Shown here piece after piece: positions 1 through 64,000 of a stretch of DNA of 64,000 bases. The translations under genes were made by a program, and so were the position numbers. The first letter of the stretch is position 1. Every line of letters begins with the position of its first letter. Under the pieces are notes generated by a model, which saw only the letters and a program-made list of their open reading frames with translations, had not been told where the DNA came from and ran no database searches. The DNA is from Histomonas meleagridis 2922-C6/04-290x (Eukaryota > Protista > Parabasalia): assembly GCA_020184695.1 (NCBI GenBank), contig JAANOX010000085.1, positions 248,001-312,000 of the forward strand. Reading direction: 5' to 3'.

Positions 1-26
1 TAAAGTTCGATGATTCAGCTTTTAAA

Positions 27-1025
27 ATGGCAGGAAAATTTGGCGATATTGAAACTATTAAATATATGATGTCAACGAAAGAATATCAATCGAACAAAGA
101 AAAATGTCTTCAAAAGATTCTTGAAGGAGCACTTAAAGGGCAAGAATCGAAAGCCGTTGATTTTCTCATAGATAATGGTGCCAAATTAACAGATGATTTA
201 ATTTTTTCGGGATTAAATGAAAGTGTCTATTATGATTACCCAGGATTTATACAATTTCTTGTTGATCAATATAATGCAAGACTTGATATAATATCAAAGA
301 AAAATGAAACACTTTTAATGACAGCAGCTAAAGATGGGAATAATGACTTATGTGAACTAATATTAGGATCCGGAGTTAATATTAATCAACAAAACAACAA
401 TGGATATACAGCTTTAATGTATGCAGTCGAAAAAGTGAAAAGAGAAACAGTTGAACTCTTAATAGGAAAAGGAACAAATGCTAATCTTCAAAATAATGAT
501 GGTAATACAGCAATAATACTTGCTTGTAGTAGTTCATTATGTATCAATTTTAATATTATTCAAATGCTTTCTGATGCTGGTGCTGACTTCTTAATTGAAA
601 ATAAAATAGGTAAAACAGCAATAAATTACGCACATGAAAAGGGAGTTTTAAATGACGTTTTAATGATTAAACCTGAGCTTCGACAAATATGTGAAAGACT
701 TCAACTAAAACAAATACCTCGAAAAGATTCAGATGATGAACCAAAAAATAAAGCGCAAAGTGCAAATAGTACAGGTACAAAATCAATGGCCGAATTGTTA
801 GCAACTTATGATCCTGAATATAGGATTCGATGGGTAGAAAATTTAGTTAATTTTTTATTATATAAAAAGATAGGCACACCTCAGGAAAAAGCTAAACAGG
901 CCAAAAATATTTTAAATACAATACCAAATGACTTAATAGAACCTTCTTCATTGCAAAAATTGAAGGAAATTGCAAAATATGAAACTAAAGATGAAGATGA
1001 CTCAAATACATCAAGTGATCAATAA
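27..1025 (+). CDS. Ankyrin-repeat protein (uninterrupted canonical repeats)
   Basis: ORF with ANK motifs ETLLMTAAKDGNNDLCELIL, NNNGYTALMYAVEK, NNDGNTAIILACS, KIGKTAINYAHEKG; canonical xxGxTAL turns and no spacers. Confidence 0.85.
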   Translation: MAGKFGDIETIKYMMSTKEYQSNKEKCLQKILEGALKGQESKAVDFLIDNGAKLTDDLIFSGLNESVYYDYPGFIQFLVDQYNARLDIISKKNETLLMTAAKDGNNDLCELILGSGVNINQQNNNGYTALMYAVEKVKRETVELLIGKGTNANLQNNDGNTAIILACSSSLCINFNIIQMLSDAGADFLIENKIGKTAINYAHEKGVLNDVLMIKPELRQICERLQLKQIPRKDSDDEPKNKAQSANSTGTKSMAELLATYDPEYRIRWVENLVNFLLYKKIGTPQEKAKQAKNILNTIPNDLIEPSSLQKLKEIAKYETKDEDDSNTSSDQ

Positions 1026-1170
1026 AATTACTTATTTATTTGTATTTTTCGTCTTGAAAATGAATTCATCTAAAATATTATAGCGATTCTTTTTAATATT
1101 GGAAATAACCGTTAAATTGTATGTTTTACACAAATACGTTACTTAACAAGAAAACAAATATTTCAGCAAA

Positions 1171-3036
1171 ATGAAACCGATTACAGTAAATTTAAGCCCA
1201 AACTCTGAACCCAGCAATAATACTTCTAATGAAATCCAAGAAATAAAAAATGAAATCAATAATCATATTCAAAATCTTTCAAAAAATATTGAATCTAAAA
1301 TTAACCAAATAAATGATCAATTTTCAAGCTTACAAGAAGACTTGACGAAACAGATACAAAATCTGGAGGAACAACAAAACACTTTCAAAACACAAATTGA
1401 AGATATTAAGCAAAAATACAAGTCACAGCATGCAAATAATGTTTTACCAATGAAATCACAGATAGAGCATCTTGGTTTTAAAATTGAGCGTTTCGTTAAA
1501 TATGATTTCCAAAATACAATAAGACCAATTAAAGAACAAATTACAGAAATCAAAACAAAATCTAACAACATAAGCTCTGAAGTTCTTTCCAACATTAATG
1601 ATTTATCGCAACAACTTAATGAAATCAATCAACAAATTAATGATGATCCTTTTGATCCAAATCAAAATCATCTTGAATCAGCAATAAACGAAATATATCC
1701 TAAAATAGAGTCTTACGAAAATCGTTTTCAGCAATTATGTGATAAAATTAATAATTTTCAGCAATCACAAACATCGGTAAATCCATCGAAATATGTAAAC
1801 AAAATTCATAAAATCATTAAGCGTATTGAACATGAAGTTCATGAACAAATTGAAGCGTCAACCAAAGAATTTAACAAAGATCTACAAAAATCAGAAAATT
1901 ATTTTAATGAAAAATCCGAAGAATTGACCAAAAACTTCGAAGAAATTTTAACAATTTCGAATTCTAATGAACTTTTACGGCAAAAAATATTCGAATCAAT
2001 TAATACATTAAATAAAGGATTATTTGAATCACAAAATCAAATGAACGAAATATCACAAGAAACTCGAACACGAATAGCAAATGTTGAAGAAACGCTTGAA
2101 AACAAATTTAATGATATAAAATTATATCTTTATGAATCAAGAGCTAAAACCGAAAATAGTTCGAATCAAATCGATGCAACAATTGGAAAAGATGTCGAAG
2201 AATTAGAAAAACATATAAAAGAAACAATTCAAAAGTTAAACGACATAGTAAAATCTGATACATTTAAAAACAAAAAAGAACAAAATGAAACAATTCGGAA
2301 AATTAAAGAAATCAAAAATCTGTTTGAAGGAAATGGAAAATATTTCGAAAGAATTAATGAAATGGAAAAACAAATCGATAAATGTGTTGAAACTATAATG
2401 AACATTTATGAAAAAAAGAAAAATGTTGCGAAAAATAATAAAAATAAGAAAAAAATTTTGAAGAAAATCGAAATTGTCGAAAAGAGAATAAATGATATCG
2501 AGGAAAGAATTAAAGAAAAAGATGGAAAAAATCCATCAGCAAAGAATATGTACCAACATCATAAAATGCCGCCAGTGCCACCTCCAGCGCAGGAAGAATT
2601 AAAGGAGAAGCCAAAAGATAAAGAAGACGAAAAGCAAAATGATGAAAAAGAGAAAATTGAAGAAGAAGAAGAAAATAATGAAAATAAGAAATCAAACAAT
2701 AAAAAAGAGAAAAACAAAAAGCCAAAAGAGAATGAAAATGATGAAGATAAAAATGATAACAAATTGGATAATGAAAAGAAAGATAATAAAAACAAAAATT
2801 CACATGATAATGATAGTGAAAAAGATAACAAACAATATAAAGAAAACGAAAAAGATGCAAATAATAAGAACGGGAAAGAGAAAAAACAAAATAATAAAAA
2901 AGAAAAAGAGACAAATGATAATGAAAACGAAAAAGAAAATAAACAAAACAAGAAAAATGAAAAAGAATCAAATGATAATGACAATGGAAACGAAAATAAA
3001 CAAAATAAGAAAAAGGAAAAAAATAAAAATAAATGA
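1171..3036 (+). CDS. Coiled-coil hypothetical protein with K/E/N-rich low-complexity C-terminus
   Basis: 621-aa ORF, heptad-like Q/E/I/N-rich body, short PPVPPP stretch, then a highly charged tail. Confidence 0.75.
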   Translation: MKPITVNLSPNSEPSNNTSNEIQEIKNEINNHIQNLSKNIESKINQINDQFSSLQEDLTKQIQNLEEQQNTFKTQIEDIKQKYKSQHANNVLPMKSQIEHLGFKIERFVKYDFQNTIRPIKEQITEIKTKSNNISSEVLSNINDLSQQLNEINQQINDDPFDPNQNHLESAINEIYPKIESYENRFQQLCDKINNFQQSQTSVNPSKYVNKIHKIIKRIEHEVHEQIEASTKEFNKDLQKSENYFNEKSEELTKNFEEILTISNSNELLRQKIFESINTLNKGLFESQNQMNEISQETRTRIANVEETLENKFNDIKLYLYESRAKTENSSNQIDATIGKDVEELEKHIKETIQKLNDIVKSDTFKNKKEQNETIRKIKEIKNLFEGNGKYFERINEMEKQIDKCVETIMNIYEKKKNVAKNNKNKKKILKKIEIVEKRINDIEERIKEKDGKNPSAKNMYQHHKMPPVPPPAQEELKEKPKDKEDEKQNDEKEKIEEEEENNENKKSNNKKEKNKKPKENENDEDKNDNKLDNEKKDNKNKNSHDNDSEKDNKQYKENEKDANNKNGKEKKQNNKKEKETNDNENEKENKQNKKNEKESNDNDNGNENKQNKKKEKNKNK

Positions 3037-3655
3037 AAGCAAAAAGAAGATATTAAATAATTTCATCAAAATTCGCCTATAAAATATTTGCTGTTCGTGG
3101 TGATTTTGGAACAAGTTCGATGCCGATACACCAATATAATTTAAATCAAATGTATATATCTAAATAAATGTTGTATGGAATATATTCATTTTATCTTGTT
3201 TAATCAGAAAACATTTAATTAAAAAGTTTAGTAATACTTTAAAAAAATGTTGAATTAAAATATCAGAAGGATTAATCAATGTGAAATGTTTTGTATTACC
3301 TGATATGATAATATAACCGCATCAAACAATTCAGTTGTCACATAATAAAAGAAACTTATTGCATAAATAATATTAAAAATGGTATCATCAAATATGAAAA
3401 TATTAAAATCATTCCTTAGTTGAACATAATAAATTTTAATCTATCAGATCTAATTTTATAATTGGAAAATAAAACAACTAGAAATATGTGCATATCAATT
3501 TAACATTATCTAAAATTCGGGGTGCATATTTAACTTTATATTTCCCATTTAACTTCAAATCTTCATCCAATAAAAATATTTTTTAATCACAAGAGACGCA
3601 TTCTGTAAACATCACTTCATTTTATATTCATTTAAATAATTCCAAATTTACTTAA

Positions 3656-4945
3656 TCAATTAATGAGTTTGCATCTTGCGTATAGTGCGTCCACGACTCC
3701 GTCCATCTGTTCAATGAGCTCTATCGACTGCGTGAGCAGTTCGTTTTCTTCCTCGTCCTCGAATATGTTCAGTATCCCGTCGCTCTGGTTGATTGACGCC
3801 TTCAGCTTCTGGTCGAGTATCATCTGCACCAACTTCGCCTCGACTTCTTCGACCGGCAAATTGATCATTTCGGCGATGCGCGACAACTCGACGGCAGAGT
3901 ACGGCTTGACGATCCTCAGAAGGTTTTGTTCCTCGAGGTTATCGATGAGGTTATGTATGTTCGACGCGACGACAGAGTCATTTTCTAAGTCGCTGTGTCT
4001 TCTCTCCATTATCTCTGTCAGTTGTTTAAGCGATTTCGCTTCTGCAGCTTTACCTATTTCGAGCATTGCTTCGATTTCGTTTTTCGATTCATTATGAAGA
4101 TGTGTCAATGCTAATGCTGCGTTTTGATATATGCTTAAGCATTCGTTGGGGCGCTCGTCCAATATTTTGCATAATAAGTTATACTTTAATGCATCAATTG
4201 AACGCGGATCGTTAACACTCGTGAATGAATCAAAAGCTTCCGAAAAATATGAACTCGCTGTTCGATAATCCTTTTCCTCGGTGAAGATAATGCCCGATTC
4301 TAAGTCGAGTTGCCCTTGTAAGAGTGGTGATGTGTAAACGGCCGCTGCATTTGTACGGGCGGCTGTAAGTGATGCTTTGGCACGACTGTAATCGCCAAGC
4401 CCTCTGAAGGTACGGGATTCAATTAAATAGACTTCGATGAGTTGAGACTTGTGATCAACTTTACGAAGTTCAGTTGTGAGGCGTGAGATGATTTCAAGAG
4501 TCTCATTGTATCGCTTCTCTTCTAAAAGTATCTCCGCAAGCTCGGTTTCAAGGCGTTGACGAAGAAGAGTACGTTCTTCTTTAATTGACCATTGAATCCA
4601 TTCTTGACACAGTGTGATTTGGAGATCACAAGTATCAGGAACTTTACGAAGTGATTGAATTACAAGACGTACAAGTTTAGCTGTACGGGCTTTAGGTATA
4701 AGGATAAAATAAGGTTGGAGATGTGCAAGAAGTTGAGAATATTTGGTACCATCACCAAGTGAGACATAGATAGATAAAAGAGATACAAGAACTTTTTCAA
4801 AAATACCAGCAAGATCTTCAATATGTTCAGTATCTTTAGTAATAAGATCTATAAGATCTTCAAGTTTAGCAGCACAGTGAGCTTCGTCTTGTGAACGGAG
4901 GGCCATTATTTCATCTAATTGTTGTGAATATTCTTCTGTTTGCAT
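3656..4945 (-). CDS. RPN6: 26S proteasome lid subunit Rpn6/PSMD11 (PCI domain)
   Basis: Motifs RAKASLTAARTNAAAVY, GQLDLESGII, ALKYNLLCKI and EQNLLRIVKPYSAVELSRIAEMINLPVEEVEAKLVQMILD match Rpn6. Confidence 0.95.
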   Translation of the reverse strand: MQTEEYSQQLDEIMALRSQDEAHCAAKLEDLIDLITKDTEHIEDLAGIFEKVLVSLLSIYVSLGDGTKYSQLLAHLQPYFILIPKARTAKLVRLVIQSLRKVPDTCDLQITLCQEWIQWSIKEERTLLRQRLETELAEILLEEKRYNETLEIISRLTTELRKVDHKSQLIEVYLIESRTFRGLGDYSRAKASLTAARTNAAAVYTSPLLQGQLDLESGIIFTEEKDYRTASSYFSEAFDSFTSVNDPRSIDALKYNLLCKILDERPNECLSIYQNAALALTHLHNESKNEIEAMLEIGKAAEAKSLKQLTEIMERRHSDLENDSVVASNIHNLIDNLEEQNLLRIVKPYSAVELSRIAEMINLPVEEVEAKLVQMILDQKLKASINQSDGILNIFEDEEENELLTQSIELIEQMDGVVDALYARCKLIN

Positions 4946-5075
4946 TTTGTTTTTGTTTCGTCAAAAGTTGGTCGAAATATTTTCACATCACATTTCACCA
5001 AAAAATAAAATCCGTTTATTTCACATCAAAAATTGATGTATAAACATAATTATCAAATTAATTTCGTTTAAATGT

Positions 5076-6362
5076 TTACTTAGATGATGAAGATGAGGAG
5101 GAAGATGAAGAAGACTCAGTAACTGTCATTTCTTCCTCATAGAATTCTTCTTCTTCTATTATATCTTCTTCTTCTACATAAATTTCCTCTTCCTCTGCTC
5201 CCTCAATTACAATAGGTCCTTTACCTTTAGGCTTTGCTGCTGGAGGAGGAGGTGGTGGTGGTGGAGGAGGTGGAGGAGCATCTGAAGATTTATCCTTCTT
5301 TGATGGCTTTTCTTTCTTAGGCTTCTCCTCCTTAGGTGGTTTCTCTTTCTTAGGTTTCTCTTCCTTTGGTGGCTTCTCCTTCTTGGGCTTAGGTTCCTTT
5401 GGAGGCTTTTCTTTCTTAGGTGGCTTCTCCTTCTTAGGTTTAGGTTCCTTGTATACTGATCCTTCATCACCACCTTTACCAAATGCCATACCTGATATGA
5501 TAAGTTGGAATAATATGATGATAAATGCAGCAAATGAAGAAAGTGTAATCAAAATAACATTGATCACATAATAAGCAGAGAGTGAAAGAAATCCTCGTTG
5601 ACGACTGAGTCTGCTTGCTGCTTCTCCCATTTGTTCTTCTCTTGGTAATGCGGCGAGTTCAGCTGCTTTAGTTGAGAGATGGCACCAATAATCTTTGAAG
5701 AGTTCAGCACTCCATCCACCAATACATGTTTCTTCTACGCCTGAAAATGAGTAATCACATGGATTGGATGAAGAAAAGTCAGCAGATCCATAGTTAAAGA
5801 TGCACGATGGAACTCTTCCTGAATGGTATCCACCGTTAGCATAATATGTATAATCAACGAAGAAATATTCGAAGTTGGATTCAACAAATGGATAATCAGA
5901 GGAATTAGTGGGTGGTGGTTGGAATTGTGCATATCCGAGGCTGTAATGTGTATCAACATAGTTCTTAAATTCTTCCGAATCGTCATAATAATCATATTTG
6001 GATGAAATAATTGATTCACCAAACTCTGTTTTGTCTGAAGCAATAACCTGACATGCGAGTAAGACAATGAAGGTCACAACCCAAAGAATTAAGAAAACTG
6101 TACGGATAGGTGATATTGAATTTCCGAGTGCAAAAATAATGTAGACGATAAAGAAAATAATTGTTAATGCAGCAAATACAATCATAATTATTGACAATGT
6201 ATATAGAGTCTGATGTATACCAAAAATAGATAACATGAATTTATTATCTTGAATATAAATTGCATTATATCCAATCGTAATGCAAAGGGATATGATCATG
6301 GCCAGTGCGCCACCGCCCATGAAAAAATGGAATACGTTGGATGTATATTTGAATTTGCTCAT
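5076..6362 (-). CDS. Four-TM tetraspanin-topology membrane protein with long KEKPPK / poly-Pro / acidic cytoplasmic tail
   Basis: Three N-terminal hydrophobic helices, a large Cys-containing loop and a fourth helix, then KEKPPK repeats, poly-P, poly-E and poly-S. Likely start is the ATG at 6362, preceded by Inr-like TCACA; the ORF track extends to 6431. Confidence 0.7.
   Translation of the reverse strand: MSKFKYTSNVFHFFMGGGALAMIISLCITIGYNAIYIQDNKFMLSIFGIHQTLYTLSIIMIVFAALTIIFFIVYIIFALGNSISPIRTVFLILWVVTFIVLLACQVIASDKTEFGESIISSKYDYYDDSEEFKNYVDTHYSLGYAQFQPPPTNSSDYPFVESNFEYFFVDYTYYANGGYHSGRVPSCIFNYGSADFSSSNPCDYSFSGVEETCIGGWSAELFKDYWCHLSTKAAELAALPREEQMGEAASRLSRQRGFLSLSAYYVINVILITLSSFAAFIIILFQLIISGMAFGKGGDEGSVYKEPKPKKEKPPKKEKPPKEPKPKKEKPPKEEKPKKEKPPKEEKPKKEKPSKKDKSSDAPPPPPPPPPPPPAAKPKGKGPIVIEGAEEEEIYVEEEDIIEEEEFYEEEMTVTESSSSSSSSSSSK
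5290..5450 (-). repeat. Coding tandem repeat encoding (K/P)KKEKPPK units
   Basis: KEPKPKKEKPPKKEKPPKEPKPKKEKPPKEEKPKKEKPPKEEKPKKEKPSK in the translation. Confidence 0.85.
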
Positions 6363-6894
6363 TGTGATTAATATGGTGAACGGTTTCTGTGAAAAATCGG
6401 ATTTGCATGTTACCTCATTCAATTGGTTCATTGAACCCCCTTTTCAATTACTCTTAAAAAGCTTGTGTTTACATTGAAATTCCAACCCACAAAAACTTTG
6501 AATATGCTATCGTTCAATACCACAGAGATAATTCCAAACGTATTTTGGAAGGTTTTCATTACAGCTAATTCAATTCTAACATTAAAGTTTAAAATTCCGG
6601 AATGAAATTACGTACACGTTGACAACACTTATTTCTTTAGACAGAATTACTTAGTTTTTTTTTGAAGATTAAATTGATTTCAACAAAAAAAAACATTGCA
6701 AAGCTAAAATTATAACATATAGACTTAAAATAAACCAACAAAATTATTTGTACAGTGCAAATTGATGTTCTGGATCATAAAAAATTAATTTATGTCACTG
6801 TTGGCAAATATTGTTTTTCTATTCATTATGATCGTACCATAGAAAAGTTAACGTTCTAACATTTTTCAGAAGCAAAAAAACTGTGGATGTGGAC

Positions 6895-8205
6895 ATGGAA
6901 CAAAACAATAGTGAATCCTGTTATAACTTATTGTTTCCATGTATTGTTTCCGAAGATAAAGCAAAAGCTTCTGAATGTAAGATAAATCTTTCTATAACCA
7001 AAATTAATTGTCAACTAATTATATTATTTTCTGATAATATAAATAACACAATAAATATGAAAGATTTCACAACAATGTACATTGATCAGAGTGCGCTTGT
7101 TGTTAATTTTGTCCAAGACAATGGATCAAAAACATTGATATTATTTTTTTTTAATTCCCCAAATAATTTCAAACGATTCCTATTTACAATTGCAGAATCG
7201 GGTCTAATTGTTCCAGAGTCATTATACGCACGAAACAAATTTTCATTTTTACCATTTCCATCATTTTTCCCATCTTATAATTTCTCTTATGGTAACACAC
7301 ATTTGTTCAATCAAATAATATCAATCATTAACAAAAAAGTTATGCAAATCTCTGAAAGTAACTTACCTTTTAACAAATCATTTGTTGACAGAATTGTAAA
7401 TTTTTTTTATCAATACTATAAATTCAAAATCGACAAATGGAGCGGAGTCCAAGGCAGTAGATATAGCGCTGCTTCATTCATCAAACTCCTCTTTAAGCTT
7501 CATAAAGTAAATCATGAATTCACTTACAGCATCAAAAAGAAGAAAGTCCAAACAGACTTTGTGAATTTGATAAAAAGTGACGAACGAAATTTTCGTGATT
7601 ACAACAAAAATTGGACTCAAGAACTTTCACAGTTATGTTTTGATGTGTGTTCATTATATGCATCTAAATCTAATTATTATGCTGAAGGTAATTTTCTCAT
7701 TGCGCGAAACTTATCATTAGTTATGAAGATAGTAATCAATGAACAAAAACTTCCAAACCTTGTGAAAGTCCTAAAACAACACTTCAGCGATTGTTTGTAT
7801 GGGTTTTACTCGAGTATTATTTCGATTTTTCCCTTCAAAAGTAAAGATGAAATGGAAAAATTCGAAAAGGAAATAACTGAACAAAGCAAAACATTGTTCA
7901 AAAATGAGTTCCCTTCAGTTTTCTCATACTTTAAAATGCATAATGCGCAATCGAGGCAATGGATACATCCAAAATGCGGAACATTGTTTGCAGATGCATC
8001 TGATGAGCCATGGAAACTTTGGTCATTTGTTTTGCAAAGCAGTGACGCAGCGAGTGCGTTCGCGTGCTTCATCGCTTCGGTTGTATTCCACACAATACCG
8101 AAAAGGACGTCAAAGACAACGTCGCAGTTTGGCGGCACCAGCTTCAGCAGAGAAGACATGGATGAGTACGTCAATACCGCTGAATACATACTAACGAATC
8201 AATGA
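6895..8205 (+). CDS. Hypothetical protein, possibly a degenerate TBC (Rab-GAP)-like domain
   Basis: First ATG at 6895. Weak TBC-like segments IKSDERN, YYAEGNFLIA and WKLWSFVL..FACFIASVVF. Confidence 0.55.
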   Translation: MEQNNSESCYNLLFPCIVSEDKAKASECKINLSITKINCQLIILFSDNINNTINMKDFTTMYIDQSALVVNFVQDNGSKTLILFFFNSPNNFKRFLFTIAESGLIVPESLYARNKFSFLPFPSFFPSYNFSYGNTHLFNQIISIINKKVMQISESNLPFNKSFVDRIVNFFYQYYKFKIDKWSGVQGSRYSAASFIKLLFKLHKVNHEFTYSIKKKKVQTDFVNLIKSDERNFRDYNKNWTQELSQLCFDVCSLYASKSNYYAEGNFLIARNLSLVMKIVINEQKLPNLVKVLKQHFSDCLYGFYSSIISIFPFKSKDEMEKFEKEITEQSKTLFKNEFPSVFSYFKMHNAQSRQWIHPKCGTLFADASDEPWKLWSFVLQSSDAASAFACFIASVVFHTIPKRTSKTTSQFGGTSFSREDMDEYVNTAEYILTNQ

Positions 8206-8374
8206 AATGTGTAAATTTGCGGCTTCATCATTAAGTCGTAAGGTTCGCGTCAAGGAGTTTACTTCGCATAGTAGTTAAAAAGCTTGAAAACATTTCCATT
8301 GGCACATGCGGTGTATTTCTGGAGGCGTTAAAGTTTAGTACCGAGAGAACTTTGTTGAAATGATCTGATTTCAA

Positions 8375-9250
8375 AAAGATAAATTTACTGATGCGCATAG
8401 GGATTCGATCGAAAGTGTTATTATTAATAACGTTCTTGAAGAGATTACTGAAAATGCATTCAGTGATTGACCTGTATTAACTTCTGTAATAATTAATGAA
8501 TCAGTTAAAAATGCAGCAGAGCATTTACTTTATGTGGAAAACCAAAAGATGTGCAACATACAGAGGCAGACTGAAGAAATTGCGCATTTGGAAATGTCCA
8601 TTTTATCATCAACAATTGGAAATCTTTATTTTAATAGCAAATAAATTTCATAGCGGACCAATTACGCCAGAGAAAGCCTTCCTTTTGGTTGGGTATATTC
8701 TTCAATCTCGTGTAAATTTGGGAATTGAAATTGTTGATAGCGAAGCGGTCTTTTTTAGCTCAAAAATTATCTCAACCGATGACAATAAATAAAATAGTTA
8801 CTAATTTCCTTTTTCTAGTTATCAAATTATGGATATTCTCAAAACGAAAAATACTTCCAATTGTGCGATTTGCGTTAGTTGTCAATGCACTTGTGAATGT
8901 TCGTTATATAAATGTCCGGACTTAAGCCAACGAATTATCGGTAACTTATTGCGCTCCATTTGCACTTTTCAATATGTTAATTATGTAGCGCATTCTAAAT
9001 GCCAAAGTGACGGCGCTTTATATAATAGAGATGGCGCTCATTTGTGATCCGAATTGGGAAACAATGTTTGCTATTCCTAATTCGGTTACTCATATCATAG
9101 TTGTACTGATTTCTAAACAATTTTACCATGAAAATGTTAACAGTATTAATTTTTTGCATTTGTTTTAACTGTACATCTCTTGTATGCATTTTTTATGGAA
9201 CAAATTCACCTGATATAGAATCCGATGCATTTGATGTAGAAGCAAAAGTA
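8375..9250 (+). pseudogene. Decayed BspA-like LRR gene remnant
   Basis: Broken frames read IESVIINNVLEEITENAFSD*PVLTSVIINESV (TGA 8468-8470), DGALYNRDG and FAIPNSVTHI. These resemble IEEIENNAFYEWP, GILYNNN and FEIPNSVVTI of the BspA gene at 58.8-61.4 kb. Confidence 0.5.
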
Positions 9251-9479
9251 ATGAAATTGAGATTTAAATGTTGTTAAAGGAGAGCCATTATTTGATTTGT
9301 GTCTTGTGCCAAACAAGTCAAAATCAAACTCAATAAATCAAGCACAATTTAACTTATTCAGGTTCACTTCGGGTGTCACTTTATCTCGAGAATTATATTT
9401 GATGTTTCACATCTTAATTTTCATTAAAAAAAATTATTAAAAAATCATTATCATTTACAGATGTTATAAAAAATGACAT

Positions 9480-10202
9480 TTACAAGCCGAAGTGGAGAGT
9501 GATCCATCTCTTTCCGCCTTCGAAAGAGAACAACAGAGACAATATGTAAAGAACAATGATTGGCGCTATGAACCGAACGATGTCAAATCGCGTGACGAAT
9601 GGAATCACAAGAATGAACGAAACGCAAAGAATGACAAAGTGTACAGAGCCAATCATCAGAATGGTGTTTCCCAAGAAAACGGAGACAAACCATTTAGATG
9701 AGAAATGTGAAAATATTGCATACACAAAAAAGCCAATATCAATGTCAACAATTATTGCAACAAATGCATTACAAAAGACATCAAAGCAAAAACGCCATTC
9801 AATGTCTTCGTTTGTTGAATGTGGTGATATTGGTGCTTTACCCCATTTGTTAAGACTTTTCCATATGATTGTGGTTATAACAAGACCGACTATAACAAAA
9901 TCAAATATGAGAAAACTGCAAATCGAGCGGATTAATGTCGTAGAAGAGAATGAAGTGAATGGAAGAAAATACCAAATTATTGAAAGAGCTAAAATACATA
10001 AAACTTCTATAATCAGGAATGCCGGATCGTCGCGGTTCCATCTTCCTTTTGCATGTCGATGTGTTGTAATCATTCTCTTAACAGCGGAAGGATGAATATA
10101 TACATTTGTAAACTGCCAAATTGCAGATTCTCTGTCCATGTGGCTGAATTTAAAGAGCCTTTTGAAATATGATTCATTTTCGAATGAGTATGGAAGCGAC
10201 AT
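9480..10202 (-). CDS. UNC50: UNC-50/Gmh1 family Golgi membrane protein
   Basis: HMDRESAIWQF...GRWNRDDPAFLII signature, WRFCFDVFCNAF motif and five TM segments. Confidence 0.92.
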   Translation of the reverse strand: MSLPYSFENESYFKRLFKFSHMDRESAIWQFTNVYIHPSAVKRMITTHRHAKGRWNRDDPAFLIIEVLCILALSIIWYFLPFTSFSSTTLIRSICSFLIFDFVIVGLVITTIIWKSLNKWGKAPISPHSTNEDIEWRFCFDVFCNAFVAIIVDIDIGFFVYAIFSHFSSKWFVSVFLGNTILMIGSVHFVILCVSFILVIPFVTRFDIVRFIAPIIVLYILSLLFSFEGGKRWITLHFGL

Positions 10203-10609
10203 TCGAACAATTGTTAACGTTCTCTCTTATTTGATCGGATGAAAGCGGTTGCGTAAACGATTCAATATAGCAAGCAGCATAACAATAGTAAGTTGTCCTC
10301 TTCGGAGAGATTTAGATGCTTTGTTGTCTTGCTTACAAAGATTACAGAAGGTATGCTTATAAAATTTAGGGAAATCACTAAAATAGTAATATTTTTTAAA
10401 AATCATTAAAATGAATTTTTATTCAATTGATATTATACATCAACATTAAAATGGCGAATAATAGCAAAAAGTTATTTTCTTTATTAGTTTTTTATTTGAA
10501 GCAAAACTACAAATGATTTTGGATAAAAATATTTTATAACTTTCCGTAAACTATTCAATTTTATTATTTGAAAAAGGGTAATTTTTGCCGGTTTTGGCCA
10601 CTCGTTCAA

Positions 10610-11701
10610 ATGGCTGAAGATCCAATAGTTGCCAAATATACTAAGCCTTCCGTTCAATGCTTCCACGGAGGACAATCCTTCCGCTCATGTAAGAACTTTA
10701 AGTGCGATTTCTCTGTAACAACAAATGTTTCTGGTCCACCAAAGAGTGCTGTTGAGGCTTCTTTGAAGGCTCTTGAAGACATTGAGCATTACCCAGAACA
10801 AGACTCATGGGAAGCTCGTTGCCATTTTGCAGACACATGGAAGATTTCACCAGAACAAATTTTACTTGGTAATGGTGCTTCTGAATTCATTGATATCATT
10901 CCAAGGTTATTCCCAAGAGGAACCAAATGGAGGCCCGGACCATGGGGTGCACAATTCATGGAATATGAAAGAGCAGCCACAAATGCAGGTCTCATTAAGG
11001 TTCCATGGGAAGATAACACAGCCCCACTCACAATCATGATCAATCCAAACTCTCCAACAGGAGATTACATTCCATTTGAAGAATTCAGAAAATTGGCACA
11101 AAAAGATGATAAGACAACATTTGTTGTTGATGAGTCTTTCATTTCATGCTATGGTCCTGATTGGATGGATCACTCATTAGCTCACCTTGTCAACGAATTT
11201 GGCGATCGTATCATAATCATATGTTCATGGACAAAAGTTCTTGCATGCCCACTTGTTCGTATTGGTACTGTTGTTTCTACAAAGAGCATTATCAACCGTA
11301 TTGTCAAGTTGCAAGTTCCATGGAGTGTTAATGGACTTGCACAAAAATTCATGATTGCTGCTTTACAAGACAAGACCTTCTTCCAGGACATGTGGAAGCG
11401 CACTCCAATTCTCAAGCAGAATGAAATCGATCTTGTTAAGGAGGTTGGATTCAAAGTTAATGAAAATGCACCAATTTGGGTTCCATATGTTTATGTAGAT
11501 ATGCTCACTGATGAAATTGCGAAAGAAGCCGAGAAAACTGCATTCGAAGCCGGCTATCCGATTCGTCTTTGTGCATCATTTGGTAAACCACATCATGTCC
11601 GTCTTGGAGTCCGAACCAAAGAGCATGCCAAAGGCCTCCAAACTGCATGGCTTTCCAACGAGCATCTCATGCAAATGATTAAGGAGTACAACTCCAAATA
11701 A
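10610..11701 (+). CDS. PLP-dependent class I/II enzyme, CobD (threonine-phosphate decarboxylase)/HisC-like
   Basis: Motifs HGG, DFSVTTN, HYPE, GNGASEFI, NPNSPTG, VVDESF and SWTK (PLP lysine). ATG at 10610 in TTCAAAATG-like context. Confidence 0.85.
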   Translation: MAEDPIVAKYTKPSVQCFHGGQSFRSCKNFKCDFSVTTNVSGPPKSAVEASLKALEDIEHYPEQDSWEARCHFADTWKISPEQILLGNGASEFIDIIPRLFPRGTKWRPGPWGAQFMEYERAATNAGLIKVPWEDNTAPLTIMINPNSPTGDYIPFEEFRKLAQKDDKTTFVVDESFISCYGPDWMDHSLAHLVNEFGDRIIIICSWTKVLACPLVRIGTVVSTKSIINRIVKLQVPWSVNGLAQKFMIAALQDKTFFQDMWKRTPILKQNEIDLVKEVGFKVNENAPIWVPYVYVDMLTDEIAKEAEKTAFEAGYPIRLCASFGKPHHVRLGVRTKEHAKGLQTAWLSNEHLMQMIKEYNSK

Positions 11702-11802
11702 ACAAACCACTTTCCAATTTCATTTCACATGTCACCTATAAAAAATTCAATGCAAAACGATGTGTCAGATCTTTACGCCATCAGCCGTCAGGACAACCAC
11801 CG

Positions 11803-11828
11803 GACGGTTGTACACAAAAAGTGTCATT
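11803..11828 (+). promoter_or_regulatory. M3-like (GACGGTTG) plus Inr-like (TCATT) core promoter of ATG8
   Basis: GACGGTTG at 11803-11810 and TCATT at 11824-11828, just upstream of ATG 11836; these match Trichomonas core promoter elements. Confidence 0.6.
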
Positions 11829-11835
11829 CATAAGT

Positions 11836-12195
11836 ATGGCAATTTCTCGTTATAAAAAGGAGAAAACTTTGGAAGAACGTAAGTTAGAGTCAAAAAACAT
11901 TTTGCAAAAATACGTGGGTCACGTCCCAGTTATTGTTGATAAGGATCCAAGATGTAAACTCCCAGATATTGAAAGACAAAAATTTTTGGTTCCTTCTGAC
12001 CTTTCAATCGGTCATTTCGTATACGTAGTACGTAAGAGAATCAACCTTCAGCCATCGGATGCTATTTTCCTTTTCGTAAATAAGAAACTTCCATCAACAA
12101 ATTCTTCTATGGGTCAATTATACTGTGACAACAAGGACGAAGATGGCTTTATGTATTGCACATATAGTTCAGATACTGCATATGGTTATAACTAA
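11836..12195 (+). CDS. ATG8: Autophagy protein ATG8/GABARAP
   Basis: VPVIVDK, KFLVPSDLSIGHFVYVVRKRI, AIFLFVN and EDGFMYCTYS; C-terminal ...AYG-YN with the conjugation Gly. Confidence 0.96.
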   Translation: MAISRYKKEKTLEERKLESKNILQKYVGHVPVIVDKDPRCKLPDIERQKFLVPSDLSIGHFVYVVRKRINLQPSDAIFLFVNKKLPSTNSSMGQLYCDNKDEDGFMYCTYSSDTAYGYN

Positions 12196-12387
12196 AACAG
12201 TATTTAATGGGATTTCAAAATTTTTTGTAAGTTGATTTAATTTTTTTAATCGTAAAGCAATTGGATGTTGAGTAAAGCTAAAGATGAATTATTTTAATTC
12301 GAAAAAATTTGTGTTTCCTAAAATCGATATTTCAAAGGAAGATAACTTGTTGAACGTTTATTTTGGAGCTCCCCTAAATATAACCGA

Positions 12388-12636
12388 ATGGGAGAAAACA
12401 TTAATTACGATATAATTAAACAATGTGTTGAAGGTGATGATAATAGTGTCACGTGTACAGAAAACACACCACGTCTTATAGGGCGCTCAATTGAGCTTTT
12501 TTTGGAAGATATAATTAAAAGAACACAACGCGATAATACATCAGAAATAACACCTCAGGACGTTGTTAATGTTATCGAAAACACTCCAGAATACAAATTC
12601 CTTAAGCCAATTATTCCAGAAATTTTGAATAAATAA
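12388..12636 (+). CDS. Small histone-fold protein (NF-YC/NC2alpha/CHRAC-like)
   Basis: TPRLIGRSIELFLEDII...ITPQDVVNVIENTPEYKFLKPII follows the CBFD_NFYB_HMF pattern. Confidence 0.65.
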   Translation: MGENINYDIIKQCVEGDDNSVTCTENTPRLIGRSIELFLEDIIKRTQRDNTSEITPQDVVNVIENTPEYKFLKPIIPEILNK

Positions 12637-12786
12637 AAATTACCATTTATATTTATCATTTCTATGGACTTTAATTATTTAGTGGGATTTTTTTTCAAGA
12701 GATTTGTTTGTTGTTACCAAATTTTTAAGGATTTCCTGCTTGATGAAGGAAAAGAAAAATCCGGCCGTTAAAAAAAACGTTCGTTA

Positions 12787-14862
12787 ATGGAAGGAGAAAA
12801 AGAAAAACAAAATATATCCGATGCACAAAAAACAAACACAAGTTCTCCGCCAATAAAAAGAAACAAATATAAAACAACAGATCTTTCACATGTTCATGAT
12901 CATAAAACAACAAATCCTGGCGCTAGTTTTATTCCGAATGAATTTATTCAGCAAATTCAAACACCTACGCCTTTAAAACCAGGCGCTAGTACTCTCATGA
13001 AAGATGGAAAAACATGGACTACAACAGTTTTTCCAAGTGAAAATGTTAATTCAATATCTGAAATCGAAAATCTTGAAAAATGGCTTAATAAAATGCTTGA
13101 AGAAAATCAAAAAAATACCGAAGACATAGATGAGTTTGCCTACAATGCTAAACATTGGTATACAATAGCGTTTAATGAGCTTTGTAGACAAGTTTCTGTC
13201 GAATGTCCTGAACGTGCGCGACTTCTTCTATCTATTTGGAAACGTTATCAATCTCTTACACAAAGAGTTATGCAACTTCATCAAGAAGAAAAAAATTATC
13301 TTATCAAATCGCATAAGGAAAGAACAGCTTCAGTTAAATCAGAACTAGAAAATTACCAATCACAACTCAAAATCATAACGCAACAATATCATGATGAACA
13401 AGAAAATAGGTCAAATGCAAGAGAGCAAGAAGAAATTAAATTTGCAAATATGCGACGAAGATTAGATCTTCAAATTCGAAACAAGCACAGTCTAATGCTC
13501 CAAATCAAAACTTTACAAAATAAACTTAACGTTCAAGATGAACCACCCCGAAACGACCCGCCCCAACAAAATTCTAAACCAAAAGAAACAGAAGAACCAA
13601 CATTTGATAAAGAAAAGTTATTAGATCATGCACAACAAGTTCGGCAAAAAGTTAGACAGAAATATGAAAGACTTCCTAATACATTTTTTATGTGTGATGA
13701 TATTGTTCGTTTTATTGATCAAGAAAGCAAGCCAACAAAAGCTATAAAAGGTATGTTTCCTGCTTTTTTTGGTAATTTGAGTAGTAGTTTTGTTGGTCAA
13801 GAAATGTCAACTGAATGGGCTACAAATGCACTTACATACATTTACTCACATCGTATCATAAAGCTTTGTTCAAGCACAACTCCATTACGGCATTCACCAG
13901 ATCGCCATCACTTTCTTTCTTTTATATATAATCTGTTTTTGACAATCTATAATACACCAGAAATCGCTTCAAAAACACTTTTTAATCTCATTCTAACTTC
14001 AAGAACACTCTCTGCTACAGGGAATCTTCGTTTTACTTTATTCCTTAGGTTCATAAATGCTGAACAACCTTATTTAGATGCTGTTAATCTTGATTTTTAT
14101 TGTTTTTGTCTTGCATCATTTTCATCTTCAAATCCAAATAGTAATCAACTTTTTTGGGATGATTTTTCGCAAGATTCTCCTTTGTTTTCTCCTGTTAATC
14201 AAGAACTCGCAAATACATTCGTGAAAAAAGTTTTAAATTTGATATGCTACGATGAAATTGCACAGAAATATTGTGAGGAAATTATCGGCGGGATTGAATT
14301 CAAAGAAGAAACCGTTATTTCAGTGGATCAACTTTTGAACAGTTTACTTGATGTTTTTTCTGATGAAGAAAATCGAAATAAAGAACAAATACATGAAAAT
14401 TATGAGATGGACACGGCACAATATGGAGGGATAGTAACGTTTGGACAATTCCAAACGCTTTCAATGTTTTTATCATCAAGGTTCGATCAAAAATATTTTG
14501 TTCAAATAATGAGGGAAACGTTAACAAATAGCTCATCGAAGTTTGTATCATTTAATGCATTTATTAATGCAATGCATATAAATTCGATGCTCGTTCCATT
14601 CTCATTTGAAAAAATTGGTTATAATCAATCTTTGCATTCAGAAGATTTGTTAGGTTTCATTAAGCAAGAACTCATTTTGCATGAAAAGGAATTCAATGAT
14701 TGCGTTGAGCGTGCAAAAAATGCAGACCAATTGTTATCTAAGAAAATGAGAGATGCAATAACAAGGCTAAAGCAATTGATCGAAGCTAAAAGAGCAGGAT
14801 ATTCAATCGAAGCTGCACATCGTGAAATTTATGAGTTGATTGCACAATATAATTGTTTATAA
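12787..14862 (+). CDS. Axonemal dynein light-chain (p28-like) domain coiled-coil protein
   Basis: EIENLEKWLNKML...YTIAFNELCRQVSVECPERARLL matches the Ax_dynein_light pattern, followed by a coiled coil. Confidence 0.75.
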   Translation: MEGEKEKQNISDAQKTNTSSPPIKRNKYKTTDLSHVHDHKTTNPGASFIPNEFIQQIQTPTPLKPGASTLMKDGKTWTTTVFPSENVNSISEIENLEKWLNKMLEENQKNTEDIDEFAYNAKHWYTIAFNELCRQVSVECPERARLLLSIWKRYQSLTQRVMQLHQEEKNYLIKSHKERTASVKSELENYQSQLKIITQQYHDEQENRSNAREQEEIKFANMRRRLDLQIRNKHSLMLQIKTLQNKLNVQDEPPRNDPPQQNSKPKETEEPTFDKEKLLDHAQQVRQKVRQKYERLPNTFFMCDDIVRFIDQESKPTKAIKGMFPAFFGNLSSSFVGQEMSTEWATNALTYIYSHRIIKLCSSTTPLRHSPDRHHFLSFIYNLFLTIYNTPEIASKTLFNLILTSRTLSATGNLRFTLFLRFINAEQPYLDAVNLDFYCFCLASFSSSNPNSNQLFWDDFSQDSPLFSPVNQELANTFVKKVLNLICYDEIAQKYCEEIIGGIEFKEETVISVDQLLNSLLDVFSDEENRNKEQIHENYEMDTAQYGGIVTFGQFQTLSMFLSSRFDQKYFVQIMRETLTNSSSKFVSFNAFINAMHINSMLVPFSFEKIGYNQSLHSEDLLGFIKQELILHEKEFNDCVERAKNADQLLSKKMRDAITRLKQLIEAKRAGYSIEAAHREIYELIAQYNCL

Positions 14863-15315
14863 ATAAATTTTTATTAAAATATAAATATTGTTCATTATGT
14901 GGATTGAATTGAGAATATTCTCAATTTTTAAGCAATCGCTTTTTTTAATCATGTGGAAAATAACAGAACAATTCATGTTCTTTGTTCTATTTTCATTTTC
15001 TTTTGTGCATTCGTATAAACCGAATTTTTATACAGATATTAAAATAAGTCACAAGATGATACATGAGTGATGATGAAAAATCAATATTTTGCTAATAGAA
15101 ATTGTAAAGTAGGAATATACTTTATTGGTCTGTTAAGTTCATATAATAATATTTCTGCTGAAATCACAGAACTTCTTTTAAATTTCAATAAAAATTTTAT
15201 TGGATTACTTTCTCTTTTATATTATGATGATGAAAAACAAAAATAAATTATTTATGCATATATTTTTAAAATACACTAAAAATACAAGATTATTTCCGAT
15301 TCACTATCACATATA

Positions 15316-16148
15316 TAGAGGGGTCCAAAAGTCTTTACATCCCACTTTTTCTCGATAACTAAAAGATATTTTAATGAAACTTGTATGATAGTCTTAAATG
15401 TGTAGAATATTTTATCTATATATATATTTTTTCTTATGTGAATGTATAATGAGTTGTGTACGTTTAAAATTTTATACGTCATTTTTTTCCTAAAATGAAA
15501 ACAGAAATTCGAACGGTATTTCATTATTGCTTTTTTCGTGGATTATCAGTTGAAGATACATATAATGAAATGATCATAGCTTATGTCCATAAGGTTCCTC
15601 AACCCAGAACAATTAAGAAATGGTTCGAGAGATTTGAAAAGAAATCAGAAAGCATCGAAGATTTACCCCGTACGGGGAGACCTGAAAAACATCTATGAAT
15701 GAGGTTGTTCTTAAACACATTCATAAGAAGGTATAAGAAAGGAGACCTGTAACTGGTACAAAAGGCTGCATGATTCATATGGACAATGCACCATGTCATA
15801 ACTCCGATAGTGTATCAAATGAAATCAAAAAATATGGATCTGCACGCATGCCACACCCACCCTACTCCCCAGATATTGCTCCTTGTGACTTCTGGTTATT
15901 TGGGTTTATAAAAGAAGCGTTAAAGGGTTACCAGTTCAATGGGGAGGAGACCTTGATTCAAAAAATCGTTCGAATTTTGAGCACGATAAAAAGGTCAACT
16001 TTACAACGAATATATCGCGAATGGTGTCTCCGTCTTGAATGGGTAATTAACAACGGAGGGGAGTACTATAAGAATATCTACATAAAAAAAATTCTAATTA
16101 TTATTTATTCAGAAAAAGGCATGTTGCACGAACTTTTGGACCACCCTA
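15316..16148 (+). mobile_element. Internally deleted, non-autonomous mariner (D,D34D) element, 833 bp
   Basis: TIRs TAGAGGGGTCCAAAAGT (15316-15332) and ACTTTTGGACCACCCTA (ending 16148), with TA duplications at 15314-15315 and 16149-16150. N-terminal HTH (RTIKKWFERF..EDLPRTGRP) and C-terminal DNAPCH-x-SPDIAPCDFWLF with 34 residues between the Asps. The middle of the transposase is missing and there is an in-frame TAA. Confidence 0.93.
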
Positions 16149-16450
16149 TATTCATGTTAACTATATCTGTTATTTATCATTAAAAATCTAGATAAAATAC
16201 AAACCACAACGAAAAAGTAATACAAAGTGTTATCAAATATCCATTATACTAAAAGCAATGGAAAAGATTTAAAGAATCAATGAAAGTGATCAAAATGGAT
16301 AGGTATAAATATATTTTAGACAAAGATATTAAAATTATCCAGATTCCTAAACATAAAAATTAACATTGGCTTATATAATAAATTAGATATTATAAATTTT
16401 GCTAAAAGTCATCATACCTTATATAAATAATTTGTTTCAAATAATTTCCC

Positions 16451-17948
16451 TTATTCTAAAAGTAATTTAACTATTTCTGTATGACCATTCCAAGATGCTC
16501 TAATAAGTGCTGTATTAAATAATTTAAATAATTTCCAAATATTATTTTGAAATAGAAAATTATTAAAATAAATTTTAAATAAAATAAATAAATATCTTTA
16601 GCATTAATATCAATTCCTTCTTGTTCAAGAAGTAATTTAACTATTTCTGTATAACCATTTCTAGATGCCCACATAAGTGCTGTATCAAACAACTTAAATA
16701 ATTTCCAAATATTATATTGAAATATCAAATTATTAAAATAAATTTTAAATAAAATAAATAAATATCTTTAGCATTAATATCAATTCCTTCTTGTTCAAGA
16801 AGTAATTTAACTATTTCTGTATGACCATTCCAAGATGCTCTAATAAGTGCTGTATCAAACAACTTAAATAATTTCCAAATATTATTTTGAAAAAATAAAT
16901 TATTAAAATAAATATCAAATAAAACAAAAAAATATCTTTAGCATTAACATTAATTCCTTCTTGTTCAAGAAGTAATTTAACTATTTCTATATGACCATTT
17001 CTAGATGCCCACATAAGTGCTGTATCAAACAACTTAAATAATTTCCAAATATTATTTTGAAATATAAAATTATTAAAATAAATTTTAAATAAAATAAATA
17101 AATATCTTTAGCATTAATATCAATTCCTTCTTGTTCAAGAAGTAATTGAACTATTTCTGTATAACCATTTTCAGATGCCCACATAAGTGCTGTATCAAAC
17201 AACTTAAATAATTTCCAAATATTATTTTGAAAAAATAAATTATTAAAATAAATATCAAATAAAACAAATAAATACTTTTAGCATTAACATCAATTCCTTC
17301 TTGTTCAAGAAGTAATTTAACTATTTCTGTATAACCATTTTCAGATGCCCACATAAGTGCTGTATCAAACAACTTAAATAATTTCCAAATATTATTTTGA
17401 AATATAAAATTATTAAAATAAATATCAAATAAAACAAATAAATATCTTTAGCATTAATATCAATTCCTTTTTGTTCAAGAAGTAATTTAACTATTTCTGT
17501 TCGACCATTTGAAGATGCTAAAATAAGTGCTGTTTCAAATAATTTAAATAATTTTCAAATATTATTTTGAAATATAAAATTATTAAAATAAATTATATAT
17601 AAAACATATAGATATCTTTAGCATTAACATTAATTCCTTCTTGTTCAAGAAGTAATTTAACAATTTCTGTATGACGTCTTTTTAAAGCACAAATAAGTGC
17701 TGTTTCAAATAATTTAAATAATTTCCAAATATTATTTTGAAATATAAAATTATTAAAATAAATATCAAATAAAACAAAAAAATATCTTTAGCATTAACAT
17801 TAATTCCTTCTTGTTCAAGAAGTAATTTAACGATTTCTGTATGACCATATATAGATGCAATCATAAGTGCTGTCCAAAATAATTTAAATAATTTCCAAAT
17901 ATTATTTTGAAATATCAAAATAAATTTCAAATAAAACAAATAAATATC
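16451..17948 (-). repeat. 170-bp tandem array: 102-nt ankyrin module plus 68-nt AT-rich spacer
   Basis: Flanking TA pairs (+ strand positions): 16525/16593, 16695/16763, 16865/16933, 17035/17103, 17205/17273, 17375/17443, 17545/17613, 17715/17783 (all 68 apart) and 17885/17945 (60 apart). Adjacent spacers are exactly 102 nt apart. Confidence 0.95.
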
Positions 17949-19122
17949 TTTAGCATTAATATCAATTCCTCTTTGCTTTAAAATGTATGTAACAAGTTCA
18001 ATATTTCCTGAAAATGAAGCAAAAACCAAAATATCTTCTGGAAGTTGATTATTTTTAAGGAAATATTTTACAAGAAAAATATTTCCAATTTTTGCTGCTT
18101 CATTAATGATATTTTCATTAATTTTCATTCCTCCTTTTTCTAAATATGTAAAAATTTCATAATTAAAATATGAAACACATATTTTTCCTAATTCTTTTAA
18201 ATTATTATTATCTTCAATTTTATTTTCATAAAGATAATAAAAAATATCATTTCGATGAAATTCAATTGCTGTTTTATATGCATCTTTAAATGATGAATGA
18301 TTTTGTTCACATAAATGAATAATTTCTTCATTTCCACCTGCAACTGCATATTTACCTGTGTTATCTATTTTAGAATCATTCATAAGTAAATATTTAAAAC
18401 ATTTAACTGATCCAAAAAATGCTGCATAATCAATTAGTGTAACATTCCAATTGTTAATAAATGAACATCTTTCATAAATTGATTTTGGAATAATTTGATT
18501 ATAATCGAATTCATTTTGTGATGATATTTCTTGTAGTTTTTCTATTTTTCTTATTTCTAATTATTTTTTTGCAATTTCATTTGGATTAACTCCTTCTTTA
18601 ATTAATTGCTTATGAAGTGCAAAAATCATTCTTCGAAAGTTCTTCATAAGAAATATTTTTCTTGATTATATTTATATCTAACTAATTGATCTTGATTAAT
18701 ATGAACAAAAATGGTTCACATTTATTTTTGGATGATTTTTTTGATTCAATTAAATTATACTTAATCATATAATTAAGTAAATAAAATGATTCTTGAGTGT
18801 TTTCTTGAAGAAGAAATTGAGAAAATAAATTTATTATTTTTGAGTTGATATTATTATTTTCTTCATATTTTTCAATTTCTTGTAATAATCTCAAATATAT
18901 ATCAAAATTATTACTATTAATCAGAAAAGAGATATATATCATTTGGCATATAATGATATCATAAGATATTGGATATTCTTTACAAAATTTGCTGAGAATA
19001 ATATTTGATGATTGAGGAAAATTATCTATATTCAAACCAAAGATTATGTTCTTGAGCGTTGTAAATGTTTCCCATTCGTTTTGAGATTTCTGGTTTGTTG
19101 TTGCAGTTTGCTTTTGATTCAT
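16451..19122 (-). CDS. DUF3447-type N-terminal domain plus ankyrin array interrupted by nine TA-flanked spacers (gene or pseudogene)
   Basis: ATG at 19122. IDYAAFFGSVKCFKYL / GKYAVAGGNEEIIHLCEQ is typical of trichomonad DUF3447-ANK proteins. Nine further 34-aa ANK modules follow, ending at TAA 16451-16453. Homopolymer frameshifts lie at about 18540-18740. Confidence 0.75.
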
Positions 19123-19134
19123 TTTGAACGGATA

Positions 19135-19171
19135 CTAGTAATGGCACTTTTTGAGCTTTGCTCAAAAAGTG
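19135..19171 (-). mobile_element. Helitron-like 3' terminus (hairpin plus CTAG|T)
   Basis: Perfect 12-bp stem CACTTTTTGAGC-aaa-GCTCAAAAAGTG (19145-19171), followed 6 nt later on the minus strand by CTAG and then T. No Rep/helicase ORF or 5' end identified. Confidence 0.55.
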
Positions 19172-20745
19172 TTCCCTCCATCTAACTAACTTATTTATAA
19201 AATTATTATTGAGAAAATAAATTGATTTAATTTTAATATTAATTAATGATGTAATTTACATTTTTATTTCATTAACTTCGAGAAAACAATAACTAAGAAA
19301 ATAATATTTATAATTTAAAAAACATGAATATTTCAACTACAGATTACAAACAGAATAAAAAATAATAACAAAATAATAGAAATGATTGAAGTTAATATCT
19401 GAAAAATAATTTAGATCAATATCCTATAGGATAATGAAGGAAAAAAATTAATATAGGAAGCCGCTCCGATAGATGAAATTGAATAATTGTAATTACGGTT
19501 AGAGTGTCAAATTATGAAAATAGAAACATATTTATTAAGGACGATTCTTGTATATTATCACATGGGTTAACAAAATTTATGTTATTTTTGAGATTACATT
19601 CCTTTTTAATTAAATATAAAAAAATTCCTTTTATAAAATTTTACATAACTTTGTTGAAATATACAAGAACTAATGTAGATCATATTTATGAATAAATAAA
19701 CTGCAAAAATTAATTTTTGATGGAAATACAAAGTGATCAATTACGAGAAGGAAAAATTAAAAATTGAATATTTTCATCTAAAACAAACACACTTAAAATA
19801 TGGATTTATGTAATGTATCATTTATTTCAAGTCTTGAAAAGGCATTAAGAAAAACGAATTTTTATGATTTTAAAGTACAATTTTCGACCGTTTATTTATC
19901 CGAGCGTAAATATAAAAATATAGAACTTTTTCTTTGTGGGAATCAAATTGGCAAGAAGAATTTCAAGAAAATTAATTTATATTATAAAAATCATGACCTG
20001 TAAATATCAAAACAAAATTCTCAATTATATAAATAATAATTGAAACTTCTTGATTTCTTTGAGTTTCAAACAAACACGAAAACATTTTTTTTGACAGTTT
20101 TAACTAATTTAAGTTCAAAATTTGCTTGAATTTTTGCAATGGAGAAATACACTCTAGTTTCATCAAGTAAAATTCGAGGTGATTATGTCGTGCTTGACGG
20201 CCAATATTGGTGTGTTGCTGATATGTATGTGGAAGAGTATCTTTTTTCATATACTATATGTATTACTGGATAAGAATTTACAACAGGGAAAACTTCTTGA
20301 TCTTCAAGGAAATATTTCAATAGAAATTTTTCGGAAAAAACTCAACCAAATTTATATACATTAATTAAAGGTGATAAAATATGGCAAAAAATGGGCTCTT
20401 GCCTCAAATATGATTTTCCTTGATCGTTTAAAATCGATTTTTTAGAACAGACTTAACAGGAAAACCTCTCAAAAAGAACACAGCGTTGTTTCGAAAAACA
20501 ACAATAACATTCGCCTTTTGAAGATAATGAAAATACAATAGTGGGGGTGCGAAACCTCAAGTCAAATTGCAGTCAGGAGCTGCCGTGAGAAAATAACGAT
20601 AAGTAAACGGTGTCCTAGCAAGAACAATATTGAATTGTTTATTTTCTGTATCGGTCGATAGGGTGTTTTGAAAAGTGTTGTGGGATATTTATATGTCATT
20701 TTTATTTGAATGAAAATAAAATTGCTACTGGTTGTCTGAGCAAAA

Positions 20746-21798
20746 ATGATTTTAGGACTTTTCTTTTTTTTCTTTTCCATTAAATGTGAAAGTGAAATAC
20801 CTTTCGAGAATGAACAAGAAATTGTAGGAGGTGAAGAAAAAATGGATTTAAATGAAGTTGAAGAAAATGAAGAACAAGAAATTGAAAAGGAAGAAGCTGA
20901 TGTTAAATCTACACCACAACCACAACTGGTTCAAGTGTCAGTACCTCTTTCTCAAATTCTTGGAATTAAAGAAGTTGGAATTGGATGTCTAATCTTATTA
21001 TATATTATTATATTCTTTGTTGGAAAATCAATCACAAAATCAAAAATCAACAAAATTTCCAACAAACTTAATCCTGAGCTTCGAAAATATTTTGCTGTTG
21101 TTCCAGACAAATTTATAGAACGAAATTATCATCAATATGACACATACATAACCGGAAGGAAAGGATATGTTGGATGTCTTATTTCTCCCAGGTTTGCAAA
21201 AACATGTGATCCACTCGGATTTCTTATGAGAATTGTTACTTCAGAAAAGGACATGATTGCATTTGAATTCATTCTTGACCCCAAGTACAACATCTCTGGG
21301 ATGCTCCATGTATCAAAAGATAAACCATATTTTGCAGATGACCTGAAATTAAAATCACATTCCCTCGGTCAAAAGCTTCAATTATGGACAGATTTTGGTG
21401 ATGAGCAACGTAAGGTATTCACGAAGATCATAAATTCATTCATGGAAGATAATCCAGGCGTACTTCAATTAATTGAGTTGAGCAACCAGAACAGATTTGA
21501 AACAAGAGATAGTGGACATTATGTTGCACGTATTGAGCTTAATATAGAAGGGCCAATTGATGAATTCTTATCTGATGAATTATTAGAATTTGTTATGAAC
21601 ATTTCTGATTCATTCACAATGTTAAAACTTCCTTCTGATATCCAAACAAGGAATGAAAGGACTCGTATTCTTCTTGCAAAAGAAAGACAGCCAAAAGAAG
21701 AGAAGAAATTGACAAAAGAAGAAGAAGAAAGATTGGAGAAGAAGAAAGAAAGAAAAGAAAAGAGGTTACACTCTGGGTTTAAAGTTTCTAAATACTAA
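20746..21798 (+). CDS. CCDC47: CCDC47/PAT complex subunit (DUF1682)
   Basis: Signal peptide, acidic lumenal stretch, one TM, ITGRKGYVGCLISPRFAKTCDPLG motif and a basic C-terminal coiled coil. Confidence 0.8.
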   Translation: MILGLFFFFFSIKCESEIPFENEQEIVGGEEKMDLNEVEENEEQEIEKEEADVKSTPQPQLVQVSVPLSQILGIKEVGIGCLILLYIIIFFVGKSITKSKINKISNKLNPELRKYFAVVPDKFIERNYHQYDTYITGRKGYVGCLISPRFAKTCDPLGFLMRIVTSEKDMIAFEFILDPKYNISGMLHVSKDKPYFADDLKLKSHSLGQKLQLWTDFGDEQRKVFTKIINSFMEDNPGVLQLIELSNQNRFETRDSGHYVARIELNIEGPIDEFLSDELLEFVMNISDSFTMLKLPSDIQTRNERTRILLAKERQPKEEKKLTKEEEERLEKKKERKEKRLHSGFKVSKY

Positions 21799-21886
21799 TA
21801 CACATTTCTTTTATTCTTTCAAATAAATTTCCATCAAATGAAAATAAACGTGTTTTGTGGGGTGCCCCATAACGACCGTTACACTT

Positions 21887-21912
21887 GACGGTTACCGGTT
21901 TGGCCGTCCTTT
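21887..21912 (+). promoter_or_regulatory. M3-like and M5 (CCTTT) core promoter of a ribosomal protein gene
   Basis: GACGGTTA at 21887-21894 and CCTTT at 21908-21912, 3 nt before ATG 21916. M5 is characteristic of Trichomonas ribosomal protein genes. Confidence 0.65.
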
Positions 21913-21915
21913 CCT

Positions 21916-22647
21916 ATGTCACGAAGAACAGCTCGTGCACAACCAGAAAAGGTTATTTTGGATGCTGATATCAAGAACCAAGACTTCTTATTCACCCAAG
22001 AAAAGAAGAAAGCTAAGGTTGTCGCATCATCTAAAGTTCGTTTCCCCAAGTATGTTCGCATCCAACGTCAACGCCGTATCCTCATGAAGCGTCTTAAGGT
22101 CCCACCACCAGTGAACCATTTCAACCATGCTGTTGATAAGGCCACTGCTGTCCAAATCTTCAAGTTCCTTGAAAAATATCGCCCAGAAACCAAGGCCGAA
22201 AAGAAGCTCCGCCTCAAAGCTGCAGCAGAGAAATCCGAAAAGTCACTTGCTCCAGCTGATGTTTCTGCTAAGAAAGCCCTTGCTTATGGTATCAAGGACG
22301 TAACATCTCTTGTCGAAGCAAAGAAAGCAAGCCTTGTTGTCATTGCTCATGATGTTGATCCAATCGAAATTGTCATCTGGCTTCCAGCTCTTTGCCGCAA
22401 ACTTGATATTCCATATGTCATTGTCAAATCAAAGGCTCGTCTTGGCAAGGTAGTCGGCATGAAGACTTGCACATGTATCGCTGTTTCTGACGTTCGCCCA
22501 GAAGACCGTAAGGCACTTTCCCAAATTGTTGATTCAGTTAATGCCAACTTCCTTATGAAGTACAAGGAAGAAATGCACCATTGGGGTGGTGGCGAACTCA
22601 GTGAAAAGACAATCGCAAAACTCCGTGCTCAAGGCAAGCATGAGTAA
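21916..22647 (+). CDS. RPL7A: 60S ribosomal protein L7a (eL8)
   Basis: VRFPKYVRIQRQRRIL, KYRPETKAEKKLRL and LVVIAHDVDPIEIVIWLPALCRK. Confidence 0.98.
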   Translation: MSRRTARAQPEKVILDADIKNQDFLFTQEKKKAKVVASSKVRFPKYVRIQRQRRILMKRLKVPPPVNHFNHAVDKATAVQIFKFLEKYRPETKAEKKLRLKAAAEKSEKSLAPADVSAKKALAYGIKDVTSLVEAKKASLVVIAHDVDPIEIVIWLPALCRKLDIPYVIVKSKARLGKVVGMKTCTCIAVSDVRPEDRKALSQIVDSVNANFLMKYKEEMHHWGGGELSEKTIAKLRAQGKHE

Positions 22648-23382
22648 ATAAGGAAATTCGATTTTTTGAACTTCATTAATATATACAAATTACATTGTAA
22701 TGTTTTTGTTTAATTTAATATTCTTTTTACGTTGTTAGTTGTTTAATATGTGCATTTTATCTTGAAGAGTAACTCGATATCATTTTTGAAAATGCTTCAT
22801 CAAGAAATGTTTTCAGATTATTTTCATATTAATTAATAAATTTATAGGCAATTTATTATATAGTTTAAAGAATATTCGATTTCATCACTTAAATTGTTTC
22901 GGTATTAGAAATGAAGTTATGTTACGTAACTTGTAAAACATTATTTCAATGAAACAAAATGATATTGATGAAGTATTCCAAAAGGTGATTTGAATATTTT
23001 TAATTTTTCTTCTGATATTAGTTATTTTACATTGTTGAAATTTGTTTTTATTTAATTTGGCAATAATTATTTAATCATATTTTTAAGAACATATAAAACT
23101 TGTTTTCTATGGAATTCGTAATCGCGATTAAGTAAAGTAAATGTGTTTAAAATTAATTATTCAATAAATGTATTCAATAAGCCTTCAAGTTTTTTTGAGG
23201 AGATATATTTATTGAAAAAAGGATAATTTAATGTTTAACAACATATTTAAATAATTTTAATAATGAATATATTTTATTGAAAAATTAATTGTAATCAATA
23301 TATAAAACATTTTGTATATATTTTTACATATCAAAACTGAGAAAAGTTTAGTTTTATTGGCACACTTCACTTACATTTATAT

Positions 23383-24006
23383 ATGAACATTTATGATGAT
23401 TCTTTTGATGAAGATTGGGAAATAATGCTAAAAGAAACAGAAAGAGTATCAAAAACACCAATTATCCAATATAATACAGAAGCATTTGATAATGCATTTA
23501 ATAAATCTAACGAAATTTTAAACACAGAATCAATAGGCTTCATACCTTTTGATGAATGGAAAGGAAAAGAAATGACTTTTCATCAAATTGTTATAGATTT
23601 TTTTCGAAAGAAAAATAGTTCAAAGTGTCTTTTTATTTTTAAATTATATAATGCATTAAAACTTACAGAATATAAATCTGAATTCATGCAAATTTGTGGA
23701 ATTTCATGGTATCATAAAACATGTATTCGTGTGATTCCAGTGATTTTTGCTAAGTTATTAGGAATAAAGGCAATTGATGGTTCATTATTCCACAAACAAG
23801 GAAACTTCACAACACATGGATTTGTTGAAGTTGAACCAGCGATAATAAAGAAAATGATTCCTTCATTTAACTTCACATCTGAAAGAGTTCTAACACATTC
23901 AAAACAAATATTTGTTCAGGGTTGTACAGAACAAGATTTAAAAAATTGCAAATGGAAGAACTCATCTGAGAATTCTCCAGCAACTGAAAATCATTATTTT
24001 ATCTGA
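23383..24006 (+). CDS. Initiator-binding-domain (IBP39 IBD-like) protein
   Basis: FKLYNALKLT...GISW...FAKLLGI..IDGSLFHKQGNFTTHGFVE is the parabasalid IBD signature. Confidence 0.85.
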   Translation: MNIYDDSFDEDWEIMLKETERVSKTPIIQYNTEAFDNAFNKSNEILNTESIGFIPFDEWKGKEMTFHQIVIDFFRKKNSSKCLFIFKLYNALKLTEYKSEFMQICGISWYHKTCIRVIPVIFAKLLGIKAIDGSLFHKQGNFTTHGFVEVEPAIIKKMIPSFNFTSERVLTHSKQIFVQGCTEQDLKNCKWKNSSENSPATENHYFI

Positions 24007-25055
24007 TATAATACTTCTAATAATACTTAATTTTATATAAATAATGGTATTTAAATAAGTAATATGAATGAATCTTTGTAATTTAAATCATAGTTAATTT
24101 TATGTTAATAAGACATGGAATCATATTTATATAAAGAGCAAATATTAATTTTTGCCTTCTAAAAACATTTTTATCTTTGAGTTGTGAGAATTGATCTTGA
24201 ATCTTACTATGAATTAATTATGATGGCTTTTTCCTTTATTTATTTGAATTAGAATTTAATGATTTAAATTGGTATGTTAACTCAAGCTATGAGAAACACA
24301 AAACACATTAAATCAATTACAGAAAAACTAAAGAAAATGAACACACATTAGAAAGCCACATAAAAATTATAAAAAATAGAATTTATATATACATTCAAGC
24401 TCAGAAGAAAACAAAAACCTTCACTGAGCCAACAATTGAGAGATACCTTTTTTTTCTTGTGTTAAAATAAATGAAGAAATGTTCAGAGGTACCAAAACTC
24501 AAAATCCTGCAATATTTTTTCAACGATAATTTTATGTTAAGGATAACATTGGGAGGAGATTACAAAAATACCCTCTTTTCGAAATTTCGACTGTACAATC
24601 TTTCGAAATTCGATCTGATTTTCGACCATACTTTTTATGGAATTTTGGATTATTTCCTATATAGTAATGTTGCATATTAGATGTGTTTATTTTCTAAACT
24701 ATTATCCTTTATCATTTTCATTAAAAATTTTGAGAAAAAGTGAAAATATATGAAAAAATCGACTTAGTCGATAATAAATCGAGTGCAACTTTTTATATGA
24801 AGTCACGGTGGTCTTTATTTATTTATGAATAAAAATATATGATTTGTTATTTAAAAAAATGTGATTGTTAAATAAAAATATTTTTTGCATGGATTTTTAT
24901 GAATGATTGAAATTTTGATGAAGTGAAAAAAATAATGTGAAGTGATTTTTTCTTTATTTATTTTTTTATTTTTTTATTCGAATTTTTGGGTGTTAACTTA
25001 AATATTTAAATCTCTTAAGTTAACTGATATCACTGCTATTGTTTCTTTAATGTTA

Positions 25056-27214
25056 TCATAATATTTCTGGATCCAGAAATATACATTCGAGCATATTTTG
25101 CTTTGTTTTTGTATCATATTTGGAAAATGGAATTTGATAGTATTCAGAACAATTTACGATGATATCCTTCAGAGTACTATATAATAACTTATTTCCAAAT
25201 AATTTCTTTAAATCAATTATTATTTCTTCATTAATTGAAGGATATTTCCTTCTTATCTTTGATCTTTGAGAATCTTCGATAAAGCATATCTTATCCATTG
25301 ATACTTTGGATTGTGTAAGATTTCTATTATTTAAACCTGTCTGAACAGACAAGGTAACTGCATTAATACTCAAGGAATTCATTATTCTTTTTGTACTAAA
25401 ATAAAATGTATCAAATAATATTTGAAAAAATTCTTCCACGATTTTAGAATGATTACTAATAATGATATCAAAATTTTCTACATTAACAATAGGTTTTTCT
25501 ACTATGAATCCTGCTTCAATTAATAGTGAATAAGCAATTGTCCTTCCATCATATGGAAATAATGATTTATCGTATTCATTGTTCGAAATTGTAATTCCAA
25601 ATGATGATGCTCTTTTAGAAACCTTCAAATATTGTAATTCTTGGTCTGTTATGCTAGCTATTATTTGATCAGTTGATATTCTTTTTAATGCTGATCTTAG
25701 GGTTTTGAACATACCCATTTTTATTATTAAATATCCAAATTGATGTTCAAGAGGATTTGACGTAAATCTATTTAAGCTTTTTTTGGCATTCATATTTTTT
25801 AAAAGTAATGTAACAAATGAATGAATTGTATTACAACAATGAATACATAATTCCTCATCAAAAAGTGTTATAGCAACAATATTTTTCATTTTTCTTTGTT
25901 TAATTTATGTGTCTAATTTTGTTTTCTTCATAAATTTATAATATATAAACATTAAATAGAAAATGATTTCAAATAGCGAAATTCTTTCGTATAAATTTAT
26001 ATTGTCATTAGACATTGCTTCTATAAACAAAGACCATGGTAAGAAATATAATAATGCTGAAAAATTATGTTTCTCATATAGCATTTAAGTATTGTTAATA
26101 GAAAATATGAAAATGGGAAGAATATCGTGCATTTTTGTGATTTTAGAGTTATTAATTAAAATCGGTAATAAATTTAAATCTTCCCGTATTTTGGAAATGT
26201 CAATGATTGGTGAATTCCGATTAAATCCAATAGTTAATGGTACGTCTTTAAGTAAACGATATCTTGCACGTTTGAGTATATGAAGGGGATCACTAATATA
26301 TCGAAAAAAAACTTTTTTTGAATTTCAACAATTGAAGTCGTGTAATGTTCAGCAACACATTCATATTGACCAAAGAACGAATTATGATTATAATCATAGC
26401 AATTATCACCATCAAAGGCAAATCCAAGAACATATATTTTATGATTCTTTAATTTATTACGTAATGTTTCGAGTGTTTCACATTGAATATTTGTTGCTTT
26501 CCCCTGGGGTGAAGGAGAAAAATGAATTATTGAGCACGAATAATCTGGATTTATAGGTTGGATGTAATATACAAAGGCATAATTTTCTATTTGATTCCAA
26601 TTTATCATTAAGGAATTTATCCATTGTTGTGCATTTTCGCAAAAAAATTGATAAGGATTTTCGATATTTTGTAAAACTTCTTTTTTCAGATCATTATATT
26701 CATTATCTTTTGTTATAGTCACATCGGGCGAAAATGCTATTGCGTCAATACTTAAAATACAATCCATTGGAGCTGAACGATAAATATTAATTTGATTGTC
26801 TTTATAATCATTTATGATTCCATCTATTTGATTAATATCAATCAAAGACTTAAAACGTTCATTGATTAAATCTGCTAAATGATTATGTATTGATGTATAA
26901 GAAGGTAATGGAATAAAAGATCTAATATAACGTAAAGCTTGTGGCGAAATCGAATTAATATTGGATGCTAATTGATAAATTTTTTTATCATATCTTCTTG
27001 CATTTGGGTGAACTCCAAGGTTTCTCAATATTGAATTAATAATTTCATCATATTCTTCATTTTCTGAATTAATATCTTCATTTCTCTCTATGTTTGAAAC
27101 ACATTTGACACTTTTCGCTTCATAGAGTCTTCTATTAATACGTGCTTGTCTTTCTGCCTTGATCCGCTTTTGTCTTTCTCTCGCTAATTGCAAGGCTTGT
27201 CTTGATTTTTCCAT
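25056..27214 (-). mobile_element. Disrupted P-element/THAP9-type transposase
   Basis: Motifs SPQALRYIRSFIPLPS, CILSIDAIAF, GFAFDGD, SDPLHILKRARYRLL (shifted frame near 26300), KMHDILP and SNPLEHQFG. At least two frameshifts. TIRs not identified. Confidence 0.75.
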
Positions 27215-27988
27215 GATAAAAAATCAAAATGATGTGAACGAAAAATTACCTCAGAATTTCAATGGCATTAAATGAAAAACAACTAGATGCATTCAAATCA
27301 GTAAAAATTTTGATTCATAAAGCTTCCGGCGACGTTTTGTAAAGTATTCAATTTATTTTTTTGGGAAACACCCCAAAAAGAATTGCACATAAAAAAAAAT
27401 TCAGCAGTCCAAATCCTTAGATAGGTCTGATTATAAATAAATAAATCCTAAACTTCATAGTTAGTCGGGTCCCATTAAAAAACTATTGCACGATTTTTTT
27501 TATCATTAAAAAAATGAAATTTCGATTTTGATCCGGATATTTTTTTCCCAATTTGAAAGCAGATTTTTATTCATGTGTTGATAGGGATCTAATAAAAATC
27601 AAAAAATTCACCAGGATATGTTTATTTCCTCAGTTTGAGGAACTCTAAATGTTCACTCTTTATATATTTTGGTTTCTGCTTTTTGTAAGTATTTGATATT
27701 GGGGAACACTTAATATGAATAATGTAAAAATATATATTACTCACATAGGATACACCCCACATTATATAAACTCCATATAATTTCTATAATATAGAAGTGG
27801 CGAAAATTTGTGGATAAAAGCAATAAATTTTTTTCTAATAAAGGAATTTAATAACATTTTAATTATTTACTAAAAATCAATCTATCCTTTAAAACTGAGA
27901 AGTGATTTGTAGAAGATAAAAAAAGAATCACTTTCAGCTTGTTAATTAACATTAATGTAAAAAAATGTAAATCATTCAAAAATCAATA

Positions 27989-28879
27989 ATGGAAAAAGAA
28001 CAGCATGAAACAAATCAAGAAAAATTAAATATAGCAAAACCAACAATTGTCCCTTCTCTAAGCATAAGTGAGAGTGTAATTGTACCAAAAGAAAATCCAA
28101 CAAATTTATCACAAAATCCTCAACAACAAAATACTTCCTTGCAAATTCCAAAACTTAACCTATCTGGCTTATCGCCTGGTTCGTTTTGTTCATCAAATAC
28201 TCGTAAACCATCTTTCCCACAATTTAATCAAAATTCACAAGGAATCAATGGTCAAATCCCACCATTAAACTTAAACGCGAAGCCAGCGCACATCAAAGCG
28301 CTTGGATCAGATCCAACAATTCCGCCATTAAACCTTTCACTTGTATCGACTCCTCGCAATAATACACCAATTTTAAATCAACCAAGTCGTTCAATATCTA
28401 TTGGAGCATTGGGTGATCAAGCAGAGCTAGATCTTGCACAAATTTCCACAGAAACCAACAAAAGAGAACGTCATGATGTATTATTATGTATACCATATTA
28501 CGTGTTTTCAACCAAATCAGAATTGGAATCGTTCACCAAACTAATTCCATGCAAATTTGGTGAAGGTTCGGAGATTACACAAGTTTCTAATTTCCCCATC
28601 GATACATATGTAATTGAGGGCGCCCCAAATTCCGGGGCACCCCGAACCATTCCATCTTTGCAAAACATCGATGCAGCATATCAAAATATAGAAAACATTC
28701 CTTTCCTCATAGATCAAACAACAAAAGAATGCACATTATTGACAAGTCATATCGAGCAAACATTAGAAAGGATTGAAGATCTGAGAAATGAAAGAGAAAA
28801 ACAAAAAATTGAAAATGCATTACTAAAAGAAAGAATAAAAGTAGCAAAACAAAGGCAAAAGTCATCTGGTTCATCTTAA
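27989..28879 (+). CDS. Hypothetical protein with repeated IPxLNL motifs and a C-terminal coiled coil
   Basis: 296-aa ORF, disordered P/S/N/Q-rich N-half containing IPKLNL and IPPLNL twice. Confidence 0.75.
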   Translation: MEKEQHETNQEKLNIAKPTIVPSLSISESVIVPKENPTNLSQNPQQQNTSLQIPKLNLSGLSPGSFCSSNTRKPSFPQFNQNSQGINGQIPPLNLNAKPAHIKALGSDPTIPPLNLSLVSTPRNNTPILNQPSRSISIGALGDQAELDLAQISTETNKRERHDVLLCIPYYVFSTKSELESFTKLIPCKFGEGSEITQVSNFPIDTYVIEGAPNSGAPRTIPSLQNIDAAYQNIENIPFLIDQTTKECTLLTSHIEQTLERIEDLRNEREKQKIENALLKERIKVAKQRQKSSGSS

Positions 28880-29513
28880 GCACAGATTTAATTAGGCGAA
28901 TTAATAATGTTTGTATAATAATTGTTGTTTGAAGATTAATAAAATTTCTTCGTTAATATTTTTATTATTTTGAATTGAAACCTGTAGACCGACACATTAG
29001 TGTAACCCACGCCTACACTGTAGCATTGTTCATAGAGAACATATTTAGTAATATATATTTAATAATTTTTTTCGATTTAATTTTGTAATTTTCGCAATAT
29101 TCCTATTTTTTACTCAATTCACCAAGAAGAACGTTAACACAAAAAAAATCTTTTTTCTTGATTTTCTTTACATATTTTAATTAATTCATATTTTTAGGAT
29201 TGATTATATGTTAAAATTTCTATTTACTAACAAGTTATATAAAAATTTATGATTTATCAAAATTTTGTTGTTAATCTACAGGTTTTTCATGGCAATCAAA
29301 GTAAAATACATTTCCTATAAAACTTATTATAAATCAAATTCATATTATTATTTTAATATTAACCACTTTTTTAAAAAAAAATAATTTGGCATTAAAGCAA
29401 TGATTTTATTTTCTAATATTTTTTAATATAAGCAAAAATTATTTAAAAAAATGTTTAAATTATATACAATAACTATAAAATTAATTTATCACAATTCTAA
29501 CTATAATTCAATA

Positions 29514-30992
29514 TCAATCCGAATCATTTTCATTATTATCATTTGCAGCTTGCAAATCTCTATGATATTTATCTCCGTATACCCAATTCTCATTCCATAT
29601 CATTATTTTTCTATCCCACATTTTTGTTCCATATGCAAAAGGTGACCAAATCACAAATCCAATCAAAGCCATTACACACGCAACAAACGCAGCGAATTTT
29701 GCCCATTTCCCAAACACCAAATCCATTGCTGCTCCCATAGCCAAAATTTCCATGATTAAAGGTATCAAATAATGGTACAAAAACATTGATCTTGGAATCA
29801 AGAAGAACGGGAAATAAGAAATCGCCCAACCCAAAACATATTTTATTGCTATACCGAATTTTTCCTTTTTATAACACAAACAAACCACAAAAATAGAAAC
29901 AAAAGAAATATAATAAACAAAAACATTACCCATACAATTAACTTCACGACCAGATCCATTCCAAAAACCTACAAAATTACCTGTCAACAAAGGCCAATTT
30001 ATCGGCCGACTTTGATATGAATGGAAACTTGTAATTTCCATATTAGATCGATGCATATCGACAATTAAATAGAAACACCTAAAAATTAAACTCGGATACC
30101 GAAGTCTTTTCCCCCATAAATCAGGAGTATCACGTATGAGCAATTGCTCTTTCATCTCATCAGGTAAATACGGGGTGCCCTGACCTGAATATGGTAAAAT
30201 GATAAAATGAACTAAAAAACTTCCTAAAAACACAATGATTATCGGAAATATTAAACGAACGGCTCGTGTAAAAATGGAATCAAATAAATCAAAATCAAAT
30301 GAAAACGTTTTCCGTTGTTGAAGAACTTGAATAACTTGAAATATCCCGGAATAAACCATTAAACCAAACGCAGTGTTTTTACATGAACATGCACCGCCTA
30401 ATGCAAAACCAGAGATAAATAACCACGTAAGGGTATCATTAATGGATAATGTATATGAAAAAATACATACAAAGAGACACGTGAAAAAATGAAGAATTCC
30501 ATCACTTAAAATATATCGTTGTTCTGTAAGTAAAGAAGTATCAAATATAATGAAAAGGGAGGAAGATATTGAGGCAATGTATGAAAATGAATCAAAGCGT
30601 AATGTTAAATAAATTAATGGTGCACATAACGATGAAAATAATGCTGGAGTAAGACGTAAAATGATATATTGGTCATTATGCGGATCATTGCCATAATACT
30701 TATTGAAGTCAATGGAACCATCATATTCTGACAAATTTGCAAATAAAAACATTAAAAGTTTTGCAAGAGGTGGATGAATATCAAAAAAATATTCCGAGTT
30801 TGTATACCAATTAGTAAAATTTCCAAAATGGATTTCGTCAAAAACAACAGCATTTGGATTATCAATTACCCATAGACGAGTCATAAATGATAAAATAGCT
30901 ATAAAAAGCACTAAAAACGTATCTAATGTTGTGAGTGTTGTTTTCTTTTGTACAGGAAAGAATTGTTTAATTATTTTGAATATTTCCTGCAT
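29514..30992 (-). CDS. Dolichyl-phosphate-mannose:protein O-mannosyltransferase (PMT family, no MIR domain)
   Basis: VVFDEIHFG..YFFDIHPPLAKL signature, YQSRPINWPLL, FLYHYL and multiple TM segments. Confidence 0.92.
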   Translation of the reverse strand: MQEIFKIIKQFFPVQKKTTLTTLDTFLVLFIAILSFMTRLWVIDNPNAVVFDEIHFGNFTNWYTNSEYFFDIHPPLAKLLMFLFANLSEYDGSIDFNKYYGNDPHNDQYIILRLTPALFSSLCAPLIYLTLRFDSFSYIASISSSLFIIFDTSLLTEQRYILSDGILHFFTCLFVCIFSYTLSINDTLTWLFISGFALGGACSCKNTAFGLMVYSGIFQVIQVLQQRKTFSFDFDLFDSIFTRAVRLIFPIIIVFLGSFLVHFIILPYSGQGTPYLPDEMKEQLLIRDTPDLWGKRLRYPSLIFRCFYLIVDMHRSNMEITSFHSYQSRPINWPLLTGNFVGFWNGSGREVNCMGNVFVYYISFVSIFVVCLCYKKEKFGIAIKYVLGWAISYFPFFLIPRSMFLYHYLIPLIMEILAMGAAMDLVFGKWAKFAAFVACVMALIGFVIWSPFAYGTKMWDRKIMIWNENWVYGDKYHRDLQAANDNNENDSD

Positions 30993-31162
30993 TTTTATGA
31001 TTTTTATTCAGGGTGCCCTGAAACATACCAAGCAAAACAATCCTTAAATTTATCATTTATTTATAAAATATACATACTTCACCAATTTTATATTCAGCGC
31101 CCCGTTGCGCAGAACAAAATTTCAAAAGATGTAATATATAAAAAACAATTTTACACAATAAA

Positions 31163-31750
31163 TTAGCAGTTACATCCATTACTTTCGGTAGGCGCATCAT
31201 TTTTAGGAGATAAATCATCAATAGGAAGTAATTTTGGCCCAAGCTCTGTTGCAACCTCTGTAAATAACAGATCAACATTTTCGCCAGTTAAAGCAGAAAC
31301 TTCTATATATTTCATCTGGCTCATGTCAGCATAGTTTTTTGCTTTTTCTTCCGTGATAGATCTTTGATCGATTAAATCAATCTTATTTCCAACCAAATAT
31401 AACGGTGCATTTTCAAGTGCATTTTCACGAAATTGTTTTACCCAAATGTTTAATGTTTCAAATGAATTTGCTTCTGTAACATCAAAAACAAGAATTCCTG
31501 CTGAAGCTGATCTTGAATATAATCCTGTAAATGTTTGATATCGTTCTTCACCGGCAGTATCCCAAATACGTAATTTAACTATTCCTTTGTTTGTTGATAT
31601 TTCTTCCATTATTACCCCTGATCCAATTGTTGGCGTTACTAAACTTCTAAAAATTTTATCATGCAATTGGAGAACAATGCTTGTCTTGCCAGCACCTGAA
31701 GGCCCAATCATTACGATTTTATGTGAATTTTCTGTGTTCCCAAATTCCAT
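31163..31750 (-). CDS. Rab-family small GTPase
   Basis: GPSGAGKTS, WDTAGEERY, NKID, EVSAL and C-terminal CNC prenylation motif. Confidence 0.93.
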   Translation of the reverse strand: MEFGNTENSHKIVMIGPSGAGKTSIVLQLHDKIFRSLVTPTIGSGVIMEEISTNKGIVKLRIWDTAGEERYQTFTGLYSRSASAGILVFDVTEANSFETLNIWVKQFRENALENAPLYLVGNKIDLIDQRSITEEKAKNYADMSQMKYIEVSALTGENVDLLFTEVATELGPKLLPIDDLSPKNDAPTESNGCNC

Positions 31751-32250
31751 TTTCTTGAAGTGAGTTGATGTAAGGTGGGACTGTTCTCAATTTTTGAATA
31801 AACGCGGTTATTACTATCAATTTTCAATATCACGGATTTTACAATTGAATCAGTACTTGGCCAAGTGAAAAACATCATTATATTTAACAAAATCATCCTC
31901 AGTATCTTCATTATTTTACTAAAATCTGAAATAGTCGTTTAACATAAAAGGCTCGAGCGAGGCAAAAAAGTTAAATGTTGTACTCAAACCATGAATATCA
32001 CTGTTAAATCAATGATATCCATTTCCTGTTTATGTTGTAGATTCAGATGCAATAATGTGTTCAATGTACATTAAAATATATTTTTACTCTCAAATATTTG
32101 TATATTTTTGAAAAGATTAAATTTTCAAACAAATAACCCATCTTTTCTTATTAACTGAATTTTATTTCATATTTTTAATCATGCGCTATGGTTATTTTGT
32201 ATCTTCCAAAATCTGTTTTCTGCAGAAACCGTTATGAGCCGTTAGTTGAT

Positions 32251-32880
32251 ATGAGCTTTACAGAAAAAGAGTATTTCGTTGCTGAAAAGGTTATGGAAGA
32301 ATTATGCACTCACCCATTGGCGGCCCCACTTCTTGTATCAACAGAATCAAATCAAAAGAATTTTACACAAATTTTTACGAATTTAAAAAATAAATCTTAT
32401 ATTAACCTAAGTGAATTTATCCAAGACTTCAATGAAACCTTAATTTCATTTTCAGTTGGAGACCCAACAGATTCTCCAAAAAGAATAATAGCAGAACAAA
32501 TTCGAAAACTCTTTGAAAAATTAATAACTCAACTAAATAATATTTCCACAGAATCTTGGTGTAAAAATGTCGTCAAGTATAAATCTCAAATTTCCAAATT
32601 ATTACATTATTATCCCAAAAAATCGAATAAATTTAATATTGATCCTCATCAAGAAATTATCGATCAAGAAGCAGAGAAACTTGTTTACACTGTAGCAGAT
32701 ATCAAATCAGAAGACGAACATCAAGAGATGGTCAAAATTGTAACAAATCTCCAACCCGAACTTGAAACCTGTAATCCCGAGTTACAAGTTGACTTTACAA
32801 TGCTTCATCCGAAGACGCTTAAAACCCTCAAAGAATATCTTGAAACCAAAAAACCAGCGAAAGAATATAAATCATGCTAA
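32251..32880 (+). CDS. Divergent bromodomain plus ET-domain protein
   Basis: KVMEELCTHPLAAPL..NLKNKSYINLSEFIQDFNE (bromodomain-like) and HQEMVKIVTNLQPEL..LQVDFTMLHPKTLKTLKEYL (ET-like). Likely start ATG 32251. Confidence 0.7.
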   Translation: MSFTEKEYFVAEKVMEELCTHPLAAPLLVSTESNQKNFTQIFTNLKNKSYINLSEFIQDFNETLISFSVGDPTDSPKRIIAEQIRKLFEKLITQLNNISTESWCKNVVKYKSQISKLLHYYPKKSNKFNIDPHQEIIDQEAEKLVYTVADIKSEDEHQEMVKIVTNLQPELETCNPELQVDFTMLHPKTLKTLKEYLETKKPAKEYKSC

Positions 32881-32902
32881 AACGATATGAAACATTAAAA
32901 CT

Positions 32903-34612
32903 TTATTTATATAAAAACTCTTTGTTTCTTTTTAATGTATAATTATTTTCGTTATTTATTTCTAATATATTTTTATGATATTTTATTAGTCTATTACTAT
33001 GAGATATTGTTATTAAAGTTATACCCATTTGGTTCAACATTTTAAATATTTTATCTTCAAGTGTTTCAGAGATAGCACTTGTAGCCTCATCAAGAAGTGC
33101 ATATTTCGGCTTATGAATAAAGACTCTTGCGAGTGCGATTCGTTGTCTTTCGCCAGGGCTTAAACCTTGTTGCCAAATATTCGAAGGTCTTTGCATCAAA
33201 TGTTTAATATCCAAAAACTCAACAAATGTATAAAAATCATTAGTCGAAACCTCTTTAAAATATTTAGGGAAAGAAACGCATTCATAAAAAGATGTATTTG
33301 GAATATAAGGATTCTGTGTTAATATTAACATAACATTCGGAGAAGGTTCCGGAGTTGATATATCTCCGACTTCGATGGGCCATAATTTACCTAATACGCG
33401 AAATATCGATGATTTACCACAACCTGATGGACCAACAATGATTAACGATTCATGAACATTAACAGTAAAACTTAAATCTCGAATAAGTAATTTGCCTTTT
33501 GGATCATGAATATCGACATGCGATAGTTGGAATCCATCAGTAATTACTCCGTTTTGAACTTTATGTTGATATTCAGAAAGAATATTCCATAACTCATTAA
33601 TACGAGTAGCATAACCAGAAAGTTTAGAAAAATCTATAAACATACCAAAGATAGTTGTGAATCCAAAGATTAACATAATAATATTAAATGAACTAACTGA
33701 TATAAAAGAGGCTAATTCTTTATCAGTATAACTTTCCATATGAGAAGAAAGATAATACCAAATACAAAAATAAACAACACCACTTCCAAAATATGCAAAT
33801 ACCTTCTGAAGAAAATTAAGTGGAATGGAAACATTTGCTAACTTGCGTTGGACGTTAAGAACCGCCCGAAGACGATCAGAAATCAAAGAATTTTCTTTTG
33901 ATTGCGCTCCTGATAAACAAATCGTTTCTGCATTTTCTTTAAGGTTGACATGAGCAAGACGGAAATCAGCGTTTTTAGACTGGAAAAGATATGTGAATCT
34001 GACAATCGGCCTCATTGCAAAATTGGATATAAAAACAGAAAGTACTGCAAAAACAAGACAAAATATAATAGAATAAAAATCCGTGAGCATGTACGTGGAA
34101 ATTCCGTAGTAAATGATAATGATTGGCGTTTGAATAATTTTTGAAATAATAAGAAATAATTGTTGTGAATAATCAGATACATCCTGTGTAATCCTTGAAT
34201 CAGGATTGTCTATTTGCGCGTCGTTTATTAAAAGATCATAAAATGAATTTTCACGCATGTAGACTTGATGAATATGATTATCAATATTATTTCGATAAGT
34301 AGCTGCCAAGCGGTCACACGTAAGAAGCTTGAGTGCAATACAAATCGCAATTCCAAAAACTGCTAGAAAAATTTTTCCTAATTCTTCTCGAAATTTTTCT
34401 TTTTTATCTTCAATAATATAACCTATAACACGGGATGGAGCTTCACCGATGTACATATTGAGAAAGAATTCACCTACGGCAAAAAGAATTAAGAAAAATA
34501 ATACGATTAAAGATTTTTTTGTTGTGCTTTTATAAAAGATGGAAAACACATCTAGAAAGCGAGTTTTTCCTGCTGTACGCTTTTTTTCATTCTTGGAATC
34601 ATTCACTTGCAT
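32903..34612 (-). CDS. ABC transporter subfamily D half-transporter (ABCD4-like)
   Basis: DNPDSRITQD, ENAETICLSG (EAA-like), GPSGCGKSS, LSPGERQRIALAR and LLDEATSA. Confidence 0.92.
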   Translation of the reverse strand: MQVNDSKNEKKRTAGKTRFLDVFSIFYKSTTKKSLIVLFFLILFAVGEFFLNMYIGEAPSRVIGYIIEDKKEKFREELGKIFLAVFGIAICIALKLLTCDRLAATYRNNIDNHIHQVYMRENSFYDLLINDAQIDNPDSRITQDVSDYSQQLFLIISKIIQTPIIIIYYGISTYMLTDFYSIIFCLVFAVLSVFISNFAMRPIVRFTYLFQSKNADFRLAHVNLKENAETICLSGAQSKENSLISDRLRAVLNVQRKLANVSIPLNFLQKVFAYFGSGVVYFCIWYYLSSHMESYTDKELASFISVSSFNIIMLIFGFTTIFGMFIDFSKLSGYATRINELWNILSEYQHKVQNGVITDGFQLSHVDIHDPKGKLLIRDLSFTVNVHESLIIVGPSGCGKSSIFRVLGKLWPIEVGDISTPEPSPNVMLILTQNPYIPNTSFYECVSFPKYFKEVSTNDFYTFVEFLDIKHLMQRPSNIWQQGLSPGERQRIALARVFIHKPKYALLDEATSAISETLEDKIFKMLNQMGITLITISHSNRLIKYHKNILEINNENNYTLKRNKEFLYK

Positions 34613-35528
34613 ACAAAAAAAAAATGTCCTGGCTTGACTTTAATAGACATTCTAAAAATCCGTTCAAAAATTCTTTGGGATCAAATTTCGACGCTGGAAT
34701 GGTAACTTTATTTCGAAAAATCAAAATTATATTCACGAAGTGATAATGTATTCAACAATTAACTTAATTTAAACAAAACAAATAAAAATTTGTTGATATA
34801 AAACTTTATAATTAAGTAATGTGATGGAACTTAACAAAGTTTATAAAACAAAAAACTTTCCTAATCTTTCAATAATTTTAATATCTTAAATTAAATTTTT
34901 ATAAAGATATAATGGTATTTCCTGAATCAAAGAAAAAAATGATGAAAATAACAAATGAAAACTAATAATTTTCCAATTTCGGAAAAACAAATAGAGGTTT
35001 GGACACAAAATTTCAAATATAATTGTATTATTGATTATGATTAATGATTGAAATTGGAAATAAATCCCAAATCATTTCACATTTGGTTATGGTTATTTTA
35101 TTGATTCATTCTTTCCTTTAAATTTTTTTTATATTGGATCTTTTTAAATTCAGTTCAAGCAACAAAATTATCCACAGCGACAGCAAATTTATTCATAACA
35201 GCAACAAATTTATTAATTACAAAACTATAAAAGCATCAAAGCAACAATGCTCAATGTGCACATACGTTTTAATCACTTTTATGATAATTGATTGAAATAT
35301 GTGATACAACTTGAGGATGAACCCATAGTATTGTAATGATTTAAATATTTAAAATCAGCAATCAAAAAAATCAATAAAACAAAAGAGATAAAATTTCGTA
35401 TAGATTTTTTTTTCAACTTTAAACGTTTCAAACTAAACAGATTATGTTTAAGACATTGAGCCTGAAAGTACTAAGCAAAAAAATAATTTGAGCTTGCCCA
35501 AAATTGATTTGAGGTAATTTTTTTTTTA

Positions 35529-36680
35529 TTAACAAAAACAGTGTTTCAACAAATCACTATAAAATTCTTGCCATGATATATCCCAAGCCGAAGCTGTTTT
35601 TAATGCATTTTTCTTGAGCTCGTTTAAATCAATTTCCTTAGTAATGCATAATTTTACAATATATTCCCTAAGTTCAATCTCATCCTTAAAGATCAAACCT
35701 TTTTTCCCTCTATCTGTAACCTCTGCCATTGAGCCATGTCTTGATACTAAAATCGGTATTTTGGCTCCGATAGCATCTGTAATGTGAGGTGCAAAATCGA
35801 GACCGTTAACAGAGCCATCGAAAACGATACATAAATCGGAGCACCCCAATATTTGAGAGTATAAATTTGAATTGATTGGAGCGAAATGAAGTTGAATATG
35901 ATTTTGTTCTTGGGAATTTGTGAACATTTTTTCTATTTTTTCTTGTTCTTTTGCATTCCCTTGTATAACAAATGAAATGTCAACTTTAAATGATTCCAAA
36001 CTTATTGAAAGATCGACAAAACTTTTCAACAAATTTTCATCAAAATATGGAAAAGGAACACTGATGAGAAGTGTGTTGGGACCTCGACGTAAAAAGCTAA
36101 GAACTTCTGATTTTATATCTGTTTCATGCTTAAAAATCGAGCCTGGCGGATCATAAATAAGATATGGTTTAAAATTAGAAAGCCGAAGAAGTACTTTAAG
36201 CGCTTGTGTTGAGCAAACAAGAGCAGAAGAAATACTCATAAAAATTCGTTCAAACCTTCGCAAAATTGGATTGTTCCAATGAAGATTTTGAACATCTAAA
36301 ATAATTTTTGCATTAAAAGAAAAAGAAAAAGATGATATAGCTAAAAGCTGGTAAATGTTTAAGTTAAGGTTTGATAATACAAAATCTGTTTTTGGTAGTG
36401 TTTTGGATAAGAAATAAATATGAAAAAGATAATATAATAATTGAATTGGAAACAAGAGGATATCAACAATTACATTTGGAAATTTTGGAAATTTGTAAAA
36501 ATATTTTAGTTGAATATTTGGTGAATTTTCAATAAATTTTGGTAACGATGTAATATCAGGACCAAGCAAAATAACGCTTGAATCCTTCTGATTAGCAAAT
36601 GATTTTGCATGTCTTAGAAGTCGATATTGTTTCCCAATATCATCAAGAGATAAAATTAAAACAGAAGGCATTGAATTCAA
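35529..36680 (-). CDS. ALG1: ALG1-like beta-1,4-mannosyltransferase (divergent)
   Basis: VLILSLDDIGKQYRLLRHAKSFA and YSQILGCSDLCIV..NGLDFAPHITDAIGAKIP align with ALG1 N- and C-terminal motifs. Confidence 0.65.
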   Translation of the reverse strand: MNSMPSVLILSLDDIGKQYRLLRHAKSFANQKDSSVILLGPDITSLPKFIENSPNIQLKYFYKFPKFPNVIVDILLFPIQLLYYLFHIYFLSKTLPKTDFVLSNLNLNIYQLLAISSFSFSFNAKIILDVQNLHWNNPILRRFERIFMSISSALVCSTQALKVLLRLSNFKPYLIYDPPGSIFKHETDIKSEVLSFLRRGPNTLLISVPFPYFDENLLKSFVDLSISLESFKVDISFVIQGNAKEQEKIEKMFTNSQEQNHIQLHFAPINSNLYSQILGCSDLCIVFDGSVNGLDFAPHITDAIGAKIPILVSRHGSMAEVTDRGKKGLIFKDEIELREYIVKLCITKEIDLNELKKNALKTASAWDISWQEFYSDLLKHCFC

Positions 36681-37006
36681 ACAAACAAAGTCAATTTTTT
36701 TTTCTTTTTGATCTATCCATCTGTTGCTGATAACTTTTTACTATGTGTAGAATATAGTCAAATAAACTAACAACTTGAATGATTAATGCTTTTTATAAAA
36801 ATAATTCTATAACTTCCAAGTTAATTTGATATATCATGGTATAAGAACAAACAAAAATTTAAATGATAATCTGATTTTTTTTAATATGTTTTCGATTTTT
36901 CATGTGAGTTAATAAAATAGATGATTAATAATTAATGTTTTTGATTTTTTTTTAAAAAAAACGTTTATTCCTATCGGACGTTTAACAAGACCGTTTAATC
37001 AAAAGC

Positions 37007-37744
37007 ATGCTTTGGTTACTTTTTCTTTTTGTCACTTCAGATCAATATAAAGAAGCCAGAGAACTAACAGAAATAATCCATAATGTTGGCAAGCAAATTC
37101 AAGAAGTTCAAAAGGAAACAGATAAATTATATGATCAATTTTCAAATTTTTCTCAAATTCTAGAAGAATTAGCTCAAAAAAGAAAACATGCAAATATAGG
37201 AGAATCAAATATTAATCAAAAAAATTCTGTTCAATATGAAGATGCATTAAGAAATATTTCAAACCGAATTTTTTCAGATCCAATTAATATCTCCCTTGTA
37301 TCAATCAAATCTGATAAAAAGTCAAAGTCATTACAATTTTATGATAAAATTAAAACACTGATTGATCAAAGATATCAAATTCCAGCTGAAAATTCTATCA
37401 AGCAAAAAAGCAAAAATCAGTGGAAAATAAAGGGAACAGAAGCTATTTTTGTCTTTAGAGCACAAATTATTTCCAAAGTTACAAGTTTTGAGATAACTCC
37501 ATCTGGATCAAAACATCATCCAGAAATGGGAATTAGCTTAGAATTCTACTTACACAAGCAACTGGTTCATAAGACAGATGAAATTGTAATCAACAGAGAG
37601 ACATTATTGCCACAAAAATTCATCTTAAATAATTCCATTTATTTCCGGTACGTCAAAGTTTTTGTACAAAACAAAAATGCGAAGAACAAAGTAAAGCTTC
37701 CAACCATTCTTTTTTATGATGATCCCATTGTCATTGATAATTGA
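37007..37744 (+). CDS. Signal-peptide coiled-coil protein with a beta-rich C-terminal domain
   Basis: MLWLLFLFVTS leader, a coiled coil, then a beta-strand-rich region; family not recognised. Confidence 0.65.
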   Translation: MLWLLFLFVTSDQYKEARELTEIIHNVGKQIQEVQKETDKLYDQFSNFSQILEELAQKRKHANIGESNINQKNSVQYEDALRNISNRIFSDPINISLVSIKSDKKSKSLQFYDKIKTLIDQRYQIPAENSIKQKSKNQWKIKGTEAIFVFRAQIISKVTSFEITPSGSKHHPEMGISLEFYLHKQLVHKTDEIVINRETLLPQKFILNNSIYFRYVKVFVQNKNAKNKVKLPTILFYDDPIVIDN

Positions 37745-37909
37745 TTAACAAATTTCATGTAAACCATAAATTTTTACAAAAAAAAAATTTATTTTTTTTC
37801 TTCAATACCAGAAAAAAGTTTGTTTTGATCTAGTGAAAAAAAAACATTTTTTTTTTTTTTTGTTGGCATTATTTGCTCTCAAACAAACATTTTCAATTCA
37901 TATTTTAAA

Positions 37910-38314
37910 ATGGCAGTGGAAGTGCCAAGAAATTTCCGTCTTTTAGATGAACTTGAAGAAGGTGAGAAAGGACAAGATGTCCCACCTAATATTTCATTTG
38001 GTTTAGAAGATCCGTCTGATTCAACATTAACAACTTGGAATGGAACGATTCTTGGAAAAGAAGGAACACAATTTTTTGGTAGGATGGTATCTGTTCGCTT
38101 GATTTGTGGTGAAAATTATCCAAAGGTTGCCCCAATTGTAACATTTATTAGTCCTGTAAATCTACCATTTGTTGATAGAAATGGGAAAGTTATTATTAAC
38201 AATTTCCCACTCCTTAAGAACTGGAATCCAAGTACAACAATATTAAAAATTCTCATGGAAATATCGAACCAAATGGTGAAAAACGGAAACCTTAAGCAAC
38301 CACCAGAAGAATAA
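37910..38314 (+). CDS. MMS2: Ubiquitin E2 variant UEV1/MMS2
   Basis: VPRNFRLLDELEEGEKG, ISFGLED, WNGTILG, CGENYP and QPPE; no catalytic Cys. Confidence 0.93.
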   Translation: MAVEVPRNFRLLDELEEGEKGQDVPPNISFGLEDPSDSTLTTWNGTILGKEGTQFFGRMVSVRLICGENYPKVAPIVTFISPVNLPFVDRNGKVIINNFPLLKNWNPSTTILKILMEISNQMVKNGNLKQPPEE

Positions 38315-38377
38315 GTATGAAATAAACGTTCATTTAAAAGTGGCATTAAAATAAACGTTCTTATGTGAATTTAGTGA

Positions 38378-39661
38378 ATGAGATGCTCATATAAACAGCC
38401 AAAATCCTCCAAACAAAAATTCAAAATCGTTGATAAAGGAGTTGGTGATGTTGATGAATTAAAAGATGAAATTCAAGAGGAAGATAAATGTGATTCTGAA
38501 TTATTAACGAAGTGGAAAGGAAATCTCATTAATGGTGAGTCACCACTTGGGGGGATTATAGAGGTTTATGGTGATAATTTCCCGATTTTTGATAATACTT
38601 TTTTATTATTATTTATTGATTACTTTTCTCAGAAACATGAAGATGCAATTGAACTACTATTAAAGTTGATGATGAGACAGGAAAATTCCCTTAAGTTGGC
38701 ACAACTTGGCATATTTGAAGAATTATTTAATGAAATCCCAAATTCTTTCAATGTCTTATTAAACATCATTTCACAAGGGAAATTCCAAACAGTCCTTTAT
38801 TTTCTCAACATGGGTGGGCTTGATTATTTTATTGAATTTTCTTCAATACCAGATTTACAACCAACAATTTCTCATATTTTATATCTCCTTTCAGAACAAT
38901 CGTATCCATACTTTTGTACCCAAAGCTCAAGAAACCCCAACTTTATGTTTGTCATATATGAAAATCTATTAAATTCAGATAACTACGAAACACTTTCATT
39001 TATAGTAAAATCCATTAAAACCATGATTCGAAAATATAAGGGTGATGCTTCAAACGTGATTGGCCCTTTATTTTTGGATAAGTTTGAATATTTATCACAA
39101 TTCCAAGATCTCATTCCTTTGATCTTTGACTGCTTAATAACCCTTTTAGAGCACCTTGAGATATCAAATCTCGACCCTTTTTTAAAAATAGCGTATGAAA
39201 ATTTAGATTTTAACAATGAACAATCTTCGAATGTAATTTTACATTTTATTGAAAACGTATGGATAAATGACCCAAACTTCGAAACAAATTATTTTGTTTT
39301 TGTCGACAAAATTTTCGAATTTTTAGAAAAAGCAAATTTCGCATCAAAAACATGTGCAATGCTTTTGCTGATTAAAATATCAAAAAATTGTTCTGCAGAA
39401 TTTCAAGAAGCTCTTCTTGAAAAGGGACAATTAAATGCGTTTATAACATTTCTCTCAGTTCCAAATGATAATGTTTTAATGCAAACTTTGATCTCGATTG
39501 AAAACGTTATTAATTTTTTGTTACTAAATTCATATATGGATAAATATTCTTCACAAATAATGGAATTACAAGAAACTTTACCAGGATTACATGAACACAG
39601 TAATCCGGATATTGTTGGAGAAGTTGAAAAACTAATGTCAATTCTTCTAAAAGAGGAATAG
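38378..39661 (+). CDS. ARM/HEAT-like helical repeat protein
   Basis: 427-aa ORF of amphipathic L/I/F/E-rich helices; no specific family recognised. Confidence 0.65.
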   Translation: MRCSYKQPKSSKQKFKIVDKGVGDVDELKDEIQEEDKCDSELLTKWKGNLINGESPLGGIIEVYGDNFPIFDNTFLLLFIDYFSQKHEDAIELLLKLMMRQENSLKLAQLGIFEELFNEIPNSFNVLLNIISQGKFQTVLYFLNMGGLDYFIEFSSIPDLQPTISHILYLLSEQSYPYFCTQSSRNPNFMFVIYENLLNSDNYETLSFIVKSIKTMIRKYKGDASNVIGPLFLDKFEYLSQFQDLIPLIFDCLITLLEHLEISNLDPFLKIAYENLDFNNEQSSNVILHFIENVWINDPNFETNYFVFVDKIFEFLEKANFASKTCAMLLLIKISKNCSAEFQEALLEKGQLNAFITFLSVPNDNVLMQTLISIENVINFLLLNSYMDKYSSQIMELQETLPGLHEHSNPDIVGEVEKLMSILLKEE

Positions 39662-40031
39662 AACCGAATCTGGCAAAAGTCCCTATCGGCCATGAATTCA
39701 CTAGCTTAGGCAGGAATTTGGAAGAACATTTAATTTTATGATACAATGGATTAATGAAAGATCACCACAATTTTTGCCTTTAAATTAATACTACTTAGTT
39801 TAATCAATGTACTGGTAAACTTGATCTTTTTTGTAAATATATGCATTATTTAATTTTATAAACTTTATAATAAGCTTCAAATTTTTTATTTATTTGTTCT
39901 GTGTTCAAACCTTGCTTAAAAAATATTTTGGAATCGATACTCTTCTTACACATAATAACGGATGATTAACAAACTTAAAAACATATCTCACAAACAAGTG
40001 AGACATTTTAAGATAAATAGATATAGAATTC

Positions 40032-40417
40032 ATGAGTTTCGCTAGCTTCGAAGATAGCTTTGTAAGTTTTTTGAGAGAATTTCAAATAAAACAGGTGTCA
40101 ACAAACGAAATGCAAGAGAAATGCCTCAGTGACCTTGAGTTAGTTCAAAGAGTCATTCAAAAAATGGTGCAAACATATAGCAATCAGTTCAACTGATGTT
40201 TTTATTTTATAAACTCTTTGTTTGAACAACATGAAACTGGAAATTACTTATGGGCAAAATGGTATAAGCATAATGAAATCATAAATTTACTTTTTAAACA
40301 AAACCCTTGCGTATTAGATGTGTACTTATAAACGATGTAAAGGCAGGGAAATACGCAATTGCAAGTGAAAATCTTGAAATCATTCATTTGCTTAAAAAAT
40401 CATCAAAGATTTGGTGA
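40032..40417 (+). pseudogene. Possible decayed DUF3447/ankyrin-like fragment
   Basis: A 54-codon ORF (40032-40196), then broken frames reading WYKHNEIINLLF and GKYAIASENLEIIHLL. The latter resembles GKYAVAGGNEEIIHLC of the ANK family here. Confidence 0.35.
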
Positions 40418-40539
40418 AAACATACAAAAGATCAGGGGAAATATTAAAATGTTTACTCAATTGAAAAATTGAATACGAATGTATAACTTTTTATGTAGTT
40501 TATTAACCCAGAAACACGTTAATTTATCAAATCTGTGAA

Positions 40540-43500
40540 ATGCAAAATGAATTTACAAATAATCGACATCCACATTTTGATATACCTCAAAACAACATGC
40601 CTCCTCGCGATGATACAATGTTTGGACATGGTTCATCAATGGAATTCGAACATCTAAATTCAATTCTTCGTATGAAAGAACAACAAATAGAAAGACTTCA
40701 AGCAGAAGTACGATCATTAATTAAAATTCAAACAGAGCAAGCCAAGCAACTTGAAAGAACTTTAGATGAACAAAGAGAATTAGAAAAACAAATTGCGTTA
40801 CATGAAAAAATGCTTCTTCAACCAAAGAATGAAACTGAACCAGATGAATTTGATGTAACACAAACATTTACAGATCAAGGGAAAGAAGTACCATCTTTTA
40901 TTGAAAATTCGTTATTTCTTCGAACATTTTTACGAAATAAGCAATCTTCATTAGATGACATTGTTAGAAATATTAGTGCAATCACTGACCAACATGTACG
41001 TGGCCAAGTAGGCCAAGCACTTTTATCACAAATGGAACGATATCTCGAACTCAACAAAATTTTTGAAAAATTATGTGATGAAAACGAATGTGAATCATTT
41101 ATTAACACCTTTGAGCAAGAAGTTCGAAACTTATTAAATTGTCGACGAATAATATTATGGTCCACCATTCCATCAGCAGGTGTTATTATATCCTATTCGT
41201 CTATTACAGTAATACCTGAAACGGAAGGATTACTTGGTAAAGTTGTTAAAGAGAAGAAACGACTTATCATAAATAATCCCACCAAAGATAGTTCTTATTC
41301 CCAACAATATGATTCACCTTTTTTATCATCCTCTAAGATAACTCTTTACCAACCAGTCTACAACAAGAATAATGAACTCATTTGGATCATCCAATTGATC
41401 GATCATCTTGACACAAGCGGTTCTGTCATATCACCTTCGACTGATGACATTTTAATCATTGAATTTTTAGAGTATTCATTGAAATGCATTTTTAAGAATC
41501 CTACAAAACATGATGAAATCATTAAGAAGACATTATCACAATCAGCAATTACAAAGAACAATCAATTTATACCATTAATGGATACCATTAAAACTGCTGC
41601 CAAAAAGATTGTTGGCTGTGAAAGTTTACTTGTTTATTTTGTTGATAATAAGAAGAATGTCTTATTTAATCTAAAAGAAGTCACTAATGGACAAGAGAAC
41701 TTCTCATCGATTTCACGTAATGAAGTTCCGATTGATAATGCTGGCATTGCAGGTTATGCATGTCAACATAAGAACATAATCAATAATAGCATAGCTAAAG
41801 AACATCCTGGTTATAACCCTACAATTGATGGAGAATATCCAAATGGATCAATATTAGCATTACCATTATTAGATAGTAATAATGAAGTCACGTTAGTTAC
41901 TATTGCACGACAAAAAAGAAGTGGAATGATGTTTACACAAAATGATGAAATTATTCTTGAATCATTTTCACGATTAGCTAATGGCGTTTTGTTTAGTGCG
42001 CAAAAATATGAAAATAATATTGCGGAAACTAAACAAGCATTAACAAGTCATAAATATTATACGACTTTATTATCTATAGCACAAGAGTTATCTTCCGTGT
42101 TAGATATTAATACACTTGTAAGGAAAATCATGACAAAAGCTCAAACTTTTATAGGAGCAGATCGATGTTCAGTGTTTTTAGTTGATAAAGTCGTTGGTGG
42201 ACTTTGGTCATTAGTTGCACATGGAACAGATAAAATACATATTTCTGAAGGTGAAGGTATTGCAGGTCATGTAGTATCAACTGGGGAAATCATTAATATT
42301 GAAGATGCTTATGATGATCCACGTTTTAATTCCGCCGTTGATAAACAAAGTGGTTATCGAACTAAAAGTATATTATGTGTACCGATAAAAAACAATGAAA
42401 ATAAAATGATTGGGTGTACACAAATGATAAACAAAATCGGAAGTGATAAATTCACTCAAACAGATGTCGAATTATTACAAGCGTTTAATGTCTTTTGTGG
42501 AATTGCTATATCGAATGCTCAATTATATCAAGAAGCAACACAAAGTAAAAAGAAAATGTCCGCTTTATTAGACATTGCACTTGATTTCTCATCTTCTGTT
42601 ACTTTTCAAGCGTTATTACAAAATATATCACAAAAGACAAAAGAAATTCTTGAAGCCGAATTTTGTTGGATATTTATGATTGATAAATCACAAAAAACTT
42701 ATAAGCCATTAGTATTTGATCGAAAGATATCAACAACAGAATTCTCTACGCGTAAAGGTATTGTTGGTTTTGTAGCTTTAACAGGATCCGAAATTAATTT
42801 AACAATTACGAAAGATGATAAAAGCTTAGATTTAGAGATATGGAATCAAATTAAAGTGTTTCCAAGAAGTCTTTTAGGTGCACCTATTTATGATAGTCGT
42901 ATGCAAGTCGTCGGAGTAATGTTAGTTACTAATAAATTTGGTGTCCCTAAATTTACTGATGAAGATTTATCATTAATGAGAGGCTTTTCTTCATTTGTTG
43001 GATTAGCTGTCTCGAAATGGTCGATGACTTATGATAAATTATTTAATAAGAAAGAAGAAAACTTAATAAATCCAAACGAATTTAAATCAACAAATATCCC
43101 TGATAAATTAAAGATAGATAATACTTTAATTGATATCATTAATTCACATAACTTCGATGTATATCAATATTCCAAAAATGAACAATTTAAAATTATCATT
43201 TATATATTTAATGAATTTAATTTAATCTCCGAATTTAATATACCAATTAATACTTTGTTAAAATTCCTTGATGCTGTTTCTTCTGAATATCATCCAATTC
43301 CATATCATAATTGGAATCATGCAGTCGAATTAACGCAATATTTATATTACGAAATTAAATTAGGAAAAATTTATGAAAATTTCTCGAAATTAGAAATTTT
43401 ATCACTTTTCGTTGCTGCTTTATGTAATGATATTGGACATAGAGGCAAAAATAATATTCGACTTCAAGCTTCTCCTTTCTCGATATTATATAAGGAACAA

Positions 43501-44028
43501 CCTGTGATGAAAACTTATCATTGTTCAATAGCTATTAAAACAATGTCGAAACCTGGTTGTAACATCTTGAAGTCACTTGATAAGTTACAAATAAGAGATT
43601 TCTGGATGAATACAATCGAATGTATATTCGCTACTGATACGTATAAGGAAAATGATTTACTGAAAGAAATAGAGAAAACTTTCGGAGAAAATAATGTAAT
43701 CGATTTAACAAACCCGAATAATAGATTATTTGTTATGAAAGTTTTAATGAAATGTGCCGATTTTTCAAATATGTTAAGGCCAATCGAAATCGTTGGCTCT
43801 TGGCAAAACATCGTTTGTGATTGTTGTATGAATAATGAGGATAAGGATATGAATAACATAAGTAAGGATGAAATGATAATTATGAATGTGAAAATACAAA
43901 GCGAATGTTTAAAGGGATTCGTCGCACAATTATTAAAAATTTCTAACTCGTTTAAGGAAATAGAAAAACAATTTTTGTTGAATTTGTATAAATGGAAAGA
44001 AAGTATCTCAAATGAAAAACAGCAATGA
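40540..44028 (+). CDS. Multi-GAF class I cyclic-nucleotide phosphodiesterase-like protein (degenerate active site)
   Basis: GAF motifs ([48 protein letters not shown]..D) and PDE motifs YHNWNHA, ATD, KCADFSN. The HD motif reads ND. Confidence 0.88.
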   Translation: [1162 protein letters not shown]

Positions 44029-44078
44029 AAAAAATTCATTTTGTTATTAATAAATGTATATAATTTAATTTTGTTTGT

Positions 44079-44528
44079 TTACTTTGTGAATTTTGGTTCG
44101 GTTTGAAGGAACTCAGCATCATGGCCTGTCTTAAGTGTCTCTTTAGATTCTTTGGTTTGGATACAGATTATAACTAATGCTTCAGTTCCTGTGTTCTTAT
44201 AGCAACGACTAGCTCCTGTGCCTACACGAATAACAGATCCTTCTTCAATTGGGAAAACTTTATCATCAACTTGATATTCACCTTTTCCTTTAATAACGAT
44301 ATATACTTCTTCATTTTCTTTATGAGAATGGAAGAATGAAAGTTGAACACCTGCAGGAATGGAAGTATAAGATATTTCAGATCCTGTTGCATGAAGAGCT
44401 TGTTGTAAGAATACTTTTCCTGGGATTGGTTGAGCAAGACCTGTGAAAACATATTTTTCTATTTCTGATGCAGGACCTACATTGATGGCAGTGTAGTTGC
44501 TTCCTTCAGAGATTGTTTTGAGTGACAT
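44079..44528 (-). CDS. Cupin_2 domain protein, bacterial-like
   Basis: FFHSHKENEEVYIVIKGKGEYQVDDKVFPIEEGSVIRV cupin motif. Confidence 0.9.
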   Translation of the reverse strand: MSLKTISEGSNYTAINVGPASEIEKYVFTGLAQPIPGKVFLQQALHATGSEISYTSIPAGVQLSFFHSHKENEEVYIVIKGKGEYQVDDKVFPIEEGSVIRVGTGASRCYKNTGTEALVIICIQTKESKETLKTGHDAEFLQTEPKFTK

Positions 44529-44709
44529 TTTAAATTTAAAATGAAGTCAAATTTATTTCTAGAAACAAAGGAAATGTGATGCGTTTTTTCAAAAGTTTAC
44601 AGTTGGTCGGGCAATCGTTTTGAATAAAATTTTCAGTGCATAACAACGGTTGTAATATAATAAACGGTCTTTTATTGAAGACATGTGAGCTGAAAATGTT
44701 CCTGAACAA

Positions 44710-45705
44710 ATGCAAGAAACACCAAAACTTACAGAAAACGATTTTGAAATAATCGAACGTATTGGTTCTGGTGCATTTTCATGTGTCTACTTAGCACGTT
44801 ATAAAAAAAGCGGAAAATATTATGCTTTAAAAAGATTAAATTGGTGTATTTCCCCTGAAAGGATAATCACTGAAATAAAGTGGCTAGAAAGAGTTAACCA
44901 TCCTAATGTTGTTCAGTTTATGAATTTATTTCATAATAAAGATCAAGTCACACTTGTATTTCAATACATTCCACATATTCCATTTCGACAAGCCATGAGT
45001 TTTATCAGAGGACCTGTCATTAAAATATACATGCACCAATTACTAAGTGCGTTATCACATCTTCATTCATTAAAAATTATACATCGAGATGTTAAACCCT
45101 CAAACTTCTTGTTTAATCCAGAAACAAACCAAGGAACACTCATAGATTATGGCTTATGTGAAGATGATCTTTCTATTAAACCTGTTAACACAATTGAAGG
45201 CAATGTCAAAACTCAAAATATCGAAGATCTTCCCGAATACCAAAATCCAGAGCTTTTCCAAAACTGCCCCAAGATGATAGCCAATCGAGCTGGTACACAT
45301 GGCTTCAGGGCACCCGAAGTATTAATGAGCGCATGGAATCAATCATCCAAAATCGACATTTGGAGCTCGGGAGTCATTCTTCTAATTCTCCTTACGCAAC
45401 GGTATCCGTTTTTCAAGGCATCAAATGATATGCTTTCATTATGTGAAATCGGAGTAATCGTCGGAACAAGTTCTCTTTATGATTGTGCGAAAGAGTGTCG
45501 AAGATTACTTAAGATACCACACTCTAATGAAAAAATGGACTTAAAGGAACTTGTGTATTCGCTAAACCCAAAAATTATGGAGGACAACATTGAGGACTCA
45601 GTCTTTGATTTGCTGGGGAAAATGCTCGAACCAGTGCCAAGTAAAAGAATAACAGCTGCTGATGCGCTAGTACACCCATACTTTCAAGATATTAATGAAA
45701 TTTAA
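44710..45705 (+). CDS. CDC7: CDC7-type Ser/Thr kinase
   Basis: IGSGAFSCVY, HRDVKPSNFL, LIDYGL and ANRAGTHGFRAPEVL (Cdc7 signature). Confidence 0.88.
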   Translation: MQETPKLTENDFEIIERIGSGAFSCVYLARYKKSGKYYALKRLNWCISPERIITEIKWLERVNHPNVVQFMNLFHNKDQVTLVFQYIPHIPFRQAMSFIRGPVIKIYMHQLLSALSHLHSLKIIHRDVKPSNFLFNPETNQGTLIDYGLCEDDLSIKPVNTIEGNVKTQNIEDLPEYQNPELFQNCPKMIANRAGTHGFRAPEVLMSAWNQSSKIDIWSSGVILLILLTQRYPFFKASNDMLSLCEIGVIVGTSSLYDCAKECRRLLKIPHSNEKMDLKELVYSLNPKIMEDNIEDSVFDLLGKMLEPVPSKRITAADALVHPYFQDINEI

Positions 45706-46184
45706 TTTGGTTTTAATAAAATTGTTTGATACGGTTTTTCATGAAATTCATTATTTATCATTATTTTTAGGGAGATAGAAGTTTGTTATTAAAAATTATG
45801 AAGAAGAAGAGAATTATTAATTACAATTTTATCACAAATAACAATAGCGTCAACACTGATTAGCATTTTATTTGGGTTGTCATTTCCAGCACATACAAAC
45901 TTTGTAATTAATAATATTTTTAAGTCAAGTGGTGCATCTGAATGATGACCTTTTTTATGATGAATTGCCTAATTGTTAGTAAAACTACAAAATCTTATGA
46001 AATTGGCTCATTTCCTGTGTATTTAACACTTTTTTTTATCCATCTCAACCATATCCATTTAATAGAGCATGAAATAAGAAACTAATCCTTATGAAAAAAG
46101 TTAAAATAGCTCATATAAAAAGTTGTGATGATTTACTACATCTGCTTAAAGCAAAAATTTAATGTAAATTATGCAAACAAGTTT

Positions 46185-47669
46185 TTATTTCATTCTTAAA
46201 ATTGGAGAAGGAGATCTATTACGTTTTGAGAATGATTTCTGTATAATATTTATATTTTCATCATTCTTTATAGCTTTCTTTGTATTTACAGGCGTAAAAA
46301 TATTTCTTCTGTTCTTTATAATGGGAAGTGAATTTGGATTAACATGTTCAAGTTGATCTATATAAGGTTTTCCATCCCATTCAAAATCTGTACCGTTCTT
46401 CTTCTTGAAATCCGAAAGAATTTGATAAAGTTTTTTCTCTAATCTTGGTAAAGCTACTTGATATCTTCTTCTTGCTTTTTCTTCTCTCATTCTTTGTTGA
46501 GCAGTTCCTTTTCCACGTGACATTAATCTTTGTGAATTACTTGTTTCTTCAAGCATAATATTATATTCGTTAATGATATCTTCTCTTTGATTAATTATTT
46601 CTAAAATAGGATGCCATGAAATAGTTAATTTCTTTAATCTAATTATTTCTGCTTCAAGGAATTTAAATTCATTAATATTTATTTCATTTTGATTTGATCC
46701 TTTCGGTTCAAAACGTGGTCTTGATTCGTCAGCAATATGTAATAAATTCCAATAATCATTAACTTCTTTCTTTTGTTGAATAATTAATTCAGGTAACTTT
46801 TTATCTCTTTGTTCAGAAAGTTTTTCGATCTCTTCTTTACATGATTTAATTGAATCATCTCCAAGATTTGAATGATTAGAAAGGAATTTGTTCCTTTCTA
46901 TTTGAGATATACCAAGAAGATTCCACAAATGTGTTATTTGTACTGCCATTTCTGATAACTCGGATAACCTTTGCGTTTTCTTTGTTTCAAGTCTAGTTTT
47001 AAAATCTTGTAAAGAATCAATTGTTTTCATTGAAAATGATTTGTTATTCATTAAATCTTTATCAGAATCATTAAGCGTTTCATTAAGTTCTTTAATTAAT
47101 TGATTTATTGATTTGCGAATTGTGATTATTTTTAGATTTCGTTTTTCCTTAATGGTTTTAAGTTCTTCAATTTTTACCCGAAAACGTTCAATTCTTTCAC
47201 GAGTTAAGTCTAATTCTCCAAGTTCATTATACTCCCCACGTTCTTCAACTGGAATTCCGAGTGAATCAAATAGATCCCTTGATATATAAACAAGATTTTC
47301 AAGTTTTTGAACCCTATCGGCAATTACATTTTTGAATGCAAAAAATTTTCTTTTTGTTTCTTCAAGTTGCGAAAGTAAATTAACAGGTTGTATTGGTGTT
47401 AGTTCTTCATTGATGTCAATTTCAGGAATACCATAAGCTTTCATTAAATTTCTTTGATTAGATTGGATTTGCTGAATTTCTGTTCTTACCTCTTGGCATT
47501 TTGACATTAGCTTCGCGGTAAAATCGGAATAAATTGCTCGAATTGAATCTGAAAGAGAATCAATTTCTAACTTTCTTTGTGTATCATCAACACCTAATTC
47601 ATTCCATAATGTTTCAACAATAGGGACGATTTTCAAATCGAAAAGCTCTTCATTTGCAATACTTACCAT
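46185..47669 (-). CDS. MAP65/ASE1/PRC1 microtubule-bundling protein
   Basis: LWNELG, ITHLWNLLGI and SSNSQRL-like/RLMSRG..REEKARRR..LPRLEKKL..F.WDG motifs. First in-frame ATG at 47669; the ORF track starts at a GTG at 47753. Confidence 0.85.
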   Translation of the reverse strand: MVSIANEELFDLKIVPIVETLWNELGVDDTQRKLEIDSLSDSIRAIYSDFTAKLMSKCQEVRTEIQQIQSNQRNLMKAYGIPEIDINEELTPIQPVNLLSQLEETKRKFFAFKNVIADRVQKLENLVYISRDLFDSLGIPVEERGEYNELGELDLTRERIERFRVKIEELKTIKEKRNLKIITIRKSINQLIKELNETLNDSDKDLMNNKSFSMKTIDSLQDFKTRLETKKTQRLSELSEMAVQITHLWNLLGISQIERNKFLSNHSNLGDDSIKSCKEEIEKLSEQRDKKLPELIIQQKKEVNDYWNLLHIADESRPRFEPKGSNQNEININEFKFLEAEIIRLKKLTISWHPILEIINQREDIINEYNIMLEETSNSQRLMSRGKGTAQQRMREEKARRRYQVALPRLEKKLYQILSDFKKKNGTDFEWDGKPYIDQLEHVNPNSLPIIKNRRNIFTPVNTKKAIKNDENINIIQKSFSKRNRSPSPILRMK

Positions 47670-48395
47670 TTCTGTTTCCTTAACGTCATATGAATTTGGT
47701 TCTGGAGGTGTCAACTTTTTAATAACTATTTGAAATGTTTTTGTGTAGGCCACTTTTGACTAGCACTTTTCTCTTTTGTCAAAAGTTTTTCAATGAAATA
47801 ACCGTGGGAAACAAACTTTTTGTATACGTTTTAATCATCAAATCGATTTACGTCTGAAATGAATTGAATTCCATTTTTTAACTTATTTTTTCCTCTCCTA
47901 ATTCAAAATTTCGAATTTCCATTAATTTTATTCAACAATATTTTGTCTACTAACACTCATTCAATACCGCATTTTTCTTCTCTCAATCAATCTTGGCGGT
48001 AATACTATTTGATCTTCAAATAGATTGGAAAAGTGATGATTTGACAACCTGTTGTTTCATCGTTTGAACCCACACAAATTTGTGAAAGTCAAAAAAATTC
48101 CATAAGAACTTGGCGTTTGACCAAATTTGAGATAATTATTGATTTGGGCCATGTGATTAATGTATACAATTCTAGAATGAATTATCTCATTTTGAAAATA
48201 TCATATTGATTTTTGTAGCAGCGAAGAGAGTCGGGGGCTGCTGGGTCCCTTAGGTCCATATTACCACCAACCGATAACTTTTTTTGCTGCCCACCAAGAT
48301 ACCCTTTTTCATTCTCATTTTATTCAAATTGTGATAGAAAATTAATTTTTATATGTGTAAACATTTTAGAAAAGGAATTTATGAGTAAATCATTT

Positions 48396-48660
48396 CTAGA
48401 ATTTTTTGGTTTGAGAATTTAATATTTCAACAATTTCTTTGTAACCATTTCGAGATGCCATTATCAGTGCTGTTTCAAATATATTAAATTAATTCCAAAT
48501 ATTATTTTGAAATATTAAATTATCAAAACAAATTCTAAATAAAATAAATAAATATTTTTAGCATTAAGATCAATTCCTTCTTGTTCAAGAAGGAATTTAA
48601 CTATTTCTGTATGACCTTCTAAAGATGCATGCATAAGTGCTGTATCAAATAATTTAAATA
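48396..48660 (-). pseudogene. Orphan 3' fragment of the spacer-interrupted ankyrin family (two modules, one 68-nt spacer)
   Basis: LFDTALMHASLEGHTEIVKFLLEQEGIDLNAKN, then a TA-flanked spacer (TA at 48553 and 48485), then IFETALIMASRNGYKEIVEILNSQTKKF*. Confidence 0.85.
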
Positions 48661-48845
48661 ACAAAAGAAAGCCAAATAATTAATTTTATAATAAATTTTA
48701 TTTATAATATTGTTTAGCTAAACTCTAATTTTGAGTGGAATTTGTTCTTATAAAACAATTTCACACAAAAAATTAATTTACGATTCAAACATCCAAAGTG
48801 ATTACTAATTCATGTTATTTATTTAACACAAAAATTTTAATTTTT

Positions 48846-51800
48846 TTATTTTTTGTTACGATACGATTCTATATTAAACAAATCCTTTCTATATCCCTCT
48901 GTAATTTTGAACTCGTTATGATTCAACAAATCTTTTACGTCTTCTGTCACCACTATCATACCCAACGGCGCTTCTGACTCCACGTCTTGTGCCATATCTA
49001 TTGCATCACCTCCAACTCTAAACAAAGGGATTTCATTTTCTATTATTACATTTCCTTTTAATTGGCCCAACGCGATACCAATTCTTGGCTGAATACTTAA
49101 GTTGACTGTTGAACTTGGGTTTTCGAAATGTTCTATTAAATCTTCGCAAAAGAAAACGACATGTTTAACATTTTCTTTTAAGTTTTGTTCTTCATTATTA
49201 TCCAATAACCCAATACAAGCGATTATGTTTGTACTATTTTCTCGAATTATTTGTATTGAAGGATAATTATTTTTAATTTCTTCGATTGCATCATAAATTA
49301 AACTTAAAGAAGATATCAAATTTTTAGGCAACATTGAAAACACATTATTTTCAGTGCCAACAAGTTCGACATATATTACTACAGCTGAATCATTATTAAT
49401 CATTAAGTTTTTAACATTATTTTGTTGTTGTTGATAATTATTATTATTATCTAATAATTGTTTCGGTATTAAAGCATTAATTAATTGTTTGTTTCTTTCT
49501 TTAGCTTCATGAATTAATTGTTTTTGATTAGTTTCTGTTTCCATATTTTCCATTAATATAGTAATTGAAGTTAATTTATTATTATTATCAAATAATGGTA
49601 TTAAAGAAGCCTTTATAAATATTAATGAATTACTTTCTGTAATACAATATGTCGGTATAGTTGGTTCGATTTCATTATTTTCGACTTGTATTTCTTCAAT
49701 ATATGAATAAAATCGTGATGAATAAAAATGTTGTTTAGAATCAGGATCATAATTAGTAGGTAAAGGTATAAACCAATTTAATGATCGACCTAATATTTGA
49801 TCTGGTAATAACCCAGTTAATTGTTGTAATGAAGGATTAATATTTTGTATTATTAAATTAGGATCAACAGTAATAATTGAGAAGTTCGATGAATTTAAAA
49901 TTGATTCACTTGGTGTCATTATGTTTGTTTCAATGTTATTATTATTATCTAAGATATTATCCATTAATAATTTATTATGTACAATAGATATTGGTGGTAA
50001 TAATAATATCATTTGATGAAAGAATTTAAATGATATTGAATAAAAGTAAATATAAACTATTTCATATATAAATAATACTAACGTTACAAATATTAATCCT
50101 GCTACTAATCCATAGACACCATTTAATTGACGCTTTGTATAATTATATGTGATTTGATATATTTGATCTTGAAATGATCGTAATTCATTAAATAAATGTA
50201 AATCTAATAAATATATTATTGTAGAAAATGATGAAGTTCTAAATTCATTACCAAAGACAAATTCACTGAAAGCTCTCATTAATATATTTACTTTGTTATT
50301 AATACTAATACAATTCAAATATTGAGAATATGATAAATTTGTATGATCTTCACATTCATCTTTAATATAATATGAAGATTCATCATTTAAACTAATGACT
50401 TTTTGTGTTATTTCTAAATTATAACTAATTAATACATTAATGTATTTTTCATAATCTTGTTTATCTGGGAAATATACACTATATGAAGTTTTATCAACTA
50501 TAGATCTTAATATGATTGATAATAAAGCAATTAATCGTCGAGAATTTAATTCTGCTAATGAATTTATATCTTTTAGATATTCAATGATGTTTTTCATTGA
50601 TATAATTAATATTATAAATAAAACACATAATAAAATTATTGCTAAAAATGATATTGATGCTAACCCAATATCATTTGAATCTTTTTCTTGTGTAGAATGT
50701 GATGAATTTAATGTTAATTTTCCTTTATTCTTTAGATATATTGGTTGAAATGATTCGATAATATCTTCTTCTTTAAAGTTTTCAATGATTTTTAATATTT
50801 TATTTGAATCTTTTTTAACTAAATTATAAAATGGTATTCCTAATAATACAAATGCTATTAATGCTATAACTCCTAATATTATAGGTAATACAGTACATAA
50901 TTTAATCATACGATCACCTTCTTCATCAATTTGTGTCTTTAAGTTTTGTTCTAATAATATAAATAATGATGAATAACCTGGTGTGTTTAAAAACACTGGC
51001 ATTATATATTTTAACATTAATAAAGGAATTTCTGTCAAGTCATTATATCTTGAAACTAATTCACTTAATATTAAAGCAGCATAATGTATATAACTTCGAA
51101 GTGTTGAAGGGAAATTAGTAAAGTTTTCAGTTTCTGATAAATGTTTATATTCATTAGTTGAATAATCATTTAATACATTAATTTCTTGTATATAATTATT
51201 TGAATTATCATAAATAATTCGTAATTCTGTGTCTGTTTGATATATTAAATCTTTAATAATATCAGTACAAGTTGTTACAAATGTATCAAAATATGAAGTA
51301 GAAAAATCAGTTAAATTTTGTTGTTCTTCTAAAGTAGGAAATATATCTTTAATTAATTGTTCTTTTTCATAATAACCTCTTAAGTTTAATAAGTTAACAG
51401 CACCTATAATAGATATATATTCAATTGACGTCGAAATATTTGTAATAACTGGATTAGTTTTGAAGAATTCCAATAAAGGTGTAGTACAATAAGAACAGAT
51501 ATAAATAGTTATTAAACATAAAGCTATTAATATAACAAATTGTATAATTGCTATTATTGTAGAATAAATTAATGAATTAAATTTATAATGTTTTAATGAG
51601 TTTTGTATTAATAACCTTAATTTACTATGTGTAAATAATGTAGGTATTAAATCATCATATTTACGACCAAATCCTTCTGATGAAGAAGAAGTATCAGATT
51701 CTGTTGTATTAAAACTTTGTTCTGATTTAGTTTCATCTAATTCATCATCAATGAAAGAACCTCTTTGATTTAATATACCTAATTTAATATAATCTGGAAA

Positions 51801-53513
51801 TAAATTAACAAATAAATGATATGAATGATCAGTTGAAGTTCTTTTACCTAATTCCATATCATAAGCAATTTTTGCTATTCGAATGGCTGATCGATAATCT
51901 CCCATACCTTCAATTAAATAACGACAATAACATTCATATATTTTTTGTGAATTTGGATATTTTTCAATTGTATCTAAAAAGACAGAATTTGTTTCATTAG
52001 ATAATACTGCTAATGATTTTAATGATGCCATTGTTACATTACTTTTAGCTTTAATTATTTCATTCCAAAATCCTCGAATTGTCGCTATAACTTCATTGGA
52101 ATGTTTCTCTAATGATGCTAATTGTTTATTACCTTCAATTGAGATTGTACTTTGTCTTAATATATGAATTCGATGTACTTGAAACAATAAATATTTTTGA
52201 AATATGTTTAAATTTGGTAAATTAGATACTAATGATAAACAAACACTTAACATTTGTTGTTGTGATGGGAAATATGATAAAAATTGTAATATGTCTAATA
52301 ATATAGCAGGATGTGAATAAAAATCTAATAAATATCTTATAAATGAAAAATCAATGAATAATTTACAATGATATTTAATCCCAATCCTTAACATCATCTT
52401 TGCATGATCCATGTTTTTAAATGTTAATGAATCAAAATATTTATATTTTTCTGTATCATCTTTAGGCTCTTCATTATTTAATATCTTTATAACATTATCT
52501 CTTCTTTTCTTAAATATTATTATGTTAACAATTAATGCAATAATTATAATTCCAAATCCTATCGATGATACTATTTCACTATAATCAATAGGAAATGCAT
52601 TTGTTAATTGTAATATAGAAATAATACAATTATAAATATAATAAAAGATTAATGACGCTGAAATTATTGTATACCCATAATAATAATGTGGAAAATATAA
52701 ATAATATCGATATACAACAATAAATAATAATAAAATAAATATTATAAATAAATACATTAACCAATGAGCAAATGATTCAACTGCTGTCCCTGTAATTGCT
52801 CCTAAAAATGTGATTATTGCTAAGATAACATTGGGACGCGGATCCCATCCGCCTGAAATGTTATTAACTAAAAATGGAGTTTGTGAAAACATATAAATAG
52901 AGAAAATGTGTATAGTAAAGAATGATACAAATATTAAAACCGATATTAGAAATAATATAATGTTCTTAATAGAGGCATCAGTTGTAATGGCTACAAATGC
53001 TTTGCCCGAATATATTGCTGTCGGACAAATTAAAATATTAATAATGACCATACAAAAAGTTTGCCAAGTTGCAACTTGAATCTTTAAAAATGTCTTCTTG
53101 GACCTGTGGTATATGATTGTAATTGTCACTAACACAATCATTAGACCATATATGACCACAATAACTATAAATTGAGTAAGAATTTCATCAAATGATTTAT
53201 AGGTCATCCCAAAGTCTGCAAACGCAAGAAAAACAGAGGTTCGTGAATTTATGGAGCGATAAGAAACTTCTTTTGATACAAGCATTGAAGAAATAACAGA
53301 TAATTGGAAAAACTGAACTATAAAATGAATGACAACAATTATGTTTGGTATTTTGCTATGAGTAGAACATTCTTCATATAATGGATATAAAAAATCTTCA
53401 GTTGCACGATGAAGTTTCCATAGCTGCGCCTCTGTAGTACTTGCCACACTAGCTCCAGATCTCCCTGTTGTTTTTTGAGATGTAGATAAAACTGTTGTTG
53501 TCACCGAAGTCAT
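48846..53513 (-). CDS. Multi-TM PAS plus class III nucleotide-cyclase-like protein (degenerate catalytic domain)
   Basis: N-terminal TM bundle, PAS-like SIITVDPNLIIQNINPSLQQLTG, and a C-terminal cyclase fold (VVIYVELVG, RIGIALG, GGDAIDMAQDVES). Confidence 0.8.
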   Translation of the reverse strand: MTSVTTTVLSTSQKTTGRSGASVASTTEAQLWKLHRATEDFLYPLYEECSTHSKIPNIIVVIHFIVQFFQLSVISSMLVSKEVSYRSINSRTSVFLAFADFGMTYKSFDEILTQFIVIVVIYGLMIVLVTITIIYHRSKKTFLKIQVATWQTFCMVIINILICPTAIYSGKAFVAITTDASIKNIILFLISVLIFVSFFTIHIFSIYMFSQTPFLVNNISGGWDPRPNVILAIITFLGAITGTAVESFAHWLMYLFIIFILLLFIVVYRYYLYFPHYYYGYTIISASLIFYYIYNCIISILQLTNAFPIDYSEIVSSIGFGIIIIALIVNIIIFKKRRDNVIKILNNEEPKDDTEKYKYFDSLTFKNMDHAKMMLRIGIKYHCKLFIDFSFIRYLLDFYSHPAILLDILQFLSYFPSQQQMLSVCLSLVSNLPNLNIFQKYLLFQVHRIHILRQSTISIEGNKQLASLEKHSNEVIATIRGFWNEIIKAKSNVTMASLKSLAVLSNETNSVFLDTIEKYPNSQKIYECYCRYLIEGMGDYRSAIRIAKIAYDMELGKRTSTDHSYHLFVNLFPDYIKLGILNQRGSFIDDELDETKSEQSFNTTESDTSSSSEGFGRKYDDLIPTLFTHSKLRLLIQNSLKHYKFNSLIYSTIIAIIQFVILIALCLITIYICSYCTTPLLEFFKTNPVITNISTSIEYISIIGAVNLLNLRGYYEKEQLIKDIFPTLEEQQNLTDFSTSYFDTFVTTCTDIIKDLIYQTDTELRIIYDNSNNYIQEINVLNDYSTNEYKHLSETENFTNFPSTLRSYIHYAALILSELVSRYNDLTEIPLLMLKYIMPVFLNTPGYSSLFILLEQNLKTQIDEEGDRMIKLCTVLPIILGVIALIAFVLLGIPFYNLVKKDSNKILKIIENFKEEDIIESFQPIYLKNKGKLTLNSSHSTQEKDSNDIGLASISFLAIILLCVLFIILIISMKNIIEYLKDINSLAELNSRRLIALLSIILRSIVDKTSYSVYFPDKQDYEKYINVLISYNLEITQKVISLNDESSYYIKDECEDHTNLSYSQYLNCISINNKVNILMRAFSEFVFGNEFRTSSFSTIIYLLDLHLFNELRSFQDQIYQITYNYTKRQLNGVYGLVAGLIFVTLVLFIYEIVYIYFYSISFKFFHQMILLLPPISIVHNKLLMDNILDNNNNIETNIMTPSESILNSSNFSIITVDPNLIIQNINPSLQQLTGLLPDQILGRSLNWFIPLPTNYDPDSKQHFYSSRFYSYIEEIQVENNEIEPTIPTYCITESNSLIFIKASLIPLFDNNNKLTSITILMENMETETNQKQLIHEAKERNKQLINALIPKQLLDNNNNYQQQQNNVKNLMINNDSAVVIYVELVGTENNVFSMLPKNLISSLSLIYDAIEEIKNNYPSIQIIRENSTNIIACIGLLDNNEEQNLKENVKHVVFFCEDLIEHFENPSSTVNLSIQPRIGIALGQLKGNVIIENEIPLFRVGGDAIDMAQDVESEAPLGMIVVTEDVKDLLNHNEFKITEGYRKDLFNIESYRNKK

Positions 53514-53961
53514 CCCTGTTCGGAAGGATTTTATAATAACGGCTCATTATCAAAAGTTGGCACAACGTTCAGAATTTACAGTGGTTGATTTCATAAAGCT
53601 CTGAAAAAAATGAAAGAGGATGATATACTTTTCATAAAATTTGTCAATTAAAATTATTGGTAAATCAGAGAGCAATAGACCTTCCTATATTGTATGGCTC
53701 GAATACCTTCCTTTAAAGGAATATTTTAGCAAATTTGTTTGCTTTTTTTCCAGCTGATTATTGAGTTATGGAACCTTTGGTTGTTTGCATTGAAAGAATT
53801 GAATGTATCGGGATTTTATATTGTTTCAAAAATCTGGGCTTTTCATATCGTTTTGTTCTTTCAAAAAGTTATTTTACAACAACTCAATTTGGCTCAGCCA
53901 ACGTAAAAGCCAATATTGGTTGGAACGTTCCAAAAAAAAATCCATTTTCTCTTTATCATTT

Positions 53962-54699
53962 TTAAAGAAGCGAAACGAAGCTATCATCGATATTAACGAG
54001 ATCTGTATTTTCATGGTACGAATCATCGATTTTAAATATTCGTGTTAAATTTGCAATTTCTAAGGCGGTGCAATCGTAACCACAAAACAAAGCAAAATCA
54101 TTAACACAAACACCAGCACTAATGTATTGGATTCCGCGATTTACAGTGGCAGCTTCAACTGTTATATCGAGCATTTTCGAAAGAGATTCAATTTCTTCTG
54201 GTGTTGCCTTTGGTGTAACAATGCATCCTTTGTTAGTCATAACAGAATAACTTCCAACGAGTGACTCTTCAGCAATTTTAGTTTTAATGACTTCGACTCC
54301 AAGAACACGTTCAAGTGTTTCTAACGTATCTTCATCAAGCTCTGGATGAACAAGAGCAAAGTGATCATTACATGATATCACATTTCCAAGAGCAGAAAAG
54401 CGTTCTTCAATTTTTGCAATTTCGATTGATTCTGGAAGATTTGCTCTAATTGAATCAATTTCTATGGTTGTCGTAGTTAAAGGAACAATTAAGCCGTTTT
54501 TATTTCCGACTACAAGGCGGCCAACAATAGGTGTTCCTGCAATACTTGAATGGATTATTGGGATTTTATCTGATAGAATTGATTCAAAAGATTGAAAAAA
54601 GTTATCAGTATTTGTGGATGGAAGGATTGCATAGCTGTTTGTAATTCTTGCGTATGCTCCAACTTCTGATGAACTTTGAAATCTGCAGCGAGAAACCAT
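53962..54699 (-). CDS. EIF6: Translation initiation factor 6
   Basis: SSEVGAYARITNSY, VGRLVVGNKNGL, SALGNVISCND and ATVNRG. Confidence 0.97.
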   Translation of the reverse strand: MVSRCRFQSSSEVGAYARITNSYAILPSTNTDNFFQSFESILSDKIPIIHSSIAGTPIVGRLVVGNKNGLIVPLTTTTIEIDSIRANLPESIEIAKIEERFSALGNVISCNDHFALVHPELDEDTLETLERVLGVEVIKTKIAEESLVGSYSVMTNKGCIVTPKATPEEIESLSKMLDITVEAATVNRGIQYISAGVCVNDFALFCGYDCTALEIANLTRIFKIDDSYHENTDLVNIDDSFVSLL

Positions 54700-55382
54700 T
54701 GCTTGGCCTTGATTTAACGGTCAATTCTCTTGGACTTGAGAACGTTATTTTGGTATGCACTTTTAGCCGTCTTTTGGCATATATTTTCAAACCATCTTTT
54801 AAGATAGTTTTGACTAAATGGTTTGATAATAACATGGATAAAGTTAAAGAACATCTCAAGCCCATTACTATGTATGATGTTAATGACAAAATTTGTAATG
54901 GACAAATGGAAAACAAAGAATGTTCCAAGAAAGAAAAAATTAATACATAATAAAACACTTTTCTTTATATCAATAAAATGTTCATTAACTTATGCTAATA
55001 TATAATATAGATTTGCCTTTCTGTGCATAAATTCCCAATTATTTTCTTTAATATTTAATGCGCTATGTATTACAATGCTTGTGAATATCTAATAAACAAC
55101 AATAAAATGAAATATAAGTAAAATGCTTATGATATCAATATATAATAACTTTTTCTTTTTAAATTTCATAAGAACTGGTGTAATATCAAGCAACCACTAT
55201 TTTTTCATCATAATAAATCAAATATCCGAATAATAAATAAATTTAGTAAATATTTATCTAAAAAATGAAATAAAAATGAAGCTAAAGATTCATTATATCC
55301 AAATAAGAAACATTCATATGAATTAAATAAAATTATATAAAAATTAAATAATTTAATTAATTTACATATAAAAAATTTATTA

Positions 55383-56384
55383 TTATATCCAAAATCCAAG
55401 AATTCCCGTCATTGAATTCTTACAGAACGTTGGCGGTATCAATAAGTTTTCTGCTTCCTGAACAATTCTTTTCACATCCCAATTCGGGTATTCTTGAATT
55501 GCTTGCAACTGTTCGAACGGACTGCTTTTTAATGGCACTTGGTTCAAATGCGCCGAAACAAGTGCGTTTAAAAACTCCTCAAAATTACCTCTATTCAAAA
55601 TGATTGAATCCCAAATTAACAAAAACGATTTCGGATGATGATTATCGACAAAGAACACGCCACACCAATTAGAAGCAAAATCAACACTACCACAGTTTTG
55701 CTTGGCTAAGCATTGCATTATTTCGGGATTGTGGCTCCTTAGGTAGCCATCAATTTTTTGGAAATAATTCATGATGCTTGAGGCATGATTTAGATTGGAA
55801 TCAATGTTGTTGACTGAAATGATCTTGCGTAATAAGTTGATGGAAAAGGCTTCCGCTTCTAAAAGACTAAGTCCGATCTTAAGAGAAAATGCAAGAGATA
55901 TACCATAGCTAATTGCAGCAAAACGATCATAACCTTGTAGATATTGACACTGGGGCATCTCTTTGATGACAATGGTGATAACACGAATAATGCGTTTTTC
56001 GGTATATTGCGCATATTCTTTTTGTAATCCAATGGCAATTAAAAAGTTAGTAAACCAAGTTTGTGCACGTTTGACATCAGAAACTATTTCTCTTGTAACT
56101 TTACTACTGAGGATTTCGGGAAATTCTCCATTGGGCTTTTGATAATATTCTATTTTTTGGTTATAACTTTGGATTCTGCCATAAAGCGATTTTCCCCATA
56201 ATGTTTTATCCTCTGGTAATGCGCCTAATACAATCATCCAGGCAAGATAGCGAGATTCTGGTCTCTTTTCAAGCTCTTTCTTATCAAGGAATTCAATCGA
56301 TGATTTCATGTCGTAGACGTCAAAAGTAATAGAACTTAAAGCTTTATCTATAAGGTCAACAGAGAGAATGTCTTCTTTCTTCAT
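55383..56384 (-). CDS. TBC-domain Rab GTPase-activating protein
   Basis: SRYLAWMIVLGALP, IVSDVKR (Arg finger) and YLQGYDR (Gln finger). Confidence 0.85.
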   Translation of the reverse strand: MKKEDILSVDLIDKALSSITFDVYDMKSSIEFLDKKELEKRPESRYLAWMIVLGALPEDKTLWGKSLYGRIQSYNQKIEYYQKPNGEFPEILSSKVTREIVSDVKRAQTWFTNFLIAIGLQKEYAQYTEKRIIRVITIVIKEMPQCQYLQGYDRFAAISYGISLAFSLKIGLSLLEAEAFSINLLRKIISVNNIDSNLNHASSIMNYFQKIDGYLRSHNPEIMQCLAKQNCGSVDFASNWCGVFFVDNHHPKSFLLIWDSIILNRGNFEEFLNALVSAHLNQVPLKSSPFEQLQAIQEYPNWDVKRIVQEAENLLIPPTFCKNSMTGILGFWI

Positions 56385-56560
56385 CTACTGTCACTTTTTA
56401 GTTTCCATTTTGAAGTTCGAAACAAAACAATTTAAAAAAGAAAAATATTAATAAATGAAAATGATTTTAAATCAATTACTTTTTACACATGAAATAATTA
56501 TTGACAAAAGTAAAATGAAACAATAAAATCAATTTAATAATAAAAATAAAAATATTACAA

Positions 56561-57394
56561 TTATTGATCAATAAATCCAACTTGTGATTGACCGCTTTCA
56601 ATGAGCTTTTTATATTCCGTTTGTCTAAGGTGAAGTACACACTGTCTTCGGTTCGGACTCTTTTCTAATTCATCTACATTTGCTGTTGCTAGCACGCAAT
56701 TGCTGCTCAGTTGTATTCCAACTTTTCCTTCTCTGACCAAATGCGCAAGATCAAACGCATTTTCTACTGTCTGTGCAAAGCTTAATGGTGTTGTGATAAC
56801 TTGTGAAATCGGAGTGTTTCCTTTTTGCTTTAATTTGTCGCATAGCTTTCGAGCTCTTGATAAAAGTTGATTTGATCTGCGCTCATCCATTTGTTTTGCA
56901 TCAACTGATTTGATCTCAGCAATGACGTCTTTTGGAGCTCGCTGTGTTTTGGCCCTTTCCTTGCGGACTTGTTCGAATTTGCCAAGACCAAATAAGAATG
57001 ATGTTGCTGGTGGAACAACTTTGGATTTACGAAGAGCCCATTCACCAAGAGCTTCAAAATCAATAGATCCACCTGGAGCAGCATATTTAGTGAGTATGTT
57101 ATTATTAATATTTGCAAGGTTAACTGATGTTGGACTAAGATTAACTGAGGCTGCTTGGGAAACTGCAATGCTTGTAATCGTAAGCATCGTTTCACAGTCA
57201 TGTGTCATTGCAGATGGAGTTGAAACTTCTTGAAATAGTGAATCAGATTTTTCCAAAAGTTTGGTTAATTTTTTTGGTGATTGAGAAAATATTAGTTTCT
57301 CTTCCTTTCCTTTTGCCTTTAAATTTAGTTCTCTGATACTATTAATAAGTTCTGCTCTTTTTGCATTGGATTCTATAGTATGGACGTTTTTCAT
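56561..57394 (-). CDS. NSE4: SMC5/6 kleisin Nse4/EID3-like
   Basis: C-terminal FAQTVENAFDLAHLVREGKV matches Nse4_C. Confidence 0.8.
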   Translation of the reverse strand: MKNVHTIESNAKRAELINSIRELNLKAKGKEEKLIFSQSPKKLTKLLEKSDSLFQEVSTPSAMTHDCETMLTITSIAVSQAASVNLSPTSVNLANINNNILTKYAAPGGSIDFEALGEWALRKSKVVPPATSFLFGLGKFEQVRKERAKTQRAPKDVIAEIKSVDAKQMDERRSNQLLSRARKLCDKLKQKGNTPISQVITTPLSFAQTVENAFDLAHLVREGKVGIQLSSNCVLATANVDELEKSPNRRQCVLHLRQTEYKKLIESGQSQVGFIDQ

Positions 57395-58777
57395 TTTAAG
57401 AAATTGACTGACTTTGCTCGACCAATAGAAATTAGAAATTATGAAAATTGGAGAATTCTCTCTGATTCAGTATATAAGTGGCACATGTTTTAGTCCCACA
57501 AGTAATGGAATCAAACTCTTTACTATTAATTAACTATTTTTATAATTTCATATGAAGCAATAAAATTCATGTTATATGCTTAGATAAAAAAGTACTCTAC
57601 ATAATGTTTATGTAATAATGATGCTCATATAGCAACTTGGAATGTGGACTAAAAAATCGTTGATAAAAATAATGCATTTTTTGAATGAATTTTAAATTTC
57701 GATAGAAATATAAAATAAATTGATTTTGATGTTATTACATTAGTAACTATTACTTGGAAGCATGTGTTGATTCAGTACTTAAAATAAATAAGTTAAATCA
57801 GTAAAAAATAACAAAAGGTGCCAACATCACTTTTCTTTGTTATTTTGAGGTGAATTTTTTCTGAGTAATGAGCACTTTTTATTTGAATTTAAAAAATGAA
57901 AATATCCAAAAAAATAATGAATTGCTTCACTTGTAAAGGTGTGAAATAAGATTTATTCTATACTTATATCAAAATTTTAAAGTTATATAGAAATTCCATT
58001 GTAGAATGTTTCAATTACGCAATTTTTTTTTTTTTTTTAATTTTTCCCCAAAGTCGACGTATAACCGCTCGCTTTTTGACTGCTGAATTAATTGAAATTA
58101 AAGCCAGAAAAAGTTTGAATTAATACAATTTTTTGTGCTGACTAGAATTTTTGAAAAGAAACCGCTCTGGTATGATCAAAAGCATGTTCGCTTGCACTGT
58201 GTTGTTTCAAGTTTACTCATATCTATTAAATCACTCAAAACTTCTTACTGAAAAGATAACGCCCGAGAAACATAAGGTACTTTATCAATCATACAGATTT
58301 ACCTCGAAATTTTCAAAAGCTAAACTTTCAAATAAATTACATTTAATCACTATGAACCTAACATGGAGCTCCATTTTTATTTTTTTTAATAATTTTTACT
58401 CTTATTTAATATCCAAAAATTATTTTTTGGTTGATATTACTTCAAGTAATTTGTATTCACAATGCTTGTTGTACTTCCCAGGTACAGTAACAATGAATTT
58501 ATTAATTAATAATCTTCAATTTTCTAGCTTTCTTCTCCAACAAAATGATTCATTAAAAAATAGAAAATTCTTATTTGATTTGAGAAACAATATAAAGTTA
58601 ACTTTTTCTGGTTTCGATTTTGAGTTCATTCGGGTTGCTTTTGACCAATTCTTTTCTTCCTTGAATAACATTTTAATTTTGTTTTCAATTTTTAGTATGC
58701 TTTTTATCAAAATAAAAGTTTATTTAACCAAGGTTTACTATAATGATAATCAGAAAAAAGAAAAGTTTAAGTTCAAA

Positions 58778-61437
58778 ATTATTCCTCTTATTTTTATTCT
58801 CTTTTCTATACATTCATTCGAAATATTTGATCATGTAACGAAAACACTTACTATTACAAATTCTAGTGAATATCAAACGAAGGATGAATATCTAACCCAA
58901 GCTCAACATATTATAATTTCTGGAAGTATCGAAGAAATAGAAAATAACGCATTCTATGAATGGCCTATGAAATTGGAAAAACAGTTACTTCGATTGGAAC
59001 AATAGCATTTTCTAAATGTATTTACCTTAGAAACGTAACAATTGGAGATAATGTGATAAATATAATGCATGCTGTATTTAGGGAGTGCATTAACTTAGAA
59101 AATATAACATTTGGAAAAAGTGTAGCAAATTTAGGAAAAAATGTATTTCAATATTGTTCCTCATTAACAAGTATAATATTACCAAATTTAATTAATTCAA
59201 TTTCAGATTATACATTTCATTTATGTTCAAACATAAAAGTAATCACAATTCCTGATTTGGTTGTTTCAATTGGGAATTATGCATTTTTAGAATGCGGTGG
59301 GTTGAATTGGATCAAATTAAACACAAATTCAGCACTCACTGTAATTGGAGTGGGTGCTTTTCGAAACTGTGTTTCATTAATATATTTTTTCGTTCCGAAA
59401 AATGTTAGTTATATTACATCATTTGCTTTTGCAGGATGTGACAATTTGCAATTTATCGAGGTATCTGTAGAAAATATTTATTTTTGTAATAGTAATAATG
59501 GAATTCTTTATAATAACAATATTACAAAAATTATTTGTTGCCCTCCTATAATTTCATCGAATTTATTTGAAATCCCCAATTCTGTTGTCACAATTGGAAA
59601 TAGTGCATTTCACCATAGTCAAATGAACAAATTTAGTATTGGGGAAAACGTTAAAACAATTGAAGCTAATGCATTTTATCAAAGTCGGGTAAAAGAATTT
59701 AACATTGGGAAAAATGTTCAAACAATTGGCAATTATGCATTTTATCAATGTAATTATTTGGTAAATATCACAATTCCTAATTCAGTTACTTCTATCGGAT
59801 CATATATATTTTCTGGCTGTTCCAGTTTGAAAACTGTCAACATTGAAGGAAACTTAAATATTATTGAAGATTATGCATTCGTTGACTGTTCATCATTAAC
59901 AAATATCACAATCCCTGATTCAGTTACATCTATTGAACCTTATGCTTTTGGTTCATGCAAATCACTAAAAAATATTTTAATTCCAAAGTCAGTCATAAAT
60001 ATTGGATCACCAGTCTTTATAGGATGTACAAATCTCATGTTTATAGAAATATCTGAAGGAAACGATTATTATTGTCATGATAACAATGGAATTCTTTACG
60101 ATAAAAGACTTACCAAAATTATTTGTTGTCCACCAGGAATTTCATTAAATACGATTGAAATCCCTGAATCAGTTAATACAATTGGAGATTATGCGTTTTA
60201 TCAATGTTTAACATTAATAAATATTTTAATTCCAGATTTAGTGACAACAATTGGAATTTATACATTTTATAAATGCTCATCATTAACAAGTATTGTAATT
60301 CCTGATATAGTTACAACTATAGGACGTTATGCATTTTATGAATGTTTATCATTAACAAATATCTTGATTCCTGATTTAGTTACAACAATTGAGATTCATC
60401 TATTTTATGGATGCTCTCAATTAAAAACAATTATAATTGGCGAAAGTGTATCAACAATTGAAAGTTCTTCATTTTACAACTGCAAAAATCTTACTTGTAT
60501 TTATTTCAAAGGGAATAAATCCCCCACTATATCAGCTGTTTGTTTTACTAATGTGCCAGTAAAATATGTTATAACATCATATTTATATCAGGATTCGTTA
60601 TTTGGTCCTTTTTCCGTGTCTAAAGTTGCATCAGTTGAAGGATGTGATCAATATTTTCCAACATATACATTTACTATGTCAAATACTTTTTCAAAATCAA
60701 ATACACTGACTCTATCAAATTCATTTTCTAAATCTAATACATTTTCTAATTCAAATACATATACAAAATCAAATTCATTTACTAAAACGAATTCATTTAC
60801 TAAATCAAATACATTTTCTAATTCAAATACATATACAAAATCAAATTCATTTACTAAAACTAATTCATTTTCTGATACCAATTCATTTACTAAAATTAAT
60901 ACATTTTCTAATTCAAATACATATACAAAATCAAATTCATTTATAACTTCAAATTTAAAATTTAATATGACATTTATTGAAACAATAGTTTTAATTCAAT
61001 CAATTACAAGAACAGTTATTTCACGAACTTTCTTTTCGAACACAATAACTCTTTCTATATTTGGTTCTTCATATTCTTATATTGAAACTATATTCGTTTA
61101 TTATAATTATACTATTATTGAATATTCATCATATATCTCAATTTATTCAGGTTTTTATACGATTATTAATGAAAATGAAAATAATTATAATCAAAATACG
61201 AATGATCAAATCATTCTTATTGTTTGTATTTGTGTTGCCATAATTGTGATTATTATAATACTTGTCATTATTCTTGTTCGTATTCATAATAAAAAACAAA
61301 GTAGTCATGAAAGTATGAATGAAGACAATAATAATAATAAAGATATTACATTTAATAATTTTACTAACCTTTCAAATATTGATGAAGATCCATTTGAACA
61401 AGATTTTAAAGAAGAGAAATATTTTCAAAATATTTAA
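58778..61437 (+). CDS. BspA-like (TpLRR) type I surface protein, with an apparent frameshift near 58970 and no ATG at its signal peptide
   Basis: Signal-like IIPLIFILFSIHS at 58778, about 20 TpLRR repeats (LTSIxIPxxVTxIGxxAF), an SNSFTK stalk, a TM helix and an acidic tail DEDPFEQDFKEE. The frame changes at AFYEWP / EIGKTVTSIG. Confidence 0.85.
60670..60950 (+). repeat. Coding 18-nt repeats encoding SNSFTK/SNTFSN/SNTYTK stalk
   Basis: Hexapeptide S/T/N-rich tandem repeats just before the TM region of the BspA protein. Confidence 0.9.
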
Positions 61438-61757
61438 ATTATATGACTAAATTTATTTATTAATAAATATTTACGAGTATATTTTTTTTTATATATAAAT
61501 GATCCATTAAAATTTTTGATTTTTTACATTTTAATTCGTTTTCTGTATGCTCTTGTACTTATACATATCAAACATTTAAAAAAAATCAATTCCTGATCAA
61601 GTTTGACTCAGGAAATATTTCCAAATAACATATAATAGAGGAAAACTTAAATGTTAATATATAAATGAAAAAACAAAAAGTTATGCAAAGAAAAAATACA
61701 TGAACTTAATTAAAGAGCATATGTTAAAAGTAAGGAGTATTTTTAGTCAGATGATTT

Positions 61758-62207
61758 TTAAGGAATTTGATCTTTAATTGCTTCGATTTGTTTGGCCATT
61801 TCAGGTATAATTTTAGCTGATACATTTGGAAGTTCGTAAGTAATCAAAGCGAAAAGTGGTTGTTTTCCATCTCTATTCGTTCTATATAAGCAGAATCCGT
61901 CAGTTCGGTTAGTATTTGGATCAGCTCTTCCGTACATTATTCCATCATAAAATCGATGAACATGATAGTGGACATCATTGAAAGTGATTCCTGCCTTTAT
62001 TGTATCATCATAATCTTTGAAAGAGTCAAGATAAGATTGAATTTGTTCTGAAGTTATACCTTCAACCGATGAATAAAGGATATTTTTATCCTCTGTAAAA
62101 AAGAGAGAGTTTGACCATTGCGGATTGCTTTGGGCGAGTTGAGTGCAATTTTCGTTCGACATGCAGAACAGTATGTCACTTTTGTAAATGGGCCAAACAT
62201 TTTCCAC
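61758..62207 (-). CDS. Profilin-like protein
   Basis: GITFNDVHYHVHRF..GIMYGR..GFCLYRT..FALITYE..AKIIPEMAKQI follows the profilin pattern; 149 aa. Confidence 0.6.
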   Translation of the reverse strand: MENVWPIYKSDILFCMSNENCTQLAQSNPQWSNSLFFTEDKNILYSSVEGITSEQIQSYLDSFKDYDDTIKAGITFNDVHYHVHRFYDGIMYGRADPNTNRTDGFCLYRTNRDGKQPLFALITYELPNVSAKIIPEMAKQIEAIKDQIP

Positions 62208-62816
62208 ATGGATAACAAGATATTTAAAACAACATGTATATAATAGTTTTTATTCTTTGTGCACCCTTCTTGCAAGGATAGTATATATAGGATTATCAAA
62301 TTCCTCCTAAACGAATTACAGGGTTTTGTAGCACTCCATTCTCCAACATTTTCACATAACAATTCACATGCAAATCTCCATTGTTGAAGTTAGCAATGAA
62401 GTAAAATAAACAAATGACTTTTTTCAGGATAAAAGCATAATGTACATTTAATTTGGGTTTTAAATTATTAGCATTTTCCATATCGATACTTTCGTATAAC
62501 TATTTAAAATGGAACACTATAAAAATTTTCTTTGTATGAAAACCCATAACAATAGACACTTTTTTGTTCACAACCAAAAAGTTCCTCTCAGAATAAACCG
62601 TCACATTTCTTCAACCCTTATCCCGAAAATATGACATTTTATTCCATGAAAATTTGAATGTATCAGTAATATCGTGAAATGGGTACCCAACGATAGAATT
62701 GAAAAAGTTGATAAACAACAACCCATTCCGGGGTACCCCATATATCAAAAAGTTTGTGGCGGTTAACTGGCACCATTTCCACATGCTCCAGTTATTGAGT
62801 AGTTTATTCGTTCAAA

Positions 62817-64000
62817 ATGAATCAAAAGCAAACTGCAACAACAAACCAGAAATCTCAAAACGAATGGGAAACATTTACAACGCTCAAGAACATAATCTTT
62901 GGTTTGAATATAGATAATTTTCCTCAATCATCAAATATTATTCTCAGCAAATTTTTGTAAAGAATATCCAATATCTTATGATATCATTATATGCCAAATG
63001 ATATATATCTCTTTTCTGATTAATAGTAATAATTTTGATATATATTTGAGATTATTACAAGAAATTGAAAAATATGAAGAAAATAATAATATCAACTCAA
63101 AAATAATAAATTTATTTTCTCAATTTCTTCTTCAAGAAAACACTCAAGAATCATTTTATTTACTTAATTATATGATTAAGTATAATTTAATTGAATCAAA
63201 AATCATCCAAAATAAATGTGAACCATTTTTTGTTCATATTAATCAAGATCAATTAGTTAGATATAAATATTTTTTTAATCAAGAAAATATTTCTTATGAA
63301 GAACTTTCGAAGAATGATTTTGCACTTCATAAGCAATTAATTAAAGAAGGAGTTAATCCAAATGAAATTGCAAAAATAATTCGAAATGATGAAATAGAAA
63401 AACTACAAGAAATATCATCACAAAATGAATTCGATTATAATCAAATTATTCCAAAATCAATTTATGAAAGATGTTCATTTATTAACAATTGGAATGTTAC
63501 ATTAATTGATTATGCAGCATTTTTTGGATCAGTTAAATGTTTTAAATATTTACTTATGAATGATTCTAAAATAGATAACACAGGTAAATATGCAGTTGCA
63601 GGTGGAAATGAAGAAATTATTCATTTATGTGAACAAAATCATTCATCATTTAAAGATGCATATAAAACAGCAATTGAATTTCATCGAAATGATATTTTTT
63701 ATTATCTTTATGAAAATAAAATTGAAGATAATAATAATTTAAAAGAATTAGGAAAAATATGTGTTTCATATTTTAATTATGAAATTTTTACATATTTAGA
63801 AAAAGGAGGAATGAAAATTAATGAAAATTAATGAAAATATCATTAATGAAGCAGCAAAAATTGGAAATATTTTTCTTGTAAAATTTTTCCTTAAAAATAA
63901 TCAACTTCCAGAAGATATTTTAGTTTTTGCTTCATTTTCAGGAAATATTGAACTTGTTACATACATTTTAAAGCAAAGAGGAATTGATATTAATGCTAAA
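62817..64000 (+). pseudogene. Second, near-identical DUF3447-ankyrin gene copy (cut by window end)
   Basis: Near-identical to the reverse complement of 17949-19122. It has an extra T at 62952-62956 and an extra ATGAAAATTA unit at 63811-63830. The window ends at ..AATGCTAAA, immediately before the site of the first spacer. Confidence 0.85.

Follow-up and report, generated by a model that had tools for sequence, protein, structure and literature searches.

Tandem 17-nt inserts between single codons in the ankyrin loops of a Histomonas meleagridis gene family, probably removed from RNA

Ankyrin repeats in a gene family of Histomonas meleagridis are interrupted at the hairpin loop by four inserts of 17 nt, which are separated from one another by single codons. 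Relatives of the gene carry or lack these inserts in exact 17-nt steps, variation among repeats concentrates on the codons between the inserts, and RNA of the family contains loops that are free of them. The best explanation of this evidence is excision at the level of RNA, in which the 17-nt pieces would probably be mini-introns without GT-AG ends, recognised by short end motifs and an exact length, whose removal joins the single codons.

The gene lies on the minus strand of the window, the whole 64-kb stretch of DNA that was analysed. Its tandem array occupies 16451-17970 with a period of 170 nt, 8.9 copies, 90% matches and 0% indels (Tandem Repeats Finder, 16460-17970). On the minus strand each unit reads as an ankyrin module of 93 nt (xTAL...GIDINAKD) and, after it, an AT-rich gap of 77 nt; the first unit measures 162 nt and the other eight 170 nt. 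The original prediction for this DNA placed nine gaps at the same position, after NAKD or NAKS, and the minus strand bears this out. Its arithmetic of 170 = 102 + 68 with a continuous frame also stands, as subtraction of 68 nt per unit (60 in the first) leaves a single open frame of 442 codons that runs from ATG 18383 to TAA 16451-16453. One conserved stretch of 28 nt from the gap has ten occurrences in the window, where 100 shuffles gave none, and the tenth falls within a second, truncated copy at 48396-48660. The features are as follows.

16451-19122, minus strand: whole gene copy, with N-terminal region, DUF3447 plus first ankyrin region, and nine-loop array (tblastn with the product of the metagenome relative L001, Pfam, ORF rebuild)
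18561-18684, minus strand: upstream lesions of the array gene, namely TAG 18682-18684, an extra T in the T-run 18621-18625, and TAA 18561-18563 (three-frame translation, L001 alignment, paralog contigs)
17949-18383, minus strand: open stretch of 145 codons from an internal ATG to the first NAKD, with part of DUF3447 and the first ankyrin repeat (translation, protein search, Pfam)
17877-17945, minus strand: loop 1, 69 nt; insert 17929-17945, GAA 17926-17928, 9-nt remnant of insert 2 plus GAT 17914-17925, insert 17897-17913, GGA 17894-17896, insert 17877-17893 (parse, comparison with the metagenome relative L002)
17707-17783, minus strand: loop 2; inserts 17767-17783, 17747-17763, 17727-17743 and 17707-17723, kept codons GAT, TAT, GGA
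17537-17613, minus strand: loop 3; inserts 17597-17613 (variant ATCTATATGTTTTATAT), 17577-17593, 17557-17573 and 17537-17553, kept codons ATA, TAT, GAA
17367-17443, minus strand: loop 4; four 17-nt inserts, kept codons GAT, TAT, GGA
17197-17273, minus strand: loop 5; four 17-nt inserts, kept codons GAT, ATT, GGA
17027-17103, minus strand: loop 6; four 17-nt inserts, kept codons AAA, TAT, GGA
16857-16933, minus strand: loop 7; four 17-nt inserts, kept codons GAT, ATT, GGA
16687-16763, minus strand: loop 8; four 17-nt inserts, kept codons AAA, GAT, GGA
16517-16593, minus strand: loop 9; four 17-nt inserts, kept codons AAA, TCT, GGA; a shortened final module comes next and ends in TAA 16451-16453
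48396-48660, minus strand: second copy, orphan and 5'-truncated; two modules, one 77-nt loop and a C-terminal cap ending in TAG (motif and repeat parse)

The spacers had been described as one block of 68 nt each. Instead, every 77-nt gap parses as 17-3-17-3-17-3-17, in all eight full units, at the orphan locus (48477-48553, with AGA, AAT and GGA between the inserts) and in seven diverged units from relatives. An example loop reads ATTTATTTGTTTTATTT, GAT, ATTTATTTTAATAATTT, TAT, ATTTCAAAATAATATTT, GGA, AATTATTTAAGTTGTTT, and then continues with GAT ACA GCA CTT. The inserts are T-rich with single codons between them, and the third kept codon is usually GGA. Clear insert ends are seen at AAA/ATTT...TTT/TAT and GGA/AATT...TTT/GAT, and the TA direct repeat that was proposed as the spacer boundary is a result of where the cut was placed. 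The insert consensus is 5'-ATTT[A/C]...TATTT-3'. A tally of 36 distinct 17-mers shows A (26), G (6) or T (4) at position 1 and T at position 2 in 27 of them; the consensus at positions 2-4 is TTT, A stands at position 14 in 32 of the 36, and positions 15-17 are TTT or TTC; neither a 3' AG nor CTAA occurs in any of them. Length is equally constrained: 17 nt in 35/35 intact pieces of the array gene, in 4/4 of the orphan copy and in 28/28 pieces of the seven parsed relative units, with a single 18-nt piece among relatives, in a loop common to two metagenome contigs (L003 at 396 and L004 at 705, from two samples). These inserts thus share with fixed-length ultra-short introns a length range that is very narrow and lies below 20 nt. 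When the window was searched for other 17-nt pieces that join two open frames, nothing convincing was found outside the ankyrin family.

Loop 1, the 60-nt spacer of the original prediction, has lost 8 nt within insert 2 from a gap of 77 nt; in L002 the homologous loop has the full 77 nt. The frame through loop 1 is open in either case, be it 37 codons with the 9-nt remnant retained (three inserts removed) or 33 codons with it skipped.

Frame continuity cannot separate the removal of four 17-nt pieces from that of one 68-nt block, because both yield the same ORF length; it is the chemistry of the loop that separates them. Removal of four inserts gives NAKD-D-Y-G-DTAL, NAKD-K-D-G-DTAL and the like, which is the canonical ankyrin hairpin loop x-x-G-xTAL, with Gly in 8/9 full four-insert loops of the window (the eight full units and the orphan copy). 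Across the parsed units, relatives included, the outcome is x-x-G/E/K-xTAL followed by an intact module. A single 68-nt cut produces NAKD-K-L-F-DTAL in every unit. The Pfam Ank profile, which scores 37.6 bits on one array module, matches the module only from profile position 3, and profile positions 1-2 (x, G) therefore fall on the kept codons. All clean insert-free repeats compared (the window gene at 27-1025, P0012, P0018, P0020 and ten metagenome contigs) have G two residues before TAL, a test made by direct comparison and Pfam coordinates, as clean insert-free repeats are too few for an ankyrin profile of their own. The window gene at 27-1025 belongs to a different ankyrin subfamily. When JGI/ENA metagenome contigs were scanned for the pattern of an insert-free loop, only generic ankyrin genes of unrelated organisms (GADVNAKD type) were returned.

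These comparisons bear directly on the proposal that one TA-bounded block of 68 nt is removed per repeat, by RNA splicing or by IES-like excision from DNA, with NAKD-K-L-F-xTAL and GATAAGTTGTTTGAT as its predicted protein and cDNA junctions. The same net length is lost and the same 442-codon frame results, and TA can be drawn at both ends. However, the D-K-L-F junction (GAT-AAG-TTG-TTT) puts Phe at the invariant Gly position, where both the ankyrin profile and the insert-free repeats have Gly. The proposal also leaves unexplained the three isolated variable triplets in each loop and the loop lengths of relatives (63 nt and 12 nt), whose differences are whole multiples of 17. The predicted K-L-F junction is found in none of the RNA loop forms shown. 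It is thus highly improbable that a single block is removed. The expectation that the spacers are lost from RNA fares better, in that RNA of the family fits the loss of the same net 68 nt, but not as a single 68-nt excision.

Variation within the array follows the parse into inserts and codons. In the eight full units, minority letters per cell amount to 0.22 in the kept codons (9 columns), 0.07 in the modules (93) and 0.03 in the inserts (68); Fisher tests give an odds ratio of 8.9 and p = 6e-8 for kept codons versus inserts and p = 0.002 for inserts versus modules, p-values that overstate independence, as the units are related by duplication. Insert 2 is invariant across the eight full units, and the 17-mers are the least variable part of the array. 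Were the spacer neutral and dead, it would not be expected to be the best conserved portion of such an array, nor would variation be expected on three isolated triplets that specify loop residues.

The parse extends to relatives in seven metagenome contigs (L001-L007) from several samples. Their inserts have diverged, with examples such as GTTTATTTGTTTTATTC, ACTTATTTCAATTATTT and GTCTCAAGACAATATTT, and the same parse holds; an alignment of loops from 13 sequences over 101 columns contains no gap, though the inserts differ at 16-28% of sites. Between relatives, the second codon positions of the modules differ at 0.15-0.19 and the third at 0.27-0.33, which is a coding pattern and agrees with the coding selection that had been proposed (0.15 versus 0.27). 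Inserts are present or absent in exact 17-nt steps. Loops of L005 have three inserts (63 nt to the ACA codon), and in L006 and L007 a four-insert loop (around AAA, GAT and GGA) is followed in the same frame by the insert-free loop AAG GAT GGA AAG TCA GCA CTT. Protein searches with window ORFs returned only short ORF fragments from ENA metagenome assemblies, many of which end in read-through of insert 1 (...NAKDIYLFY...); no transcript-derived protein of the family was among the matches in the protein databases, all of which were fragments derived from metagenome DNA.

The array belongs to a longer gene copy, with ATG at 19122 and the TAA stop at 16451-16453, to which the L001 product aligns by tblastn at 19122-18742 and 18623-17946. 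On 17949-18560, Pfam finds DUF3447 at 48.4 bits (cut-off 26.9) and Ank_2 at 45.4 bits; with Pfam Ank and DUF3447 both above the curated cut-off, the product is an ankyrin repeat protein with DUF3447, a trichomonad family. Upstream of the array, TAG 18682-18684 and TAA 18561-18563 are both in frame, and the extra T in the run 18621-18625 is a +1 frameshift, paralog contigs having one letter fewer at 18621. Given these two in-frame stops and the frameshift, the copy is probably a decaying member of the family, or an N-terminally shortened one that is translated from the internal ATG 18383. The 17-nt inserts were ruled out as the source of the N-terminal frame breaks, which lie in A-rich sequence and comprise two point stops and a homopolymer change of 1 nt. 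The window also contains a BspA-type LRR protein and a Mos1-type transposase remnant, which together with the DUF3447 ankyrin family point to a parabasalid. Its GC content is ~29%, in keeping with the published genomes of two H. meleagridis strains; these measure 43 Mb with 28.7% GC, and their annotation lists 573-638 introns, at most one per gene (PMC8529796).

The state of the gene raises the possibility that the inserts are a dead relic: they would never be removed, the arrays being untranslated pseudogenes propagated through gene conversion and tandem duplication, with insert-free RNA supplied by intact insert-free paralogs. The upstream damage is in keeping with this, as is an in-frame TAA in L001 that differs from those of the array gene. 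The array units are of recent common ancestry, so that the lack of stops in them does not count as independent evidence; relatives do have insert-free loops, and no locus-specific spliced contig was seen. Yet a relic does not account for 17-nt pieces whose length and position stay exact, free of indels, in units whose inserts diverge at 16-28% of sites, and it is at odds with the conservation of second codon positions between relatives and with variation concentrated on the kept codons while the 17-mers vary least. It is also disfavored by L006, where one gene mixes four-insert and insert-free loops in one frame, and by RNA loop joints that are at 0 contigs among the joints counted in a DNA run where other joints are seen. 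We therefore regard a relic as unlikely. For the array gene the dead-gene alternative in the original prediction is partly right, in that damage lies upstream and the inserts have surely spread by repeat duplication; what it does not explain is the strict 17 nt in diverged relatives and the RNA forms.

Evidence from RNA is available at the level of the family. Run index matches carried one organism label and comprised four DNA runs (2021, two samples) and four RNA runs (2023); three RNA runs (X5, X6 and X7) and one DNA run (X1) were compared over 17380-19250 with Logan contigs, which are short (60-100 nt). The family is so repetitive that short contigs map to it in their thousands, and for this reason the RNA evidence applies to the family only. 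Eleven of the best-supported joints in X5-X7 land at 17945/17946, directly after NAKD, and had 0 contigs among the X1 joints counted, the counts for X1 being incomplete; module-to-module joints do appear in X1, so that this run is able to show joints. The RNA letters between the two sides of the joints, together with loose ends, amount to 9-15 nt and form canonical loops. Examples are GAT AAT TAT GGA GAT ACA GCA CTT, GAT GAA TAT GGA GAT ACA and GAT AAA GGA GGA AGA ACA, and the translations include DNYGDTAL, DEYGDTAL, DKGGRTAL, DRNGKTAL and similar forms. These loop forms come from paralogs, the predicted junction of the array locus itself being in no RNA contig displayed. Some of them could be transcribed from DNA that is itself insert-free, as such loops are present in L006 and in the other subfamily at 27-1025. 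One abundant RNA contig reads GAT GAT TGT GGA and then retains insert 4, which could reflect incomplete processing or a paralog with no other insert. The unique variant of loop 3 (17577-17640) was followed in the run index through 3 sampled words: one DNA run had them, another had none, and no RNA run was listed.

Depth across the array points in the same direction as the joints. The ratio of RNA to DNA word depth in X5 is 0.57-0.71 in module bins and 0.016-0.046 in pure spacer bins; the corresponding values are 0.11-0.15 and 0.002-0.004 in X6, and 0.08-0.11 and 0.001-0.003 in X7. Spacer bins are thus depleted 12-90-fold in RNA relative to modules, by a word depth that is a poor measure of expression. 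Spacer words have the highest depth of the stretch in the DNA run X1, at 4.2-5.2 million versus 1.2-1.8 million in most module bins. The intergenic segment 19144-19250 is covered in the DNA run and has an RNA depth of 0 in X5-X7, and DNA contamination alone therefore does not account for the RNA runs. The segments 18151-18246 and 18462-18532 are covered by RNA contigs with 0 mismatches, which indicates that the array gene copy, or an identical one, is transcribed. At the array locus itself we infer removal on RNA, with the cut sites placed to 1-2 nt.

The same data weigh on two other explanations. Inserts could be eliminated from the DNA of some or all expressing nuclei, and like the IESs of Paramecium and the footprints of Tc1/mariner elements they are short, AT-rich and precise interruptions of coding sequence, an analogy drawn in the original prediction; their exact length likewise recalls ciliate IESs. 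IESs are bounded by TA and removed from somatic DNA, whereas the clear boundaries of the inserts are not TA and the inserts are retained in X1, where spacer words are at top depth and no insert-free joints were found among the joints counted. Moreover, we know of no separate germline and somatic nuclei in parabasalids. The analogy does not hold, and elimination from DNA is accordingly very unlikely. Alternatively, the inserts might stay in the mRNA and be skipped by ribosomes. Bypassed inserts of tens of nucleotides are known from T4 gene 60 and from yeast mitochondria, and GAT codons do flank insert 1 in some units of the array. Nevertheless, RNA contigs of the family without inserts exist and RNA depth falls in the spacers, take-off and landing codons do not match as a rule (AAA...TAT, GGA...GAT), the flanking codons usually being different, and four hops per repeat would be very inefficient. 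Translational bypass has little to recommend it and is hardly to be expected here.

Removal from RNA invites comparison with known introns. The known ultra-short introns of fixed length are taken to have standard GT-AG ends. Those of mikrocytids are 16-17 nt long, spliceosomal and of conserved sequence, and works cited there describe introns of 15-16 nt in Stentor (heterotrich ciliates) and of 18-21 nt in the nucleomorph of Bigelowiella (PMC10245619). The inserts resemble these introns in their extreme shortness, narrow length range, conserved sequence, large number per genome and probable absence from RNA. They differ in that they begin with A, G or T followed by TTT and end in TTT without AG, stand in tandem with 3-nt exons, and are confined to one ankyrin family within the window.

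In Trichomonas vaginalis, which belongs to the same phylum, introns have GT and AG ends. They are at least 23 nt long, the short type B introns measuring 23-25 nt and numbering ~60 per genome, each single, and in the short ones CTAA is preserved as a branch motif shortly before the 3' end (PMC12316389). Type B introns are like the inserts in being very short, in having a largely poly-T interior and in occurring partly in genes for repeat proteins; unlike them, the 17-mers are without CTAA, GT or AG motifs and are arranged in tandem. The absence of GT-AG, AT-AC and ACTAAC signals from the gaps had been predicted and is borne out. The signals of U2-type parabasalid introns (5' GT/GC with 3' AG) are absent from the 36 distinct 17-mers, those of U12-type AT-AC introns (5' ATATCC, 3' AC and the branch site TCCTTAAC) are likewise absent, the inserts having ATTT and TTT ends, and the parabasalid branch motif ACTAAC/CTAA is in none of the listed 17-mers (motif as in PMC12316389). 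The inserts share the lack of GT-AG borders with a further group, and differ from it in their fixed length and lack of significant structure. This group is the nonconventional introns of euglenids, which are removed from nuclear pre-mRNA, vary in length and have their ends brought together by secondary structure. A search for conserved secondary structure in the spacer gave an RNAalifold energy of -2.4 kcal/mol with one pair showing a compensatory change, and a single-sequence z of -0.13, which lends no support to structure of the kind that defines tRNA-type bulge-helix-bulge introns or those of euglenids. In the literature, no description of 17-nt non-GT-AG pieces or of single-codon exons in parabasalids was found.

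Taken together, these observations favor a process in which each of the four 17-nt pieces would be cut out of the pre-mRNA, 4 x 17 = 68 nt being removed per unit, and the single codons (x, x, Gly) would be joined to give the normal NAKD-x-x-G-xTAL loop. Recognition would probably depend on the short end motifs and an exact measure of length, and the inserts have travelled through the family as repeats were duplicated. The data point to no known machinery, because neither a splice signal nor a branch motif nor a conserved RNA structure was found; the machinery could be a divergent spliceosome or something else. A more speculative version, which we consider less likely than not though by no means negligible, is a dedicated non-spliceosomal system of RNA cutting and joining that measures exactly 17 nt. 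In such a system a protein ruler or a guide RNA would set the length, and exons of one codon would be ligated. If this were true, it would represent a new class of intervening sequence in a clade of trichomonad gut parasites, one that current gene finders miss.

If the 17-nt pieces are cut from RNA, they are among the shortest intervening sequences known and would, as far as we have found, be unique in combining a tandem arrangement, single-codon exons and the absence of GT-AG ends. They would then challenge ideas on the minimal size of exons and introns and on how splice sites are recognised. Reporter constructs offer an easy test of the system, given the fixed insert length and the simple end motifs. 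For the poultry parasite itself, gene models of a large ankyrin family are cut short at every loop, and because models and matches are short fragments, proteome and expression analyses miss the proteins of this family.

An abundant contig from the RNA run X5, with a joint from 17727 to 17444 (window 17707-17727), reads NAKD, then GAT-GAT-TGT-GGA, and continues into insert 4, the last of the 17-nt T-rich pieces of a full loop, which has not been removed. This contig could represent a partly processed transcript, and if so, the pieces would be removed independently of one another. Alternatively, it could derive from a paralog that has insert 4 only.

Not all of the pieces conform to the 17-nt length. 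In one loop carried by two metagenome contigs with diverged relatives of the ankyrin gene (L003:396-476 and L004:705-785), the first piece is 18 nt long (GTTTTTTTTGTTTTATTT), and this loop is identical in L003 and L004, which come from two metagenome samples. The additional nucleotide either represents a lesion that breaks the frame or indicates some tolerance in the length rule. In loop 1 of the window copy, insert 2 features an internal 8-nt deletion (window 17914-17925), so that 9 nt of it remain; since 17 - 8 = 9, the reading frame is preserved even where removal of this remnant is no longer possible. A locus-specific variant of loop 3 (ATCTATATGTTTTATAT followed by ATA; window 17577-17640) is present in DNA run X2 (sample S2) and absent from X1 (sample S1), as judged from three sampled words, and this contrast may reflect a difference between two sequenced strains or merely sparse sampling.

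In-frame stop codons are found both in the window copy of the ankyrin gene (18561-18684) and in the metagenome relative L001 (760-762), at differing positions within the linker that joins the N-terminal region to DUF3447. These stops suggest that pseudogenes are frequent in the family, or that the linker has an oddity without explanation.

The ankyrin gene runs on the minus strand, and its 3' end is thus at its low-coordinate side; immediately beyond that end, in the downstream direction, is the following element:

15495-16183, plus strand: Mos1/mariner-type transposase remnant, two ORFs

Its first ORF matches Pfam HTH_48 (E = 9e-11), and its second has a DDE-like tail and returned no match in a Pfam search.

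Three further genes of the window lack interruptions:

27-1025, plus strand: ankyrin gene of another subfamily (GVNINQQNNNGYTALMYA...), loops uninterrupted
48846-53513, minus strand: PAS and adenylate/guanylate cyclase protein, 1555 residues, long ORF
58960-61437, plus strand: BspA-type leucine-rich repeat protein (LRR_5, E = 6e-142)

The ORFs of the leucine-rich repeat and cyclase proteins are both long and uninterrupted, and the 17-nt pieces are therefore not general among the window's genes. Since the loops of the 27-1025 gene are likewise uninterrupted, insert-free and insert-bearing ankyrin genes coexist in the genome.
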